Assembly: GCA_031425655.1 (NCBI GenBank)
Contig: JANPJS010000114.1
Coordinates: 1-58,435 of the forward strand
Direction: 5' to 3'
Origin: Abditibacteriaceae bacterium
GTDB taxonomy: Bacteria; Armatimonadota; Abditibacteriia; Abditibacteriales; Abditibacteriaceae
DNA: 58,435 nucleotides
Shown: positions 1 through 58,435 of the stretch, piece after piece
Position numbering within the stretch: position 1 is the first letter of the stretch
Layout: each line of letters opens with the position of its first letter
Notes under the pieces: generated by a model
What the model was told of the DNA's origin: nothing
Databases searched by the model: none
Seen by the model: only the letters and a program-made list of their open reading frames with translations
Position numbers and translations under genes: made by a program

Positions 1-244
1 AAGAATAACGCTGTCCTTCTTCTGCCAAGTTACTCTTTCGCCCCCTTACCAAGGGCGGGCGCCCTCTGGGCAGGTGGGGTTTTAAGGAGTGGCGAAGCCA
101 CTCTTCACACCGCTTACTATAAGTCCACCGCGTAACATGAGACATTTATTTCACCGCCATAACCTGAGCTTATCTTGTCCACAACGAATATGTATTGGGC
201 GGCGGGCGCGCAGCGGCTTATCGTTTGAAGCGGAGGTTACAACA

Positions 245-487
245 ATGTTTTATGTGATTGCCGAACCGTGCATCGGCGCAAAAGACAAGGCTTGTGTGGA
301 TGCCTGCCCGGTGGACGCTATCCACGGCGGCGACGCTGACCCGCAGCTTTACATTAATCCCAATGAGTGCATTTGCTGCGGCGCCTGCGAACCGGAATGC
401 CCGGTCGAAGCCATCTTTGAGCAAAGCGCCTTGCCCGCCGAGTGGAAACACTACGAGGAAATCAACGCCAGATTTTATGATGAGTAG
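245..487 (+). CDS. Dicluster (7Fe/8Fe) ferredoxin
   Basis: MFYVIAEPCIGAKDKACVDACPVD...CICCGACEPECP; GGAGG RBS before ATG 245 (ORF-track start 89 runs through a repeat). Confidence 0.93.
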   Translation: MFYVIAEPCIGAKDKACVDACPVDAIHGGDADPQLYINPNECICCGACEPECPVEAIFEQSALPAEWKHYEEINARFYDE

Positions 488-493
488 ACGCCT

Positions 494-590
494 TAAACAC
501 AAAGAACACAAAGAACACAAAGAACACAAAGAACACGGAGGTTTGATTTGTTTTGTGTTCTTTGTGCCGGCTTTGTGTTCTTTGTGTTTA
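494..590. repeat. Palindromic REP-like element built from 9-mer ACACAAAGA tandem units
   Basis: TAAACACAAAGAACACAAAGAACAC... / ...CTTTGTGTTCTTTGTGTTTA between convergent genes. Confidence 0.85.
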
Positions 591-601
591 GAATGGTCAA
601 C

Positions 602-2236
602 TCACAGGCCGAGCGGTTTGAAAACCCAATGCTCTTTGAGGCCGAGGCGCTGCGCTTCGCGGGCTTTTTCGAGCGCCATGTCGGGCTGCTGGGCTTTGAG
701 CAGAGCGCCGGCCCAGTTGGCTAAATAACGCGACGAAGTGGGAAAAAGCCGCGAGGCCATTTCAAAAGCCTGCGCGCAATCTGCGAATTTGTTTTGGTCG
801 AAAAGCACGTTACCCAGAGCATTGAAACGCTCCGCCAGCAGCGCCACGGTCGCCGGATTGCTTAAATCGGCGCTGAGATCGGCTTTGGGAAGAGCGGGCT
901 GTATCGGCGGCGTAATTTCTGGCGAAACCGCGTTCGGCGCGGCAATTTGCGTGGCGCCGGGGCGTTGAAGTTTCTGCGCTGCGGCCAGTTGTCCGGCGGT
1001 TTTGAACTCCGACGCGGCGTCGTCCATGCGGTTTTGCTTGAGCAGCGACTGCGCCAACCAAAAATGCACGTCGGCGTTTTGCGGGTTTAAAGCCAGCGCG
1101 GCGCGAAAAGCCGGTTCGGCTTCGGCAGGCTTTTCCAGCATCACCAAAGCGCCGCCGAGTTGCGCGGGATATTCCCATTTTTTGTCATCAAGGCGTGTCG
1201 CTGCGCGGAACGCATCGGCGGCTTCGGCGAATTTGCGCTGACGATACGAGGTTTGGCCCAGCCAGTAAAACGTGGTCGCGTCTTTGGGATCAAGGCGCGC
1301 CGCTTCCCGATAAACCGGCGTGGCTTCGTCGAATTTTTCCAGTCGAAACAGCGCGTGCGCCAGCACGATTTGCAGCGAAGCGTCGTCCGGCTGCAATTTG
1401 ACCGCGAGGCGAAAAGCGGCTTCGGCTTCGGCGAATTTGCTTTGCGCGAACAAGGCATTGCCAAAGCGCGCCCGAAAAACCGCATTTTCCGGCGCCAAGC
1501 GCACCGCGTGCTGCAAAGATTCCTGCGCTGCGCTCATTTTGCCCTGCTGATACAGCGCCTGACCCAAATTGTGCTGCGCGTCGGCGTCTTCGGGGCGGAG
1601 GCGAACTGCTTCGCTGAGTTCTTTTTCGGCGTCGGCGCCGCGATTCTGCGACAAAAGCATGGTGCCCAGTTGCAAGCGCCACTCGGCTTCGCGCGGCTCG
1701 ATTTCCACCGTCTGACGAAAAGCGGCTTCGGCCTCGGCCCACTTGCTTTGCGCGACTAACATCCACGCCAAATTCGCACGCCACTGCGCCGCTTTGGGCT
1801 TGAGATTGACGGCTTCGCGGTAGGCCGCTTCGGCCTCGGCCCACTTTTTCTGGCGGTCGAGCGCCATGCCGAGTTGATTTTGATACGCATCGTTTTGCGG
1901 TTGCAGCTTGACGGCTGCGCGAATCGCGGCTTCGGTTTCAGTCCATTTGCGTTGCGAAAACAAGCTGAAAGCCAGCCCGGCGTGGGCATCAGCGCGTTTG
2001 GGCGCAAGCGCGGCGGCTTCGCGGAATTTGGCTTCAGCGTCGGGCCATTTGCCGTCTTTGACAAAATCGCGCGCGGCGGCCAACAGTGCAGTCGCGCGTT
2101 GATCAGGCGTTTCCAATGTGCTGCCGCGCGGCGCCAATTCCTGCGCTCGGCCCGGCTCACAGCACAGTAGGCAACACAGCGCAACGCCGCTGAGCCGCAT
2201 CATGACAACACATCGGCACGCAGATTTTCTTTTCAT
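602..2236 (-). CDS. Secreted tetratricopeptide-repeat protein
   Basis: Signal-peptide-like N-terminus; >10 34-aa repeats of type W.EAEAA.R.AV.L.P; ATG 2236 just downstream of the MOSC stop. Confidence 0.88.
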   Translation of the reverse strand: MKRKSACRCVVMMRLSGVALCCLLCCEPGRAQELAPRGSTLETPDQRATALLAAARDFVKDGKWPDAEAKFREAAALAPKRADAHAGLAFSLFSQRKWTETEAAIRAAVKLQPQNDAYQNQLGMALDRQKKWAEAEAAYREAVNLKPKAAQWRANLAWMLVAQSKWAEAEAAFRQTVEIEPREAEWRLQLGTMLLSQNRGADAEKELSEAVRLRPEDADAQHNLGQALYQQGKMSAAQESLQHAVRLAPENAVFRARFGNALFAQSKFAEAEAAFRLAVKLQPDDASLQIVLAHALFRLEKFDEATPVYREAARLDPKDATTFYWLGQTSYRQRKFAEAADAFRAATRLDDKKWEYPAQLGGALVMLEKPAEAEPAFRAALALNPQNADVHFWLAQSLLKQNRMDDAASEFKTAGQLAAAQKLQRPGATQIAAPNAVSPEITPPIQPALPKADLSADLSNPATVALLAERFNALGNVLFDQNKFADCAQAFEMASRLFPTSSRYLANWAGALLKAQQPDMALEKAREAQRLGLKEHWVFKPLGL

Positions 2237-2238
2237 GT

Positions 2239-2706
2239 TCAACCTGAATGCACTGATACTTCGTCGCCTTCGCGCACGATTCCTTCATTCAATACGCGCG
2301 CGTAAACGCGGCTCCAACCGGGATGCAGTTTTTGCGAAATGCGCGTGAACTCACCATCGGCAAACGACGCGGCGATATTCGAGCATGGCGTCGTAAACGA
2401 AGTGATTTCCAACTCGACTTCGCCGCCGATTTTCAGCCGCGTGCCCGGCAAAATCGTGTTCCAATCGAGGCCGCTGAGCGTTAAATTTTCGCCCGTCGTG
2501 CCGCAATCAATGGGATGACCTTCGCCTTGCAAAGCGCGTATGAGTTCATAGGAAAACAGACAGACGGCGCGCTGCGGGCCACCATGAAATCGGCGGTCGC
2601 GCTGTTTATCGCCCTGCACCACTTCCGTCGAAATGAAGGTTTCTTCAACGCGCAATTTCGGCACGCCGCCGCGCGGATTCACACTGATTTGAATGATTTT
2701 TGGCAT
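2239..2706 (-). CDS. MOSC domain protein (YiiM-like)
   Basis: GGVPK, HGGPQRAV, GENLTLSG, PCS motifs; start reset to MPKII at 2706. Confidence 0.9.
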   Translation of the reverse strand: MPKIIQISVNPRGGVPKLRVEETFISTEVVQGDKQRDRRFHGGPQRAVCLFSYELIRALQGEGHPIDCGTTGENLTLSGLDWNTILPGTRLKIGGEVELEITSFTTPCSNIAASFADGEFTRISQKLHPGWSRVYARVLNEGIVREGDEVSVHSG

Positions 2707-2716
2707 GGCAGTCAAA

Positions 2717-2865
2717 GGATGAAGGTGGAAGGTGGAAGGCGGAAGGTGGAAGGCGGAAGGATGAAATGCGGCGCTACACGCCGTCGGATTGCGCGCCGCA
2801 GGCGCTTCTTCATCCTTCATCCCTCATCCTTCATCCTTCCGCCCTCATCCCTCATCCTTCATCCC
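2717..2865. repeat. Inverted arrays of 7-mer GGATGAA/GGCGGAA repeats
   Basis: GGATGAAGGTGGAAGGTGGAAGGCGGAA... facing TTCATCCTTCATCCCTCATCC...; supplies the last codons of the 843-aa ORF. Confidence 0.85.
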
Positions 2866-5376
2866 TAATTCGATTTCCTCCACCGGGATTTTAACAATTT
2901 CGTGCGGCCCGACGAAGCCGTAAAAACGTCGCCAAACGCCCTTTTGCAAGAGTTCCTCGGCCTGCCAAATCCAACCGCGCGCCTTGCCCGCTTTTCGCCG
3001 CGCGCGTAGCGGCAATTTTAAGGCTGTAATGCGTTTTTGGCCCGGTTCGGTCAGCGTGAAAATCGCCGCACCGCGCTGCACATCGTCCGCCGAAGCGATG
3101 CGGTTCAAATGAGGAAATACCAATCGCGCTTTGCCGCCGTCGGGGTCGAAATCCTGCGCGTCCGGCGGCTGCAAACGCACTCCATAAACGCGCAAAAACT
3201 GCGCGGCGGACTTGACGCCTTTGTCGCGCGCCGTGGGCGGCCAATATAATTCGCAGCGCGGCGCGCCGGCCACGCCCGATAATTTCCACGCGACCATGTC
3301 ACAAACGCGAAAGGCCATCTTGCGGCCTTTCGCCAATGCCAGAGCATCGGATTTCGCCATGCTGCCGCCAAACTGTTGCCCCGGAACGACGGCGCTCAAG
3401 AGGCCTTCGGCATTTACGGTGGCGCTGCCAAAAGGCGTGGCGTCGTCCAACAATCGCGCGATTTGGCGGCGAAAAGCCGGCACGGCGAGCAGTGGGCTGG
3501 AAATTAAATCTATTTTTTGCGACAGCGTCGGGCCGGCGCGCGAAACCAGAGGGTTCCACGGCGATTTCGGGCCGTTGAAGAGCGACTCGGCGACGTTGGC
3601 CAGCTTTTCATCGCGCGGATAAAGCCAAAGAGGTTCAAACACGGTCGTATTGGCAAAAGTTGCTGCGGGAGTCACAGACGCAATCCAAGCGGCGTAATCA
3701 GCCAGAGCGCTGCCGTCGCCGCCTTTGGCGCGCAACACCGTAGCGCGCGACAGAAAACCCGCGAATTCTCCCCAGTTGCCGCCATCAATTTTCCGAGCCG
3801 CCGTGAATTTCGCGCCGCGCGCAAATTGCCGTCGTAAAACGGGCAGCGCCGCTTTTAAATCCCACGCGGCTAAACATTCGGCGATTTCGTTGGCCGGATC
3901 GAGAGCAAAATCGTCGGACACGCCGCTTTTTTCAGCTTTTTCAGCGCGCAGACTGATTTCTTCGACTCGTTTGGCCATCAGTTCCGACACCGAGGGCTTT
4001 TTGCGGGCGCGCAATTCTTCGCCGCGCAAGCCGGTTTTGACGCCTGTCCGAGCCGGAACCATGAGCCAGTTTCCGCGCCGCTCCACGTCTTTGCGCTGCG
4101 CGATATTTTGCGCGGCCTGGAGCCATTGCGCGGCGGCGGCTTTGTCGTTGGCTAAGGTCGCAAACCAGCGCACTTCGGGCTTGACTTTCTTATAAGTCGC
4201 CCAATAATCGCGCAGGCGGGCGATGAGCGCGGCTTTTTTCTGCGGGCCGGCGATTAGATCGGAAGCGGAGCCAAACGAGTAGTTGCGCAAAATCGCCGTC
4301 ACGGCGGCATAGGCCGCTTCAGGCACTTCGATAACGTGACGATGCATGAAAAAATCGCGGCGAAACGCGACCGAGCGCGTCAGGCGCGTGTCGGTTTCCA
4401 GCGTTTGCAGTAAAGGCCCGACAGCAATTTCGCCCTGCGCGACGAGTTCCTGCACGATGGGATCGTCGTTCAGCGAAACACCACCGGGCTGGCCCCATTG
4501 CCGCGCCCGCACTTCTTCCAGACGGCGAATCAGCGCCGCGATGCGCGCAGAATTACTTGCTTTTGGCGAAAGCAGCGCGGCGTTGGGCGAGGCGGCACGG
4601 CGTTCCTGATCGGCCAACAATCGCGGCAACGGCGCTAAAAACGCCACAAAATCGCGCCGTCCGCCGCGCTCTTCCGCCAGAGATTCCAACTTCGGGCGCA
4701 ATACCGAAAGTTGCCGCGCGCCGAGCAGTGCCAGACGGTCGTCGCCGCGCATATGCGCGCAAACCGAGCGGTCGAATAGCGCCCACGCCCAATTCGAAGC
4801 CAACGTCACAAATGGATCGGCGCCCGCTTCGAGCTTAGTCGCAGCCCACACTTTTTCCGCGCCCGCCGCATTGCCCAAACGCAGCAAAAGGCAAGCGCCA
4901 AGCGCCAACGACGGCGATTGACTTAGAGCAGCCGCTTCGGGAACCGCCCCGCTGTGCAGCCGAATATTTTGAATATCAGCCGCCAAATCGGCGGGCGCGC
5001 CGACGTTCACGAGCGGATAAACCAAGCCATTCCAGCAGACCGCAAAGCGTTGCGCGCTTTCGCCGGGCAAAACCCAGCCGTGCGTTTGCACTGGCCCGGA
5101 TTCGCCCCAAACACTGCCCACGACAACAGTAATTTCTCGATATTCGCCGCCGCGTGGGTCGGCCAATCCAAGCGAGAAAAGCGCCTGCGCTGCCGAAAGA
5201 AAATTCGGCGATAATTGCGTGGCCGGTGGCGTCCACGGCGCGTTTTGCTGCGGTGGAAGCGGCAGTGCGTTGCCGTTGAAACGCGGCGCGTCGGCCCGTG
5301 CGAGGCCAACGGCAAACGCCAGCGCGACAAAAATCGTTGCTGGCGTTGTAAATGAGCGAAGAAGACGCGGTTTCAT
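2845..5376 (-). CDS. Large secreted hypothetical protein (843 aa)
   Basis: Long ORF, signal peptide ending ARA-D, host-like codon use; no recognisable catalytic motif. Confidence 0.8.
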   Translation of the reverse strand: MKPRLLRSFTTPATIFVALAFAVGLARADAPRFNGNALPLPPQQNAPWTPPATQLSPNFLSAAQALFSLGLADPRGGEYREITVVVGSVWGESGPVQTHGWVLPGESAQRFAVCWNGLVYPLVNVGAPADLAADIQNIRLHSGAVPEAAALSQSPSLALGACLLLRLGNAAGAEKVWAATKLEAGADPFVTLASNWAWALFDRSVCAHMRGDDRLALLGARQLSVLRPKLESLAEERGGRRDFVAFLAPLPRLLADQERRAASPNAALLSPKASNSARIAALIRRLEEVRARQWGQPGGVSLNDDPIVQELVAQGEIAVGPLLQTLETDTRLTRSVAFRRDFFMHRHVIEVPEAAYAAVTAILRNYSFGSASDLIAGPQKKAALIARLRDYWATYKKVKPEVRWFATLANDKAAAAQWLQAAQNIAQRKDVERRGNWLMVPARTGVKTGLRGEELRARKKPSVSELMAKRVEEISLRAEKAEKSGVSDDFALDPANEIAECLAAWDLKAALPVLRRQFARGAKFTAARKIDGGNWGEFAGFLSRATVLRAKGGDGSALADYAAWIASVTPAATFANTTVFEPLWLYPRDEKLANVAESLFNGPKSPWNPLVSRAGPTLSQKIDLISSPLLAVPAFRRQIARLLDDATPFGSATVNAEGLLSAVVPGQQFGGSMAKSDALALAKGRKMAFRVCDMVAWKLSGVAGAPRCELYWPPTARDKGVKSAAQFLRVYGVRLQPPDAQDFDPDGGKARLVFPHLNRIASADDVQRGAAIFTLTEPGQKRITALKLPLRARRKAGKARGWIWQAEELLQKGVWRRFYGFVGPHEIVKIPVEEIELGMKDEG

Positions 5377-5408
5377 AAAGGATTTCTGAAACCGCAGTTT
5401 ACGGCAGA

Positions 5409-6659
5409 TTAAACGAGTTGATACAACGTGTTGCGTTTGCGCGGTTCGTAGCCGGCTTCGCGGATGAGGCGCTCGATTTCCGAAATCGGCATCACGAAAT
5501 CGGTGCCGGTGGCCGAAACCACGTTTTCTTCCATCATCGTCGAGCCGAAGTCGTCCAGCCCGTAATTAAGGCCGATTTGCGCGATTTTCGGCCCCTGCGT
5601 CACCCAACTGGCCTGATGGTGCGGAATATTATCGAGAAGCAAGCGCGCGACGGCGATTGTTCGCAAATAATCGAAGCCAGTCGCCTTGCGCCAGACGGCA
5701 GGCGGCGGGAGGCGGTCGGCTGAGTCGGCGGCGGAACCCCTGCTGCCCAAAGGGCGCCCGCCCTTACTAAGGGGGCTTGGGGGTTCCGCCCTCCCGCCCA
5801 TCAACTCATCACCTAAAGGCGTGCCGTCGGGCTGAAAATTCCACGCGATGAAGGCAGTAAAACAGCCTTTGCCGTGCGCCAAACTTTCGTCCTGCGCATC
5901 GCGCGTGCGCAGAATGTGCTCAAGGCGCTCTTCGGGCGTTTCCGCCGTGCCATACATCATCGTGACCGTCGAATAGCCGCCCAACTTGTGCCACAGCTTC
6001 ATCGTATCGAGCCATTCGTCGCTGGTGTCTTTGTAAGGCGCGATGATTTTTCGCACGCGGTCAACCAGCATTTCCGCGCCCGCGCCGGGAATGGTGTCGT
6101 GTCCCGCCGCGCGCAGACGCAGCAGCGTTTCTTCAAGGCTCAGGCGCGAGATTTTGGCAATGTAAAGAATTTCGGCAACGCTGAGCGCATGCAGCCAAAC
6201 CGTCGGGAATTTCGCCTTGATGGACGAAATTAAATCCTCGTAATAGTCAATTTTCAGCTTCGGATTGAGGCCGCCCTGCAAGAGGATTTCGATGCCTCCG
6301 AGGTCAACCATTTCCTGAATTTTCTGAAAAATCGTTTCTTTGGGCAGCGTGTAGCCCTGTCCGCTTTTGGGCGTGTCGTAGAACGCGCAAAACTTGCATT
6401 GCACCCAACAGACGTTGGTGTAATTGATGTTGCGCCCCGCGATGTAGGTGACCACGCGCCCCGGATTCTGCTGCTGCCGCACGAAGTCGGCGAGGATTCC
6501 CAGTTCGGCCAGATTCGGATGATGAATCAGGCGCACGCCGTCCTCGAACGACAATCGCTGTCCGGCGAAAACCTTTTCGGCAATATCGTCAATCGAGGGA
6601 TGAGGGACGGGCGCCCTCTGGGCAGGTGATGGGGGATGAGTTTCCAACAGAGTCGTCAT
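5409..6659 (-). CDS. mqnC: Cyclic dehypoxanthinyl futalosine synthase (radical SAM)
   Basis: RNINYTNVCWVQCKFCAFY, PGAGAEML, QASWVTQG, DFGSTMMEENVV. Confidence 0.88.
   Translation of the reverse strand: MTTLLETHPPSPAQRAPVPHPSIDDIAEKVFAGQRLSFEDGVRLIHHPNLAELGILADFVRQQQNPGRVVTYIAGRNINYTNVCWVQCKFCAFYDTPKSGQGYTLPKETIFQKIQEMVDLGGIEILLQGGLNPKLKIDYYEDLISSIKAKFPTVWLHALSVAEILYIAKISRLSLEETLLRLRAAGHDTIPGAGAEMLVDRVRKIIAPYKDTSDEWLDTMKLWHKLGGYSTVTMMYGTAETPEERLEHILRTRDAQDESLAHGKGCFTAFIAWNFQPDGTPLGDELMGGRAEPPSPLSKGGRPLGSRGSAADSADRLPPPAVWRKATGFDYLRTIAVARLLLDNIPHHQASWVTQGPKIAQIGLNYGLDDFGSTMMEENVVSATGTDFVMPISEIERLIREAGYEPRKRNTLYQLV
5729..5790. repeat. REP-like palindrome (CCCTT-N3-AAGGGGG family) inserted in frame in mqnC, carrying the 20-bp module
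   Basis: GGCGGAACCCC[TGCTGCCCAAAGGGCGCCCG]CCCTTACTAAGGGGGCTTGGGGGTTCCGCC; same layout at 40-80. Confidence 0.75.
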
Positions 6660-6697
6660 GGTTTTTAGTCTACTTTGTGGACGCAGTCGCTTTGATC

Positions 6698-7174
6698 TTA
6701 CCGCCCCATCGCCAAGCCGCCGGCTATGACGCTGATCGGTTCCGGGTCGAGATAAGCGAAAAATTTCTGGCCGGCGGGCGTGTGTTCTATCGCGGCTAAA
6801 GCGGGCACGGCGCGCAGCGAGGCGGCGCTGGCGCGCTTGACGAAGTGCGCGACGGGCGAGGGAATTAGCACGGCGCAAAGCGCCATCACGGCGGCGAAGC
6901 GGCGACGGCGCACTTTGCCCTGCCCGACCGGGCAATCGTTGGTAATCAGCGTGCCGTCGGCGCGGCGCGACAAGCGCACGCACAAATTGCCTTCTTTTTC
7001 CGCGATGAGCGCGACCGCTTCATCGCGGCTCATCAGCGCGACGTTGTAGACGTTTTTGTGACACGTCTGACAAAAGCGCGCTTTGTCATCGCCACTCATG
7101 GCATTCCAATCGGCGCGGCAGGGCGTGGCGACGCCGATGCGATCCAACATTTGCGAGTCAATGGCAACAGACAT
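6698..7174 (-). CDS. Hypothetical membrane protein with N-terminal 5-Cys domain
   Basis: PCRADWNAMSGDDKARFCQTCHKNVYN...LCVR...DGTLITNDCPVG, then a basic patch and TM helix; AAGGAG RBS before ATG 7174. Confidence 0.8.
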   Translation of the reverse strand: MSVAIDSQMLDRIGVATPCRADWNAMSGDDKARFCQTCHKNVYNVALMSRDEAVALIAEKEGNLCVRLSRRADGTLITNDCPVGQGKVRRRRFAAVMALCAVLIPSPVAHFVKRASAASLRAVPALAAIEHTPAGQKFFAYLDPEPISVIAGGLAMGR

Positions 7175-7194
7175 GATTTGGCTCCTTTCGCGTT

Positions 7195-7965
7195 TCAGCG
7201 CGCGGCGCGCTTGTTTTTCGGCGCGACTTTCTTCACTGCCTTTTTCGCAACAGATTTTGGCGCCGGCTTGCCCATCGTGCGGCGCGGCACAACTGGCGGG
7301 CTGCCCATCAAGGTTCTCGGCGCGACGGCTTCGCCCATTTTGACCGAATGCGCCGGAACCGGCGGCTGCATACCGCCTTGCATGGTGGCTACCGACGGTT
7401 TGCCCATTATCTGCGCAGGCTGGCTCTGCGTCGGCGCAACGCACTTAGGCGCTGCTTCGCCCATTTTAACGGCAGGTGGCGAGGACACGACACGCGGGCC
7501 GCCCATCATGGTAACAGCAGGCTTTGTCGCCGATTTTTGCGTCGGCATCGCCATATCGCCCTGAAGTGTGTGAACGCGCGCCGATGTGTCCAGCGGCGGT
7601 TGCGCGGCGATGCGCGGCGCGATGCCGAGTAAGCTCGAAACGGCTGCGACAATCGCCGTAATTCCCGTTGCAAACGCGCGCCACGGACGCAGCGCAGTTT
7701 GCTTCGCGCGCTCTAATCCGACCGGGCAATCTTGCGTGATAATCGTGCCGTCTTCGCGCTGCGAATAGCGCACGCACAAGTTGCCTTCTTTGACGCGAAT
7801 CAGCTTTTCGGCGTCCTGTCGCGTCATCATGGTCAGGTTGAAGACGTTTTTGTTGCAGCTTTTGCAAAAGCGCGCTTGATCGTCGCCGGTCATGCCGTCC
7901 CACGAAGCGTGGCACGGCGAAGCGATGTGCAGGTTATCGAGCGGACTATTTTGAGTTTCGGACAT
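7195..7965 (-). CDS. Paralogous 5-Cys-domain membrane protein with Met-Gly repeat tail
   Basis: PCHASWDGMTGDDQARFCKSCNKNVFN...LCVR...DGTIITQDCPVG, TM helix, repeated xMG(E/K/G/S) motifs. Confidence 0.82.
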   Translation of the reverse strand: MSETQNSPLDNLHIASPCHASWDGMTGDDQARFCKSCNKNVFNLTMMTRQDAEKLIRVKEGNLCVRYSQREDGTIITQDCPVGLERAKQTALRPWRAFATGITAIVAAVSSLLGIAPRIAAQPPLDTSARVHTLQGDMAMPTQKSATKPAVTMMGGPRVVSSPPAVKMGEAAPKCVAPTQSQPAQIMGKPSVATMQGGMQPPVPAHSVKMGEAVAPRTLMGSPPVVPRRTMGKPAPKSVAKKAVKKVAPKNKRAAR

Positions 7966-7969
7966 GGCG

Positions 7970-8512
7970 TTAAGCCTCCAATTTCAACCCGCGCAGCGCG
8001 TCTTCGTAAGCGTCCCGCGTTTTATCGTCGAACAATACGAAGCGCACCAATTGCAAATTGTGCGGATGTGACCGCACAAATTCCGCGATTGTTCCCAGCG
8101 CAATCGGCGCGGCTTCGTCCAATGGATAACCATAAATTCCCGTCGAAATCGAAGGAAAAGCGATGCTGACTAACTTATTTTCCGCCGCGAGCCGCAAACT
8201 GTGGCGATAAGCGCCGGCTAATAGCTCGGCTTCATCGCCGCGCACTCCGTAAACCGGCCCGACGGCGTGAATCACATGACGCGCCAAAAGCTGCCCGCCG
8301 CCGGTGATAACCGCTTCGCCGGTCGCGCACCGTTTGTAAAACTGCCGGCATTCCGCGAAGATTTCCGGGCCGCCCGCCTCTCGAATCGCACCGCAAACCC
8401 CGGCGCCCGGCGCCAACGACGAATTCGCCGCGTTGACAATCGCATCCACATCTTCCTGCGTAATGTCGCCCTGAACCAGTTCTAAAGTGCATTCGCCAAT
8501 TTGCGTTTTCAT
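7970..8512 (-). CDS. Macrodomain protein (YmdB/MacroD-like), variant active site
   Basis: GDIT, DAIVNAAN, GAGVCGAIRE, VIHAVGP, FPSISTGIYGY. Confidence 0.9.
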   Translation of the reverse strand: MKTQIGECTLELVQGDITQEDVDAIVNAANSSLAPGAGVCGAIREAGGPEIFAECRQFYKRCATGEAVITGGGQLLARHVIHAVGPVYGVRGDEAELLAGAYRHSLRLAAENKLVSIAFPSISTGIYGYPLDEAAPIALGTIAEFVRSHPHNLQLVRFVLFDDKTRDAYEDALRGLKLEA

Positions 8513-8531
8513 GATTAATAAAGGCAAGTGT

Positions 8532-9077
8532 TTAATGCTGCGACTGGCTCAACTTGCGCAACGCGTTGTCGTAAGCGTTTAACGTCTTTGTGTCGAAAAG
8601 CACCATCCGCACCAGTTGCAGATCATGCAGTTGTGAGCGCAAGAATTCCGTGATGGTTTCAAGAGCGATGGGCGCCGCTTCGTGTAATGGATACCGATAA
8701 GCACCGGTTGAAAGGGACGGAAATGCCACGCTGCGACATTCTTTTTCCACGACAATTAGCAAACTGCTTTGATAGGCGCTGGCCAAAAGTTGAGGCGCGC
8801 GTTGGAGATGCATATCGTAGACCGGGCCAACCGCGTGAATCACATATTTCGCCTTTAAGGTGCCCGCTGTTGTGGCTTTGGCTTGGCCTGTCGGACAGCC
8901 GCCAAGCGGACGACACTCTTCCATGATGCTCGGCCCGCCTGCACGGTGAATCGCACCATCCACACCACCTCCGCCTGCCAAACCCGTGTTCGCCGCGTTG
9001 ACAATCGCATCCACATTTTGCTGCGTAATATCGCCCTGAATCAGTTCTAAAGTGCAGTCGCCAATTTGAGTTTTCAT
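8532..9077 (-). CDS. O-acetyl-ADP-ribose deacetylase (macrodomain, YmdB-like)
   Basis: GDIT, DAIVNAAN, GGGGVDGAIHRAGG, VIHAVGP, FPSLSTGAYRY. Confidence 0.92.
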   Translation of the reverse strand: MKTQIGDCTLELIQGDITQQNVDAIVNAANTGLAGGGGVDGAIHRAGGPSIMEECRPLGGCPTGQAKATTAGTLKAKYVIHAVGPVYDMHLQRAPQLLASAYQSSLLIVVEKECRSVAFPSLSTGAYRYPLHEAAPIALETITEFLRSQLHDLQLVRMVLFDTKTLNAYDNALRKLSQSQH

Positions 9078-9103
9078 GGTTATTACAGATGCTGTCGAGA
9101 TAT

Positions 9104-9227
9104 TTTCAATGGAACACGGATTTTCACGGAAACGGCCACGGATTTAAGCGGTTTTTCAACAGGAAACTCAAGAGAAAATCTGTGTTGATCCGTGGCCGTT
9201 TCCGTGAAAATCCGTGTTCCATTGAAA
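9104..9227. repeat. Long palindromic element, TTTCAATGGAACACGG family (copy 1)
   Basis: ~40-bp arms TTTCAATGGAACACGGATTTTCACGGAAACGGCCACGGAT / ATCCGTGGCCGTTTCCGTGAAAATCCGTGTTCCATTGAAA. Confidence 0.88.
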
Positions 9228-9236
9228 GTTTTAATT

Positions 9237-10520
9237 TCACTTTACGGCCAGCATTTCCTGCGTGACTTTGCCTTTTTGCTTTTGCGCGGCGGTTTGCACG
9301 TCGTCGCGCGACATGATGTTGAGGTTTTGCGCGTTGTGCCCGGCGTCGGCGTATTTCGACGACAGCAATTCTTCGACGCCCGTTACGCCCTCGAAGCCGC
9401 GCGACACTACGTTGTAAAGCGGATCGCGCTCGACGGGTTCACGGCCCGCTTCGACGATCATTTCGACTAATTGGCGGCTTGTCAGAACTTGCTTGCGGTC
9501 GCGCGCCGGGTCGCGGATGATTTCGTATTCCATGATCGTCCCGTCCACGTCGTCGGCGCCATACCAAAGCGCGGTTTGCGTGACCGGCGCAGTATTCATA
9601 ATCCAGAAACTCTTAACGTGCGGGAAGTTATCGAGCATCAAGCGCGCGACGGCGATTTCGCGCAAATCTTCGACGCCGGTCGGCGGCGCGATATGTTCCA
9701 GCGCGGTTTTTTCGGGATGCCACGAAAGCGGAATAAAGGTCAGAAAACCGCCGGTTGTGGTTGCCAGACTTTCGTCTTGTGTTTCGCGCAGTTTGACGAA
9801 GTGTTCGACTTTTTCCGGCGTTTGCTCGACGTGGCCATAAAGCAAAGTCGCGTTGCTTTTCAATCCGGCGCGATGCGCGGCCTGGGCCAGTTCGAGCCAG
9901 CGTTCGGCGTTGGGTTTGGCAGCGAAAAGGTCTTCGTGGACGCGCTCGCTCATCACTTCGGCGCCACCGCCGGGCAAAGCGTCCAAACCGGCAGCTTTTA
10001 AGTCGGCGAAAATCTCGTCTATCGGCTTTTTGGCGGCGCGCACGATTTGATCCATCTCCACCATCGTGAAGGCTTTAATATGCGCTTCGGGACGCGCCGC
10101 TTTGATGGCGCGCAGCAATTCCAGATAATAGGAATACGGCAGTTTCGGGTTCACGCCGCCCACGACGTGCAATTCGGTAATCGGCACGTCGCGGTAATTC
10201 GAGACTTTAGCCGCCGCTTGTTCGGGCGTCATCGTGTAGGCGCGCAGATCGTCTTTCGGGCGCGCGTAAAACGAGCAAAACAGGCAGCCTTTGTTGCAAA
10301 CGTTGGTGTAATTGATGTGCTGATTGCGAACCCAGTAAGCGATGTTGCCGTTCAAGCGCTCGCGCACGATGTTGGCGAGATAACCGACGACGTTCAATTG
10401 CGGCGCCGCGTAAAGGCGCATTCCGTCATCGAAGCTGAGGCGCTCGCCGGCGCGCACTTTTTCGTGAATGTCCGCCAATTTTGCCGCTTCGACGGCGCGT
10501 TTCCAAATCAAATCGCTCAT
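9237..10520 (-). CDS. mqnE: Aminofutalosine synthase (radical SAM)
   Basis: NQHINYTNVCNKGCLFCSF, ELHVVGG, HIKAFT, PGGGAEV, HVKSFWIM, YGADDVDGT. Confidence 0.88.
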   Translation of the reverse strand: MSDLIWKRAVEAAKLADIHEKVRAGERLSFDDGMRLYAAPQLNVVGYLANIVRERLNGNIAYWVRNQHINYTNVCNKGCLFCSFYARPKDDLRAYTMTPEQAAAKVSNYRDVPITELHVVGGVNPKLPYSYYLELLRAIKAARPEAHIKAFTMVEMDQIVRAAKKPIDEIFADLKAAGLDALPGGGAEVMSERVHEDLFAAKPNAERWLELAQAAHRAGLKSNATLLYGHVEQTPEKVEHFVKLRETQDESLATTTGGFLTFIPLSWHPEKTALEHIAPPTGVEDLREIAVARLMLDNFPHVKSFWIMNTAPVTQTALWYGADDVDGTIMEYEIIRDPARDRKQVLTSRQLVEMIVEAGREPVERDPLYNVVSRGFEGVTGVEELLSSKYADAGHNAQNLNIMSRDDVQTAAQKQKGKVTQEMLAVK

Positions 10521-10674
10521 GGTATTTTCTTCCAAAAAGTCTAACAGCCCCAACGAATCGCACCGCAGCGCGTTGCCGCTTGCGCTAATCACAGCAATCG
10601 GTTTCGTCTTCGTCTTGCCATATCAAAATTAGTGCAATTCAACAACGCGCCAGTGTCAAAACGCGCAATTCATC

Positions 10675-10716
10675 TGCTATAATTTGGGCAACGCTTTCTT
10701 TCATGAAGGCTATAAT
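10675..10716 (+). promoter_or_regulatory. Putative sigma70 extended -10 promoter
   Basis: TGcTATAAT at 10675-10683 and a second TATAAT at 10711-10716 upstream of ATG 10730. Confidence 0.45.
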
Positions 10717-10729
10717 TCGAGGAAGAAAT

Positions 10730-11674
10730 ATGAAACACAAAGCAAGTTGGAGCAGGATGTTGGGCATGGCGGCAGTCGCGGCCACGTTGGGTTTATCGTC
10801 AGTCGTATTGACGGGTTGCAGCGGAGGCGGCAACGTGTTGGGCGGCGGCGGCCCGGTTGTCAACGGAAATTTCGTCGGCGTGGCGGCTAATTTAGGCGCA
10901 GGACGCACCGGCACGTTTGCACTGGAATCGCGCAGTGACAACACCATGGAAGGCACGGTCACAGTTGTTGCGCCGGCGGCCCCGTTAGCCCGCATTTCTG
11001 CAGCCGCCGTAAGCTTGCCTCCCGGCGTTTACCCTTTTCAGGGAACGCGCAACGGCAATAGCTTCACCGGCAGTGGCCGTTACACCGGCACTCCGGCCTT
11101 CGATTTCACTGTCGGCGGCACCCTTTCCACGACAGCCAACGCCGGTAGTTGGACGATCTCCGGTTCAGTTAACGGCGAACCGTTCGAGTTCTTGGGAGCG
11201 ATCAACGTCACGACCGGTGGCGGCGGTGGAGGTGGCGGCAACGCCTCGTTTACCTTTTCCAACAGCGGCAGCAACGCGAATACGGGTTCGTTTAGCAGCG
11301 CTGCCGATGTCGGCACGTCCTATGTTGTAGCCGGCGAACGCTTTTTAAATGCCTCGTTTACCGATGTGACCAATCCGGCCAGCCCTCGCATTATTAGCAT
11401 CACGGTTACCAAATCCAGCGCATTCGTTGTCGGCGACACTTTTGGTCAAGCCGGTCGCAGCGTAGGATACAGCGAAGGCGCGCCGCCGTCCAAGTTGTGG
11501 AATTCACGCGGTGGCACCGCGAAAATCACGGCGATTAATGGCACTAACTACACAATCGAATTAACCAACGTCGCCATGGAGCCGACAGGTTTTGGACTTC
11601 CCGGCCAGGTCAACAACGCCAGCGGCAATTTCACGATTAACGGCAGCGGAACCGTCGTTATCACAGCGCAATAA
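10730..11674 (+). CDS. Hypothetical lipoprotein (Gly/Thr/Asn-rich, two beta-rich domains)
   Basis: Lipobox LTG-C after a hydrophobic stretch; poly-Gly linker. Confidence 0.82.
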   Translation: MKHKASWSRMLGMAAVAATLGLSSVVLTGCSGGGNVLGGGGPVVNGNFVGVAANLGAGRTGTFALESRSDNTMEGTVTVVAPAAPLARISAAAVSLPPGVYPFQGTRNGNSFTGSGRYTGTPAFDFTVGGTLSTTANAGSWTISGSVNGEPFEFLGAINVTTGGGGGGGGNASFTFSNSGSNANTGSFSSAADVGTSYVVAGERFLNASFTDVTNPASPRIISITVTKSSAFVVGDTFGQAGRSVGYSEGAPPSKLWNSRGGTAKITAINGTNYTIELTNVAMEPTGFGLPGQVNNASGNFTINGSGTVVITAQ

Positions 11675-11693
11675 GTCACAAAGTCGCATCCAA

Positions 11694-11729
11694 GCAAAAA
11701 GTCACGGCCCTCGCCGTGGCTTTTTGTTT
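11694..11729 (+). terminator. Intrinsic terminator
   Basis: GCAAAAAGTCACGG-loop-CCGTGGCTTTTTGT. Confidence 0.65.
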
Positions 11730-11739
11730 TCTCGCCGGA

Positions 11740-11768
11740 TTGACGCCCTTTGAGCAAATTGCTATTAA
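11740..11768 (+). promoter_or_regulatory. Putative fucI promoter
   Basis: TTGACG-N17-TATTAA with TG extension. Confidence 0.4.
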
Positions 11769-11801
11769 CTTAGCCCAGAAATCCGCGAACCAAAGGAATC
11801 C

Positions 11802-13709
11802 ATGGCTAACACCAGCAATTTGAATGTGAATGCGCCGACCAATCGTCTGCGCGGCTCTCTGCCGAAAATCGGCATCCGTCCGACTATTGATGGCCGCTAC
11901 GGCGGCGTGCGCGAATCGCTCGAAGACACCGTGATGAGCATGGCGCAAAACGTCGCCGAATTTCTGGGCGAAAATCTGCGCCACTCGTGCGGTCTGCCGG
12001 TCGAATTCATCCTTGCCGACACCTGCATCGGCGGCGCGTCCGAAGCCGCCAAATGCGCCGAAAAGTTTGGACGCGAAAACGTCGGCGTTTCGATAACCGT
12101 CACGCCGGCTTGGTGCTACGGCAGCGAGACGATGGACATGACGCCGAACATTCCCAAAGCGATTTGGGGCTTCAACGGGACGGAGCGGCCCGGCGCAGTT
12201 TATCTCGCAGCGGTTTTGTCCGGGCATTCGCAAAAAGGCATTCCCGCCTTCGGCATTTATGGCCGCGACGTGCAGGACGGCGGCGACGAAACCATCCCCG
12301 ACGACGTGCAGGAAAAGCTGCTGCAATTCGCCCGCGCCGCTCTCGCCGTCGCTTCGATGAAAGGCACCAGTTACTTAGCGATGGGCGGCGTTTCGATGGG
12401 CATCGCCGGTTCGATTGTTGACCAGCCGTTTTTTGAAGAATATCTCGGAATGCGCGTCGAATCCAAAGACATGACCGAATTCGTGCGCCGTTTCGAGCGC
12501 GAAATCTACGATAAAGATGAATTCGAGCGCGCACTGACTTGGGTTAAAGAAAATTGCCCCGAAGGCCAAGACTGGAACGAGGAAAAGGCGCGTTCGCGCG
12601 AGCAAAAAGACGCCGATTGGCAAACCAGCATCAAAATGGCGCTCATCGCGCGCGACATGATGATCGGCAATCCGCGCCTTGCCGAACTCGGTTTCAAAGA
12701 GGAAGCCGAAGGTCACAACGCCATCGCGGGCGGCTTTCAAGGCCAGCGCCAGTGGACGGATCACTTTCCCAACGGCGACTTTTTAGAAGCGATTCTCAAC
12801 ACCAGTTTCGATTGGAACGGCATTCGCCAGCCGTTTATCGTAGCCACCGAAAACGATTCGCTCAACGGCGCTTCGATGCTGCTCGGCCATCTTCTCACGG
12901 GCACGCCGCAGCTTTTCGCCGACGTTCGCACTTATTGGAGCGCCGAAGCCGTGCGCCGCGTGACCGGCTACGATTTGGAAGCCGTCGCTGCCGAAACACT
13001 GGGCCGCATGAACGATTTAATGGAAGCCGGCGCCGATGATGACGAACTGATGGACGCCTTCGACGACTCGCAAACCGTCGCGCCCGACGGCTTTTTGCAT
13101 CTCATCAACTCCGGCCCGGCGGCCTTAGATTGGACAGGCGAGCAAACCGACGACGAAGGCGACCCGATTGTTAAACCGTGGTGGCAAGTGACAGCCGATG
13201 AAGCCGGCGCCTGCCTCGATGCGACGAAATGGTGCCCTTCGATGACCGAATACTTCCCCGGCGGCGGTTGGAGCACCGATTTCACAACGCGCGGCAATAT
13301 GCCGGTCACGATGTATCGCATCAACTTAGTCAAAGGTCTCGGCCCGGTTTTGCAAATCGCCGAAGGCTTTTCGATTGATTTGCCCAACGACGTGCATAAA
13401 ATTTTAGACGAGCGCACCAACCCGACATGGCCAACGACGTGGTTCGTGCCTAATTTAACCGGCGAAGGCCCGTTTGTGGACGTGTATTCCGTGATGAACG
13501 CGTGGGGCGCCAATCACGGCGCGATTTCCTACGGCCACATCGGCGGCGATTTAATCACGCTCGCTTCGATGCTGCGGATTCCCGTTGATATGCACAACGT
13601 GCCCGGCGAGCGCGTTTTTCGTCCCAGCGTGTGGACACGCTTCGGCGCAATGGAGCCGCAAAGCGCCGATTACCGCGCTTGTCAGGCGTTTGGGCCGCTT
13701 TATCGGTAG
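11802..13709 (+). CDS. fucI: L-fucose isomerase
   Basis: [59 protein letters not shown]. Confidence 0.96.
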
Positions 13710-13747
13710 GTTTTGAAACTGGTGTAGAGGCTAAGGAGTAGGTTAGA

Positions 13748-13865
13748 TAAGTAGTCAGACCTATTTAGTTTAGACTATCGACCAAAGGCACAAACCGCTT
13801 TTTGCACTCAAATGAGCAATGAGTTGCCAAAGCAAAGGTCTAATGTAATTAGGTCCGACTACTTA
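13748..13865. mobile_element. MITE with TA-flanked terminal inverted repeats (IS630-like), inside a hairpin
   Basis: TAAGTAGTCAGACCTATTTAGTTTAGAC / GTCTAATGTAATTAGGTCCGACTACTTA; outer arms AGGAGTAGGTTA (13734-13745) / TAACCTACTCCT (13874-13885). Confidence 0.65.
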
Positions 13866-13926
13866 TGACCTTTTAACCTACTCCTCTCACGCAGGCGCAT
13901 TTGAGTCATTAAAAGGAAACCTCACA

Positions 13927-16116
13927 ATGGACGTGTCAAAACAGAAGGTTTTGGTAGTCGGCGACCTAATGCTTGATCGAACGTGGCTTACTTCGTTTCG
14001 GGCCAGCCCGACCTCTGAAAGCCATGCCAATGTCGAGCCGCACACGCGATTCAATCCCGAAGCGATTGACGTTCGTGCTGGCGGGGCGGGAATGACTGCA
14101 CTGTCAATTTCTTCACACCCTATGGATACCGAGGTGCATCTGTTGTCCTCCGATTGCCATTCCGATGACGTTAGAGTTTTTCAAAATCTGGGTCTATGGC
14201 GGGCCGAAACATCCGACTGTTCAGAAGAAAATCGGCCTCCTCATGCGGTGACTTGGCATATTCTTGAATGGGATCCGAGCATCAAACCAATAACAACTGT
14301 TAAGTTCCGAATATTTGACCGCATGGCCGGACAGACTCCGAAATTACGTCATCGCTTCGATCAAGACCCTCCCAATGATTCCAAAATCGAACCTTGCCTT
14401 CCGGCATCGTTGCCGCAGGATATCGATATTGTCTTCCTCTCTGAATTCAACAAAGGAGCAATCACCGAAAATTTGCTAATGGCATTGCAGGAACGTTACT
14501 GCAAGGCCTTCTGGCTATTGGAAGCTAAAAATAAGAAGTTGCTTGAATCGTTTGGCAACAACATTACGAATAAACGCTTCGTCATCCTCTCTAATCGCAG
14601 CGAAGCAGAGCAGCTATTTACCTCCACCTTGTCGGATCCGTCAAAAAAGGCTCCTCAAAAGACGACCTTGAACGGCAAAAAGACGATTATCTGGCCTCAT
14701 CTCCTCCACCACGGCTCTAAATTCCTTACCGACACCGGCTGGCAGGGTCTAATTTTAGTAGTGAAACTTGATGAAGATGGCGCAGTAGCCTTTTGGCGAG
14801 ATTCGACCAATCAAAACTTGCACGATTCCCCGGTTCAGGATGCAAAGGTGTGGGTCTGTGCTGCATCAGGTGATAAGTTCCCCAATGTCGCTGGCATTGG
14901 TGCGCGTGATTTTTTTAGTGCAGGATGCATCAATGCAATCATACAGCGCGGGAAGGTAACTACCACCTCACAGCTAGTCGAATCATTGCTTATAGGCGGT
15001 ATTGACTACGCTCAACGCTGGATAAAATTCAGCGACGTTGAGTTTTGGGAATCGAAGGCTCATAAAGAGAAAAAGAACGGCAAGGGATTGCGCGATTGCC
15101 CTTGGCCGCAGGATTTACAGACTTACAGCCAGTCAAAGCTCAAGTATCCGATACTTGACAGAAGGCCAGAGGCTGTCGAAGCTGCAATTAGACGAAGTCA
15201 ATCCGCAACCAAATACCCAAAAAATCTTGGCAAAACCGGCAAACCAAAGGAATTGACGTTGAGTGAGGCGAAGGGTTATTTGGGCGAATTTCTCACGGTA
15301 GACCCAGTAAAGGGCGATCTCATTAGTCGCTTCGCTGATGAAATCAAAGAGTATTTTGAGCGCACGGTGAAAACCCGACCTTTGAACTGCGCTATCTGGG
15401 CGGATCCAGGGTCGGGAAAATCCTTCTTCGCCAAAGAAGTCGCAGCTTTTGCGAAAGCCCATTTTACTGAGATAAACGTCAGTCAGATGACCTCGACACA
15501 AGAACTTTTGAACCAATTGGGTTACATTGCGGGGAACAAACGCGACAGGTTGGTTTTACTGCTGGACGAGGTAGAGACACTAATTCAGGGCAGTCATGTT
15601 TATCCGCAACTTCTGGCTCCGCTCTGGGACGGAACCGTGGCGTCGGAACGAGGCCTGCTTGATTTGGGGCGGCGATTCGTTTGCATCCTTGTCGCAAGTA
15701 AAGAAGGATTCAAAACGGGGGAAAATTTCGTTCGGCAAATCGCAAACGAGAAGAACGCAAAGGGGCCTGACTTAGCTTCCAGAATTAATGGCCGAGTCAT
15801 GACCCTCCAAGCGCCAAGTAACGCAGACCGCGCTTACATGGCTGCGAGTCTCATAAAGCGCAATTTTGGAGAAACGGTTTCACAAGTTCACTTCGGGCTT
15901 CTTGATTTCATTGTCAAAGGCAAGCTATCACCGCGTAAAATAGAGCAGTTGTTGGGCGGAGTGAAGCAACCGCGCGACGGATGTATAACAAAGGACGATT
16001 GGAAGCATCTGGTAGAAGACGGGAGCACCTTTTTGGCTCGGTTGAGCACTAAAATGACACAAACCGAAATTTCCGCCTACGTTCGCAACACCGAAATTGT
16101 CACCATCAAAGAGTGA
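13927..16116 (+). CDS. HldE/PfkB-like kinase-fold domain fused to C-terminal AAA-type ATPase
   Basis: KVLVVGDLMLD, GGAG, TTVKFRI, SEFNKG, VVKLDEDGA, GIGARD; Walker A ADPGSGKS, Walker B LLLDEVE, GPDLASRI; AT-richer than flanks. Confidence 0.75.
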   Translation: MDVSKQKVLVVGDLMLDRTWLTSFRASPTSESHANVEPHTRFNPEAIDVRAGGAGMTALSISSHPMDTEVHLLSSDCHSDDVRVFQNLGLWRAETSDCSEENRPPHAVTWHILEWDPSIKPITTVKFRIFDRMAGQTPKLRHRFDQDPPNDSKIEPCLPASLPQDIDIVFLSEFNKGAITENLLMALQERYCKAFWLLEAKNKKLLESFGNNITNKRFVILSNRSEAEQLFTSTLSDPSKKAPQKTTLNGKKTIIWPHLLHHGSKFLTDTGWQGLILVVKLDEDGAVAFWRDSTNQNLHDSPVQDAKVWVCAASGDKFPNVAGIGARDFFSAGCINAIIQRGKVTTTSQLVESLLIGGIDYAQRWIKFSDVEFWESKAHKEKKNGKGLRDCPWPQDLQTYSQSKLKYPILDRRPEAVEAAIRRSQSATKYPKNLGKTGKPKELTLSEAKGYLGEFLTVDPVKGDLISRFADEIKEYFERTVKTRPLNCAIWADPGSGKSFFAKEVAAFAKAHFTEINVSQMTSTQELLNQLGYIAGNKRDRLVLLLDEVETLIQGSHVYPQLLAPLWDGTVASERGLLDLGRRFVCILVASKEGFKTGENFVRQIANEKNAKGPDLASRINGRVMTLQAPSNADRAYMAASLIKRNFGETVSQVHFGLLDFIVKGKLSPRKIEQLLGGVKQPRDGCITKDDWKHLVEDGSTFLARLSTKMTQTEISAYVRNTEIVTIKE

Positions 16117-16290
16117 GATTGCGAGGCTAATTGCGCGCATTGTTCGGAAGACCACTATCGCTGCCGTTCTGTGTTGCTCCAATTTATGTCCGCACAGCCA
16201 CTCTGTTTCCTGCGTCCTCGATAATGCTGCTGCATTGCGTTTACCACCACGATACGCAGGATGAAGCAACTTTTTCGGCAAGATGTTGAT

Positions 16291-16343
16291 CCGCAAGCGC
16301 CGATTACCATGCGTGTTAGGCGTTTGGGCCGCTTTATCGGTAA
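16291..16343 (+). repeat. Diverged direct repeat of the fucI 3' end
   Basis: Matches 13656-13709; perfect 25-mer AGGCGTTTGGGCCGCTTTATCGGTA at 13684-13708 and 16318-16342. Confidence 0.9.
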
Positions 16344-16346
16344 AGA

Positions 16347-16383
16347 GCAAAGTTCCCGGTTCTCACCGAACCGGGAACTTTGC
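16347..16383 (+). terminator. Strong hairpin/terminator after the duplicated fucI end
   Basis: GCAAAGTTCCCGGTTC-TCACC-GAACCGGGAACTTTGC. Confidence 0.75.
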
Positions 16384-16408
16384 ATGACTTAATGGCCTTT
16401 ACATTCTT

Positions 16409-16948
16409 ATGAAACTCTCCAAGATTCTCACGTCATTTTGCACCGCCGCCGCGCTGCTTCTGACTGTCTCAGCGGCACACGCCGCGCCCGCCGATTTCAC
16501 GGTGCAATCCGCGACCAGCGATGCCACGTTCAAATTGTCCGAGGCCAAAGGAAAATTCGTGGCTTTGCATTTCCTGCTCAAGACCGAATGCCCGCTTTGC
16601 CTGCGTCACACGCGAGATCACTTTGCCAAAGCGTCGAAGCTGCCTAACGTCGTTCAAGTGTTTCTCAAGCCCGACACGCCCGAAGAAATCAAAGCGTGGG
16701 CCGGCAAAATTCCTGCGGAAGAACTCGCCAAAAACTCGATTTACCGCGACCCAGACGCGAAATTGGCCAAAGATTTCGAGGTTCCCAACGGCTACTTTTT
16801 TCACGGCCAAACCGTGCATTTTCCCGCATTAATTTTGCTGGGGCCGGACGGCAAAGAAGTTTTCCGTTACGTCGGCAAGAACAATGGCGACCGCTACTCG
16901 TTCGACAAACTGGCGGCCAAAGTCGCCGAACTGTCGAAAGAGAAATAA
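16409..16948 (+). CDS. Secreted thioredoxin-fold redoxin (AhpC/TSA-like)
   Basis: Signal peptide AHA-A, PADFTV, CPLC, FPALILLGPDGK. Confidence 0.85.
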   Translation: MKLSKILTSFCTAAALLLTVSAAHAAPADFTVQSATSDATFKLSEAKGKFVALHFLLKTECPLCLRHTRDHFAKASKLPNVVQVFLKPDTPEEIKAWAGKIPAEELAKNSIYRDPDAKLAKDFEVPNGYFFHGQTVHFPALILLGPDGKEVFRYVGKNNGDRYSFDKLAAKVAELSKEK

Positions 16949-16962
16949 TAATCCGAAACTTC

Positions 16963-17069
16963 AAACGGCGCCTGCGAAAATGCAGGCGCCGTTTTGTGTT
17001 TCGCGTTGGCTAAAGCATGAGCATGACCACCGAAACCGCTACGCCTGCCGCTTTGCCCAAACGCCACGA
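16963..17069 (+). repeat. Diverged duplicate of terminator + pepF 5' end
   Basis: AAACGGCGCCTGCGAAAATGCAGGCGCCGTTT...ATGACCACCGAAACCGCTACGCCTGCCGCTTTGCCCAAACGCCACGAA matches 19015-19122. Confidence 0.9.
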
Positions 17070-17202
17070 ATCCAAATTCCTGCTATGATTCAAAATATCC
17101 TCATGAAAGTAAGACTGGGGTCGTGGATCATAGGGAAAAGGGTTTATACCTGTTGAGATCGCATTTCAGGTAGCCTGTGCTATTTCCAGCCAAGCTTTAC
17201 CA

Positions 17203-17418
17203 ATGCCGCGTATTGCTCCTTCTGCCGACGAAGGGGTGGCGATCTCTTATCGCAAAGAAAATCGCTTTGGCATGATTGAATTTTTCAATACCGGCGAAAT
17301 TGTGGCTGTGACTTCTGAAGGCACGTCGCGTCCAGTTGTGTAGGATGTTACAGCCTCCAGGCCTGCCATCGCTGATTCATTCAAGCGCATTGCTGAGTTT
17401 CTCCAACTCACGTCGTAG
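17203..17418 (+). pseudogene. Decayed small gene (possible partner/antitoxin) with internal TAG
   Basis: Reads MPRIAPSADEGVAISYRKENRFGMIEFFNTGEIVAVTSEGTSRPVV*DVTASRPAIADSFKRIAEFLQLTS*; stop at 17341-17343; 5' part also broken. Confidence 0.5.
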
Positions 17419-17782
17419 CTTTCTTTCCTACCCGCTATGTGCAATTCAGACGAAACTGCCAAAGATGGCAGGCCTGAACGGATGTATCAAAACTCAAGGC
17501 CAACTGTTGAAGCCTTCGCGGATAGCGAGATGCTTTATTTCCGCGTTGATTCCAATGGCTTTACTGAAAAAGGAGAGGCAACTTACCACATCGAACCAGA
17601 TGCAGTTCGGCCTCCTGACCAATCTGTAAATCGTCATAATGGAACCCAGCAGTTTGGTCAACCCGAAGATGTTCTCTGGGATTCACACTTTGGAATTCAT
17701 CATACCGAGGACGGCGTTGCAGAAATCCCAGTCAGCGCGATTCCCGAACGTCTTGAAGTGGAAGACAGCCCCATAGTATTTA

Positions 17783-18771
17783 GCCCAAGTTGCTACCTAT
17801 AAGCATGAGATGGCATAGGCGAGAACAAAGCAGGTGAGTTTAAGTTCCAATCTCTGCTGTGTGACGGCATGGATGCGCTTGGGAAACAAGTTTGTGATTT
17901 GGCTGATGGCGGTTTCGACTTGTTGGCGAATGGGTTTGGAGACAAATTCAACCCACGGTGGCATGACTCGCTTCGCATTGCGTTTGCGTAAAGGCTGCAA
18001 GATAATCCCACCCGCTTCGCGCAACAGGTCTTCTTCGCCATAGTCGTTGTAGCCCTTGTCCGCGTGAATGAGCGAGCCGGGCGGCAACTCCAACTCCAAA
18101 TGACGAAAACCCGTTGGGTCGGCTATGCTGCCCGGCGTGAGCACAAACTCCACCGGTTCACCCTGTCCGGTGATGAGCAATTGCACCTTGAACCCGAAGA
18201 AATAGCTCTTCTTGCTGGCGCAATAACCCCGAAAAGACTCTTTATGCAATTTGGGAAAGAGTTTGCAGCGTTGGATACGGATATTGTGGCAGACCGGAAC
18301 GGGAAAAGAATCCACCACATAAGCGCCACTGGTATTGTGCTCTCGGAAGACCTGAGCCGGAAGACCTGAGCCAACAAGCGAAACAGCGTATGCCACAAAC
18401 TCTTGAGCAAGGCGCTCAAGCAACGACTCAAGCAACGACTCAAGCGCGAGGCTCTCAGATGCACTTTGAAGTAGCCGTGGCCATGCAAAAAAGCGCGGGT
18501 TCTGGCCATGTTGCCCCCAAATTCTGGCCATGTTGCCCCCAAATTCTCGCCATGTTCCTCCAAAGCAGGCGCAAGCAACCACAGGCACAGTCATGACTTC
18601 GGCACAAGAAGACAGGCTCTGAAGGTTGTCGTGGTGCTTCAGGGCTTTGAGCAAGTCGTCGCACAAGCAATAAATGGTGGTAATGATATCCTGCATTTGG
18701 GTCTCCTGATTGGTGAGTTGGTGCTCTCAATCGGGAGACTATCTGCTTCGTCAATAAGTAGAAACTTGGGT
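17783..18771 (-). mobile_element. IS982-family insertion sequence
   Basis: TIRs GCCCAAGTTGCTAC / GTAGAAACTTGGGT; 9-bp target duplication TAGTATTTA (17774-17782, 18772-18780). Confidence 0.92.
17797..18696 (-). CDS. IS982 DDE transposase with an internally frameshifted segment
   Basis: ITTIYCLCDD, VVDSFPVPVC, GYCASKKSYFFGFK, ADKGY, RQQVETAISQ; internal tandem duplications. Confidence 0.85.
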   Translation of the reverse strand: MQDIITTIYCLCDDLLKALKHHDNLQSLSSCAEVMTVPVVACACFGGTWREFGGNMARIWGQHGQNPRFFAWPRLLQSASESLALESLLESLLERLAQEFVAYAVSLVGSGLPAQVFREHNTSGAYVVDSFPVPVCHNIRIQRCKLFPKLHKESFRGYCASKKSYFFGFKVQLLITGQGEPVEFVLTPGSIADPTGFRHLELELPPGSLIHADKGYNDYGEEDLLREAGGIILQPLRKRNAKRVMPPWVEFVSKPIRQQVETAISQITNLFPKRIHAVTQQRLELKLTCFVLAYAISCL

Positions 18772-19014
18772 TAGTATTTACTTGTCGTCCTTCCCATGTG
18801 CTGTTGTGCAACAATTACGCTCATAGCGAAATAAGAATGCTTCAAAACGATGTGTTCAAAGATCGTGTATCAAGTAAAAAAGCCCGCACGGAGTATAGAA
18901 CCTCGGTTGCGAATGCCAGCCATGCGTATTCGTTGCCGCCCAATTTAACTCGTGCCCAATAAGCACGAATTTAAGCGTTCGGGACGCTTAAATTCTCAGG
19001 CCCACGTTCTTTCC

Positions 19015-19046
19015 AAACGGCGACTGCGAAAATGCAGTCGCCGTTT
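19015..19046 (+). terminator. Intrinsic terminator
   Basis: AAACGGCGACTGC-GAAAAT-GCAGTCGCCGTTTT. Confidence 0.7.
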
Positions 19047-19074
19047 TGTCGTTTGTGTTGGCTAAACTACGGGC

Positions 19075-20901
19075 ATGACCACCGAAAGCGCGGCGCCCGC
19101 CGCTTTGCCCAGACGCCACGAAGTCGCAACCGAACTGACTTGGGATTTATCGCCGGTTTACGCCGATGACGCGGCATGGGAAACCGATTTTTCGCGTATC
19201 GAGCAGCTTTGCAGCGAGTTTTCGCCGCTGCAAGGCACACTTTCGCAATCGCCGCAAGCGCTGCTGCACGCGCTGCGAATGCGCGATGAGCTTGGCATTC
19301 TTTTCGACCAGCTTTATTCGTATGCCAGCTTGCGGCGCAGCGAAGACAACGCCAATCCGCAATCGCAGGGCCGCGCCGACCGTGCATTGATGCTTTACAC
19401 CAAAGTCGGCAGCGCAACAGCTTGGGTCGAGCCGGAAATTTTGGCGATTCCTTCGAGCGTGGTGCGCGACTTTATTCAGCAGGAAAACGGCCTAAAAGCC
19501 TACGATTTTTATCTGCAAACGCTCGAAGCGCGCCGCCCGCACGTTCGCAGCGCCGAAGTCGAAGATGTTTTAGCCCAAGCCGGCGAAGCGCTTGGTTCCA
19601 GCGGCAACGCCTTCAAATTATTCAACAACGCCGACTTGAAATTTCCCTCGATCCGCGATGAAAATGGGCGCGATGTCGAGCTATCGCATGGCCGTTATCT
19701 CTCGTTTTTGGAAAGCCGCGACCGAACGGTGCGCGAAACCGCTTTTCGCGCCATGCACGGCGAATATTCCAAGTGGAAAAACACGCTTGCCGCAACGCTT
19801 TCGGGCAACGTCAAGGCGCACGTTTTCAACGCGCGCGTGCGCGGCTACGAATCGGCCTTAGACGCTTCACTCAGCCAAAACCTGATTCCGGTTCCGGTTT
19901 ACGGCAACCTCATCGCCGCCGTGCGCGAACGCCTGCCGGTTTTGCATCGCTATCTGCGGCTTCGCAAAAAGCTGCTCAATTTGCCCGATTTGCAATTGTG
20001 GGATTTATATGTGCCGATGGTGGGCGAAGTCGAGCGGCCCGTTAGCATCGAAGAAGCGAAAAAAGCGGTTATAGACGCCGCCGCGCCATTGGGCGACGAT
20101 TACGTGCAGATTCTGCGCGGCGGCTTCGAGGCGCGTTGGGTGGATTGGATCGAAAACCAGAACAAAACCAGCGGCGCTTTTTCCGACGGCGCGTATTCGA
20201 CGCCGCCTTATATCTTGATGAACTGGCAGGACGATTTGCACCGCACCTTCACTCTCGCCCACGAATTCGGGCACTCGCTGCATTCGCACTTAACGCGGCA
20301 AACGCAGCCATATATTTACGCAGATTATACGTTGTTCGTCGCCGAAGTCGCCAGCACGCTCAATGAAGCGCTGTTGACCCACCATTTGGTGGAACAGGCT
20401 AAGCGCGATGGCGACCGCGATTTAGAATTGTATCTGCTCAATCACTACGCCGAGGGCTTCCGCACCACGCTTTATCGCCAAACCATGTTCGCCGAATTCG
20501 AGCAGCGCATTCACGCGATGTTCGAGGCCGGCGAAGCTCTCACCGCCGAAGCCATGAGCGCGTCTTACAAAAGCTTGAACGACGATTTTTACGGCGCCGA
20601 AGTGATTGTAGATGACTGCGTTTCCATCGAATGGGCGCGCATTCCTCACTTTTATTACAACTTTTACGTTTATCAATACGCGACCGGCATTTCGGCGGCG
20701 ACGGCGTTGGCCGCGCAAATCATAAAAGAAGGCGCACCGGCTGTCGAGCGCTATTTGAACTTCCTACGCGGCGGCAGCAGCGACACCAGCATCAATTTGC
20801 TGCGCGGCGCCGGAGTTGACATGGCAACGCCCGCTCCGATTCATCAAGCGCTGGATGCCTTCGATGCGACTGTTGCGCGCATGGAAGAGTTGGCTTCCTG
20901 A
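19075..20901 (+). CDS. pepF: Oligoendopeptidase F (M3B)
   Basis: TWDLS, KTSGAFS, TLAHEFGHSLHS, AEVASTLNE, WARIPHFYYNFYVYQYATG. Confidence 0.95.
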   Translation: MTTESAAPAALPRRHEVATELTWDLSPVYADDAAWETDFSRIEQLCSEFSPLQGTLSQSPQALLHALRMRDELGILFDQLYSYASLRRSEDNANPQSQGRADRALMLYTKVGSATAWVEPEILAIPSSVVRDFIQQENGLKAYDFYLQTLEARRPHVRSAEVEDVLAQAGEALGSSGNAFKLFNNADLKFPSIRDENGRDVELSHGRYLSFLESRDRTVRETAFRAMHGEYSKWKNTLAATLSGNVKAHVFNARVRGYESALDASLSQNLIPVPVYGNLIAAVRERLPVLHRYLRLRKKLLNLPDLQLWDLYVPMVGEVERPVSIEEAKKAVIDAAAPLGDDYVQILRGGFEARWVDWIENQNKTSGAFSDGAYSTPPYILMNWQDDLHRTFTLAHEFGHSLHSHLTRQTQPYIYADYTLFVAEVASTLNEALLTHHLVEQAKRDGDRDLELYLLNHYAEGFRTTLYRQTMFAEFEQRIHAMFEAGEALTAEAMSASYKSLNDDFYGAEVIVDDCVSIEWARIPHFYYNFYVYQYATGISAATALAAQIIKEGAPAVERYLNFLRGGSSDTSINLLRGAGVDMATPAPIHQALDAFDATVARMEELAS

Positions 20902-20906
20902 TTTTC

Positions 20907-20982
20907 AACCACCGATGAACGCGGATGAACACGGATAAACGCCGATATTTTTGCATTGAAATATCAGCGTTCATCAGCGGTT
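20907..20982. repeat. REP-like palindrome of ~10-mer units
   Basis: AACCACCGATGAACGCGGATGAACACGGATAAACGCCGAT...ATCAGCGTTCATCAGCGGTT. Confidence 0.75.
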
Positions 20983-20991
20983 TTTATTTTT

Positions 20992-21630
20992 ATGGCAAAA
21001 CTCAACACTCTCACGCCCGCCCGCTTGCGCGCCGCCGAAAAGCATTTGCGCGGCTGTGATGAAAAATTAGGCGTGATCGTCGCGCGGCACGGCGCGCCAG
21101 AAATGCACTGCGAATCGGATGCGTGGAAGGCGTTGGCAGGCAGTATCATGGGCCAGCAAATTTCGGTTCACGCGGCGCGGGCGATTCGCAATCGCGTAGC
21201 CGCACTGGGCGAAAACGGCGCGTTTCCGACGCCGGCTCATCTCTTGGCTTTGCCCGACGAAACGCTGCGCAGCGCCGGGCTTTCCGGCAATAAAGTGCTG
21301 GCTTTGCGCGATTTGGCGCGGCATTTTGTCGAAGAAAAAATCGCCTCCGACCAATTCGCGAGAATGGACGACGAAGCCATCATCGCGGCGCTGTTACCAA
21401 TTCGCGGCATCGGGCGCTGGACAGCCGAAATGTTCCTCATTTTTTCATTGGGACGGCCTGACGTGCTGGCCGTTGACGACTGGGGGCTTCGCATGGCCGC
21501 TAAACGCCTCTACGAGTTGCCGGAGCCGCCCAAAGCCGCCGAGTTTCGCGCCTTAGCCGAGCCGTGGCGCCCCTTTCGCAGCGTGGCGAGCTGGTATTTA
21601 TGGCGTTCGCTCGATAATGAGCCGAAGTAA
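20992..21630 (+). CDS. DNA-3-methyladenine glycosylase II (AlkA family, HhH-GPD)
   Basis: IMGQQIS, GLSGNK, RGIGRWTAEMFLIF, DDWGLR, WRPFRSVASWYLW. Confidence 0.92.
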   Translation: MAKLNTLTPARLRAAEKHLRGCDEKLGVIVARHGAPEMHCESDAWKALAGSIMGQQISVHAARAIRNRVAALGENGAFPTPAHLLALPDETLRSAGLSGNKVLALRDLARHFVEEKIASDQFARMDDEAIIAALLPIRGIGRWTAEMFLIFSLGRPDVLAVDDWGLRMAAKRLYELPEPPKAAEFRALAEPWRPFRSVASWYLWRSLDNEPK

Positions 21631-21639
21631 AACGCATAG

Positions 21640-21751
21640 TTTCAATGGAACACGGATTACACGGAAACGACCACGGGTTTTCACAGATCAGGCAAAAGAA
21701 AAATCCGTGTTAATCCGTGGCCGTTTCTGTGAAATCCGTGTCCCATTGAAA
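21640..21751. repeat. TTTCAATGGAACACGG-family palindrome (copy 2)
   Basis: Same termini as 9104-9227. Confidence 0.85.
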
Positions 21752-21756
21752 ATAAT

Positions 21757-22890
21757 ATGAAACGAAAACGACGCGTGCTTATCGCCGCCACAATTTTAAT
21801 CGTGCTTTGCGGTGCGGCATATTTCGCCAAGCAGCGTTGGCTCAACGACACGCGCGCTTTGCAAATTACCGTCGCTCCGAACACACCGGCACCGCTGGCG
21901 AAGTGGCCGTGGCCCAAAGCCAAAAGCGATGCTCCGGCGCGCGGCGTGAAGCATTGGATAGACAAATCTTCGTCCGATGGCACCGTTGTCGAACTGCTCG
22001 AATTCGACTTCAAGGCGAATCCAAAATTGCGCTTTGCAATGTTCGACCAGGATTCCGACGACGCCAAGCCCTGGGATAATCACTGTCTTTACTGGCCGCG
22101 CGGTGCCGGACAGATGACGCAACAGTTGAACGGTAAAAGTCAGCGCGTCGTGGCGTTGTGGAACGGGTTATTTTTCGGTTATCACGGCGGCTCGAAATGG
22201 GACAAAAAGAATGCGTTTCACGTTTCTCCCGTCGTTCTAAATGGAAAAGTGCATGACTGGGGCGCCAATCATCGCTGGACTTTTGGCGTGAAATACGTCA
22301 ACGGCAAGCCGGTTTTCAAGACGTTTCATAAGCCGTCGCGCGAGGTTTTAGCGAAAGAATTCGATTTCGGCGGCGGCAGCGCACAAGGTCTGATCAAAGA
22401 CGGCAAACCGCTGAAATTGCGTCCGCCCGGCTTGCCGAAACTGAAACAGCCCGTCGCTTCGACGCCGCAGGAAGCCGGACACATTCCCGATTTCGACCAT
22501 ATGCGCTCGTGTCGCGCCAGCATCGGTTGGACGAAAGACAATTCCAAACTCTATTTGCTCTTTGTGAAAGAGCCGGATTCGGAAAGCGCCAGTATTTTGG
22601 CCGCGCGGCATGGCGCCGGTTGGATGGGCGTGAGCTTGTGGGGCGGCTGGACGGTGGCCGACGTGCAGCGTTTCTGGCTGGCCAAAGGCGTCTGGGGCGC
22701 GGTTAATTCCGACGCCGGTGATGTCGCGCAATTATCGCTTTTGCGCCCCGACGGCGACTATGATCTGGTGCCGCCGCGTCAAGGTTCGGACAAGATGCGC
22801 TTGAAAATGAAGCCCGATTTCAAAGGCGCTCCGCACGGCGGCGCGCTGATGTATTTTTATGTTGTGGAAGAGAATAAGTTGGGGCGCTGA
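21757..22890 (+). CDS. Membrane-anchored protein, possibly phosphodiester glycosidase (NAGPA)-like
   Basis: N-terminal TM; NGLFF, RSCRASIGW, AVNSDAG resemble NG.FF / PRTAIG / ALNLDGG. Confidence 0.6.
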   Translation: MKRKRRVLIAATILIVLCGAAYFAKQRWLNDTRALQITVAPNTPAPLAKWPWPKAKSDAPARGVKHWIDKSSSDGTVVELLEFDFKANPKLRFAMFDQDSDDAKPWDNHCLYWPRGAGQMTQQLNGKSQRVVALWNGLFFGYHGGSKWDKKNAFHVSPVVLNGKVHDWGANHRWTFGVKYVNGKPVFKTFHKPSREVLAKEFDFGGGSAQGLIKDGKPLKLRPPGLPKLKQPVASTPQEAGHIPDFDHMRSCRASIGWTKDNSKLYLLFVKEPDSESASILAARHGAGWMGVSLWGGWTVADVQRFWLAKGVWGAVNSDAGDVAQLSLLRPDGDYDLVPPRQGSDKMRLKMKPDFKGAPHGGALMYFYVVEENKLGR

Positions 22891-24256
22891 TGGAAATAGT
22901 TGCGGAGCCGCTATTTTTGCGGCGTGATTTGGCGGGTGCTTTATGTGGCGTCGCGGCTTTGGCGGGCACCGCATTCGGCAACGCATGAAAATAAACCCGC
23001 GCTTCCTTTTCCTCGAACTGAATGCGATAAAAACCGCTGCCATCCGGCACGGGTTTGATCCAATTATCGGCTTGCTCCCAATACGTCGTAGTCCACGGAA
23101 GGTAAGCAATCGGCTTGCGTGTCTTGTCCAAGACGACTAAAGCTTTTTCGCCTTCGCCCATAGTGATCGGATCGCGCATCCGGGACTTTCCCTCCACCAC
23201 GAAGCGTTTGGCGGGTGATTTGGACTCGCGTTGCCATAACAAATAGAAATGGCTTTGTGTATCAAAATACACGGCGGGCGTTATCTGATTTGCATCCAGT
23301 TTCAAGACTTCAAGCCATTTGGGTTCCTTAGCTTGCAGGTCAATAAAGGGCGCGCCCTTTTCTTTGCCATCTTCCCACAACCACAATTTGTGGACTTTCC
23401 AAGTGTTCATATTCAAATCAGTATCATATTGCCAAACCTTGCCATTCGGAGAAAAGCGAGGCAAGAGTTGCTTTTGAAGGGGATCGGAGATTCGTAAATC
23501 GAGCAGTTCTTTCCCATTACTACTCAAAAGAAGTTCGAGGCGAGTGCGAATGCGGTTGCTTCCATTGCCCAAACTACTTTTAACATCTTCGCCCGTAAAA
23601 CTTAATAACATCTTGTCACCGGCACTCTCGGTGAAGTTTAATCCCCAATTCCATTGCTTCGTGAAATCGAATTGCGGAGCGACCACAGCTAACCTGCTCA
23701 GTATGAAATTTGGCATTTTGCGACGCCAGTCGAGCAGCGGTTTGGTTTTGTCCTTTTGACCTTGACGGCACATGATGACAGGCAATCCTCCCAAACCAAA
23801 ACCTTCCTCACGGGCACCGATCCACAAATGTCCATCTTTTGTGGTCGCCATGTAATCCACATTTCCGATGCTAAGAGGCCCCCAACTCTCGTGCAGCTTG
23901 CCGAGTTTGTCATAACAACGCAACATCCCGCTGCCAAAGGTAGTTGGATCATAAAAATAAAAGTTGCCTTGCCAGTCGGCAGCAACTAACCGCCCAATTC
24001 CAACATGCATCTCATCCTCAAAGAGTGCTGCGCGGTAAGGAACACCCTGAATGTGCCGTTGGAACAAATGATAGGGTAAGCGCAGCACCAAACGGCCTAC
24101 TGAAATGGGAAGTTGGGGAGCAAAAACCGTGGACGCAGATTTGGTAGTTTGTGATTTGGCATGAGCATTGGAGGGGCACACGCACATTCCGCACCACAAC
24201 GCGGTTAGAACCACGAGACATACACTGATTTTTAAAATCAGTTGCTTGTTGTTCAT
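22820..24256 (-). CDS. Secreted hypothetical protein (beta-rich; candidate partner/immunity)
   Basis: Signal peptide AHA-K; ATGA overlap with the stop of the upstream 960-aa gene; AT-richer. Confidence 0.78.
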   Translation of the reverse strand: MNNKQLILKISVCLVVLTALWCGMCVCPSNAHAKSQTTKSASTVFAPQLPISVGRLVLRLPYHLFQRHIQGVPYRAALFEDEMHVGIGRLVAADWQGNFYFYDPTTFGSGMLRCYDKLGKLHESWGPLSIGNVDYMATTKDGHLWIGAREEGFGLGGLPVIMCRQGQKDKTKPLLDWRRKMPNFILSRLAVVAPQFDFTKQWNWGLNFTESAGDKMLLSFTGEDVKSSLGNGSNRIRTRLELLLSSNGKELLDLRISDPLQKQLLPRFSPNGKVWQYDTDLNMNTWKVHKLWLWEDGKEKGAPFIDLQAKEPKWLEVLKLDANQITPAVYFDTQSHFYLLWQRESKSPAKRFVVEGKSRMRDPITMGEGEKALVVLDKTRKPIAYLPWTTTYWEQADNWIKPVPDGSGFYRIQFEEKEARVYFHALPNAVPAKAATPHKAPAKSRRKNSGSATISISAPTYSLPQHKNTSARRRAERL

Positions 24257-27135
24257 GGCGCCACCCATCTGCGATACACAGCATTTCTATCGCGCAAGAA
24301 CTTCCCGCCTCTTGAGTATTCCTGAACTTTGTTCCATTGAGCCGATTGGTTGTCTTCCGCCGGTTTGGCTTCAATAGTCTGCGCCTTATCAATTCCCGTG
24401 ACTCGACCTAACGCGTCATGTAAAAGAGACGGAGCAGATATCAAATAAACGACATGTCCAGAATATGGAATGAAGTCGCCTTCCCGCAGGTGCCGGATAT
24501 CTTTCACCTCGACGCCATTGGTCTTCAAGGCACCTGCACTTGGACCATCGCCTGGGGAAAACCAAATCCCTGACAAGTTAGCGACTTCCGTAACGAATCC
24601 ATTGCAATCAACACCATACCCTGCCCGTGTTTTGCTCATACCCATCTTGCAGATTCCGTCGGGAATGGAATTTGCCAAGTCGGAAAGGGTATAACTTGTC
24701 GACGTAGCGCTCTGGCGTCCACCAAAAGTCTGGCCTCCCCAGCTATACGGCACATTCAAAAACGCATAGGCATTTCTCACGAGGTCAGTCTGAAACTCCC
24801 CTTGTTTCGTTCTTTTCTGAATGTCGGCCAAAACGTCAGCATTATGATTATCTATTTGCGCCTGTGTAGGACTGGGTGGCAGCGGAGTTGGTGGCGGAAA
24901 CATCGGATCATGGGCAGCAAAATTTACGACGGCCCAAATGGGCATACCGGAAATCCGGCCCGTCCAGCCACTGACCGAGGGCGCAGTGACTTGAGGGTTC
25001 GGCAGCCACAGGTGCTGTTTTGTCGCCTGCGCTCCGTCCAGATAATTGAGAATGTTGTAGCGATTGAGGCCGGAAACCAAGTTGGCTCCTTGATACTCCG
25101 CGTTGTTGTTCTCCCATGCCGTTAAATGCACGCCGCCAGCCCGGTCTGTCGGCAAATCGTAATTGAGGGTTTTCGTTTCGGCGGCGCCATTAGCGCCACG
25201 CCAAACGCCCCTCCAACTAACGCGTGCACCCCACCAATGCGTGCCTTGAGTAAGAAGCCTTTCAAATTTAAAACCGCTGCCGCCTCCCGACAATGGCACC
25301 ATGCCATACCAACGGTATTTGCCTGGATGCTGTTGAATTGTTCGGTTCTCAAACTCCCGCCATGTTATGACGGGATGAAGCGAGCCAGCCGCTTTCCAAG
25401 AGTCCGCGATTTTTCTCACGTCGGCTGGAAACGACGCTGCGCCTTCAATGCCCCCTGCCCCAATCCACGCGTATTTTGACAAGTCGCTAATTTTCTCGTT
25501 GGAATACCATTTTATTTGATATGTCCCCGGCTTTGTCATTGTCTTGATACGCAGGAAGGCGCGAAAGCCGATGGTGATGCCTACCGCAAGTCGGCGTGAG
25601 TTTTCAACTGTCGCAACTGATCCCCCAGGGTTCGTGGCGTCGAAACCGAGGGCAATACCGGTTACAACCGGCTTGGTGTCTGCCACCTGCTTCGCGGCAA
25701 CTGCGGTGCGGCCAAAATTGCCTTTTACAGGAGCAATGCCGCCAGCTACCAGAATCCAATCACCCATCTTTTCCACGCTGTCCTGTTTCAACGTCCACGT
25801 TCCAATCCACCAATCGCCATCTTTTGTCAGAGCAACTTCATCTTCAGGAACGAAATCGGGCTTGACCAACTTGAGATAGGTGCTGTCCAAAGAGGCTATT
25901 GCACCGGCTGGATCGACAAACTTGAGCTTGATACGCACTTTGATTCCGTCATCGGTTGTGCCCGTCAAGGCTTTGGCGTTGCGGGCAGATGACGGCTTGA
26001 TTTTCATCGCAGCGGCAGCGTCCGCATCGTCTAACACTTCAAATTGCAGGTCGCGCACCAATACGTTTTGATTGAGGCGTTCCTTTTCTTCACCAGTGCC
26101 CGTCAATCCAATGTTTTGCTCCGCACTTGGAGGTTGTGCAGGGTCGAAGGTGCCCTCCAACTCAATGTTGTATTGATACGTCCCGCTGGCAGGCTTCGTA
26201 GTAGGAAATAGGTCATCCCATGTTACATCGGTGTTGGTTGTTTCAAAGGTCGCCAAGGGAGTGCCCAAAGCTCCATTTCCAACGGGGATTGGGTAAACCT
26301 TGACTGTAGCTTTCCAAGTCTGGTAACCAACCACGCGCACGCCAAAGTGGATGACTGGATGCTCTACCGAGGCATCGGGCGTCGGCGTTAAGGTGGTTGG
26401 CGCTTCGCTCTCCGGTTCCCAACCTGACGGCTCACTATAGACCTCAGTTGATGGATCCGACGACCCTGACTCGTCGAGGTCGCCCTCCTCCGCTTCTTGC
26501 GTTCCCGGCGCATCTTCTGTCGAGGCTTCCGCTGTAATCAAGGGAATTACCGGCTCGTCCATTGGTATTTGCGGAGCGCGATAAGTAATGAAATTGGGAT
26601 CGCTGGCGCGCAACTGAAGGATAGTGTCAATGACTTCCCCGCCACCGTCGTAGGCGAAAAAAGTAAGGCCGTCCACGTCCACACCCGAAGTGAGGAATGT
26701 GTTGCTGTAAGTGATTTTGATCTTGTATAGGCGATTGGCCTGCCAAGCATAGGAAACCTCAAAGAACGACTGGTTCAAATCGGGAAGAGCCTGGCCTTTG
26801 TCCAATTTGTCATGCTTGACGACACCATCCACCTCCAGGCGAACACCGTCGTCGCTGAACAAGGCGATTTTGGTGTCGTTGGAAGTCGGTTTGAAATAGC
26901 CCTCAAAGGTTTCCCGAAAAGGCAGGCTGGTGGGTGTGTTTGGGTATTTGGGCCAGTTCACAATCTGTTGCTGCGCTGCGGTCCGTGTGGCGACAATGTC
27001 TCCGTCGCCCATGTTCATGAAGGCATCGGACAAACCCAGCACGGCGTGAGCCGGACGCGGTGATAGAAGCATGGCCGCAGCCAAAATCATGGCCAAAAAG
27101 CCACGGCGGAAAATTTGTAAAAAGTGCGTCGTCAT
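24253..27135 (-). CDS. Secreted multidomain protein: PA14-like + Ig-like + C-terminal NlpC/P60
   Basis: Signal peptide AHA-V; FSDDGVRLEVDG (PA14); VTWD...SGTYQYNI (FlgD/Ig-like); VPYSWGG...GVDCNGFV...GDF...GHV. Confidence 0.8.
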   Translation of the reverse strand: MTTHFLQIFRRGFLAMILAAAMLLSPRPAHAVLGLSDAFMNMGDGDIVATRTAAQQQIVNWPKYPNTPTSLPFRETFEGYFKPTSNDTKIALFSDDGVRLEVDGVVKHDKLDKGQALPDLNQSFFEVSYAWQANRLYKIKITYSNTFLTSGVDVDGLTFFAYDGGGEVIDTILQLRASDPNFITYRAPQIPMDEPVIPLITAEASTEDAPGTQEAEEGDLDESGSSDPSTEVYSEPSGWEPESEAPTTLTPTPDASVEHPVIHFGVRVVGYQTWKATVKVYPIPVGNGALGTPLATFETTNTDVTWDDLFPTTKPASGTYQYNIELEGTFDPAQPPSAEQNIGLTGTGEEKERLNQNVLVRDLQFEVLDDADAAAAMKIKPSSARNAKALTGTTDDGIKVRIKLKFVDPAGAIASLDSTYLKLVKPDFVPEDEVALTKDGDWWIGTWTLKQDSVEKMGDWILVAGGIAPVKGNFGRTAVAAKQVADTKPVVTGIALGFDATNPGGSVATVENSRRLAVGITIGFRAFLRIKTMTKPGTYQIKWYSNEKISDLSKYAWIGAGGIEGAASFPADVRKIADSWKAAGSLHPVITWREFENRTIQQHPGKYRWYGMVPLSGGGSGFKFERLLTQGTHWWGARVSWRGVWRGANGAAETKTLNYDLPTDRAGGVHLTAWENNNAEYQGANLVSGLNRYNILNYLDGAQATKQHLWLPNPQVTAPSVSGWTGRISGMPIWAVVNFAAHDPMFPPPTPLPPSPTQAQIDNHNADVLADIQKRTKQGEFQTDLVRNAYAFLNVPYSWGGQTFGGRQSATSTSYTLSDLANSIPDGICKMGMSKTRAGYGVDCNGFVTEVANLSGIWFSPGDGPSAGALKTNGVEVKDIRHLREGDFIPYSGHVVYLISAPSLLHDALGRVTGIDKAQTIEAKPAEDNQSAQWNKVQEYSRGGKFLRDRNAVYRRWVAP

Positions 27136-27177
27136 TGTTTTCTCCCTGACAGCAAGGCATTTGGGTTCGGAACCCGT

Positions 27178-27987
27178 TTATTTTTTCTGAGCCGGAACTG
27201 GCCCGGCAGTCTGCGTTTTGAGTTGTTTTTCATACTCCGGCAACAGCTTTCGCGCGCCCGACACGCTTCCGGTCGGGGAAATTTCCTTCACACAGTCAAT
27301 CGCTTCCTTCCAGCGCTTCTGTGTGGCCAGCATTTGGGCCATGTTCAACCGGGCAACATCGGCCACATTGGAACTTTTGGCGCTGACGACCAGAATCCGA
27401 CACGCTTCTATCGCCTTGTCGGGAACTTTGCCTGCCTGATAGGTTTGGATCATGGTCTGCAAAACTTCCTCAGGGCCGGGATAAACGGGTGGAGTGCGAT
27501 TGGCCCACTGCCATTGCGGCACCAAATAGGCGTCGCAAATATCAACTGCCAACGGCTCGTCTTTCAAGCGAACAAGGCAACATTGCACCGCCGTGCAAAC
27601 CAAAGCAACGCCTTGAAAGGCACGGTCTTCATCCCCGCTTTGCAGACACTCATTGGCCAGCTTCAAATGCTGCCCCACCAACAAATAACGAGCAGCATCG
27701 TTGGGTGCCTTGGCATATTGGGTCGCAGCCCAGCCAAACCCCTTCATCCAAGGCATTGCTGAAATGGTCTGTCCCGGTTTTTGTGTCTTCTCCGCTACAT
27801 GGCGAAAAACCTTTTGCTTCAGGGAAACCACCGAAGCCGACGGGTCAAGCAGCGGCCTTGAACCTGTGCCACTCGGAGCGGCAGACAACTTCTCTGGAGC
27901 AGCGCTGACAGAAGTGCCCCCGTGACCTGCAAAAGTCAGCACTGCGCCAAAGGCCAAAGTTTTCAGAATGTTTTGAGCGCGCATCAT
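27178..27987 (-). CDS. Secreted TPR-like helical protein
   Basis: Signal peptide, GGAG RBS, ARLNMAQMLATQKRWKEAI. Confidence 0.72.
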   Translation of the reverse strand: MMRAQNILKTLAFGAVLTFAGHGGTSVSAAPEKLSAAPSGTGSRPLLDPSASVVSLKQKVFRHVAEKTQKPGQTISAMPWMKGFGWAATQYAKAPNDAARYLLVGQHLKLANECLQSGDEDRAFQGVALVCTAVQCCLVRLKDEPLAVDICDAYLVPQWQWANRTPPVYPGPEEVLQTMIQTYQAGKVPDKAIEACRILVVSAKSSNVADVARLNMAQMLATQKRWKEAIDCVKEISPTGSVSGARKLLPEYEKQLKTQTAGPVPAQKK

Positions 27988-28593
27988 TGGTCTCCACACA
28001 TTTCACAAACGGGGCGTCCGCATCCGATTACGCCCGTGTGCTAATCCCTTCGACCGCGCTCCACTCGCCGATTGGTTCGTTGCCTTTGAGGTAGCGGATG
28101 CAGTATTCGCGGTGTTCGACTTGCCCGGCGGTCAGCGGCGGGCGGGTGTCAACGTAGGGGCTGGCGAGGGCTTTGTCGAGCGGCGTCCACGCCGTTTCGC
28201 CGTTGCGACGGCTTTCGATGAGGACGCCGGAGTAGGCGCCTTTGGCGAACTCGATTTGCACCTGATGGTTGGTCAGCGCGATCAATTTCTTGATCGTCGC
28301 CTGTGTGACTACCGGCGCAGCTTTGGGAATGATGTCCAACGCCTGCCCAATGGCTTCGGTATAACCGGGATGCTTGCGGATGCGGCTAATTAAATCGCGC
28401 GTGCGCTTCCACAGGCCGGGCGGCACCGCTTCGGGCGGCGACGGCAGCGCGGCGAGGCCGGGAAAAGCGCCCAACACGGCGCTGGCCGCGCTGTTTTCCA
28501 GCACCTTGCGGAAAGCACGCAGGTCGTCCAGATAAGTCTGTGCGCCGTCAATGGCGGTTTTAATGAGAAAACTGTAAAAGGCAGCATCTTTCT

Positions 28594-29797
28594 GAACCTG
28601 TTGCGTAATAAGTTTTAAGTTCGTGTAGGGAGTCAATATTAGCGAGGCGCCCTTATTTGTCGGCCTGAGGTCTTACCAGTTCAAGCTCCCCAGTATGCCG
28701 AAGTTGTGTAGTCCAGCCACCACCGCTACGGTGCTTTGGTGTCTTTGCCAATCCGCACGATACAAACCAGACAACACCCGCCAGTTTTTCAAATGACCGA
28801 TATTTTGCTCAACCTGCATACGCTGCGGTGAGACCATCGTATAGTTCCACGCCTTGCCTAAAACGGTCAACTTGGATCGACCACTGCCTTTGAGCGCGGC
28901 CAGAACTTTGACTCCCGGCAGACTGCCATACTGATTTTTTTCGGGCTTGCCCTCTTTCTCCAAGCCGCTGTAACCGCGATCTAAACGCACCCGTCTTCGA
29001 TGACGCGCCGTGGACAAAACGGGTCGTTTTCCCTGCTGGGCCTTGCGTTTGACCGGTGAGGCCGCCGCGCTGATCGAACGCAACACGCCCGATGCCTTGA
29101 GTAACTGCCGGTCAGCCATCGAACCGGGACAGTTGCCCATCATGTGCACCACCAGACGACCAGCGGTGGTGACCTGAGTTTTGACAGTGTGACAGTGGAT
29201 TTTGCCAGAGTAAAACTGCTTCTTTTCACGCTTGTTTTGATACTTGGGCACTTCCTGCTCGGTGGCGTCTACGCATAAATCACGCAACTCAGGATAGGCT
29301 TCGAGCAATTCTTTCAAGGTGCCAATGCGCTTGCCGCTACGCTTACCACCCGAACCTCCCGAACCAGAACCTCCCGAACCAGAATCGCCGTTTTCCAAAG
29401 CCGACAACAGGTGATCTTGCATGGGAATTGGTAACACTTCCAAGAGAATCGGCAGCATCCGCTCATTCCGCTCACGCCACAGATTGCTTTCATGAATCTC
29501 GAACAAACAGCCCAGCAGAAAACCGGTCAGATGAAGACGGTAATAGAGCAGCGTTGCCAGCAAGCGTTCTTCCACAGACAGCGTAAAGGGACGACCACCA
29601 CCCACCGCGCGCACACGAGGACGCTGCGTCAAACGCCGCTCTTCCTGAGCCTCATACAAGGGCCGCACCGCACACGCCAACTGCGTAAACTCGTCCACGC
29701 TCAGACCCAACAAACGGCGGAATTGACCGGGCCGACTCTGTAATTTCTTGACTGTCATCATGGCTTTGAGTCTAACTACTTATTACGCAACAGATTC
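28594..29797 (-). mobile_element. IS5-family (DDE_Tnp_4-type) insertion sequence
   Basis: TIR GAA(C/T)CTGTTGCGTAATAAGT at both ends; 3-bp duplication TCT (28591-28593, 29798-29800). Confidence 0.88.
28673..29761 (-). CDS. Transposase (HTH_Tnp_4 + DDE_Tnp_4 type)
   Basis: FRRLLGLS, GGRPFTL, LLATLLYYR, VDATEQ, YSGK, LDRGYSG, RMQVEQNIGHLKNWRVL. Confidence 0.9.
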   Translation of the reverse strand: MMTVKKLQSRPGQFRRLLGLSVDEFTQLACAVRPLYEAQEERRLTQRPRVRAVGGGRPFTLSVEERLLATLLYYRLHLTGFLLGCLFEIHESNLWRERNERMLPILLEVLPIPMQDHLLSALENGDSGSGGSGSGGSGGKRSGKRIGTLKELLEAYPELRDLCVDATEQEVPKYQNKREKKQFYSGKIHCHTVKTQVTTAGRLVVHMMGNCPGSMADRQLLKASGVLRSISAAASPVKRKAQQGKRPVLSTARHRRRVRLDRGYSGLEKEGKPEKNQYGSLPGVKVLAALKGSGRSKLTVLGKAWNYTMVSPQRMQVEQNIGHLKNWRVLSGLYRADWQRHQSTVAVVAGLHNFGILGSLNW

Positions 29798-29972
29798 TCT
29801 GGACGATCAGCAGTTCAGCGTCGGTGACGCCTACCTGTGCGGCGCGCGGCGCTAATTCGCGCGCGAATTTAAGCAGAAAATCGGCGCGTCCTACGTCATC
29901 GAGTGGAATGTAATCAAGTGCCATGAGTGCCTTTCAGCGTTCCTTTTCAGAAATTCGCCGCTCCATCTTTCA

Positions 29973-30014
29973 AGATTGTGGCTCTATCTCGTGAGATTGT
30001 GGCTCTATCTCGTG
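29973..30014. repeat. 21-bp perfect tandem repeat in the leader of the split gene
   Basis: AGATTGTGGCTCTATCTCGTG x2. Confidence 0.85.
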
Positions 30015-30181
30015 AAATGTCCGTTCCTTTTTTGAAAAGGGAAAGGCAATAACGCACGTTTGCGCGCAAACGCGCAAAGTGGCGAGGCGAGAATTGAAAA
30101 AGGAGCGCAATGTGCGGCGCGGGGGCCACATGGAGGTAACTTTAGCGGGAAAACAGCGCTTTTCGCCAGAGGAAAAAACGC

Positions 30182-30208
30182 GCAATGTTGCGTAATACGC
30201 AACATTGC
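30182..30208. promoter_or_regulatory. Perfect 13-bp-arm palindrome (terminator and/or operator)
   Basis: GCAATGTTGCGTA-A-TACGCAACATTGC just after the Crp-family stop; T-run follows on the minus strand. Confidence 0.6.
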
Positions 30209-30212
30209 ACAT

Positions 30213-30944
30213 TTAGCGCGGAGGCTTGCCGTCACGAATGAGTTTCAGCTTGCGAACATTGGCGATAGCGACGCGACGACCTCGCAGGGGACGCAGAATG
30301 TGGCGCATGGAAAGGCTGGTCATGGTTTCGCTGACGGTGCGGCGGCAGAATCCGGCCATCAGACCAATTTCGTCCTGAGTCAGCGCGCAGGGCAAATCAA
30401 GGGTGCCGTGTAGCTGGGCCGTCTCACAATTTTTCGCATAATCGAGCAAAACCGACGCGATGACACGCTCGGCATCCCGCGAACTGAGCAGCGAAACACG
30501 CTCATTTTTGCGTTGCAGGCGCGTGGCGGCGATGCGCGCCACGTTTTTCCAGACGAGTGGGTTTTTATCGCAGAATTCCGCGAATTGCGCGCTGCTTATC
30601 CACCAGCAAACCGTTTTCACAATGGCGACAACGTGCGCGCTGTGCCCCTGACCATTGAGGAAGTTAATCTCGCCCAGCACGGTTCCCGGCCCTTCAACGG
30701 CCAGCAGCGTGCCGCATTGCGGCGAGACTTCCCGCGATGGCGCGTCATGCGGCAAACAAACGCGGGCCAGACCGCTCCGCACAATGAAAATCTTTTTGCT
30801 GTCGCTGCCCGCACGCAAAATAAAGGCGTCGGAGTCAAAAGTTTGCGTAGCGAGCAGCCGCGCGAAGTCGCTGATTTGCGTCGCCGGCACATCGCTTAGT
30901 AAAGGTAGGCTTTCCAGTTCGGCAACATCGAAGGCATCGTGCAT
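30213..30944 (-). CDS. Crp/Fnr family transcriptional regulator
   Basis: cNMP-binding IVRSG...GPGTVLGE...SAHVVA; HTH LTQDEIGLMAGFCRRTVS. Confidence 0.9.
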   Translation of the reverse strand: MHDAFDVAELESLPLLSDVPATQISDFARLLATQTFDSDAFILRAGSDSKKIFIVRSGLARVCLPHDAPSREVSPQCGTLLAVEGPGTVLGEINFLNGQGHSAHVVAIVKTVCWWISSAQFAEFCDKNPLVWKNVARIAATRLQRKNERVSLLSSRDAERVIASVLLDYAKNCETAQLHGTLDLPCALTQDEIGLMAGFCRRTVSETMTSLSMRHILRPLRGRRVAIANVRKLKLIRDGKPPR

Positions 30945-30974
30945 GATTCCTCCCGACTGCGTTTCTCCAATCGT

Positions 30975-31601
30975 TCAAGCATCCGAATCGTCGTCCGGCA
31001 GCAAAATCAAGCCTTCGGGCACGTCCAGCCCTTCGTAAATTTCTTCCAGCGAAAGCAGAATTTCAAGCTCCGGCAGCGCAAACGAATCGGCACGTTGATT
31101 GAAGCTTTGCACCGTCCATAATTGGCCTTCGCCGCGATGATAATGCTCGATCCGCACACGATCCTGCGCCACTAAAATATAGTCGGTCAGCGATTCGATG
31201 AGTTTGTATTGGTCGAATTTATCGGCGCGGTCAAATTTTTCCGTCGAAGGCGAAAGCACTTCGATCAGCACGCGCGGATTGAGCAGCGTGTCTTTCACGC
31301 CGCTGCGCTTTTCCTCGAACTCAAAAGGAGGGCAGGCGATGGAAATGTCCGGGTAAGTGTTGAAATTTTTGCGGCTTTTTTGCACCTTGACGCGCAAATC
31401 GCTGCCGAATGCGCGGCACGGTTTTCCCCGCAATTGGTTGGTTAGCGAGGCTCCAATACGCATCGCCATCAGCGAATGCGTTGCCGTGCCGCCGGACATG
31501 GCGACGATTTCGCCGTCCCAGTATTCGTGCTTGATCGAAGAGTGTTCTTCAAACGCCCAATACTCTTCTTCGCTGTAAAACTTTTGCGCGAGAGCTTGCA
31601 T
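30975..31601 (-). CDS. Uma2/DUF820 family putative endonuclease
   Basis: EYWDGEIVAMSGG, YPDISI, NPRVLIEVLSPSTE..DR..KF. Confidence 0.92.
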   Translation of the reverse strand: MQALAQKFYSEEEYWAFEEHSSIKHEYWDGEIVAMSGGTATHSLMAMRIGASLTNQLRGKPCRAFGSDLRVKVQKSRKNFNTYPDISIACPPFEFEEKRSGVKDTLLNPRVLIEVLSPSTEKFDRADKFDQYKLIESLTDYILVAQDRVRIEHYHRGEGQLWTVQSFNQRADSFALPELEILLSLEEIYEGLDVPEGLILLPDDDSDA

Positions 31602-31626
31602 AAAATCACCTGCCCGCAGTTTAACC

Positions 31627-31693
31627 AACCGCCAAGACGCCAAGAACGCCAAGAGAAATTAAGTCCCTTGGCGTTCTTGGCGTCTTGGCGGTT
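31627..31693. repeat. REP-like palindrome of CGCCAAGA units
   Basis: AACCGCCAAGACGCCAAGAACGCCAAG / CTTGGCGTTCTTGGCGTCTTGGCGGTT. Confidence 0.88.
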
Positions 31694-31694
31694 T

Positions 31695-34658
31695 CTATCC
31701 GTTGCCCAGCACTTTGCGTGGTTTGGGGCCGTCGGCGGGGCCAAGAATGCCGTCGCGTTCGAGTTGGTCTACAATGCGACCAGCACGCGGATAACCGATT
31801 TCGTATTTGCGCTGGATGTTGCTGGCGCTCATCTCTTGATGGCGCAGCACGAATTCTTTAATCTGATCGTAAAGCTCGTCGCGCTTGTCCTCGGAGGGCG
31901 AGCGGTCATTGCTCGGCGTGTCTTCGGAATCGTCAATGGCGCTCAAATCCATGCCGTATTCAAAATCTTCGCCGGCATACGAAGTTTTCACGACCTGCAC
32001 GATGCGATTGACTTCTTCTTCGCTGAGATAGGCGCCTTGAATACGCACCGCTTTGCCGCCGTTGTTGGCGTCGAAAAGCATATCGCCCGAACCGATGAGG
32101 CGTTCGGCGCCCACGCTATCCAAAATCGTGCGCGAATCCACTTGGCTGGCGACCGCAAAGGCGATGCGCGCGGGAATATTGGCTTTAATGACGCCTGTTA
32201 TCACGTTGACGCTGGGACGCTGCGTGGCCACGATAAGATGAATTCCCGTCGCGCGGGCAAGCTGCGCCAGGCGGCAAATCAGCTTTTCAAATTCCGCCGC
32301 CGCGGTCATCATCAAGTCGGCGAGTTCGTCAATCACGATGACGATGTAAGGCAGCGGCGCTTCGCCGTCTTCGAGCTTGCCGTTATACGACGCGATGTTG
32401 CGCACGCCGCGCTCGGCGAACCTTTTGTAGCGCCGATCCATTTCGGTAATCATGCCGCGCAAGGCACGCACCGCTTCTTTCGGCTCAACGACAACCGGGT
32501 GATACAGATGCGGAATGTCCCGATAAAGCGTCAACTCGACGCGCTTCGGGTCAATGAGCGAGAACTTGACTTCTTCGGGCGTGGCGCGCGTGATGATTGA
32601 AGTAATTAAAGTGTTCAAACACACCGATTTACCCGAATTGGTGGCGCCGGCGATGAGCAAGTGCGGCATTTTGGTCAAGTCGGCCCATTTTGGCTGCCCG
32701 GCGATGTCTTTTCCTAAAACAAAGCCGAGTTTCGACTGCGCCGAGAGGAATTCCGGCAATTCCAGCACATCGCGCAAACGCACCAGATGCACTTTGCGGT
32801 TGGGAACTTCGATGCCGACCACGTTTTTGCCCGGCACTGGCGCTTCGATGCGAACTGCGATGGCAGACAGCGAACGCGCCAAATCGCGGTCGAGATTGGC
32901 GATGGCCGCCACGCGCACGCCGGGCGCCGGCTGCACTTCGTAGCGCGTAATCACGGGGCCGCGCTTCACGTCCGTCACGCGCGCGTCAATTTTGAAACTG
33001 GCCAAGGTTTCGGTCACGTTTTGCACACCCAGCTGAATATCTTCTTCAGCGCCCGAAACGTCCATGCGAACGGGCGGGTCGAGGGCGCGCACCGCGTCAT
33101 CGAAATATTCGGGCATATATGGCCCGTCGCCGAAGCGTCGGCGCGGGCCGGCAGGTCGCGCCCGCTTACGAATAATGCCAAGAGGCTCATCTTTGGCCGA
33201 CGCCAAAGCTTGCGCTTCGAGGGCTTCACTTGGCGATAACACGTCGTCGGGCCGGTTAATCGGCACCGGTTCGGCTTCGCGCGCGGCTTCGGACGACGTT
33301 TCTAAAATCGAAGGCGGCGGCGGCGCATCTATGATCTCGATGCGCGGCGCGATTGGCTCCACGACTTTCGCGGTTTTGGCCGGCGGTTTGGGCGCCGCTT
33401 CATTGCTATCGGGAACAAGCTTTATTTCCGGCGCGAGGGTTTCAACGTGCGCCGTCATAGCCGCGACCGGCGGCAATTCGCGCAGCAAATCGTCAAGAGG
33501 CAAAAACGGCGAGGCACGACGTGGAACGCGCGTTGGAATCGGCAACTCGACGGCTTTAAACGACTGCGGCGAGCGCGCCAGTTCACGCGTTTCGCGCGGC
33601 GAAAGGGTCGGCGGCACGCTTTCGACGAACGGAGGCGATTCTTCGCGCGCGGAACTTCCGTTTCGTTCCCCGTTACGCGATAATTGTCGCGCAAAAGGGT
33701 CGCCGACCGAGAAAGATTCGCGGACAGGTTCGGGTTCCTGATAGGCGATTTCGACGCCGCGCTGCCACACGCGGCGCGTTTTGCGTCCGGCGCGATGCGC
33801 GCCGCGTTTCATGCCGCGTCCGGCATTGCCGACGGTTTCCGCCAGTGACATTTCGGTGAGCAGCAGCAAAGCGACAATCGCCAGCGCAACGAGCGCGATG
33901 ACGGCGCCCGGTTCGCCGAGCATTTTGCGCAGCGCCCACGCGATGACTGCGCCAACTGCGCCGCCATGATCGTAAGCATCGGCAAAACCAGAATCGGCGG
34001 CGCCACGCTGCCAGATCAAATCCACCGGTGCGAACTCGCGGTTCATCGGCACTTGAAGGTGAATCGCGGTCAGAAAAACCGGGAAACCGAGCAGCACGCC
34101 GGAGAAAAACGCGCGCAAATTGGCTTGGCGGCGCTGCACGATGAGCATCAAGCCCAACGCGCACAGCAAAAGTGGGAAAACCACAGCGCCCAACCCAAAA
34201 GCCAGACGCAAGCCGCTGACAGCCACTTTCGGCAGCCAGCCTTCGGCGTGCGGCATCAGAGCGTTAAATAGCAGCAAAGCGCCCAGCGCCAGCAGCAACA
34301 CGCCGGCAACCTCGAAAATCAGCGTGCCCGACGGCTTACGCACCAAGCGATTCGCGTGCGAGACACGTTCGCCGTCAAAAGGCAGCGGCGGCGTGGTTTC
34401 ACGCGGGGCGCGTCGTGTTTTGGGAATGAGTTCCAGTCCACCGCGTTCCAAACGCGACGACGGGGTTTCCGTGTTCCAATCGCGGTCGCGCGCAGCGGGG
34501 CGTTCGGGTGAATTCGCTTCTGAGGACGCCTCGCTTTTGGCGCGGCGCGGCTTTGGAGTGACTTTGCGTCGGGTTTGGGGCGCGAATTCGGGAGGCGCTT
34601 CAAAATCCGCGCCATCCGTTTCGGCTTCGGGGGCCGTTGAAGATGATAACTTAGGCAT
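31695..34658 (-). CDS. ftsK: DNA translocase FtsK/SpoIIIE
   Basis: 4TM region, Pro-rich linker, GPVITRYE, HLLIAGATNSGKS, IDELADLM, ATQRPS, gamma domain IGYPRAGRIVDQLE. Confidence 0.96.
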   Translation of the reverse strand: MPKLSSSTAPEAETDGADFEAPPEFAPQTRRKVTPKPRRAKSEASSEANSPERPAARDRDWNTETPSSRLERGGLELIPKTRRAPRETTPPLPFDGERVSHANRLVRKPSGTLIFEVAGVLLLALGALLLFNALMPHAEGWLPKVAVSGLRLAFGLGAVVFPLLLCALGLMLIVQRRQANLRAFFSGVLLGFPVFLTAIHLQVPMNREFAPVDLIWQRGAADSGFADAYDHGGAVGAVIAWALRKMLGEPGAVIALVALAIVALLLLTEMSLAETVGNAGRGMKRGAHRAGRKTRRVWQRGVEIAYQEPEPVRESFSVGDPFARQLSRNGERNGSSAREESPPFVESVPPTLSPRETRELARSPQSFKAVELPIPTRVPRRASPFLPLDDLLRELPPVAAMTAHVETLAPEIKLVPDSNEAAPKPPAKTAKVVEPIAPRIEIIDAPPPPSILETSSEAAREAEPVPINRPDDVLSPSEALEAQALASAKDEPLGIIRKRARPAGPRRRFGDGPYMPEYFDDAVRALDPPVRMDVSGAEEDIQLGVQNVTETLASFKIDARVTDVKRGPVITRYEVQPAPGVRVAAIANLDRDLARSLSAIAVRIEAPVPGKNVVGIEVPNRKVHLVRLRDVLELPEFLSAQSKLGFVLGKDIAGQPKWADLTKMPHLLIAGATNSGKSVCLNTLITSIITRATPEEVKFSLIDPKRVELTLYRDIPHLYHPVVVEPKEAVRALRGMITEMDRRYKRFAERGVRNIASYNGKLEDGEAPLPYIVIVIDELADLMMTAAAEFEKLICRLAQLARATGIHLIVATQRPSVNVITGVIKANIPARIAFAVASQVDSRTILDSVGAERLIGSGDMLFDANNGGKAVRIQGAYLSEEEVNRIVQVVKTSYAGEDFEYGMDLSAIDDSEDTPSNDRSPSEDKRDELYDQIKEFVLRHQEMSASNIQRKYEIGYPRAGRIVDQLERDGILGPADGPKPRKVLGNG

Positions 34659-34793
34659 CAGGTTGCTCCCGCAGAGTCCGGTGGTGCTGTAATGAAGAGT
34701 GCGATGTGGTATTCGGGGAGAGTGCCGGAACCGCTTCCCATTCTACCCTTCTCGCCGCCCTCAGGCAATTCGGACAGATAATGCCGCCTGATA

Positions 34794-35360
34794 TTATTCA
34801 TCCATGTTTTTGAGAATCTGCATGAACTCATCGAAGGAGTCGGCGATAAGATACAGGTTTTGAGCATCAGGGAAAGGCGAATTACGCCACCAGAAAATAG
34901 CACGCGGACGCAATCCAAACAGGGCAAGACAGATTTCGTTGCCACCTGCATCTGAACCAATAGGCAACAGTTCTTCGGGCCATTCCATCTCGTCAACAGG
35001 AGTTGAAATGTCGCGCACTAATTGAAGGCCAGGATACCACTTATAGCCGTCCTCTAAACAAAAATAACGCCGTCCTTGAAGGTAATTATCAGCTAACGTT
35101 TCTTGGTCGGTTGAGCCATAAAACATGAAAATACTGCCTTCCGTCAGACAACCATCTTGATTCATAGAGAACAACAGATCGTTGTCGAATATTATTCCTC
35201 CGTAATCCCGTAGGAACTCACGATAATCATCCGCTAAGCGATAACCCAATTGGGTTTCTATTCTCTTTATATGCCTATCATCCAAAGTTGGGCCAACCCG
35301 CGAGAGGTTCGGGTAGTAGCCTTGCAGTTTGGTAACAATGGGCGCATATCTGTTGGCCAT
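34794..35360 (-). CDS. SMI1/KNR4 (SUKH) family immunity-type protein
   Basis: IETQLGYRLADDYREFL..YGG, LLPIGSDAGGNEICL, LIADSFDEFM; AT-rich. Confidence 0.88.
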   Translation of the reverse strand: MANRYAPIVTKLQGYYPNLSRVGPTLDDRHIKRIETQLGYRLADDYREFLRDYGGIIFDNDLLFSMNQDGCLTEGSIFMFYGSTDQETLADNYLQGRRYFCLEDGYKWYPGLQLVRDISTPVDEMEWPEELLPIGSDAGGNEICLALFGLRPRAIFWWRNSPFPDAQNLYLIADSFDEFMQILKNMDE

Positions 35361-35378
35361 AAGTCAGGATTCCTCCTC

Positions 35379-37529
35379 TTAGCTATCGTGCGGCAATAGA
35401 AAAACGACTCTGGTGCCGCCGCCTACGCGCGGCATCAATTCGAGCGTGCCGCCTAAAATCGCCAGCATGGCGCCGTGTAATGCCAGCCCCTGACCGCTCC
35501 CGCCGCGCGCTTCCGCAGCCGGCGCGTTTTCCAAGCCGATGCCGTTGTCTTCGACGCAGAGTTGCAAGGCTTCGCCCGCTTGCAAAGCGACGAGCAAATG
35601 CAGCGGCGCCGTGTGTTCTGGTGATGGGCGCGCGTGTTTGGCGGCGTTGCGCACGGCTTCGCGCGCGGCGAAAAACAGCGTTTCGGCGGCAAGGGGCGGT
35701 AGTTCACGCGCGGCGCGTTCGGCGGCAGGTTCGATGGCGAATTCGACCGCATCGAAAGCGCCGGGATGCTCGTCGCTGACGCATTGGCGCAAGGCTTCCA
35801 CGAGTCCCAACCGCGCCACGACGGGCGTGGTGGCGCCGGGCATTTCGCGCAGCAAGTTGGATATTTCGCGGTGCGCGTCCGAAAGTTGCGCGAGGGCTTC
35901 AGGCGGCGCGTCGGCGAAAGTCAACAAAACCGCGTGCAGGCGAGGCAAAACGTCGTCGTGCAAAACGCGACGCGCGCGGCGGTCGAGCATCTGCGTTTGC
36001 GCGACGTGACGGCGCTGCAAAGCCATTAATTGCCGCGCCAAAGCGGCGCTGGCCTGCGTATCAATTAAGCGCTCGCAGCCGGCGCGGGCAATTTCGATTT
36101 CCTCTTGTGTAAACAGCCCGCCGTCGCGCTTGTCGCCCAACAAAAGCACGCCGATTAAACCGCGTTCGCTCCACAAAGGCACAGCCCACGTCAGGCCGCC
36201 GGTGCGCGCCGAATCTAAAGCGATGCAGAGCGTTTTCGGCGAGAGGCGTGGCGTGATTTCACTTAAAGGCGGCGCGCCGACACCACGCTCCGGTGGAAAC
36301 ACCAGAGGCGCTCCGACGAGCGGCGCCAACGGCCCAATCGGCACTAAATAAGCGGCTTGGACGCCTAATACATCGTCGCAGAGGGCGCGAAACGGCGTTG
36401 CGGCGTCAAGGGGCGGCGCATCGCCGGCGCCGGTTTCCAAAAGCTGCTCATAAAGCCCCTGACTGGCCACAAAAGGCCGCAATTGCGCCACATAATGCTC
36501 GCGTTCGACGTAACCTCGCCACGAAAACAAGGCAAAAAACACGCTGAGCAAAATGGTGCTGAGCAGCACCAGATAAACCTGCGCGACCGGCAACGCCCAA
36601 AACAAGCTAACCAAAATGCTATAAGCCGCCGCCACGCCGACGATATTGCGCCACTGTCGCAAAAACCCGCGCCGAGGCAGCGTTTTTCCGGTGAAAATTT
36701 CATACGACACGATGGCTTTGCCCATCAGCACCACGGCCACGCCAACTAAAGCCGAGATTACGAAATCGCTCAACGACACGGCGACGGATAAACGAAAAAA
36801 CAGAGCGTCGTCGAGTTTGCGATGCACGCACCAAACAATCCACAAAAGCAATGCACCGACCATCAAACTGGCCACTAATTGCACGCCGGTTGAAGCCATC
36901 AGCCACGGACGCGCACGTCGCCGCGCCACGTCGTCCAGCGCGCGACCGGCGCCTTGCGGCAAATCGGTGTGGCGCAAAGCATCAAGTGAAAAACTGATGC
37001 AGGCCAACAAATAAAGCGGCAGAACTCCGAGCAAAAGCGGAATGCCGCGCACAGCCGGCGTGTCGCCTTCTCGATAGGCAATCTGTTGAAACAAGCGCGC
37101 CGGGTCAGCGATAATCACCAGCGCCGCGAGAACAATTCCCAGCGCGCCGGCTATGCCAAGTCCGATGCGATGGCTGCGAAAAGCCGGCACAGCGCGCACA
37201 GTTGCGCTATCCCACGCGCCGGAATACCAAAGCATCAGCACATACCAACCGAACGGCAGCGCCAAAACGCACAGCCAGCAGATATACCACCACCAGCGAA
37301 TGCCGCGAATCAACGCTTCCCACGAATAATCGAGCGTTGCGGTGTGAATCAAGAAAAACAGCCCGCCGAGCAGCATTCCGCATCCGGCGAGGCGCGTGCC
37401 CCAATCGCGCTTTTCGGCATTGAGCAAAACCGTCAGGCCCAACCAGACCAGCAAAATCGTGTTGAAGAGCGAAGTCGCGCCCAAACCCCAGTCGAAAAGC
37501 AGTTCGTGTAGAGGAATATTCGTTTTCAT
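35379..37529 (-). CDS. Multi-TM sensor histidine kinase (GAF-like + HisKA_3 + HATPase)
   Basis: ~10 TM helices; LHDDVLP H-box; EAVRNAAKHA, VEDNGIG, GQGL, GGGT. Confidence 0.88.
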   Translation of the reverse strand: MKTNIPLHELLFDWGLGATSLFNTILLVWLGLTVLLNAEKRDWGTRLAGCGMLLGGLFFLIHTATLDYSWEALIRGIRWWWYICWLCVLALPFGWYVLMLWYSGAWDSATVRAVPAFRSHRIGLGIAGALGIVLAALVIIADPARLFQQIAYREGDTPAVRGIPLLLGVLPLYLLACISFSLDALRHTDLPQGAGRALDDVARRRARPWLMASTGVQLVASLMVGALLLWIVWCVHRKLDDALFFRLSVAVSLSDFVISALVGVAVVLMGKAIVSYEIFTGKTLPRRGFLRQWRNIVGVAAAYSILVSLFWALPVAQVYLVLLSTILLSVFFALFSWRGYVEREHYVAQLRPFVASQGLYEQLLETGAGDAPPLDAATPFRALCDDVLGVQAAYLVPIGPLAPLVGAPLVFPPERGVGAPPLSEITPRLSPKTLCIALDSARTGGLTWAVPLWSERGLIGVLLLGDKRDGGLFTQEEIEIARAGCERLIDTQASAALARQLMALQRRHVAQTQMLDRRARRVLHDDVLPRLHAVLLTFADAPPEALAQLSDAHREISNLLREMPGATTPVVARLGLVEALRQCVSDEHPGAFDAVEFAIEPAAERAARELPPLAAETLFFAAREAVRNAAKHARPSPEHTAPLHLLVALQAGEALQLCVEDNGIGLENAPAAEARGGSGQGLALHGAMLAILGGTLELMPRVGGGTRVVFLLPHDS

Positions 37530-37563
37530 GCGGGGATACGCCACAACAACGTCACGAAGCGAC

Positions 37564-37911
37564 TCACCATTGTGAGGCCAAGACGCCCAGGAAGAAATAG
37601 CTAAACAGGCAACCCCAAAAGAGGCTGCGCCACGCTTGCGTGATGGAAACCGGCTTGCTGATAATCCACATAGCCAACGATACAAAAGTCCCCGGCACGA
37701 CCAGCAACCCCGCCAGCGGCAAGCCGGTAGAGAAAGTTGAAGTCACAGTGAGAAATACTGGGCCTGCCATAAAAATACAGTTTTGCCAGACATTGGGGGC
37801 TTGTTCATCCGTTATTTTCTTTTCCCGTAGCGCGATATATTCTCGTTCCTTTGCCATCGCGGCATGGTAGTTATCCCATTTTTGCTCTTCGCTGAGTTCT
37901 TCAGGATTCAT
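37564..37911 (-). CDS. Small hypothetical membrane protein
   Basis: ATGA overlap with the upstream stop; three hydrophobic segments; AT-richer. Confidence 0.6.
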   Translation of the reverse strand: MNPEELSEEQKWDNYHAAMAKEREYIALREKKITDEQAPNVWQNCIFMAGPVFLTVTSTFSTGLPLAGLLVVPGTFVSLAMWIISKPVSITQAWRSLFWGCLFSYFFLGVLASQW

Positions 37912-38201
37912 TTCATTGCCTCGTTGCGATTGAGCAAACACAAACCCAGCACGCCGATGCCGCATAGAATCGCGCTCAACAAAACGCTGACGCCATCGGC
38001 AAAGCAGTTGATGCGAAAAGCGTTTTCGTAATTCTGTGCTACCAGCAAAGCGCGCTCGCTGCCGCCAAATCGAACAAGCTGTTCCCAACGCGCGAAAGCA
38101 CGATTGAGCGAAGCCCAGTCTTGCAAACAATAGTAGCCGCTGACGGCAACGCCAAGCAATCCCGGCGCGATGGTGAAGCAAAACAAGGTAAAAACGCGCA
38201 T
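37908..38201 (-). CDS. Small two-TM hypothetical protein
   Basis: Starts 2 nt after the response regulator stop; TM-loop-TM, RINCFADG. Confidence 0.65.
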   Translation of the reverse strand: MRVFTLFCFTIAPGLLGVAVSGYYCLQDWASLNRAFARWEQLVRFGGSERALLVAQNYENAFRINCFADGVSVLLSAILCGIGVLGLCLLNRNEAMK

Positions 38202-38203
38202 TT

Positions 38204-38947
38204 TCACGCTTCCCAAACCTCCCAACCGCGTTCGCCTTTGATGCGCGGCGTGCCGGTGTCATCCCAGCGAATAATGCGGCCTTCGCGCAGAATTAAAGCG
38301 GCGCGGGTGCGGGCGACTTTTTCGTCGGTCGTGGTGTCGTTCAGCCCCCACGAAGTGTAAATCTGGCCGTTGACGCGGCTAATGGTGCGCTTGTCGCGGA
38401 AGCCCATTTTCGCGGCGATTTGCTCGTTGGTCATGCCGCGCGCCAGCATTTGCGCCACAGCTTGCTCGTTGGGTTCGAGCAATGCCATCGGCGACTGCTC
38501 GTCTTTTCGCCGCACTTCCTGCACGCGCGATTCGATGTCCGGGTCAATAAAAGAGCGCCCGCCGTGCGCGTCTTTTAAGAGCGGCACGATCATTTGCGGC
38601 AATAAATAATTCGATTTGCGAACGTAAGCGTAATGGCTGAGAATGCCGCTGCGCCGAAAATCACGATAAAACGCATCATCGTCCTGAATCGAATAAAACA
38701 CGACCGGCAGGCGCGGAAATTCGCGGCGCAAAGCCACAGCCGCTTCGATGCCGTTCATCGTCCCGGCAAGCTGCACGTCCATTAAAACCGCGTCGGGCCG
38801 CACGGCGCTTTCGCCCAAGCAAAACTCCATCGCTTTCTCGCCGCTGTCGCACGAAAAAAGCAACTTCACTTCATTTGTCGCTTCCAACCCGGCCATCAGC
38901 GCCGGACGCAGTTTTTCGTTGTCTTCGACGAGCAGAATTTGCAGCAT
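38204..38947 (-). CDS. Response regulator (REC + LuxR-like HTH)
   Basis: ILLVEDN, VLMDVQL, NGIEA, YVRK; LARGMTNEQIA. Confidence 0.9.
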   Translation of the reverse strand: MLQILLVEDNEKLRPALMAGLEATNEVKLLFSCDSGEKAMEFCLGESAVRPDAVLMDVQLAGTMNGIEAAVALRREFPRLPVVFYSIQDDDAFYRDFRRSGILSHYAYVRKSNYLLPQMIVPLLKDAHGGRSFIDPDIESRVQEVRRKDEQSPMALLEPNEQAVAQMLARGMTNEQIAAKMGFRDKRTISRVNGQIYTSWGLNDTTTDEKVARTRAALILREGRIIRWDDTGTPRIKGERGWEVWEA

Positions 38948-38977
38948 GAAACTCCTTCGGCTGTTGATGGCACATAT

Positions 38978-39109
38978 TTTCAATGGAACACGGGCCTTCG
39001 GCATCCTGCCCCGAGGGCGCCCGAAACGCACGGATTTTCACAGATCAATCCAAAAATCCGTGTGAATCTGTGTTGTTTCCGTGTGCCGAAGGCCCGTGTT
39101 CCATTGAAA
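38978..39109. repeat. TTTCAATGGAACACGG-family palindrome (copy 3) with the 20-bp module in one arm
   Basis: Arms match except TCCTGCCCCGAGGGCGCCCG at 39004-39023. Confidence 0.85.
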
Positions 39110-39234
39110 TTCTCTTCTTCCAGAATTTTTCGCTATTTCTCGTTTTCTCACAAGCACTCAGGTGCGAAACAAAGCGGTTTTGAGTCGCGGGAGGCGACGG
39201 CGCGCAGGGGCAAAATACCAGTCAAGGAGACCTC

Positions 39235-39966
39235 ATGAACTGGCTAAATTACTTTGAACGCAACGCCGCACGACGCAAACCGATTCCGTGGCACCTGGAA
39301 TTCGCCGTTGAACCGCACCTGCGCGATCCCTTGATTCACACGCTGCAACGCTTTCAAATCGGCGAAAGCGGCGAAGGCAAATTTCTCAAGAAATGGGCCG
39401 CTCAAAGCGGCGACGCCGACTTCGTGGCGACTATTGATTTGTTCGTTCAGGAAGAACAGGAGCATTCGCGGATAATGGCTTGCCTGCTTGAACGATTGGA
39501 TGCTCCGCTGCTGCAAAGTCATTGGAGCGACAACCTGTTTGTTTTCGTGCGGCACGTCGGCGGCTTGAAGTTTGAAATTATGATGTTTCTCGTCGCCGAG
39601 ATCATTGCCAAACGCTTTTTTCGCGCCTTATACGATGGCACAGATGAGCCTATTTTGCGCGCCGTCTTCGGGCAAATCGTGCGCGAAGAACGGGCGCACG
39701 TCGCTTTCAATTGTTACGCCCTGCGCTGTTTTTCCGACTTGCTTTCTCCGCTGGAAAAGTGGGCAACGAAGCTTCTCTGGCGCGCTTTATTTCGCCTGAC
39801 CTGCCTGATTGTGATGTTCGACCACCGCACGATTTTGCGCGCTGTCGGTGTTGGCTCTGGCCAATTCTGGCACGAGTGTAGCGAAATTTTCGAGCGCGAT
39901 TTAGCACGCGCTTTTCCAACGACGCCGGAGCAAAAAACCGTCGTCGCAGCTCCATCCCCAAATTGA
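39235..39966 (+). CDS. Ferritin-like (di-iron) domain protein
   Basis: FQIGESGEG, EEQEHSR, AEIIA, EERAHVAF (two ExxH motifs). Confidence 0.82.
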   Translation: MNWLNYFERNAARRKPIPWHLEFAVEPHLRDPLIHTLQRFQIGESGEGKFLKKWAAQSGDADFVATIDLFVQEEQEHSRIMACLLERLDAPLLQSHWSDNLFVFVRHVGGLKFEIMMFLVAEIIAKRFFRALYDGTDEPILRAVFGQIVREERAHVAFNCYALRCFSDLLSPLEKWATKLLWRALFRLTCLIVMFDHRTILRAVGVGSGQFWHECSEIFERDLARAFPTTPEQKTVVAAPSPN

Positions 39967-39976
39967 AGGAAAAACC

Positions 39977-40744
39977 ATGAAAAACGGAATGATGCAGTTA
40001 GACCGCCTTTTGCGCGGCGATGCGACACGCATTGAAGCCTTGAAACGCGGCACGTTGGAAGTAGACGCCGCCGGAGTGGCGAGCGTGGTTTTGATTTTGG
40101 GCTTGTTTTATGGCCTGTGCATGGGCAGTTTCGGCTTGTTCCAGCGTGGCGCCAGTGCGCTTCCGCAGCTCATCGCCACAACCGGCAAAGTGCCGCTGCT
40201 GTTTTTGCTGACTTTAATCGTCACGTTTCCATCGCTTTACGTTTTCAACGCGCTTATCGGCTCGCGGCTCACACTCGGCTCGACACTGCGCCTGATTATC
40301 GCGGCGATGGCGATTATGCTGGCGGTTTTGGCCTCGCTCGGCACTATCGTGGCGTTCTTTTCGGTCAGCACGACGGATTATTCGTTCATTTTGCTGCTCA
40401 ACGTCGTGGTTTTCACGGTTTCCGGCTCGTTGGGCATGAAGTTTCTGCTGCAAACGCTGCATCGCTTAACACTGGCACAAAACGAGACGGATTCTTTGGA
40501 AACAGCCGACGCGATGGAGCCGGGCGGCGCGTTAGATGAAACCGAAAATCAAGCGATTAGCGCCAATGTCACGAAAGTTTTTCGCATCTGGATCGTGGTT
40601 TTCGGGCTTGTCGGCGCGCAGATGGGCTGGGTTTTGCGGCCCTTTATCGGCTCGCCGCACGTTGAGTTCACCATGTTTCGCGGACGAGAATCGAACTTCT
40701 TTGAGGCCGTCGCGCACGCCTTAGGGCATTTGCTGCGCCTTTGA
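39977..40744 (+). CDS. Yip1-like five-TM membrane protein (paralog A)
   Basis: KVPLLFLLTL..TFPSLYVFN, QMGWVLRPFIGSP. Confidence 0.78.
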   Translation: MKNGMMQLDRLLRGDATRIEALKRGTLEVDAAGVASVVLILGLFYGLCMGSFGLFQRGASALPQLIATTGKVPLLFLLTLIVTFPSLYVFNALIGSRLTLGSTLRLIIAAMAIMLAVLASLGTIVAFFSVSTTDYSFILLLNVVVFTVSGSLGMKFLLQTLHRLTLAQNETDSLETADAMEPGGALDETENQAISANVTKVFRIWIVVFGLVGAQMGWVLRPFIGSPHVEFTMFRGRESNFFEAVAHALGHLLRL

Positions 40745-40757
40745 GCATTTAACCTCG

Positions 40758-40866
40758 AATTGAACACGGGTTTCGCGGAAACGACACGGTTTTCCACGGT
40801 TATTTCCAAAAATCCGTGTTAATTCGTGTTAATCCGCGGTTATTTCCATAAATCCGTGTTCTATTA
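40758..40866. repeat. Degenerate GAACACGG-family palindrome
   Basis: TGAACACGGGTTTCGCGGAAACGACACGG...ATCCGTGTTAATTCGTGTTAATCCGCGG...ATCCGTGTTC. Confidence 0.7.
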
Positions 40867-40901
40867 ACAGCCTTGCACAGAAAGATGAAGAATTTAAAAC
40901 C

Positions 40902-41564
40902 ATGAGCGCACTGCTGGCCGGATTCGACTCGACGCTGCGTGCCGTTTTGCGCGGCGAAGCTTTGCCCGAAAGCCTTGTCGCGCGCTGCGTGCTGCTGTCC
41001 GGCGCGTTTTACGGCGCGCTGATGGGCACGTTTGGCGGCTTCGACGGGCACCTTAGCGGCTGGCAAATGCTCTTTTCCGCCCTCAAAGTGCCGGCCTTGC
41101 TGCTGGTGACTTTCACGCTGTGTTTGCCGGGATTTTTCGTTATCAATGCGCTCGTCGGCGTGGCCGAGGACTTCACACAAGCGCGGCGCGCTTTAATGTT
41201 GGCGCAGGCCGCGCTGTCGTTAGTTTTAGCTTCGCTGGCGCCATTCACGTTGTTGTTCTACGCCTCGTCACGCTTGTATCCAGCGGCAATTTTATGCAAC
41301 GCACTGATGTTCGCCATCGCCGCGTTGAGCGCGCAAATGCTGCTGCGCCGTCTTTATGCGCCGCTCATCGCCCGCGATTTGCGCCATGCTGCCCTGCTCC
41401 GCTTGTGGCTGGCAATGTTCGCTTTTACGGCAGTGCAACTCGCCTACGTTTTGCGCCCCTTCGTCGGCGACCCGTCGCAACCGGCGGCGCTGTTTCGCAG
41501 CGGCGCGTGGGACAACGCTTACGTCGTTTTGGCGAAAATGGCGTGGAAAGTCATCGGCGGCTAA
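40902..41564 (+). CDS. Yip1-like five-TM membrane protein (paralog B)
   Basis: KVPALLLVTFTLCLPGFFVIN, QLAYVLRPFVGDP. Confidence 0.78.
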   Translation: MSALLAGFDSTLRAVLRGEALPESLVARCVLLSGAFYGALMGTFGGFDGHLSGWQMLFSALKVPALLLVTFTLCLPGFFVINALVGVAEDFTQARRALMLAQAALSLVLASLAPFTLLFYASSRLYPAAILCNALMFAIAALSAQMLLRRLYAPLIARDLRHAALLRLWLAMFAFTAVQLAYVLRPFVGDPSQPAALFRSGAWDNAYVVLAKMAWKVIGG

Positions 41565-41568
41565 ACGC

Positions 41569-41603
41569 AAAAAGGGCGGGACAAAATTGTCCCGCCCTTT
41601 TTT
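41569..41603. terminator. Bidirectional terminator
   Basis: AAAAAGGGCGGGACAA-AA-TTGTCCCGCCCTTTTTT between convergent genes. Confidence 0.85.
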
Positions 41604-41616
41604 ACTCGACGTTCGT

Positions 41617-42999
41617 TTAATCGCGGCGCGAACGCGAAAGCAGTAGAATCGCGCCGACAATCGCGGCGCCTTTGATGGCGCGGCGGGCGCCGGGATGAAA
41701 TTCGATCCAGTTGCCAATGCTTTTGCCTTTGGCCGAAGCGCCAAAATCGCCGCCGACGCGACCGCGCTCGTTTTGCGATTCATACATATTGTCGGGCGCG
41801 CCTTCGGGTTTGGGCTGGTTGGTTTTTTGGCTTTGTCCCATGCGCGACATCACGGCATCGGCCAACACCGGCGACAAACGCTTTCCCATCATAAGGAGCT
41901 GCGCGCCGCCGCCTGCCGAAATTTCGCGCGTCGGATGCTCGGCGGCGTGCAAAATCACTTCGGCGACAACGCTCGCTTGATAAATCGGCGGCACAGGCTG
42001 CGGTTTGACGCCCAACTTAGTGCGCGCGTGGTCGAAAAGCGGCGTATTGATGCCCGCCGGTTTCACGTCGGCGACATAAATCGGCACGCCTTCTTCCTGC
42101 AATTCCATGCGCAGCGCATCGAGAAAACCGGCCATGCCATGCTTCGAGCAGGCGTAGGCGCTTTGCAGCGGCAACGAAACCTGCGATTCGACTGAGGAAA
42201 CGTGAATCAAAGTGCCGCGCCCTTCGCGGCGAATGTGCGGCAGCGCCGCCAAAGCGCCGTGAATCTGGCCCAATAAATTCACTTCGAGAACACGCCGAAA
42301 TTCTTCGGGCGTGGTCTCCTCGAATTTGGCGTAAATCGAAATCGCCGCCGTGTGAACCCAGGTGTCAAGTCTTCCGAAACGCGCGACTGCTTGCGCCGCG
42401 ACTTTTTCGACTTGCTCAAACTCAGCGGCATCGGCGACGACGGCTAAGGCCTCGCCGCCCGATTGCTCAATATCTTCGACAAGAGAATCGAGTCCGGCTT
42501 GGCCACGCGCCGCAACCACGACTTTGGCGCCGCGCTTGCCGAATTGCAATGCGGTTTCGCGCCCGATGCCGCTGGACGCGCCGAAAATCACCACAACTTG
42601 CTCGCTAATCGGCTTCAAGGTCGTGACGGGCTTTTGGTGCGTGCCATCGCTGTTTACAGCGTCGTTGCGCTGCGTCGCTTCCTGTATCCGTTCGTTGACT
42701 TTTTGGATGACCGGCGCGGCGGCTTCGCGGGCTTTTTCCTGCCAATCGTGCGCTTTTTCTTGAAGATCATGCGCTTTTTCGCTGACCGTATGCGCGATGT
42801 CGCGCGCTTTGCCGATTGTGGCCTCGCGCACCGATTCGATCACGTTTTCCTTGATCTTTTCGGGGTTGAGCTTGTCTTGAATCGCGTCAATAGTCTCGCT
42901 CAGTGAATCGCGCGATTGCTCGATGCCGTCGCGCAATTCTTCGACGCTTTGCGACTCGGTATTTTGCGCAGACTGGTTCAAATCTGTTCTTTCGCCCAT
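41617..42999 (-). CDS. SDR oxidoreductase with N-terminal DUF3618-like coiled region
   Basis: IEQSRDSLSETIDAIQDKLNP; GASSGIG; YACSK; C-terminal TM. Confidence 0.88.
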   Translation of the reverse strand: MGERTDLNQSAQNTESQSVEELRDGIEQSRDSLSETIDAIQDKLNPEKIKENVIESVREATIGKARDIAHTVSEKAHDLQEKAHDWQEKAREAAAPVIQKVNERIQEATQRNDAVNSDGTHQKPVTTLKPISEQVVVIFGASSGIGRETALQFGKRGAKVVVAARGQAGLDSLVEDIEQSGGEALAVVADAAEFEQVEKVAAQAVARFGRLDTWVHTAAISIYAKFEETTPEEFRRVLEVNLLGQIHGALAALPHIRREGRGTLIHVSSVESQVSLPLQSAYACSKHGMAGFLDALRMELQEEGVPIYVADVKPAGINTPLFDHARTKLGVKPQPVPPIYQASVVAEVILHAAEHPTREISAGGGAQLLMMGKRLSPVLADAVMSRMGQSQKTNQPKPEGAPDNMYESQNERGRVGGDFGASAKGKSIGNWIEFHPGARRAIKGAAIVGAILLLSRSRRD

Positions 43000-43367
43000 T
43001 GCACGTCCTCCTGAAGTGTCCGCACTGTTTCCGTCGGCGCAAGACTGGCCTTTTTGAGCGCTTTAATTCCGATCATGGCCAAAACGCCGGCAATGACGAG
43101 CAACGCAAGCGCGACAATTAAAGCCGCCTGCCACATTCCGACAAGCGGCACCAGAGCCAAAATCGCCGTCGCCAAGAGCGCCTGCATTGCGAAGATGAGC
43201 AAAACGGCGGCGACGACCAACATCGCGGCGTTTTTCACCAGACGCGCCACGTTTTGCGACATCTCGGTCTTGGCGAGTTGCACTTCTTTACGCACCAGAT
43301 TGCTGGTTTCGCGCGACAGGTCGGCGAAAAGCTCGCCTAGTGATTTGTCTTTGGCTGCGTTTTGCAT
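42978..43367 (-). CDS. Phage holin 3_6 (YqjE-like) family membrane protein
   Basis: SLGELFADLSRETSNLVRKEVQLAKTEM, two TM, PTETVRTLQEDV. Confidence 0.88.
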   Translation of the reverse strand: MQNAAKDKSLGELFADLSRETSNLVRKEVQLAKTEMSQNVARLVKNAAMLVVAAVLLIFAMQALLATAILALVPLVGMWQAALIVALALLVIAGVLAMIGIKALKKASLAPTETVRTLQEDVQWAKEQI

Positions 43368-43384
43368 AATGTCTCCGCGCGGCG

Positions 43385-43558
43385 TTACCCGCCCCAGGCC
43401 TGGCGAATCGCCACATCTTCCTCGTCTTCCTCGTCTTCTTCTTCCTCTTCGATTTCTTCGTCCAGCTCGTCGTCTTCCAATTCGCTGGTTTTTCCGATGT
43501 CATCGCGGGCGTCGTCTTCGACGGGCGAACCACTCTGATATTCGTCTTTGGGTTTCAT
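43385..43558 (-). CDS. Small, very acidic protein (57 aa)
   Basis: GGGAGG RBS; ELEDDELDEEIEEEEEDEEDEED. Confidence 0.55.
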   Translation of the reverse strand: MKPKDEYQSGSPVEDDARDDIGKTSELEDDELDEEIEEEEEDEEDEEDVAIRQAWGG

Positions 43559-43703
43559 TTTGCCTCCCAATGTTGCGTTAATAGCCGCTGTTGGCACAGC
43601 GCCACGCGTGCTGCAAAGCAAAATCGAAGCCGCCGATTCGGATTTTTCGCCTTGGTTCAGTCCTTGAGAAGCGTTCGGTTCGCATCAAAACAATGCTCAA
43701 GCA

Positions 43704-43741
43704 AGCAAAAGGGCGCGGCCAAATGGCCGCGCCCTTTTGCT
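43704..43741 (-). terminator. Intrinsic terminator of ABC operon
   Basis: AGCAAAAGGGCGCGGCC-AAAT-GGCCGCGCCCTTTTGCT. Confidence 0.85.
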
Positions 43742-43751
43742 TTCGCAATCA

Positions 43752-44732
43752 CTATTTCACTTCGTAGATAAATCCGGCGAGTTCGGCTTTCTTTTTCAAG
43801 GCGCCGGTCTGAAGAGCGATGTCGGCGAAGCGCTGCAAACCTTTGGCGTCCGGGTCGAGCGTGAACTTGATGGTTGCAAAAGCGGCTTTGGCGACCGCCG
43901 GTTCGATTTTCTTGCCCGATACTTTTTGCCACGCCGCTAAAACAGCGGCGTCGCCTTTAATGCGGTTGGCATTCAGGTCGTCGGTGATCTTTTTGTTGGC
44001 CGTGAGGAACTGCTTAATCAAATCGGGATGCTCGTCGGCGAATTTTTTGGTGGTATAAAACGAGCCTGCGGAATAGGTGCCGTTATCGAGAATCTTCTTC
44101 CAATCAAGCAAGGGCACGCCGCCATCCGCTGCGATCACACTCGGCCAGGGAGCGGGCGCTGCCACAGCCGCGACTTCGCCGCCTTTGAGCGCCGCTGCTT
44201 GCTCGCCGGGCGAGATTTCGATAATGCGAACGTCGGTGTCTGGCCGTAGCCCCACTTGAATCAGGTTGTAGCGCACCATCGAATCAACCGTCGAACCGGG
44301 CTGATTGACGCCGACAACCTTGCCTTTCAAATCTTTGACACTTTTAATCGGGCCACCTTTAGCCACGAGCAGTTCTGTTCCACCCGTCGCCGCGCCGCAG
44401 AGCAGCACGATGTCGCCGCTCTTTGCGAAAGCTTTGATGGCTGGAAACGGCCCACTGCATCCAATATCAATGACACCAGAGCGCAACGCTTCAACCACGC
44501 CCGAACCGGCGTTGAAGAGCTTGCCGTCGAAAGTCACATCAGGAAGTTGCTTTTTGTATTCGCCATTGCTTAAGCCTACGAGCGGCTGCGGCAAAACAAT
44601 CGTCGGCGTGTAGCCAATGGTGAGTTTGGGCGCGGCGACTACTGGCGCGTTGTCTTCGGCCTTTGGCCCGCCGCAGCCCGCGAAAAGCGCACCAGCGGTC
44701 ACAACAGTTAGCAGAAAATGTGTTGCTTTCAT
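43752..44732 (-). CDS. ABC substrate-binding lipoprotein, SsuA/TauA/NitT family
   Basis: FAG-C lipobox; FNAG..VVEAL..G.IDI...GPFPAI; VKDLKGK. Confidence 0.88.
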   Translation of the reverse strand: MKATHFLLTVVTAGALFAGCGGPKAEDNAPVVAAPKLTIGYTPTIVLPQPLVGLSNGEYKKQLPDVTFDGKLFNAGSGVVEALRSGVIDIGCSGPFPAIKAFAKSGDIVLLCGAATGGTELLVAKGGPIKSVKDLKGKVVGVNQPGSTVDSMVRYNLIQVGLRPDTDVRIIEISPGEQAAALKGGEVAAVAAPAPWPSVIAADGGVPLLDWKKILDNGTYSAGSFYTTKKFADEHPDLIKQFLTANKKITDDLNANRIKGDAAVLAAWQKVSGKKIEPAVAKAAFATIKFTLDPDAKGLQRFADIALQTGALKKKAELAGFIYEVK

Positions 44733-44746
44733 GTTTTATCCAATCG

Positions 44747-45703
44747 TTAACGCACTCCGGTCAGGCCCCACAAATGTTGCAAGCGCTTTTGAACAGGGGC
44801 AAAAAACGCTTCCTGCACCAGCAAACCCATCACAATAATCACGATAATCGTCGCCATAACGCCGTCGGCGTCGCCAAATTCACGGTCGTGCTGCAAAAGA
44901 AATCCCAGTCCGCCGCTGTTGACGATAAGCTCGGCGGCCATCAACGAGCGCCACGCGAAGCTCCAACCGACTTTCAAGCCCGAAACGATGCCCGGAAGCG
45001 CCGCCGGCAGCAAAACGGCGAAATACAAGCGCGGCCCGCGTGCGCCAAGCGTGCGTCCGGCGCGCGAAAACAATGGCGGCACGTTGCGAATGCCGTCCGC
45101 GACCGTGACAATCGTAGCGAACAGCGAACCCATCACGGTTACGAACAAAATCGGCGCGGTCACATGAACGCGCCCAAACCACAGCAGCGCAAGGGGAATC
45201 CAACAAATCGAAGGCAGCGATTGAAGCGAAATCGCCAGCCAACCTAACGTTTTTTCGACCAATGCCGAGCGCGCCACTAATAATCCGATGGGAAAACCGA
45301 TGGCCGTCGCAATGGCGTAGCCTTGTATCAAGCGCACAAGACTGGCGCCGATGTTCTTCGGATAATCCGCTTGTTTCAGCGCTTCGACGAACGATTGCGG
45401 CATTTCGCTGCCGGACGGCGGCTGATAACCGCCGGACAGATACGAAAGTCCAAAGCCGTTCCAAATCCACTGCCCGACTTGAACCGGCGATGGAAACAAA
45501 GCGCCGCGCGAAACATCGCCGGTGCGCGTCACCAACATATAGTGCGCGAGTTGCCACATCAAAAGCAGTAGCGCTATGAAAGCCGAGCGCAATGCCACAT
45601 CTGTCCACCACGAGCGCGTCCCCAGAAAAGAAAGCACGCTGCGGGGTTTTTCAGAACCAGTGGTTTTCAAGTCTACGCGCGAGTTATTCTTGACACTCGC
45701 CAT
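44747..45703 (-). CDS. ABC permease, SsuC/TauC family
   Basis: FPSP, SLVR, LQSLPSICWIP, RAGRTLGA, WSFAWRSLMAAEL. Confidence 0.92.
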   Translation of the reverse strand: MASVKNNSRVDLKTTGSEKPRSVLSFLGTRSWWTDVALRSAFIALLLLMWQLAHYMLVTRTGDVSRGALFPSPVQVGQWIWNGFGLSYLSGGYQPPSGSEMPQSFVEALKQADYPKNIGASLVRLIQGYAIATAIGFPIGLLVARSALVEKTLGWLAISLQSLPSICWIPLALLWFGRVHVTAPILFVTVMGSLFATIVTVADGIRNVPPLFSRAGRTLGARGPRLYFAVLLPAALPGIVSGLKVGWSFAWRSLMAAELIVNSGGLGFLLQHDREFGDADGVMATIIVIIVMGLLVQEAFFAPVQKRLQHLWGLTGVR

Positions 45704-46506
45704 CAGGCGCGACCTCCGGCTGTAGGCGTTTGGTCATATTCGGCGACTTCGACTTTTGCTACTTCATCGCGCAACTCCGCCGCGATGCGCGCGACGGTTT
45801 CGGCCACGATGGGTTCAGTCGTGCGGCGTGGATAATCCAAGTCCGACAGGTCGAATTCGCGTTTAATGCGTCCAGGCCGCGCCGTGAACACGATGACGCG
45901 CGTCGCTAATGTCACGGCTTCGCGCACGTTATGCGTCACGAAGACGATAGTTTTTCGCGTTTCGCGCCACACGTTGCCCACTTCGATGTGCAAGTGATCG
46001 CGCGTTTGAGCGTCCAACGCCGCAAAAGGCTCATCCATCAGCAGCACTTTCGGGTTGACGGCAAGCGAGCGCGCCAATGCCACGCGCTGCTTCATGCCGC
46101 CCGATAATTCATGCGGCTGCGCGTCGGCGAATTGCGAAAGATGCACCATTTTCAAAAAGCGCTCACCTGTGCTTTGTCGCTCGTCTTTCGCCATTTTCAA
46201 GCTCTTCAAACCGAATTCGACGTTGGCGCGGGCGTTCATCCACGGAAAAAGCGCCGGTTCCTGAAACATCATCACGCGCTCAATGGACGGCCCGCGCACC
46301 GCTGCGTCATTCATCAAAATCTGTCCGTCCGTCGGCGATTCAAAGCCCGCCAGCATATTGCACAGCGTGGACTTTCCGCAGCCCGACGGCCCCACAAAGC
46401 ACACGAATTCGCCTTCCTCAATCGCCAAACTGACGTGATCGAGCGCAAGCGTCGTCCCGGCGCGGCCCCGGAATACTTTGCTGACTTCTCGGCACTCGAT
46501 AAACAT
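45703..46506 (-). CDS. ABC ATP-binding protein, SsuB/TauB family
   Basis: GPSGCGKST, LSGGMKQR, LLMDEPFAALD, VTHN. Confidence 0.94.
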   Translation of the reverse strand: MFIECREVSKVFRGRAGTTLALDHVSLAIEEGEFVCFVGPSGCGKSTLCNMLAGFESPTDGQILMNDAAVRGPSIERVMMFQEPALFPWMNARANVEFGLKSLKMAKDERQSTGERFLKMVHLSQFADAQPHELSGGMKQRVALARSLAVNPKVLLMDEPFAALDAQTRDHLHIEVGNVWRETRKTIVFVTHNVREAVTLATRVIVFTARPGRIKREFDLSDLDYPRRTTEPIVAETVARIAAELRDEVAKVEVAEYDQTPTAGGRA

Positions 46507-46509
46507 AAT

Positions 46510-46722
46510 TCAGCCCCAGACCGTGGGCATTCCGTCGTGGCCAAACGGCGCCGAAAAGCCGGTCATGACGCGCAGCCACTGACCCGCCGCCAAACGGCGC
46601 GGCTCGGCGTTCTGAGACGCTTCTGCCTGCACGCCCGACGTGAGCGCGATTTCAACTTCGTCGTGATTTTCCGGCTTGTGACGCGCATTTTGCGCGTCAT
46701 CGTTTTCCAAATGTGGGAGCAT
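46510..46722 (-). CDS. Small hypothetical protein (70 aa)
   Basis: GAGG RBS before ATG 46722; ends 3 nt before the ATPase start. Confidence 0.45.
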   Translation of the reverse strand: MLPHLENDDAQNARHKPENHDEVEIALTSGVQAEASQNAEPRRLAAGQWLRVMTGFSAPFGHDGMPTVWG

Positions 46723-46773
46723 AAGAACCTCAGTGTCGGTGTCAAAAAGTCGCAAAAGTGCCAAAAACCGGCG

Positions 46774-46854
46774 TTACGCATAACACGGCGGGCACATTCG
46801 ACAGCGACCGAGAGCCTGACATCGAGGCGCGTCTGAAAAAGAGAAAAACGCCAT
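46774..46854 (-). promoter_or_regulatory. Cys-rich leader ORF (26 aa), candidate cysteine-sensing attenuator
   Basis: ATG...TAA encoding MAFFSFSDAPRCQALGRCRMCPPCYA upstream of the sulfonate-type ABC operon. Confidence 0.6.
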
Positions 46855-46884
46855 TGAGGCGGATTGAAAAACGCTCATTATCTT

Positions 46885-46907
46885 AAGCCTACCTCACGGG
46901 TAGGCTT
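46885..46907. promoter_or_regulatory. Candidate operator palindrome
   Basis: AAGCCTACC-N5-GGTAGGCTT adjacent to minus-strand GATAAT. Confidence 0.5.
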
Positions 46908-46989
46908 TCCACCAAATTTTAGTTTCTTCGCGCACTTTTGTCAATGCATCGCGCCGAAAGACGAGCCTTCCCTGCTAAAATGCTTGTTT

Positions 46990-48498
46990 GTGAGTGCGAA
47001 ATTGCGTGATTTCTGGGAAGCCCTGCCATTGCCGTCAACGCGATTGACCGTTTGGGTGGCGTTGGGCGCGATTTGGTGGATAGCCGCGTCAGTCATCGGC
47101 GAATTTCGCGTGGTGGCGCTACTTTATAATCTGATTTTGCTTTTGATCGCGCTCTTGGATTTGGCGTTGTCGCCCGGCCCACGCGCTTTTGAAATCGAAC
47201 GCGAAGTCGAGCCGAAGATGAATCTCGGCGTAGCCAACGCGGTGACTTTACACGCTCACAGCCGCGCCGCACGCGCGGTGCAATTGACCGTGCGCGACGA
47301 ACCGCCCGCCGCATGGCCGGTTACCACGCCGGACATTCAACGCGAAACCACGCCCGAAGCGGCGTTGCCGGGCATGGCGGCCCCGCCGGTTGCGCGCGTG
47401 ATTTTGCATTTGCCCGCGATGCGCGGCGTGGTGCCGCCGGATGCGAGCGCGGTTTATCATGTCACGCCGGTTCGACGCGGCGATTACGCTTTCGGCGCGC
47501 TTTCGGCGCGCTATGCTACGGTTTTGGGCCTGTGGCAGCGTCAATTTCGCCGCTCGGCGCCGCTGAAGGTGCGCGTTTATCCCGACACCAGCGAAGTGCG
47601 GCGCTACGAACTGCGCCTGCGTCAGGGACGCCTGCGCGATTTAGGTTTGCATTTGACACGTTTTCGCGGCAGCGGCACCGAATTCGAGAGCTTGCGCGAT
47701 TATTCGCGCGACGACGAGTTCAAAAGCATCAACTGGAAAGCCTCGGCGCGGCAAGGGCGCCTCATCGCTACCGATTTTGAAATCGAGCGCGACCAAACCA
47801 TCATCATCGCGCTGGATTGTGGCCGCATGATGACGGCGATGGCGACGGTGCGGAGGGATGAGGGCGGAGGGATGAGGGATGAAGATTCGTCCGCAATTTC
47901 ATCCCTCATCCCTCATCCCTCATCCCTGACTTTGCTCTCCAAGCTCGACTGCGCCATCAACGCGACTGTCCTGCTGGCGCACGTTTCGGCTTCGATGGGC
48001 GATGCCGTCGGCGTGCTGTTGTTTTCGGATACCGTGCTGCGATGGCTGCCGCCGCGCAAAGGGCGAGGCCAAACCGGCGCCATTATCGAGGCGCTTTACG
48101 CGGCGCAGCCATCGCTCGTCGAGCCGGATTACGCGGCGGCTTACGAATATTTGCTGACGCGCCGGATGCGCCGCGCCTTAGTCGTCACTTTTACCGATTT
48201 GATTGATCCCGACGCTTCGCGCGAATTGTTAGGCGCCAGCGCCGCGCTGCGACGCCATCACCATCCGCTGTGCGTGACGATCAACAACCGCGACGTGATG
48301 GATTTAGCCGCGACTTTGCCCCACGACACCGGGCAGCTTTACGGCAAAGCGATGGCGCAAAAGATGTTGCGGCAGCACGGCGGCGCTCTTGAAGCCCTGC
48401 GCCATCACGGCGTCGGTATTCTCGATGTCGAAGCATCGCAACTGACCGTGGCGACCGTTAATCGCTATCTCGATTTGAAAAGTCGCGGCGCTCTTTAA
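46990..48498 (+). CDS. DUF58 family (vWA-like) protein
   Basis: RRGDY.FG, VRVYP, GTEFESLRDY..DD...INWKASAR, LDCGRMM, VVTFTDL; start approximate (GTG). Confidence 0.88.
   Translation: MSAKLRDFWEALPLPSTRLTVWVALGAIWWIAASVIGEFRVVALLYNLILLLIALLDLALSPGPRAFEIEREVEPKMNLGVANAVTLHAHSRAARAVQLTVRDEPPAAWPVTTPDIQRETTPEAALPGMAAPPVARVILHLPAMRGVVPPDASAVYHVTPVRRGDYAFGALSARYATVLGLWQRQFRRSAPLKVRVYPDTSEVRRYELRLRQGRLRDLGLHLTRFRGSGTEFESLRDYSRDDEFKSINWKASARQGRLIATDFEIERDQTIIIALDCGRMMTAMATVRRDEGGGMRDEDSSAISSLIPHPSSLTLLSKLDCAINATVLLAHVSASMGDAVGVLLFSDTVLRWLPPRKGRGQTGAIIEALYAAQPSLVEPDYAAAYEYLLTRRMRRALVVTFTDLIDPDASRELLGASAALRRHHHPLCVTINNRDVMDLAATLPHDTGQLYGKAMAQKMLRQHGGALEALRHHGVGILDVEASQLTVATVNRYLDLKSRGAL
47851..47927. 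repeat. 7-mer inverted array inserted in frame in the DUF58 gene
   Basis: GGAGGGATGAGGGCGGAGGGATGAGGGATGAA...TTCATCCCTCATCCCTCATCCCTCATCCCT, read as RRDEGGGMRDEDSSAISSLIPHPSSL. Confidence 0.85.
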
Positions 48499-48501
48499 GC
48501 T

Positions 48502-49938
48502 ATGAAGCGCGAAACGCAGCAGGCCATCGGCGAGGCGATGCTTCAGCAGCTCAGCGAGCGCATCAACGAACGCATGGGCTTGCATTTCGTGCCCGAACGC
48601 TGGGGCGACCTCGAACGCGGCCTGCGCCACGCAGCGCGCGACTTCGGATTTGAGGGCGCAGATGCCGCCCGCCAATGCGCCGCGTGGCTGCTGAACGCGC
48701 CGCTGCTGCCGGCGCAGATTGACACTCTGGCGCGTCATTTAACCATTGGCGAAACCTATTTTTTCCGAGACCCGGCGGTTTTCGAGGCTTTGCGGCGCCA
48801 TGTTTTGCCGGAATTAATCCGTGTGCGTCGTGAGCGCGGCGAAAAAACGCTGCGCTTCTGGAGCGCGGCCTGCTGCACCGGCGAAGAACCGTATTCACTG
48901 GCGATTTTGCTGATGCAGACGTTGCCCGACCTCCTGCCCGACTGGCGCCAATGGCGGATTTCGATTTTGGGCACTGATCTCAACCCATATTTCTTGCAAA
49001 AGGCGCGGTCCGGCGTTTACACCCCGTGGTCGTTCCGCGATGCCGCACGCGATGAACAAGACCGTTTTTTTACCAAAACCCCGGCAGGATTTGAAATCAA
49101 AGACGAAATCCGGCACATGGTGAAATTCGCCGCGCTCAATTTTATAACCGACGAATTTCCGTCGCTCCATAATGGAACCAACGCGCAAGACTTCATTTTC
49201 TGTCGCAATGTGTTGATGTATTTCCAGAAAGATCAAGCGCGTTCCATAGTCGAGAAACTGATGCGCTGCTTGGTCGCAGACGGCTTTTTGGCGCCCAGCG
49301 CCAGTGAAGTGTCGGCGCAATTGTTTGCGCCGCTGCAAACAGTGAATTGGCCGGGCGCGCTGTTTTATCGCCGCACGAATACTAATACGCCGTCGCTGGC
49401 CATGCCAAGCCAAATTGCCTTCCGAAAGCCGGCGCCGCGCGTGAAACCAACGCCAAAGCCCGCCGTCGCGCGACCAACGCCGGCTTCTCAACCGCCGCTT
49501 CGTGCCGCAGTTTCAGAAACACCAAAGGACGACCCACAAGCGTGGCACGAAAGCGCGCGGCGCTGCGCCAACTTGGGCCAGCTCGACGAAGCGTTGCGCT
49601 GGTGCGACCGCGCCATCGCGGCGGAAAAAATGAACGCGCGCCATCACTATTTGCGCGCCTCGATTTTAATGGAGCAATCCGGCACAATGAGCGATAGCGA
49701 AGCCGAGCAATCGCTGCGACGCACTATTTATTTAGAGCCGGATTTTGCTTTAGCCCATTTCGCGCTCGGCAACATGGCACGGCGCCGGGGCGATGCCACA
49801 GTGGCGCAAAAATCGTGGACGACGGCTTTGGATTTGTTGGAAGAGGCCGATCCGCAAACGCAATTGCCCGAATCCGAGGCACTCACCGCCGGGCATTTAG
49901 CCGCGATCATCAAGCAAGCGTTGGCAGAGTTGAAGTAG
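48502..49938 (+). CDS. CheR-type methyltransferase with C-terminal TPRs
   Basis: TIGETYFFRD, WSAACCTGEEPYSLA, GTDL, IFCRNVLMYF; TPR tail. Confidence 0.92.
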   Translation: MKRETQQAIGEAMLQQLSERINERMGLHFVPERWGDLERGLRHAARDFGFEGADAARQCAAWLLNAPLLPAQIDTLARHLTIGETYFFRDPAVFEALRRHVLPELIRVRRERGEKTLRFWSAACCTGEEPYSLAILLMQTLPDLLPDWRQWRISILGTDLNPYFLQKARSGVYTPWSFRDAARDEQDRFFTKTPAGFEIKDEIRHMVKFAALNFITDEFPSLHNGTNAQDFIFCRNVLMYFQKDQARSIVEKLMRCLVADGFLAPSASEVSAQLFAPLQTVNWPGALFYRRTNTNTPSLAMPSQIAFRKPAPRVKPTPKPAVARPTPASQPPLRAAVSETPKDDPQAWHESARRCANLGQLDEALRWCDRAIAAEKMNARHHYLRASILMEQSGTMSDSEAEQSLRRTIYLEPDFALAHFALGNMARRRGDATVAQKSWTTALDLLEEADPQTQLPESEALTAGHLAAIIKQALAELK

Positions 49939-50007
49939 CCGAAGTTGCACCATCGGCGGCGGGACTGCTACACTGCGTTTGCTTTACAGAAGGGAGATTT
50001 AAAAATC

Positions 50008-50259
50008 ATGGCTAATCGTTGTGAAATTACCGGCAAATCGCCGATGGTGGGACATAATGTTTCGCATTCTATGCGCCACACCAAGCGCCGTCAGATGCCG
50101 AACCTGCAAACCAAACGCATCTGGGTGCCCGAAGAAGGCCGTTTCGTGCGTATGAAAATTTCGACCACGGCCATCAAGGCCATCACGCGCAACGGTGCCA
50201 GCGTCATGCTCGCCAAAGCCAAACGGCGTGCCTTGACCGCTCGCAAACCCGGCAGCTAA
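50008..50259 (+). CDS. rpmB: 50S ribosomal protein L28
   Basis: MANRCEITGK.PMVGHNVSHS..HTKRRQMPNLQ. Confidence 0.95.
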   Translation: MANRCEITGKSPMVGHNVSHSMRHTKRRQMPNLQTKRIWVPEEGRFVRMKISTTAIKAITRNGASVMLAKAKRRALTARKPGS

Positions 50260-50272
50260 ATCGGAATTCAAC

Positions 50273-50307
50273 AAAAAACGCCAGAGCAAATTGCTCTGGC
50301 GTTTTTT
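50273..50307 (+). terminator. Intrinsic terminator
   Basis: AAAAAACGCCAGAGCAA-A-TTGCTCTGGCGTTTTTT. Confidence 0.85.
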
Positions 50308-50343
50308 GTTTCTCCTGTTTGTTTCTCATACTGCGCGCTGCAA

Positions 50344-50666
50344 TTATAGCGGTTCCGGTTAGCGTGTTCCAGGCGGGGCTGACGCCCAATGGCATTAAGT
50401 TAAGGCGTTCCGACGTGTAGTTCCTCCCCTGTGGGGGAGGTTAGGTGGGGGTTGACGGCGGCACAGCCGCCGTCCTGCCCTCCCTCAATCACCTGCCCAA
50501 AGGGCGCCCGCGGAGGGAGGGAAGCTACGTTTCGCAATCCCTCAACTTAATGCCATTGGGCTGACGCCCTCTTCCAATCTCGATAATCAAACTCGATTGG
50601 AAGAGGGCGCCAGCCCCGCCAAAACAGCAACTGCCAAGTGGAACACCTCAATCGGAACCGCTATAA
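50344..50666. mobile_element. Outer MITE with ~28-bp imperfect TIRs (TA-flanked, IS630-like)
   Basis: TTATAGCGGTTCCGGTTAGCGTGTTCCA / TGGAACACCTCAATCGGAACCGCTATAA. Confidence 0.72.
50387..50558. mobile_element. Inner MITE (IS4-like ends) with 10-bp target duplication
   Basis: TIR CAATGGCATTAAGTT(A/G)AGG; GGCTGACGCC at 50377-50386 and 50559-50568. Confidence 0.85.
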
Positions 50667-50716
50667 GCCAAAAGCACAGCGCACTGCGAAATTTCGCGGC
50701 GCGCTTTTGTTATGGC

Positions 50717-51112
50717 TTATTTCGGCTTGCTGGCGTGGCTCTTTTTCATTTCGACGAGAAGTTGTTCCAGCAATTCAATCTGGCGTTGCTGTTGTTTCAT
50801 GGCAAAAGTCGCCTGCAAAACTTCGCGGCGGTCGCCTGCGGGTTCGGCGTTGAAATCCATGTCCCACGTCCTTTGAATCACCGCATCGGTCAATTTCGCA
50901 TCGCCGGCGGCTTCGTTGAGCAAGCGAATCACTTTGGAGTGATGGTTTTGCTTAACAGCGGCCCCCAAATCGGCCTGAAACGCCTGATAAGCGGGATCAA
51001 CGACCGGCGCCGGCGGTGGCGCAGCGAGTCGCGCCGGTTGCGCGGTCAAATGCCCAACGGTAAAGGCGCTGAGGACTCCAGCGGTTACAACGATGAATTT
51101 CGTGTGTTTCAT
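50717..51112 (-). CDS. Small exported hypothetical protein
   Basis: GGGAG RBS, N-terminal hydrophobic segment, Pro linker, helical C-terminus. Confidence 0.65.
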   Translation of the reverse strand: MKHTKFIVVTAGVLSAFTVGHLTAQPARLAAPPPAPVVDPAYQAFQADLGAAVKQNHHSKVIRLLNEAAGDAKLTDAVIQRTWDMDFNAEPAGDRREVLQATFAMKQQQRQIELLEQLLVEMKKSHASKPK

Positions 51113-51185
51113 TAGTTCTCCCAGCACTCGATTATAGCGAAAACATTTTGGCTTATCGCAACGGCGTCCGAGCCTGCGCAACAAA

Positions 51186-51215
51186 AAAATCGCAGCGATG
51201 AATCGCTGCGATTTT
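51186..51215 (-). terminator. Intrinsic terminator after glf
   Basis: AAAATCGCAGCGAT-GA-ATCGCTGCGATTTT with T-run on the minus strand. Confidence 0.75.
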
Positions 51216-51237
51216 AATCGTAAGCACGAAAGTTTGG

Positions 51238-52425
51238 TTACTTCACCGGAGTTGCAACGCTGCCATTGACATTACCGGTCGCGTGCGCTAATTTCGAGGC
51301 TTTGGCGCCGCCGTCCCAGCGCGACTTGATTTTCGAGTAAACCGCCAGCGCCTGGGCCGTGACTTGATCCATATTGTAGTATTTGTAAGTCGCCAGACGG
51401 CCCACAAAATACACGCCCGGCGTTTGCTCGGCAAGCTGCTGATATTGTTTGTAAAGCGCAGCGTTCTTTGGCTGCGGCACCGGATAATACGGATCGCCTT
51501 CGGCGCGCGGATATTCGTAAACCAGCGTGCTTTTGGCGTGTTCCTGCCCGGTCAAGTGCTTGAATTCGGTCACGCGCGTGTAAAGCTGATCGTTGGGATA
51601 ATTGATGACGGCGATGGGCTGCACTTGCTTTTCGTCGCGCGTTTCAAAGTGAAAGTGCAGCGAGCGATACGGCAGCTTGCCAAAGCGATAATCAAAGTAT
51701 TCGTCCACCGGCCCGGTGTAGATAATCTCTTTGTAAGGCACGAAATCTCTCACGTCGCGGTAATCGCAATTCAGCAAAACATGAATGTTCGGATGATCGA
51801 GCATTTTCTCGAACATTCGCGTGTAGCCGAACTGCGGCATCGCTTGATAGGTGTCGCCGAAATAACGGTCGTCGCGATTGGTGCGCGTCGGCACGCGTGA
51901 CGTGACCGAAGCATCTAATTCCGAAGGATCAAGTCCCCATTGCTTGCGCGTATAGTTGCGAAAGAACTTTTCATACAATTCGCGCCCGACGCGATTCACG
52001 ACAACATCTTCCGAGGTGCGAATCGGGTCGCGCTTTTCCGCGACGGAGGCGAAAAACTCTTCGACTTGCATCGAAGTGAGACTGAGGCCGTAAAGTGTAT
52101 TAATCGTGTCGAGATTGATGGGAATCGGCACTAATTTGCCGTCCACGCTGGCCAAAACCCGATGTTCGTATGGCCGCCATGCCGTAAATTGCGACAGGTA
52201 TTCAAAGACCTCGCGCGAATTGGTGTGAAAAATGTGCGGGCCGTATTTGTGAATCAAAATCCCGGCGTCGTTGTAGCAATCGTAGGCGTTGCCGGCGATG
52301 TGTGGCCGCTTATCGCACAGCAACACTTTTTTGTTACCGTCGCGCGCCAACCGCTCGGCCAAGACACTGCCCGCATAACCAGCACCGACGATCAGAAAAT
52401 CATACATTTGTGTTCTCTCTTCCAT
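51238..52425 (-). CDS. glf: UDP-galactopyranose mutase
   Basis: IVGAGYAG, HKYGPHIFHT, LPYRSL, PYYP, GRLATYKYYNMDQ. Confidence 0.96.
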   Translation of the reverse strand: MEERTQMYDFLIVGAGYAGSVLAERLARDGNKKVLLCDKRPHIAGNAYDCYNDAGILIHKYGPHIFHTNSREVFEYLSQFTAWRPYEHRVLASVDGKLVPIPINLDTINTLYGLSLTSMQVEEFFASVAEKRDPIRTSEDVVVNRVGRELYEKFFRNYTRKQWGLDPSELDASVTSRVPTRTNRDDRYFGDTYQAMPQFGYTRMFEKMLDHPNIHVLLNCDYRDVRDFVPYKEIIYTGPVDEYFDYRFGKLPYRSLHFHFETRDEKQVQPIAVINYPNDQLYTRVTEFKHLTGQEHAKSTLVYEYPRAEGDPYYPVPQPKNAALYKQYQQLAEQTPGVYFVGRLATYKYYNMDQVTAQALAVYSKIKSRWDGGAKASKLAHATGNVNGSVATPVK

Positions 52426-53793
52426 TCACGCCATCGCCGGAACTCGCACGCCGGATGCGGTGCCGTTTTCTTCTTTGGCCGCGCGCAGTTTGATTATTTG
52501 AGCATCAGAAGCCGCTTGCGCTTCACGTTTTATGTTCACAGCCTCAGCGATATGAGCCTCAAGTTTGGCAACAATCGCTTCCCATGTGTTCTGCTTGGCC
52601 ATCAGTAAACCGCGCGCAACGGCGGCTAAGTCGCGTTTGGCGATTTCCTCCGCGCATAAATCGAGAAAATCGCGGCTGTCGCGCGAAATCTTGACGACTT
52701 CGCCGAAGTTGGTAACGACATCGGGAACAGGCGTCGAAATAATCGGCTTTCCCGCCGCCATGTATTCCAATGCTTTGGTCGGATTGATATATTCGGTTGC
52801 TTCGTTGAGCGCGAAGGGCATCAGGCACACGTCGAAGGCTTTGGTATAGGCCGGAAGCTGCGAATAATCGCGGCCACCAAGCCAGGTCAGATTCGGCGCC
52901 TGCGGTAAATCTTTCGGGTCAACTTTGCAAACCGGGCCGACCATCACGATGTTCCAATCGGGATTCTTTTCGGCCAATTTTGCAATCAATTCGTAATCCA
53001 AGCGCTCATCTACCACGCCGAAATAACCAAGAATCGGGGTATGCAAATGAGCAATATCGCCGGGAATAAGGGTTCCCCCGTCGCGGGCTTTGCCGAAGTG
53101 CGCCACGTCTACGCCGCAGCCATAAAAGTGACAATTGTCGTTGAAACGCTGCTTCGATTCCTTCATTTTGCGGCCACCGGCGAAAACCACGTCGGCGCGG
53201 GCCAATAAATCGCGTTCGCGCTTGACGATTTCGGGCGGCGCGAATTTGAACTGCGAAAGCTCGTCCATGCAATCGTAAACGGTGGCGATTTCGTCAAAAT
53301 ACCCAGCGTGTGCCGCAACAGCCATCGGGTCGTAAAACCACTGCACCGGAGCCTCAAATTGGCCCGCCAACGGCCCGTCAAGAGCTTCTTTCAACAAGCG
53401 TCGCCGCTCGGAATCCACCCATGCAGCGTCGCCAAAACGCGCCGCCGGAAACACGGTGTGCATGATGGTGATATTAGGATAATTCGGCTCGGAACGCAGC
53501 ACGAAGCAAGGTTCCGTCTCTTCCTCGGTTAAATGCGGCCCTTCGACGACTAAAATGCGATGCTTTTGCGAAAAACGCGACAAAAACTGCTGCGGGCGCT
53601 GCCAAACCCAGTCCCAGCGCAAATGCAAATGAACAATGATCGGATAATCGAGGCGCCCGGAGCGACGTTTATGCTCGAACCTGTTAGCGCTATCGCGCGC
53701 GAATCTCTCAGAGAGATGCGAAACCTGAGAAAAGTTGTGAGAATTTTCGGTGGTCTTACCGAGACGTGGCAAAGAATTTTCGACAGATGACAT
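52426..53793 (-). CDS. Glycosyltransferase (GT4/GT-B)
   Basis: HLRWDWVWQRPQQ, YDCMDELS, GVVDERLD, INPTKALEYMAAGKP. Confidence 0.9.
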   Translation of the reverse strand: MSSVENSLPRLGKTTENSHNFSQVSHLSERFARDSANRFEHKRRSGRLDYPIIVHLHLRWDWVWQRPQQFLSRFSQKHRILVVEGPHLTEEETEPCFVLRSEPNYPNITIMHTVFPAARFGDAAWVDSERRRLLKEALDGPLAGQFEAPVQWFYDPMAVAAHAGYFDEIATVYDCMDELSQFKFAPPEIVKRERDLLARADVVFAGGRKMKESKQRFNDNCHFYGCGVDVAHFGKARDGGTLIPGDIAHLHTPILGYFGVVDERLDYELIAKLAEKNPDWNIVMVGPVCKVDPKDLPQAPNLTWLGGRDYSQLPAYTKAFDVCLMPFALNEATEYINPTKALEYMAAGKPIISTPVPDVVTNFGEVVKISRDSRDFLDLCAEEIAKRDLAAVARGLLMAKQNTWEAIVAKLEAHIAEAVNIKREAQAASDAQIIKLRAAKEENGTASGVRVPAMA

Positions 53794-54037
53794 AATGACT
53801 CGCTTTGCGCCGTGCGAGAATTGCGCGGCTTAAAATAGGGAGAACGGAAACTCCGATAGCTTGACAATCGAAGTGCATAAAATGGTAGAACAAACGGCGT
53901 GCCATACCGGGCAGTTACACGACTTTTTGCACCGATTGTGTGCGCGATGAAACCTTATAACAGTTCTTTCTTTCCCTAAAAACCATCGCGCTAAATGCTT
54001 CGCTGTGACATGACCAACCTGCCAAACTGGGAACGCT

Positions 54038-55000
54038 ATGAACTCAATTTCAATGGATGTCGTGACTTTCGGCGAAGCGATGGCGCTGTTTCAACCGCTC
54101 GGCGATAAAAATTTAGCGCACGCGCCGCTGCTGACCAAAAGCGTGGCCGGCGCCGAATCGAATTTGGCGATTGCTTTATCGCGTCTGGGCAAGAAAACGC
54201 GCTGGATTTCGCGCGTGGGCAACGATCCTTTCGGCGATATCGTGCTAAAAGCCATCGCAGGCGAAGGCGTGGATGTTTCACAGGTCGAGCGTGATGAATC
54301 GGCGCCCACCGGCATCTTTTTTCGGCAAATTCACGCGCATTTCGGGCCGCAGGTTTTCTATTTTCGCAGCAACTCGGCGGCATCAAAAATAAGCGCGACG
54401 GATGTGCAGGAATCGTGGTTTTCGGGCGCGCGGCATCTGCATGTCAGCGGCATTACGCCCGCGCTCAGTGCGAGTTGCCGCGAAGCCACTTTCGCCGCGC
54501 TGAAAATGGCGAAAGATATGGGATTATCTATTTCCTTCGACCCCAATTTGCGCCGCAAATTATGGAGCGAAAACGATGCGCGCGAAACGCTGCTCGCCAT
54601 GCTGCCGCTGTGCGATATATTTTTGCCGGGCCACGAAGAAGCCGAATTTCTGCTCGGTTCAGGCACGCCGCACGATTTGGCTCGCGAATGTTTGCAGCGC
54701 GGCCCGCGCCTTGTGATTATGAAGCTCGGCGAAAGTGGCTCATTGGGCGCCGCACAAGACGAAATTGTCGAGGCAGCGCCTTTCGCCATCGCACGCGTAG
54801 TTGACCCGATTGGTGCCGGAGACGCATTCGCTGCGGGCTTCTTATCGGCGTGGCTCGATGAGTTTCCGCTGCATAAGTGCTTGTCGCGAGCCAATTTAAC
54901 CGGCGCTTTGGCCACGCAATTTCACGGCGATTGGGAAGGCTTGCCGACGTTAGCTGAAGTCGAGCAAATCGAAGCCGGACAAAGCAGCATCGCGCGTTAA
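54038..55000 (+). CDS. PfkB family sugar kinase (KdgK-like)
   Basis: FGEAM, AGAESN, GITPALS, FDPNLRRKLW, DPIGAGDAFAAG. Confidence 0.92.
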   Translation: MNSISMDVVTFGEAMALFQPLGDKNLAHAPLLTKSVAGAESNLAIALSRLGKKTRWISRVGNDPFGDIVLKAIAGEGVDVSQVERDESAPTGIFFRQIHAHFGPQVFYFRSNSAASKISATDVQESWFSGARHLHVSGITPALSASCREATFAALKMAKDMGLSISFDPNLRRKLWSENDARETLLAMLPLCDIFLPGHEEAEFLLGSGTPHDLARECLQRGPRLVIMKLGESGSLGAAQDEIVEAAPFAIARVVDPIGAGDAFAAGFLSAWLDEFPLHKCLSRANLTGALATQFHGDWEGLPTLAEVEQIEAGQSSIAR

Positions 55001-55004
55001 ATCC

Positions 55005-56357
55005 ATGAATCCAACACCGATTCCGCCTCCAAAAACGGCCTTTTTGCGTCCGCCGGGGCCAAAAAAACGCTTTCCCGGCCAGTTTCTCTTGCAGCGCCGC
55101 GATATGCTGGGCTTGCTTTCGGGATTGGCGCGCGATTACGGCGACGCTGCTTTCATAGACATGGGCATCGCGCCGCTTTATTTTTTCAATCACCCGGATG
55201 CTGTGCGCGATGTGCTGCAAACGCAGTCGCATCATTTCGTGAAAAGCCGGGCGCTGGAATTCGCTAAATTGCTGCTGGGCGAAGGCTTATTGACCAGCGA
55301 AGACCCGCTGCATCGCCGCCAGCGCAAATTGATGCAGCCGGCGTTTCATCATCGCCGCGTGCAAGGCTACGCTGGAGCCATGACGCACTATACGATGCAA
55401 ATGCGAGGCAACTGGCAGCCCGGCGCGGTTGTAGACATGCACCACGAAATGATGGCGCTGACTTTAGCCGTCGTCGGAAAAACGCTTTTCAATACCGAAG
55501 TCGGACGAGAAACACAAGTCGTCGAAGATGCCATGCGCGCGATTATGCCGCTTTTTAATCGCGCGTTTCTGCCCTGGGCTGATTTACTCAATCGCTTGCC
55601 GTTGCCTGCCACGCGCCGTTTCCAGCGCGCCAAAGCCGATTTAGACCAGACCATTTATCGCATCATCGAAGAGCACAAGCGCGACGACTCCGGCGATTTG
55701 GTTTCGATGCTATTAGATGCTCACGACGAAGACGGCGCGCACATGAGCGATTTGCAGGTGCGCGACGAAGCTCTGACGATTTTTTTAGCGGGCCACGAAA
55801 CAACGGCCAACGCGCTGACTTATACGTGGTTTTTATTGGCGCAGCATCCCGAAGTCGAAGCCAAATTGCACGCCGAAGTGGACGAAGTTTTAGGCGAACG
55901 CGAAGCGACGTTTGCCGATGTCGAAAAGCTGATTTACACGCAAATGGTGTTCGCCGAAGCGATGCGCCTGTATCCACCGGCGTGGGCTTTGGGCCGCCGC
56001 GCGATTGAAGATTGCGAAGTTTTTGGCTGGGCAATTCCCCAAAATTCCATCGTTTTGGTCAGTCAATGGACGCTGCACCGCGATGCCCGCTTTTGGCCCG
56101 CCCCGCTACGATTCGACCCCGAACGATTTACGGAGGAAGCGAAAGCCGCGCGCCCGAAGTTCGCTTATTTTCCGTTTGGCAGCGGCCCGCGCACCTGCAT
56201 CGGCGAAGCGTTCGCGTGGATGGAAGGCGCCCTACTCATCGCCACGCTCGCGCAAAAATGGCGCGCTCGTTTGGTTTCCGACAAGCCTTTACAGTTGCAG
56301 CCGCTGATTACATTACGCCCGAAAAACCCGGTAATGATGCGCTTGGAACAGCGTTGA
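55005..56357 (+). CDS. Cytochrome P450
   Basis: AGHETTA, EAMRLYPP, FDPERF, FGSGPRTCIG. Confidence 0.95.
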   Translation: MNPTPIPPPKTAFLRPPGPKKRFPGQFLLQRRDMLGLLSGLARDYGDAAFIDMGIAPLYFFNHPDAVRDVLQTQSHHFVKSRALEFAKLLLGEGLLTSEDPLHRRQRKLMQPAFHHRRVQGYAGAMTHYTMQMRGNWQPGAVVDMHHEMMALTLAVVGKTLFNTEVGRETQVVEDAMRAIMPLFNRAFLPWADLLNRLPLPATRRFQRAKADLDQTIYRIIEEHKRDDSGDLVSMLLDAHDEDGAHMSDLQVRDEALTIFLAGHETTANALTYTWFLLAQHPEVEAKLHAEVDEVLGEREATFADVEKLIYTQMVFAEAMRLYPPAWALGRRAIEDCEVFGWAIPQNSIVLVSQWTLHRDARFWPAPLRFDPERFTEEAKAARPKFAYFPFGSGPRTCIGEAFAWMEGALLIATLAQKWRARLVSDKPLQLQPLITLRPKNPVMMRLEQR

Positions 56358-56426
56358 TTTTCACCACAAAAAGCGCAGAAGACACAAAAATTCACTCTCT
56401 TTTTTGTCTTACAGGCTTTGCGGATT

Positions 56427-57845
56427 TTAAATCTTCTCGTCTATGGAAACCACGCGCGTATATTTTTCGTGCCACACGCCAACCGGGTTGGCGCCGCTGG
56501 GCGGATAGCCGCCCCACGGCTCGAAAATATGCTCGATGCTCGGATCGCCATTGAAAACGATGCGCGCTGCGTTCGGCAAGTTTTGCAGCCAATAACTTTT
56601 CAGGTCGGCGCTCAGGCCCGGCGCGAGGATGCCGGCGCACAGCGGATGTTTATTGGTGAGCCACAGTCCTTCAAAAGATGCCTCCAAACCGATGTCTATC
56701 CACAGCGCCGGGCCAAATAAACCTTCGCGCACCAGCGGACTTTTCCATTCAGGTCTTTCCACCAGCGACGGCGCGAGATAGTTACCGTCGCGCGTCCCAC
56801 CCAGCAGAATTTTGCCGCCGCTATTTTGCATTTGCTCGACGCACCATTGCGCCTGCGCGTCGTCGAAAAGCGCGCCGACAGCGACGTTTTCCGTTAAAGG
56901 ATTGCCACATTTCAGCGCGGCTAACTTTTCACGCAGTGCGTCGCGCACATCGGGATAAATGGCCGGATGAATCAGCGCGCCGTTAATGGAAGTGCAAGTT
57001 TGGCCGTTATATCGCGTGGCGCCATTGGCCAAAATTTGCGCCGCGATTGCGGGTTCACATGATTCGTCAACGTAAACCAACACGTTGCCGGTGCCGTCGG
57101 CGATGGCGCCTTTACCGGCCTCAAAACACTGTTTCAAAATGCCAGCAGCGTGCCCCGAACTGCCCATATAATGCAGCAATATCGGTTGCGGCGAATCGCA
57201 AACTGCCCCCACAAACTCCTTCGCTTTGCACAAAACCACACTGACGGCATCTCCGGGCACGCCTGCCCGCGCGAACGCTTCGGCCAAAAGCAGCGCCGAG
57301 CGCGCCGATTGCAAAGGCGCTCGCAAAACCGCGCGATTGCCGGTCGCCAGCGCGCTTAAGGCGACGGTCAGGCCGACTAATAAAAACGCATTTTGCGGCA
57401 AAACGACGGCGATTGTGCCCCACGCCGTTCGCGCCAGTCGAATGCGTCGCGCTTGTCCATTCGCGTCGTAAACAACGGGCGCGGCTTCGATGCGTTCGTT
57501 TTGCTTCCATTGCGCCACGAATTGCTCGACGTAAGCGAAGCTGGCTTCGATTAATTCGTCGCAATCCGAGCCGATAAAGCCGGTTTCGAGCTGCATGGCT
57601 TCGCGCAGCGGAGCGCGCAGCGTTTGCAGCTCAGCCAGCAGCCGCGCTGTAAAATGCGCCGAATCGTCAGAGGAAATAGGCGAGAGCGGCGACATTTCGC
57701 GCAGCAGCGAGGCTAATTCGTCCCCTGATAAAAGCCGCGCGGTTACGATTTCCGAGCCGTCGCACGGCGAATATTGCGTGATTTTCTGACCTTGGCCGCC
57801 GAAGCGGTTCCACAGCAGGCTGCCGCGCAGAATCGGTTCGCTCAT
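56427..57845 (-). CDS. Aldehyde dehydrogenase superfamily protein (divergent)
   Basis: LPQNA, YMGS, NGQTCTS, EGLFGP, PWGG. Confidence 0.85.
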   Translation of the reverse strand: MSEPILRGSLLWNRFGGQGQKITQYSPCDGSEIVTARLLSGDELASLLREMSPLSPISSDDSAHFTARLLAELQTLRAPLREAMQLETGFIGSDCDELIEASFAYVEQFVAQWKQNERIEAAPVVYDANGQARRIRLARTAWGTIAVVLPQNAFLLVGLTVALSALATGNRAVLRAPLQSARSALLLAEAFARAGVPGDAVSVVLCKAKEFVGAVCDSPQPILLHYMGSSGHAAGILKQCFEAGKGAIADGTGNVLVYVDESCEPAIAAQILANGATRYNGQTCTSINGALIHPAIYPDVRDALREKLAALKCGNPLTENVAVGALFDDAQAQWCVEQMQNSGGKILLGGTRDGNYLAPSLVERPEWKSPLVREGLFGPALWIDIGLEASFEGLWLTNKHPLCAGILAPGLSADLKSYWLQNLPNAARIVFNGDPSIEHIFEPWGGYPPSGANPVGVWHEKYTRVVSIDEKI

Positions 57846-58435
57846 GGCTTGATTCCCAATAATCGGTTGACAGCGTCTGCGGGCAAACTCACTAAAAGCA
57901 CGCCGAACAATATCACAGCAATGCCCATCCACTGCGTGCGGGCGAGGCGCTCTTTCAAGAATAGCCACGCCAGAAGAATCGTGACCACGCTAAAAAGCGA
58001 AGCCAACGCGGTAACGACTGTTGTGAATCCCAATCGGTCGCCGGCGTTGAAAGAGAGCCACGCCAGAGAATCCAATAAGGCGCTGCCGATGGCCAGAGCC
58101 AGCAGCAAAGCCGGAGAAGAACGCGGCGCAGCGGAATCTTCGGCAGGCACAGCAGAAGTGAGATTGCGCTGCGCGGTGCTTAAGCCCAGTAACGCGAGTC
58201 CGGTTGCCATGACTTTCAAAACGATGAGGGGCAAAACCGGGCCGAGATGCGCTTCTGCCGGTTTCATCATCCAGAACATCACGCCGTAAGCTAACGCCGA
58301 GCCGATGGCTTCAGGCACTCCCCTGTGCCCTTTCTTGGCCTCATCCGGCTCACTCTTTTGCGGCCTTGTCGCCAGCACCAGACCGGCAAACAAAAGCGCC
58401 GCGCCCACCAAGACCGGCGGCGGCGGGCTTTCGCG
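57842..58435 (-). CDS. EamA/DMT family transporter (5' truncated by window)
   Basis: SLFSVVTILLAWLFLKERL...GIAVILFGVLLV; ATGA overlap with the ALDH start. Confidence 0.85.
   Translation of the reverse strand, partial: RESPPPPVLVGAALLFAGLVLATRPQKSEPDEAKKGHRGVPEAIGSALAYGVMFWMMKPAEAHLGPVLPLIVLKVMATGLALLGLSTAQRNLTSAVPAEDSAAPRSSPALLLALAIGSALLDSLAWLSFNAGDRLGFTTVVTALASLFSVVTILLAWLFLKERLARTQWMGIAVILFGVLLVSLPADAVNRLLGIKP

Follow-up and report, generated by a model that had tools for sequence, protein, structure and literature searches.

Organization of the locus

The window analysed here is a whole stretch of 58,435 nucleotides (positions 1 to 58,435 of contig JANPJS010000114.1, from an Abditibacteriaceae bacterium), within which an insertion following the host fucI gene carries a single gene, coding for a kinase-like domain fused to an AAA+ ATPase. 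The features of the locus are the following:

13653..13708, + strand: 3' end of host fucI (L-fucose isomerase, 11802-13709), left boundary
13710..16287, no strand assigned: low-GC single-gene insertion of 2.6 kb, ~48% GC, with no recombinase or partner gene (GC and gene scan)
13734..13885, no strand assigned: long imperfect hairpin upstream of the gene
13927..16116, + strand: 729-aa fusion of an HldA-like (pseudo)kinase and an AAA+ ATPase (ORF list, Pfam, homologs, AlphaFold)
13927..15171, + strand: ribokinase/PfkB-fold domain, residues ~1-415 (Foldseek, VIA, residue comparison)
14899..14910, + strand: anion-hole motif GARD (GAGD in the family), Arg327 codon at 14905-14907 (alignment, ketohexokinase G257R)
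15244..16113, + strand: AAA+ domain (Pfam AAA, E 4e-7; 26 of 26 conserved positions intact)
15400-15423, + strand: Walker A of the AAA+ domain
15556-15570, + strand: Walker B of the AAA+ domain
residues 570-579, + strand: predicted pre-sensor-1 beta-hairpin of the AAA+ domain
15781-15783, + strand: Arg finger R619 of the AAA+ domain
15934-15936, + strand: sensor-2 R670 of the AAA+ domain
16288..16342, + strand: degenerate duplicate of the fucI 3' end, right boundary (50/56 nt identical, 89%; in-frame stop)

The gene is an imported, foreign insertion. At 48.6%, its GC content falls below the 56.7% of the genome and within the bottom 0.9% of 5421 windows, so that the AT-rich island of the preliminary description stands in relative terms, although the DNA is still 48.6% GC. 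The insertion was not found after fucI in any of three same-genus genomes, which have a different ORF there (reductase-like, labelled by eye), and in a profile search of 301 phylum genomes, with three candidates scored per genome, the full-length match was restricted to the host. The gene is the sole intact cargo, as first described, of the 2.6-kb insertion, but not of the wider low-GC stretch, which also includes a further insertion, distinct from this one, and a redoxin gene whose codon usage resembles that of the host (GC3 0.66). No sigma-70 promoter match was found for the gene, and a partner-gene remnant looked for at 16117-16290 was not found.

The hairpin upstream of the gene has a z of -6.2, none of 200 shuffles folding as well, and 34-nt stretches of its arms recur, at 88%, in two relatives. 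It was rejected as an attC site because the GTT and AAC cores are wrongly ordered (by eye), and as a REP or MITE because it is single-copy, no second copy being present in the genome.

A genome scan of the host found 25 diverged gene-end duplicates, two of them inside the window. Four of the remaining 23 insertions bracketed in this way carry R-M or TA genes by Pfam (L213, L218, L221, L229) and 19 have no Pfam defence gene, both being raw counts; a looser scan gave four extra insertions, two of which hold EcoRI- or NotI-type R-M. The boundaries of the second insertion of the window (16962-19122) are marked by a duplicate of the pepF 5' end with its upstream hairpin, 109 nt long and 86% identical. 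It contains a DDE transposase (17797-18696), in an element (~17774-18771) by which a small ORF with its start at 17437 seems to be interrupted, and, upstream, a short ORF remnant; by eye these ORFs are a broken bacterial toxin-antitoxin-like pair, with no Pfam match. The segment 17774-18771 is omitted from a low-depth contig of run X2. Two tandem macro-domain-like genes (label by eye) lie on the minus strand at 7970-9077 of the window, and at G000:C211, ~9000-16000, some eight hairpin repeats of 100-130 nt, 72-88% alike, stand between short low-GC ORFs, an arrangement resembling an integron cassette array.

The encoded protein

The 729-aa ORF is a real gene and not a chance reading frame, since a word search found 11 full-length homologs with 27-45% identity (12 matches among 7994 scored), and a profile search 161 representatives at E <= 1e-10, of which the best 150 are listed. 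A separately assembled contig from run X1 covers 13248-16684 with 0 differences, so that the GARD motif and both junctions are not artefacts of one assembly; this run is probably the source sample, and hence no independent organism.

The kinase and ATPase motifs named in the preliminary description are all present in the translated ORF, at residues 10-17 (VVGDLMLD), 52-55 (GGAG), 123-128 (TTVKFR), 143-147 (RFDQD), 172-177 (SEFNKG), 325-328 (GARD), 492-499 (ADPGSGKS), 544-550 (LLLDEVE) and 615-620 (DLASRI). The AlphaFold model of the full protein, obtained with a 95-sequence alignment, has a pLDDT of 92.2 and a pTM of 0.91, the latter suggesting a fixed packing between the domains, and it ends after the AAA+ lid. 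Pfam places the AAA domain (PF00004) above cut-off, and no fused effector domain was found in the protein.

The HldA-like kinase domain

That an HldE-like fold is joined to an AAA+ ATPase, as originally proposed, is borne out by sequence profiles, Foldseek and VIA. The top Foldseek match of the full model, in a search whose rows cover residues 3-413 only, is HldA (4e8y, E 1.3e-12), and the VIA alignment to 4e84 has a Z of 26.1 and an rmsd of 3.2 over 297 residues, HldA and pseudouridine kinase being tied at Z ~26. Profile comparison with 4e84 gives an E of 6e-15 using the HldE-free alignment A2, the score based on A4 being inflated because A4 includes four HldE sequences. The NCBIfam matches to HldE at the N-terminus are weak and below cut-off (rfaE_dom_I/TIGR02198, 23.8 bits vs 345; PRK11316, 22.3 vs 521 bits).

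The domain keeps D13, D17, GG52-53, K126, R128, R143, D145, K176, K201, N223xxE226 and D328. All 17 key positions common to 7/7 canonical HldE kinases are found in the family consensus, and 15 of the 17 in the window copy, which deviates at D173E and G327R. The HldE-type pocket residues K126, R128, R143, D145, K176 and K201, which we take to be the binders of the 7-phosphate, are all present, and the five host PfkB paralogs match at most two of these six basic/acidic positions. The conservative changes D173E and D199E lie in the same active site as G327R; counted over conserved positions, the kinase domain has 3/36 changes vs 0/26 for the ATPase, a difference that is not significant (p = 0.26).

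The altered anion hole is not a trait of the family, as the family consensus reads G[IV][GAS]AGD. At the second Gly of GAGD, 61 aligned homologs present 54 Gly, seven N, T, K or S, and no Arg, in alignment A2, for which 62 of 157 proteins were chosen and the most divergent clade, the AAA-only proteins and most fragments were left out; judged by this alignment, GARD is private to the window copy. The three closest full-length homologs keep GAGD, and G327R is reachable by one base change. In ketohexokinase, according to a passage of PMC2651755, GAGD corresponds to residues 255-258, forms the anion hole and binds the gamma-phosphate, and a passage of PMC6482012 has G257R serving as a kinase-dead mutant (no such passage is found in PMC7595112). 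Since G327R is the same change, the window copy is probably inactive as a kinase, i.e. a pseudokinase. The ligand-sensing role suggested earlier thereby gains support for the window copy.

The AAA+ domain and its occurrence elsewhere

The catalytic residues of the AAA+ domain are conserved: K498 (Walker A), D547/E548 (Walker B), S591 (sensor 1), R619 and R670. The conserved Arg finger points to a ring oligomer, which the domain may thus form; a three-copy complex model of the domain, with a score of 0.00, speaks neither for nor against this, and the single-sequence fold of the domain, with a pLDDT of 36, is not usable. Among profiles of six host AAA+ types, the longest match is the NtrC-like activator (189 columns, 96.6%, including Arg finger and sensor 2), with the GAFTGA loop absent in the alignment. 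Classic AAA proteins score equally (97.5%) but across Walker A-B only (71-82 columns), so that any placement of the domain within the AAA+ clades is tentative. ClpB D2 can be aligned with it at the RP motif and the hairpin, and the Atlas neighbours of the domain carry AAA_2, Torsin and Sigma54_activat; NtrC-family AAA+ and ClpB D2/Torsin come under the clade name of pre-sensor-1 hairpin ATPases. Pfam detected neither a DNA-binding domain nor a C-terminal HTH in the 729-aa protein.

The same AAA+ is also met with on its own, or joined to FGE-sulfatase, TPR or ThrB-like kinase domains, and some of these loci are clear conflict loci; the module alone adjoins TIR-STAND/NACHT/HerA, Schlafen, or relaxase/PIN/Abi genes (L128, L028, L062). 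The ThrB-like fusion (L044:74-2158) joins a GHMP kinase with intact-looking motifs to the module, a second kinase fold recruited. Eight loci (L038, L174, L175, L178, L181, L188, L190, L191) share a conserved cassette with a methyltransferase-like gene (in 7/8), a ~1200-aa protein and an alpha/beta serine hydrolase; of the two NTPase domains in the ~1200-aa protein, one belongs to this AAA+ family, and in L188 the protein has a weak squalene-cyclase-like match. Several paralogs per genome are found in Nitrososphaerota (L043, L046, L047, L050, L053, L055, L057, L060, L065, L091), TPR being confirmed in the two scanned, and four stand-alone AAA+ genes (L036, L127, L142, L171) are preceded by a conserved gene pair or fusion of ~300 + 440 aa with one weak DUF5700 match. 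A hexokinase adjoins L143, which may be chance because the AAA+ of this locus looks truncated.

In addition, the family profile retrieves proteins of 700-1150 aa with a RyR match at E <= 0.001 in 7 of the 14 scanned, five of these above cut-off; one of these relatives, WP_216126931.1 (PfkB-like + AAA+ + RyR), bears the RefSeq name 'Ryanodine receptor Ryr'. The N-termini of this group align with the window kinase domain (hhalign 95%, E 2.8e-8, 285 columns; reversed control 0.1%) and have lost the anion hole. RyR itself (PF02026) gave no match at E <= 1 in the window protein, and no functional study of PfkB-like + AAA+ + RyR proteins was found in the literature searched. Phage RyR-domain proteins are reported in PMC13232231 to degrade or sequester cADPR immune signals; the main text of that paper mentions neither ATPases nor kinases.

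Family relationships and kinase-dead clades

The kinase-AAA+ family is rare, moves horizontally and has a patchy distribution; a search of 400 further genomes from the phylum to which L023 belongs gave no full-length match, and viral contigs gave no family member, their five matches covering only the kinase N-terminus and resembling ordinary HldE. In a FastTree tree, midpoint-rooted and with no clade test, the window protein falls into one group (support 99) together with P0002-P0004 and with five kinases that stand alone, L118 among them. Kinases without AAA+ thus exist in the family, and L118 and L119 have a phosphatase beside them, which indicates that the ATPase is not always the output.

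Catalytic motifs have been lost in at least three other groups, namely clade II, a six-protein subclade and the RyR-bearing group. All 12 clade-II proteins keep R128, R143, D145, D173 and K201, and are without D328. One protein (P0168), considered as a nuclease-fused family member, is actually a canonical HldA fusion, and another (P0176) fuses an HD-CE domain to a divergent HldE-like kinase, a further phosphohydrolase-kinase pairing.

No description of the family was found in full-text literature searches, nor in the main texts of PMC13581612, PMC8195603, PMC7159879, PMC13092281, PMC7824862 and PMC13232231, the supplements of which could list the architecture. The family, with its active cassette and dead clades, thus appears undescribed in the literature searched, and its logic would resemble that of NTPase-gated and kinase-phosphatase conflict modules.

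Partner genes of the intact members

The single-gene system envisaged in the preliminary description does not apply to the catalytically intact members, which are two-gene cassettes. Genome and metagenome scans, the locus search being run with alignment A1, recovered the N-terminal domain of the family at 24 loci. An adjacent partner gene is present in 10 of 10 loci with an intact anion hole and downstream DNA (L022 ends at a contig edge): a GmhB-like HAD phosphatase in seven (L023, L118, L119, L120, L129, L154 and, truncated, the decayed cassette L024) and a Gfo/Idh/MocA dehydrogenase in three (L021, L117, L164). The best NCBIfam matches of the partners are GmhB/HisB-type and inositol 2-dehydrogenase, kinase and partner genes often have overlapping stop/start codons, and in P0030 the Gfo domain is fused to the family protein. 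Among the 13 loci without the anion hole, nine have more than 3 kb downstream (eight distinct) and none of these has either partner, the other four being too short; this correlation rests on few independent lineages, the dead loci falling in two clades and three GAGD loci being close kin.

Neither partner is present in the window, and the host genome gives only weak matches to the partner profiles; these were built from nine of the ten partners, the identity of the partners resting on separate neighbour-gene scans. An ORF at L118:1-1722 overlaps the start of the stand-alone kinase and by eye is NTPase-type with an FGE-sulfatase-like end, with no Pfam or NCBIfam match.

Genomic context

The preliminary description had named vertical inheritance in LPS/heptose operons as the finding that would count against it; given the patchy distribution and the context of the loci, this is not what we observe. 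At a distance of up to 4.5 kb, LPS or polysaccharide genes are present in 10/12 canonical HldE loci vs 0/11 GAGD loci, setting aside the GmhB-like partner, in a scan of all 87 control ORFs and of 87 family ORFs hand-picked for the most part out of 129 at 22 loci. The 11 GAGD loci have no gene for an isomerase, nucleotidyltransferase, glycosyltransferase or sugar transporter beside them, and an ADP-heptose pathway context, with GmhA, adenylyltransferase, HldD and heptosyltransferases, is not seen near family kinase genes. GmhA and HldE were not found in the host genome, which is 97% complete, and of four further genomes carrying GAGD-type or partial members, not necessarily complete ones, none has strong matches to both.

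A defence role of the gene is possible, although the conflict context is indirect. Neighbours of family loci include integrases, HipA, AbiEii and IS3, with a Dsr1-like gene at L129, but integrase, transposase or TA neighbours are not significantly enriched (5/11 GAGD loci, from hand-picked neighbours, vs 2/12 HldE controls, p = 0.19), and PADLOC 2.0, with its library from 2023, gave no match for the 729-aa protein or for 19 family or superfamily members scanned; the defence association first suggested is thus retained as indirect context only. Four dead-clade loci (L030, L133, L141, L052) adjoin glycosyl- or sulfotransferases, and others adjoin housekeeping genes.

Proposed mechanism and alternative explanations

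In our view, the window gene may code for a functioning sugar-phosphate-gated ATPase of a mobile conflict module, a reading that we hold tentatively, at a little under an even chance. The family would consist of an HldA-derived sugar-phosphate kinase joined to an AAA+ ATPase. In intact members, the kinase would phosphorylate a heptose-7-phosphate-like sugar phosphate and the partner would remove or convert the product, so that the pair would set the level of one metabolite. The ligand might be something other than heptose-7-phosphate itself, given that GmhA was not found in the host. In the window copy, with the anion hole presumably blocked by G327R, the partner absent, and the pocket residues and whole ATPase kept, the kinase domain would only bind the sugar phosphate, and binding would gate the assembly or activity of the AAA+ ring. 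The same ligand gating would likely operate in the sister clades that independently lost catalysis. The output is the least certain step, and could be growth arrest by ATP drain or remodelling of a host target once an infection or invading element disturbs the metabolite.

Alternatively, the gene could be a disarmed orphan, in which the kinase was the toxin, the phosphatase or dehydrogenase its antidote and the AAA+ domain only a gate, the copy having been acquired without the antidote or having lost it, and G327R having been selected to silence the toxin and leaving an inert gene in early decay. This, the chief alternative, we regard as somewhat unlikely, although several observations agree with it: the partner accompanies all active loci, often with overlapping stop/start codons, and has only weak matches in the host; the lesion is one base change, and GAGD is retained in the three full-length homologs closest to the window protein; at L118, the nearest locus for which context is available, the phosphatase accompanies a kinase that stands alone; and L024 is a decayed cassette. 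However, 729 codons remain open, the ATPase is intact at 26/26 positions and the pocket residues are kept, the conservative D173E and D199E resemble pseudokinase drift rather than one fresh lesion, and there are entire clades that have survived with neither anion hole nor partner.

A metabolic accessory function, in rare-sugar or cyclitol repair or biosynthesis, with the AAA+ as activase or scaffold and the dead forms sensing metabolites and regulating surface-glycan genes, would account for the partners being ordinary sugar enzymes, for the fusion of the same AAA+ to a ThrB-like kinase (L044) and its presence in the methyltransferase/double NTPase/hydrolase cassette, and for the glycosyltransferases flanking dead-clade genes in four loci. 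We consider it quite unlikely, given that the 11 GAGD loci lack adjoining isomerase, nucleotidyltransferase, glycosyltransferase or sugar transporter genes, and given the extreme rarity of the family, with 0 full-length matches in 300 other host-phylum or 400 other L023-phylum genomes.

A sugar-phosphate-responsive sigma-54 transcription activator, suggested by the long NtrC-like alignment, is very improbable in a protein with no GAFTGA loop aligned and no DNA-binding domain detected, whose Walker A-B part alone matches classic AAA proteins equally well. An ordinary ADP-heptose/LPS kinase with an incidental fusion is barely credible despite HldA being the best match by sequence and Foldseek and the partner resembling GmhB, in view of the rfaE_dom_I score far below cut-off, the host genome in which GmhA and HldE were not found, the 0/11 loci among LPS genes and the blocked anion hole.

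A further reading, unlikely as it stands, would be a new class of bacterial immune module made of two enzymes of the LPS pathway, in which the HldA-derived kinase would write, and the GmhB-derived phosphatase erase, an alarm metabolite resembling a heptose bisphosphate, which the dead AAA+-fused descendants (the window gene, the dead clades and the RyR proteins) would read. Heptose phosphate has so far been known as a precursor of LPS and a trigger of animal innate immunity; if this proposal were true, bacteria would use it as a danger signal of their own, a new signal class in bacterial immunity. The family connects the HldA/GmhB pair, in a setting other than LPS synthesis, with a promiscuous AAA+ module and with the many unstudied bacterial and fungal 'Ryanodine receptor Ryr' proteins, a three-way connection unstated in the literature searched. 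The natural series of active kinases with a partner and several independent dead kinases without one makes the step from enzyme to sensor directly testable, the window copy being one base from the active motif. If the gene is only a disarmed orphan, the interest shifts to the intact two-gene cassette.

Comparison with known systems

STAND NTPase immune receptors (Avs/NLR) differ from the window protein, which is without a STAND NTPase and C-terminal repeat sensor: Pfam gives only nSTAND6 at E 0.16, and no repeats. The KKP kinase-phosphatase toxin-antitoxin defence module, as presented in PMC11341870, would have in common with the family a write/erase logic carried by a mobile element, should the toxin reading hold; its kinases are described there as Ser/Thr protein kinases and 'PfkB' is only a gene name, whereas the present family has a kinase fold of the sugar-phosphate type, fused to an AAA+ and partnered by a HAD or Gfo protein. 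With NtrC-family AAA+ and ClpB D2/Torsin the ATPase shares, respectively, the aligned Arg finger and sensor 2, and the RP motif and hairpin, but it has a single ring domain and neither GAFTGA loop nor HTH. In human ketohexokinase G257R, the anion hole of a ribokinase-family enzyme has undergone the identical change from GAGD to GARD; it is a laboratory dead mutant of a distant homolog, by analogy with which the window copy would be inactive.

The PfkB-like + AAA+ + RyR proteins of bacteria and fungi have a homologous N-terminal fold, the AAA+ module and a lost anion hole, and differ in the RyR domain, which the window protein lacks. Finally, compared with HldA/HldE domain I, the window protein has ~19% identity, a fused AAA+, a location not among LPS genes and GARD in place of the intact GAGD present in most of the family. 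In contrast, the ribokinase fold is the same (Z 26.1, rmsd 3.2), the family consensus agrees at 17/17 key residues, and the family partner is GmhB-like, GmhB being, according to PMC10221265, the next enzyme of the pathway.

Follow-up and report, generated by a model that had tools for sequence, protein, structure and literature searches.

A candidate polymorphic toxin locus in an Abditibacteriaceae bacterium, with a PA14-like head, an NlpC/P60 tip and a coupled β-propeller

Toxins of the MafB type are accompanied by a conserved upstream gene, and their signal peptide is followed by a domain specific to the lineage (PMC3482391, section 37). In the case of MafB, loss of the secretin PilQ was reportedly without effect (PMC4287609, in part). 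Among cell wall-directed toxins, the peptidoglycan hydrolase Tse1 is inhibited by Tsi1, which is a partial propeller (PMC3391265, in part). PA14 domains are mentioned nowhere in the accessible portion of PMC3482391. We found no description of interbacterial weapons in Armatimonadota in the literature. In the main texts of openly accessible papers, we found no description of the head-partner gene pair analyzed below either, in agreement with a sequence-only reading of the DNA.

The window is a stretch of 58,435 nucleotides (assembly GCA_031425655.1, contig JANPJS010000114.1, positions 1–58,435) from a bacterium of the Abditibacteriaceae, a family of the Armatimonadota in GTDB. The locus consists of three co-oriented open reading frames on the minus strand. 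The partner gene (27178–27987) encodes 269 residues from its ATG, or 273 if the GTG at 27999 is used; it is followed by the carrier-tip gene (24253–27135, 960 residues) and the propeller gene (22820–24256, 478 residues), whose start overlaps the carrier stop in an ATGA. The GC contents of the three genes are 0.545, 0.529 and 0.49, respectively, vs 0.567 genome-wide, which corresponds to percentiles 8.6, 4.5 and 1.7 of 1676 mechanically called ORFs of at least 400 residues. The sequence-only reading had pointed out the shared orientation, the AT-richness and the stop-start overlap, together with signal peptides on all three proteins, a PA14-like N-terminus, an acidic linker, Ig-like segments and a C-terminal NlpC/P60 domain with GVDC...GHV, and all of these were confirmed. 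In sequencing run X1, a possible source of the same DNA, a single contig covers 21698–29381 with zero differences; runs X2 and X3 contain scattered short pieces only. The source genome is 97% complete and contains no paralogs of the three genes elsewhere, and none of the three proteins matches an NCBIfam family. The cassette was not found in three of three genomes of the same genus (79–93% complete). No clean empty insertion site was recognised in the congener G003, since the pepF-alkA and ftsK flanks are unlinked there. An IS-split gene upstream was considered as a part of the system and rejected; it did not turn up near the other loci examined.

Visual inspection, together with a hydrophobicity heuristic, points to type I signal peptides at all three N-termini, none of them with a lipobox. 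That of the carrier (residues 1–31; 27043–27135, minus strand) has an AHA cleavage motif and also contains RRGFL. The genome encodes six secretins, TatC and a single Omp85/ShlB-matching gene, which is unlinked to the locus. Tat export was nevertheless rejected as a family feature, as only one of the 115 family members whose head lies N-terminally has an RRxF motif with a following hydrophobic stretch, the RRGFL of the window being alone. The lack of conservation of this twin-arginine-like motif makes Sec the likely first step. No linked export gene was present at the loci examined, and a secretin or vesicles are candidates for the exit across the outer membrane.

The signal peptide is followed by the PA14-like constant head (residues 32–170; 26626–27042, minus strand), which scores over the Pfam cut-off for PA14 (E 2e-5). 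In the PDB, the head profile is matched best by 6qe7, the PA14 domain of Clostridium RsgI3 (E 1.6e-6); the DD motifs of the two align, and the head has an extra N-terminal extension that is family-specific. In RsgI3 PA14, the DcisD motif binds calcium for sugar recognition (PMC6852018, in part). The SDDG motif of the carrier is likely such a Ca2+/sugar site, and this motif together with the RsgI3 alignment suggests that the head may bind glycans. SDD is kept in 147 of 150 head representatives, and the DD motif is degenerate in three carriers that are fused to the partner. The acidic linker (residues 191–256; 26368–26565, minus strand) has 18 D/E and no K/R among its 66 residues. The Ig-like segments (residues ∼257–732; 24940–26367, minus strand) lie within a module common to proteins with other N-termini, and Ig-like sandwiches match the model of residues 489–732 at Z 5.5–6.3.

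When the whole 960-residue protein was searched against 40 related genomes, four gave matches, all limited to residues ∼7–175 and located in ORFs of 452–908 residues. The head profile, searched against 1.84 billion representatives, matched 751 clusters (50% identity) with a threshold of E≤0.001; this number fell to 324 at 1e-10 and to 81 at 1e-30, and the family size is given as at least 324. The best 150 matches, whose representatives come without taxonomy, were examined. The head begins 20–80 residues in for 115 of these 150, and a hydrophobic stretch precedes it in 109 of the 115. Within the phylum, 15 of 401 genomes were matched, 13 of them strongly, and 21 metagenome loci were matched as well. 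Two loci (L064 and L065; E ∼1e-6) with generic PA14 domains inside long unrelated proteins were left out of this census. Outside the phylum, the search covered one further phylum, that of Schlesneria: a single PA14-head fragment, partnerless, was present in a Schlesneria MAG, and the partner profile gave two weak matches only over 301 genomes.

The partner had initially been read as a generic TPR protein. This assignment was not upheld: TPR_21 matches one repeat at E 0.009, below the Pfam cut-off, and the protein belongs to a system-specific family instead. Carrier ORFs were examined in their genomic context (38 ORFs, including some near-duplicate loci and excluding the two weak generic PA14 matches). 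A partner homolog lies just upstream of the head, or is fused to it, in 36, namely within 150 bp upstream in 32, at 839 bp across an insertion in one and as a fusion in three; the remaining two are cut by contig ends. The partner is therefore the hallmark gene of the system, present in the source genome as a single copy. Strong partner matches and strong head matches fall in the same 13 genomes, an overlap that is partly circular because those loci were the source of the partner profile. One genome (G221) also has a partner paralog without an adjoining carrier. The three fusions lead us to lean, by a small degree, towards direct binding of the partner to the PA14 head, and gene order and fusion together suggest that the partner may act as a chaperone or export adaptor.

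A conserved carrier of residues 30–500 with a variable tip had also been proposed, along with a search for homologs that differ in C-terminus and downstream gene. Unrelated tips and unrelated downstream genes were indeed found, which contradicts the idea that homologs always keep the same C-terminus and partner; the constant part, on the other hand, spans residues ∼30–170 and not 30–500. Clustering of the C-terminal 200 residues from 139 carriers yielded 88 clusters, an approximate number because the set contains duplicates and contig-cut proteins. Tandem paralogs at L056 are 86% identical over residues 1–708 and unrelated beyond. Abrupt tip switches follow 72% identity over residues 1–438 in L047/L048 and 80% identity over residues 1–338 in L049/L050. 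At L061, a full gene precedes two orphan tips along with four genes homologous to its downstream gene; such orphan tip/immunity cassettes form arrays in L061 and L008, and none occurs within the window.

Several of these tips are homologous to known toxins. The L037 tip matches the CdiA-type tRNase 7vmc_B (E 6e-18), and the gene after it matches CdiI 7vmc_C from the same PDB entry (E 2e-7). In L007, the tip matches NucB (E 3e-9), and the next gene, which has no signal peptide, belongs to the ComJ/Nin family (E 3e-19), so that in both loci a cognate immunity gene is directly downstream. A PT-HINT tip is present in P0100, and matrixin-type, DUF6973 or DUF4347 domains are found in the tips of other relatives. 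The zincin motif HExxH occurs in 14 of 88 tip clusters, vs a mean of 0.35 and a maximum of 2 in shuffles. Visual inspection for motifs suggests that tips resembling nucleotidyltransferases, RelE, transglutaminases and pore formers may also be among the relatives; most tips have no match in Pfam. An N-terminal trafficking region that stays constant while the C-terminal tips vary, the hallmark of polymorphic toxins in the sense of Zhang et al. (2012), is thus combined with toxin-like tips, to which the window adds NlpC/P60. The head-partner family very probably includes true polymorphic toxins.

Not all carriers have such an end. Many terminate in an Ig-like domain with no recognisable enzyme or toxin tip, and in L006, L030, L036, L040 and L062 a tipless carrier of this kind is followed by a separate exported protein and often by a propeller. 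Some others end in β-helix, arginine deiminase or polysaccharide deacetylase domains, which need not be toxins. These two groups, and the frequent use of PA14 in adhesins and glycan sensors (PMC6852018, in part), would fit a general surface-display or export tag made of partner and head, in which toxins are some of the passengers only and the copy in the window is a peptidoglycan peptidase for nutrient scavenging or biofilm, with the propeller as an accessory subunit. The tRNase/DNase tips with cognate inhibitor genes, the HINT and RHS domains and the orphan arrays are ill-suited to feeding, however, and the cassette is patchy (strong matches in 13 of 401 genomes) and of atypical GC. We consider this display-tag explanation unlikely and favor a toxin system.

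The sequence-only reading saw no T6SS, CDI or RHS marker. For this genome the statement stands: no TssC/VipB match was found in the 97% complete genome, RHS is absent from both the 960-residue protein and the genome, and the two hallmarks of CDI, a TpsB transporter and filamentous haemagglutinin repeats, are lacking in that the genome's only Omp85/ShlB-matching gene is unlinked and the Pfam scan showed no such repeats in the window proteins. It does not extend to the relatives, in which the same module lies directly upstream of RHS toxins. In L008, L039 and L042–L044, a short carrier is followed by a signal-peptide protein of TPR-C39-DUF6531-RHS architecture (Pfam was run for L008 and L039), and these RHS toxins come with orphan modules.

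The NlpC/P60 tip of the window occupies residues 774–960 (24253–24816, minus strand). Its Pfam score is below the cut-off (E 0.0024). HHalign against 19 canonical NlpC/P60 domains from relatives gave 97% with E 9e-11, and 20 column-shuffled controls gave at most 0.9%. GVDC844, H894 and E922 are all present, and Tyr-797, Asp-843, Cys-844, His-894 and Glu-922 are invariant in five of five homologs. The structure model of the tip is of low confidence (pLDDT 53.6), and a Foldseek search with it returned no match at E≤0.001. In VIA, the first 27 rows all cover residues 774–960 and comprise NlpC/P60, CHAP and related folds of the papain-like type, with Z values of 6.3–8.0, which are middling and in line with the sequence evidence; 3vpi (Tse1) scored Z 5.6. 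The tip has the Tyr...Asp-Cys, His and third polar residue of the family and a papain-like fold. As judged from alignment and model, it belongs to the NlpC/P60 peptidases as a divergent member, in which Cys-844, His-894 and Glu-922 are intact.

Structural comparison ranks self-directed DL-endopeptidases and MagC highest, fold does not reveal substrate, and polymorphic toxins also use papain-like domains as releasing peptidases (PMC3482391 Table 2, in part). It is conceivable from these points that the family is a toxin system while the target of this NlpC/P60 is the wall of the producer itself, in remodelling or release, or a non-peptidoglycan substrate, with the propeller as a regulator. Such a self-directed role appears improbable to us. 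The tip sits at the extreme C-terminus, the slot taken by nucleases in relatives; the genome has conserved housekeeping NlpC/P60 genes elsewhere, to which the window tip is a divergent extra; and the tip module moves between carriers together with the propeller. The tip-bearing module (from residue ∼250 or 420 onward) is also located behind three PA14-less N-termini (P0163, P0164 and L078), and the assignment as a toxin aimed at rivals is preferred.

The 478-residue protein downstream (propeller at residues 47–432) has five homologs with 35–52% identity, and its tail past residue 427 is not conserved. Its model is a β-propeller (pLDDT 67.6, Foldseek E 2e-8), with a structural match at Z 15.7 and rmsd 4.0 over 270 aligned residues. 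At L078, in a genome of another family (G231), the gene of a propeller homolog, with a GC of 0.34, and the stop of a homologous tip gene overlap, so tip and propeller occur together on a different carrier. The tip-propeller pairing is known from these two loci, the window and L078; L079–L081 (G075 and G099) contain propeller-family remnants only, behind other exported or toxin-like genes, and propellers are also found downstream of other tips. Translational coupling, fold and co-migration with the tip lead to the prediction that the window propeller is an immunity protein. Tsi1/Tse1 offers a precedent by analogy, not proof, for inhibition of a peptidoglycan hydrolase toxin by a propeller.

The fixed head and partner, the swapped tails and the toxin relatives with antidote genes suggest a likely undescribed class of weapon. 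The locus is probably a polymorphic antibacterial toxin system, and its copy here a peptidoglycan-cutting NlpC/P60 toxin with the coupled propeller as cognate immunity. The gene for a conserved exported helical partner comes before that for a signal-peptide protein joining a constant PA14-like head to an exchangeable C-terminal enzyme, and in the proposed mechanism all three proteins would cross the inner membrane via Sec. The partner would bind the PA14 head as a chaperone or export adaptor, and the toxin would exit the periplasm via one of the six secretins or in vesicles. The head, through its DD motif, could then bind a glycan on the surface of the target or the producer, with the linker and Ig segments giving reach; the tip would cut the peptidoglycan of rivals, and the propeller would inhibit it in the producer's periplasm. 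More tentatively, partner and head may be a dedicated Armatimonadota export-and-targeting module for lectin-guided delivery of wall-cutting enzymes and cytoplasmic nucleases without T6SS, CDI or RHS, the tipless form of which loads separate effectors, including whole RHS toxins, non-covalently.

Two marker profiles, head and partner, make this a definable polymorphic toxin class for Armatimonadota. With the head as bait, dozens of unmatched tip clusters and their downstream genes become candidates for new antibacterial enzymes and inhibitors. The obligatory partner, its natural fusions and the lectin-type head provide handles on the question, raised by the MafB type, of how signal-peptide polymorphic toxins exit a diderm cell and enter the target.

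Compared with known systems, the locus differs from T6SS effector-immunity pairs (Tae/Tai) in that a signal peptide is present and T6SS was not found in the genome. It resembles Tse1/Tsi1 of Pseudomonas aeruginosa in its putative papain-like peptidoglycan hydrolase and its predicted periplasmic inhibitor of β-propeller type; Tse1, however, is a small T6SS cargo and Tsi1 a partial propeller (PMC3391265, in part), and neither a T6SS nor a sequence match to either protein was found here. The umbrella particles UmbABC of Streptomyces likewise consist of a secreted polymorphic toxin, lectin domains and accessory secreted partners (PMC11062931, in part), but their ALF repeats and trypsin-lectin subunits were not found here, where the lectin-type domain is in cis and the host is diderm. 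In the TANFOR toxins of Bacteroidetes, a phylum-specific N-terminal domain also defines the class and immunity is downstream, with differences in phylum, head and the T9SS link and, as far as the accessible part of the source shows, without an obligatory partner gene upstream (PMC7073777).

MafA-MafB-MafI of Neisseria is the closest known system, although its domains are unrelated. Both systems have a conserved upstream gene and a signal-peptide protein in which a lineage-specific constant N-terminal domain precedes a variable tip, sometimes located behind a HINT domain, and in both the next genes encode cognate immunity and orphan tips. A Sec step, likely in the present system, is common to the two, and so is an unsettled exit across the outer membrane (PMC4287609, in part). 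Unlike in MafB, DUF1020/MAFB-N is absent from the Pfam scans of the window proteins and their relatives. MafA is a glycolipid-binding lipoprotein (PMC4287609, in part), whereas the Armatimonadota partner is helical, mostly without a lipobox (none in the window) and fusable to the toxin; and, in contrast to Maf, the lectin-type domain sits within the toxin chain itself.

The gene directly upstream of the cassette is interrupted by an IS5-type element (window 28594-29797), recognized by its DDE_Tnp_4 domain, 20-bp inverted repeats and a duplicated AGA; the 5' part of the split gene lies at 29798-29924 and the 3' part extends to 28028. This insertion may affect expression of the cassette. A transposase 75% identical to that of the element is carried by contig C198. 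An exported NAGPA-like gene (window 21757-22890), which has a paralog at 56% on contig C288, is convergent with the propeller gene, and its 3' end overlaps the non-conserved tail of the latter at 22820-22890. Between alkA and the NAGPA-like gene lies a 52-nt inverted repeat (window 21637-21754). Contig depth at this site was very high in sequencing run X1, and the repeat is therefore probably a repeated element.

Two further genes of the window stand apart from the cassette. An orphan immunity-type gene of the SMI1/KNR4 (SUKH) family (34794-35360; GC 0.45) is located upstream of ftsK without an adjoining toxin. A low-GC (0.49) protein of 729 residues (13927-16116) appears by eye to combine a PfkB/RfaE-like N-terminus with an AAA ATPase; the Pfam match is limited to the AAA part.

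Beyond the window, the components of the cassette occur in other arrangements. In one genus (loci L055, L059, L060, L094 and L111), an additional conserved exported gene of ∼460 residues precedes the partner gene, and at locus L112 (12563-14308) two divergent partner domains are joined in a single stand-alone protein, which has no carrier in its vicinity. The propeller family is reduced to its last ∼30 residues, behind unrelated toxin-like genes, in L080 (6022-6501) and L081 (∼2750-2860), as if this surviving C-terminal end were a recombination junction.

The carrier itself also varies. When the carrier and the next two genes were read in L006, L030, L036, L040 and L062, a split form was seen, in which a tipless PA14-Ig carrier is followed by a separate signal-peptide protein, a Rv2525c-like glycoside hydrolase in L036, and then by a propeller-type protein. 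A PKD-like domain, recognized by eye and bearing a DD...DDP motif, recurs among carriers both with and without PA14, namely in L078 (9951-11762), L081 (3-2678), the representative protein P0163 and the C-termini of the L008, L039 and L042 carriers. This domain may mark a second, related class of carrier.
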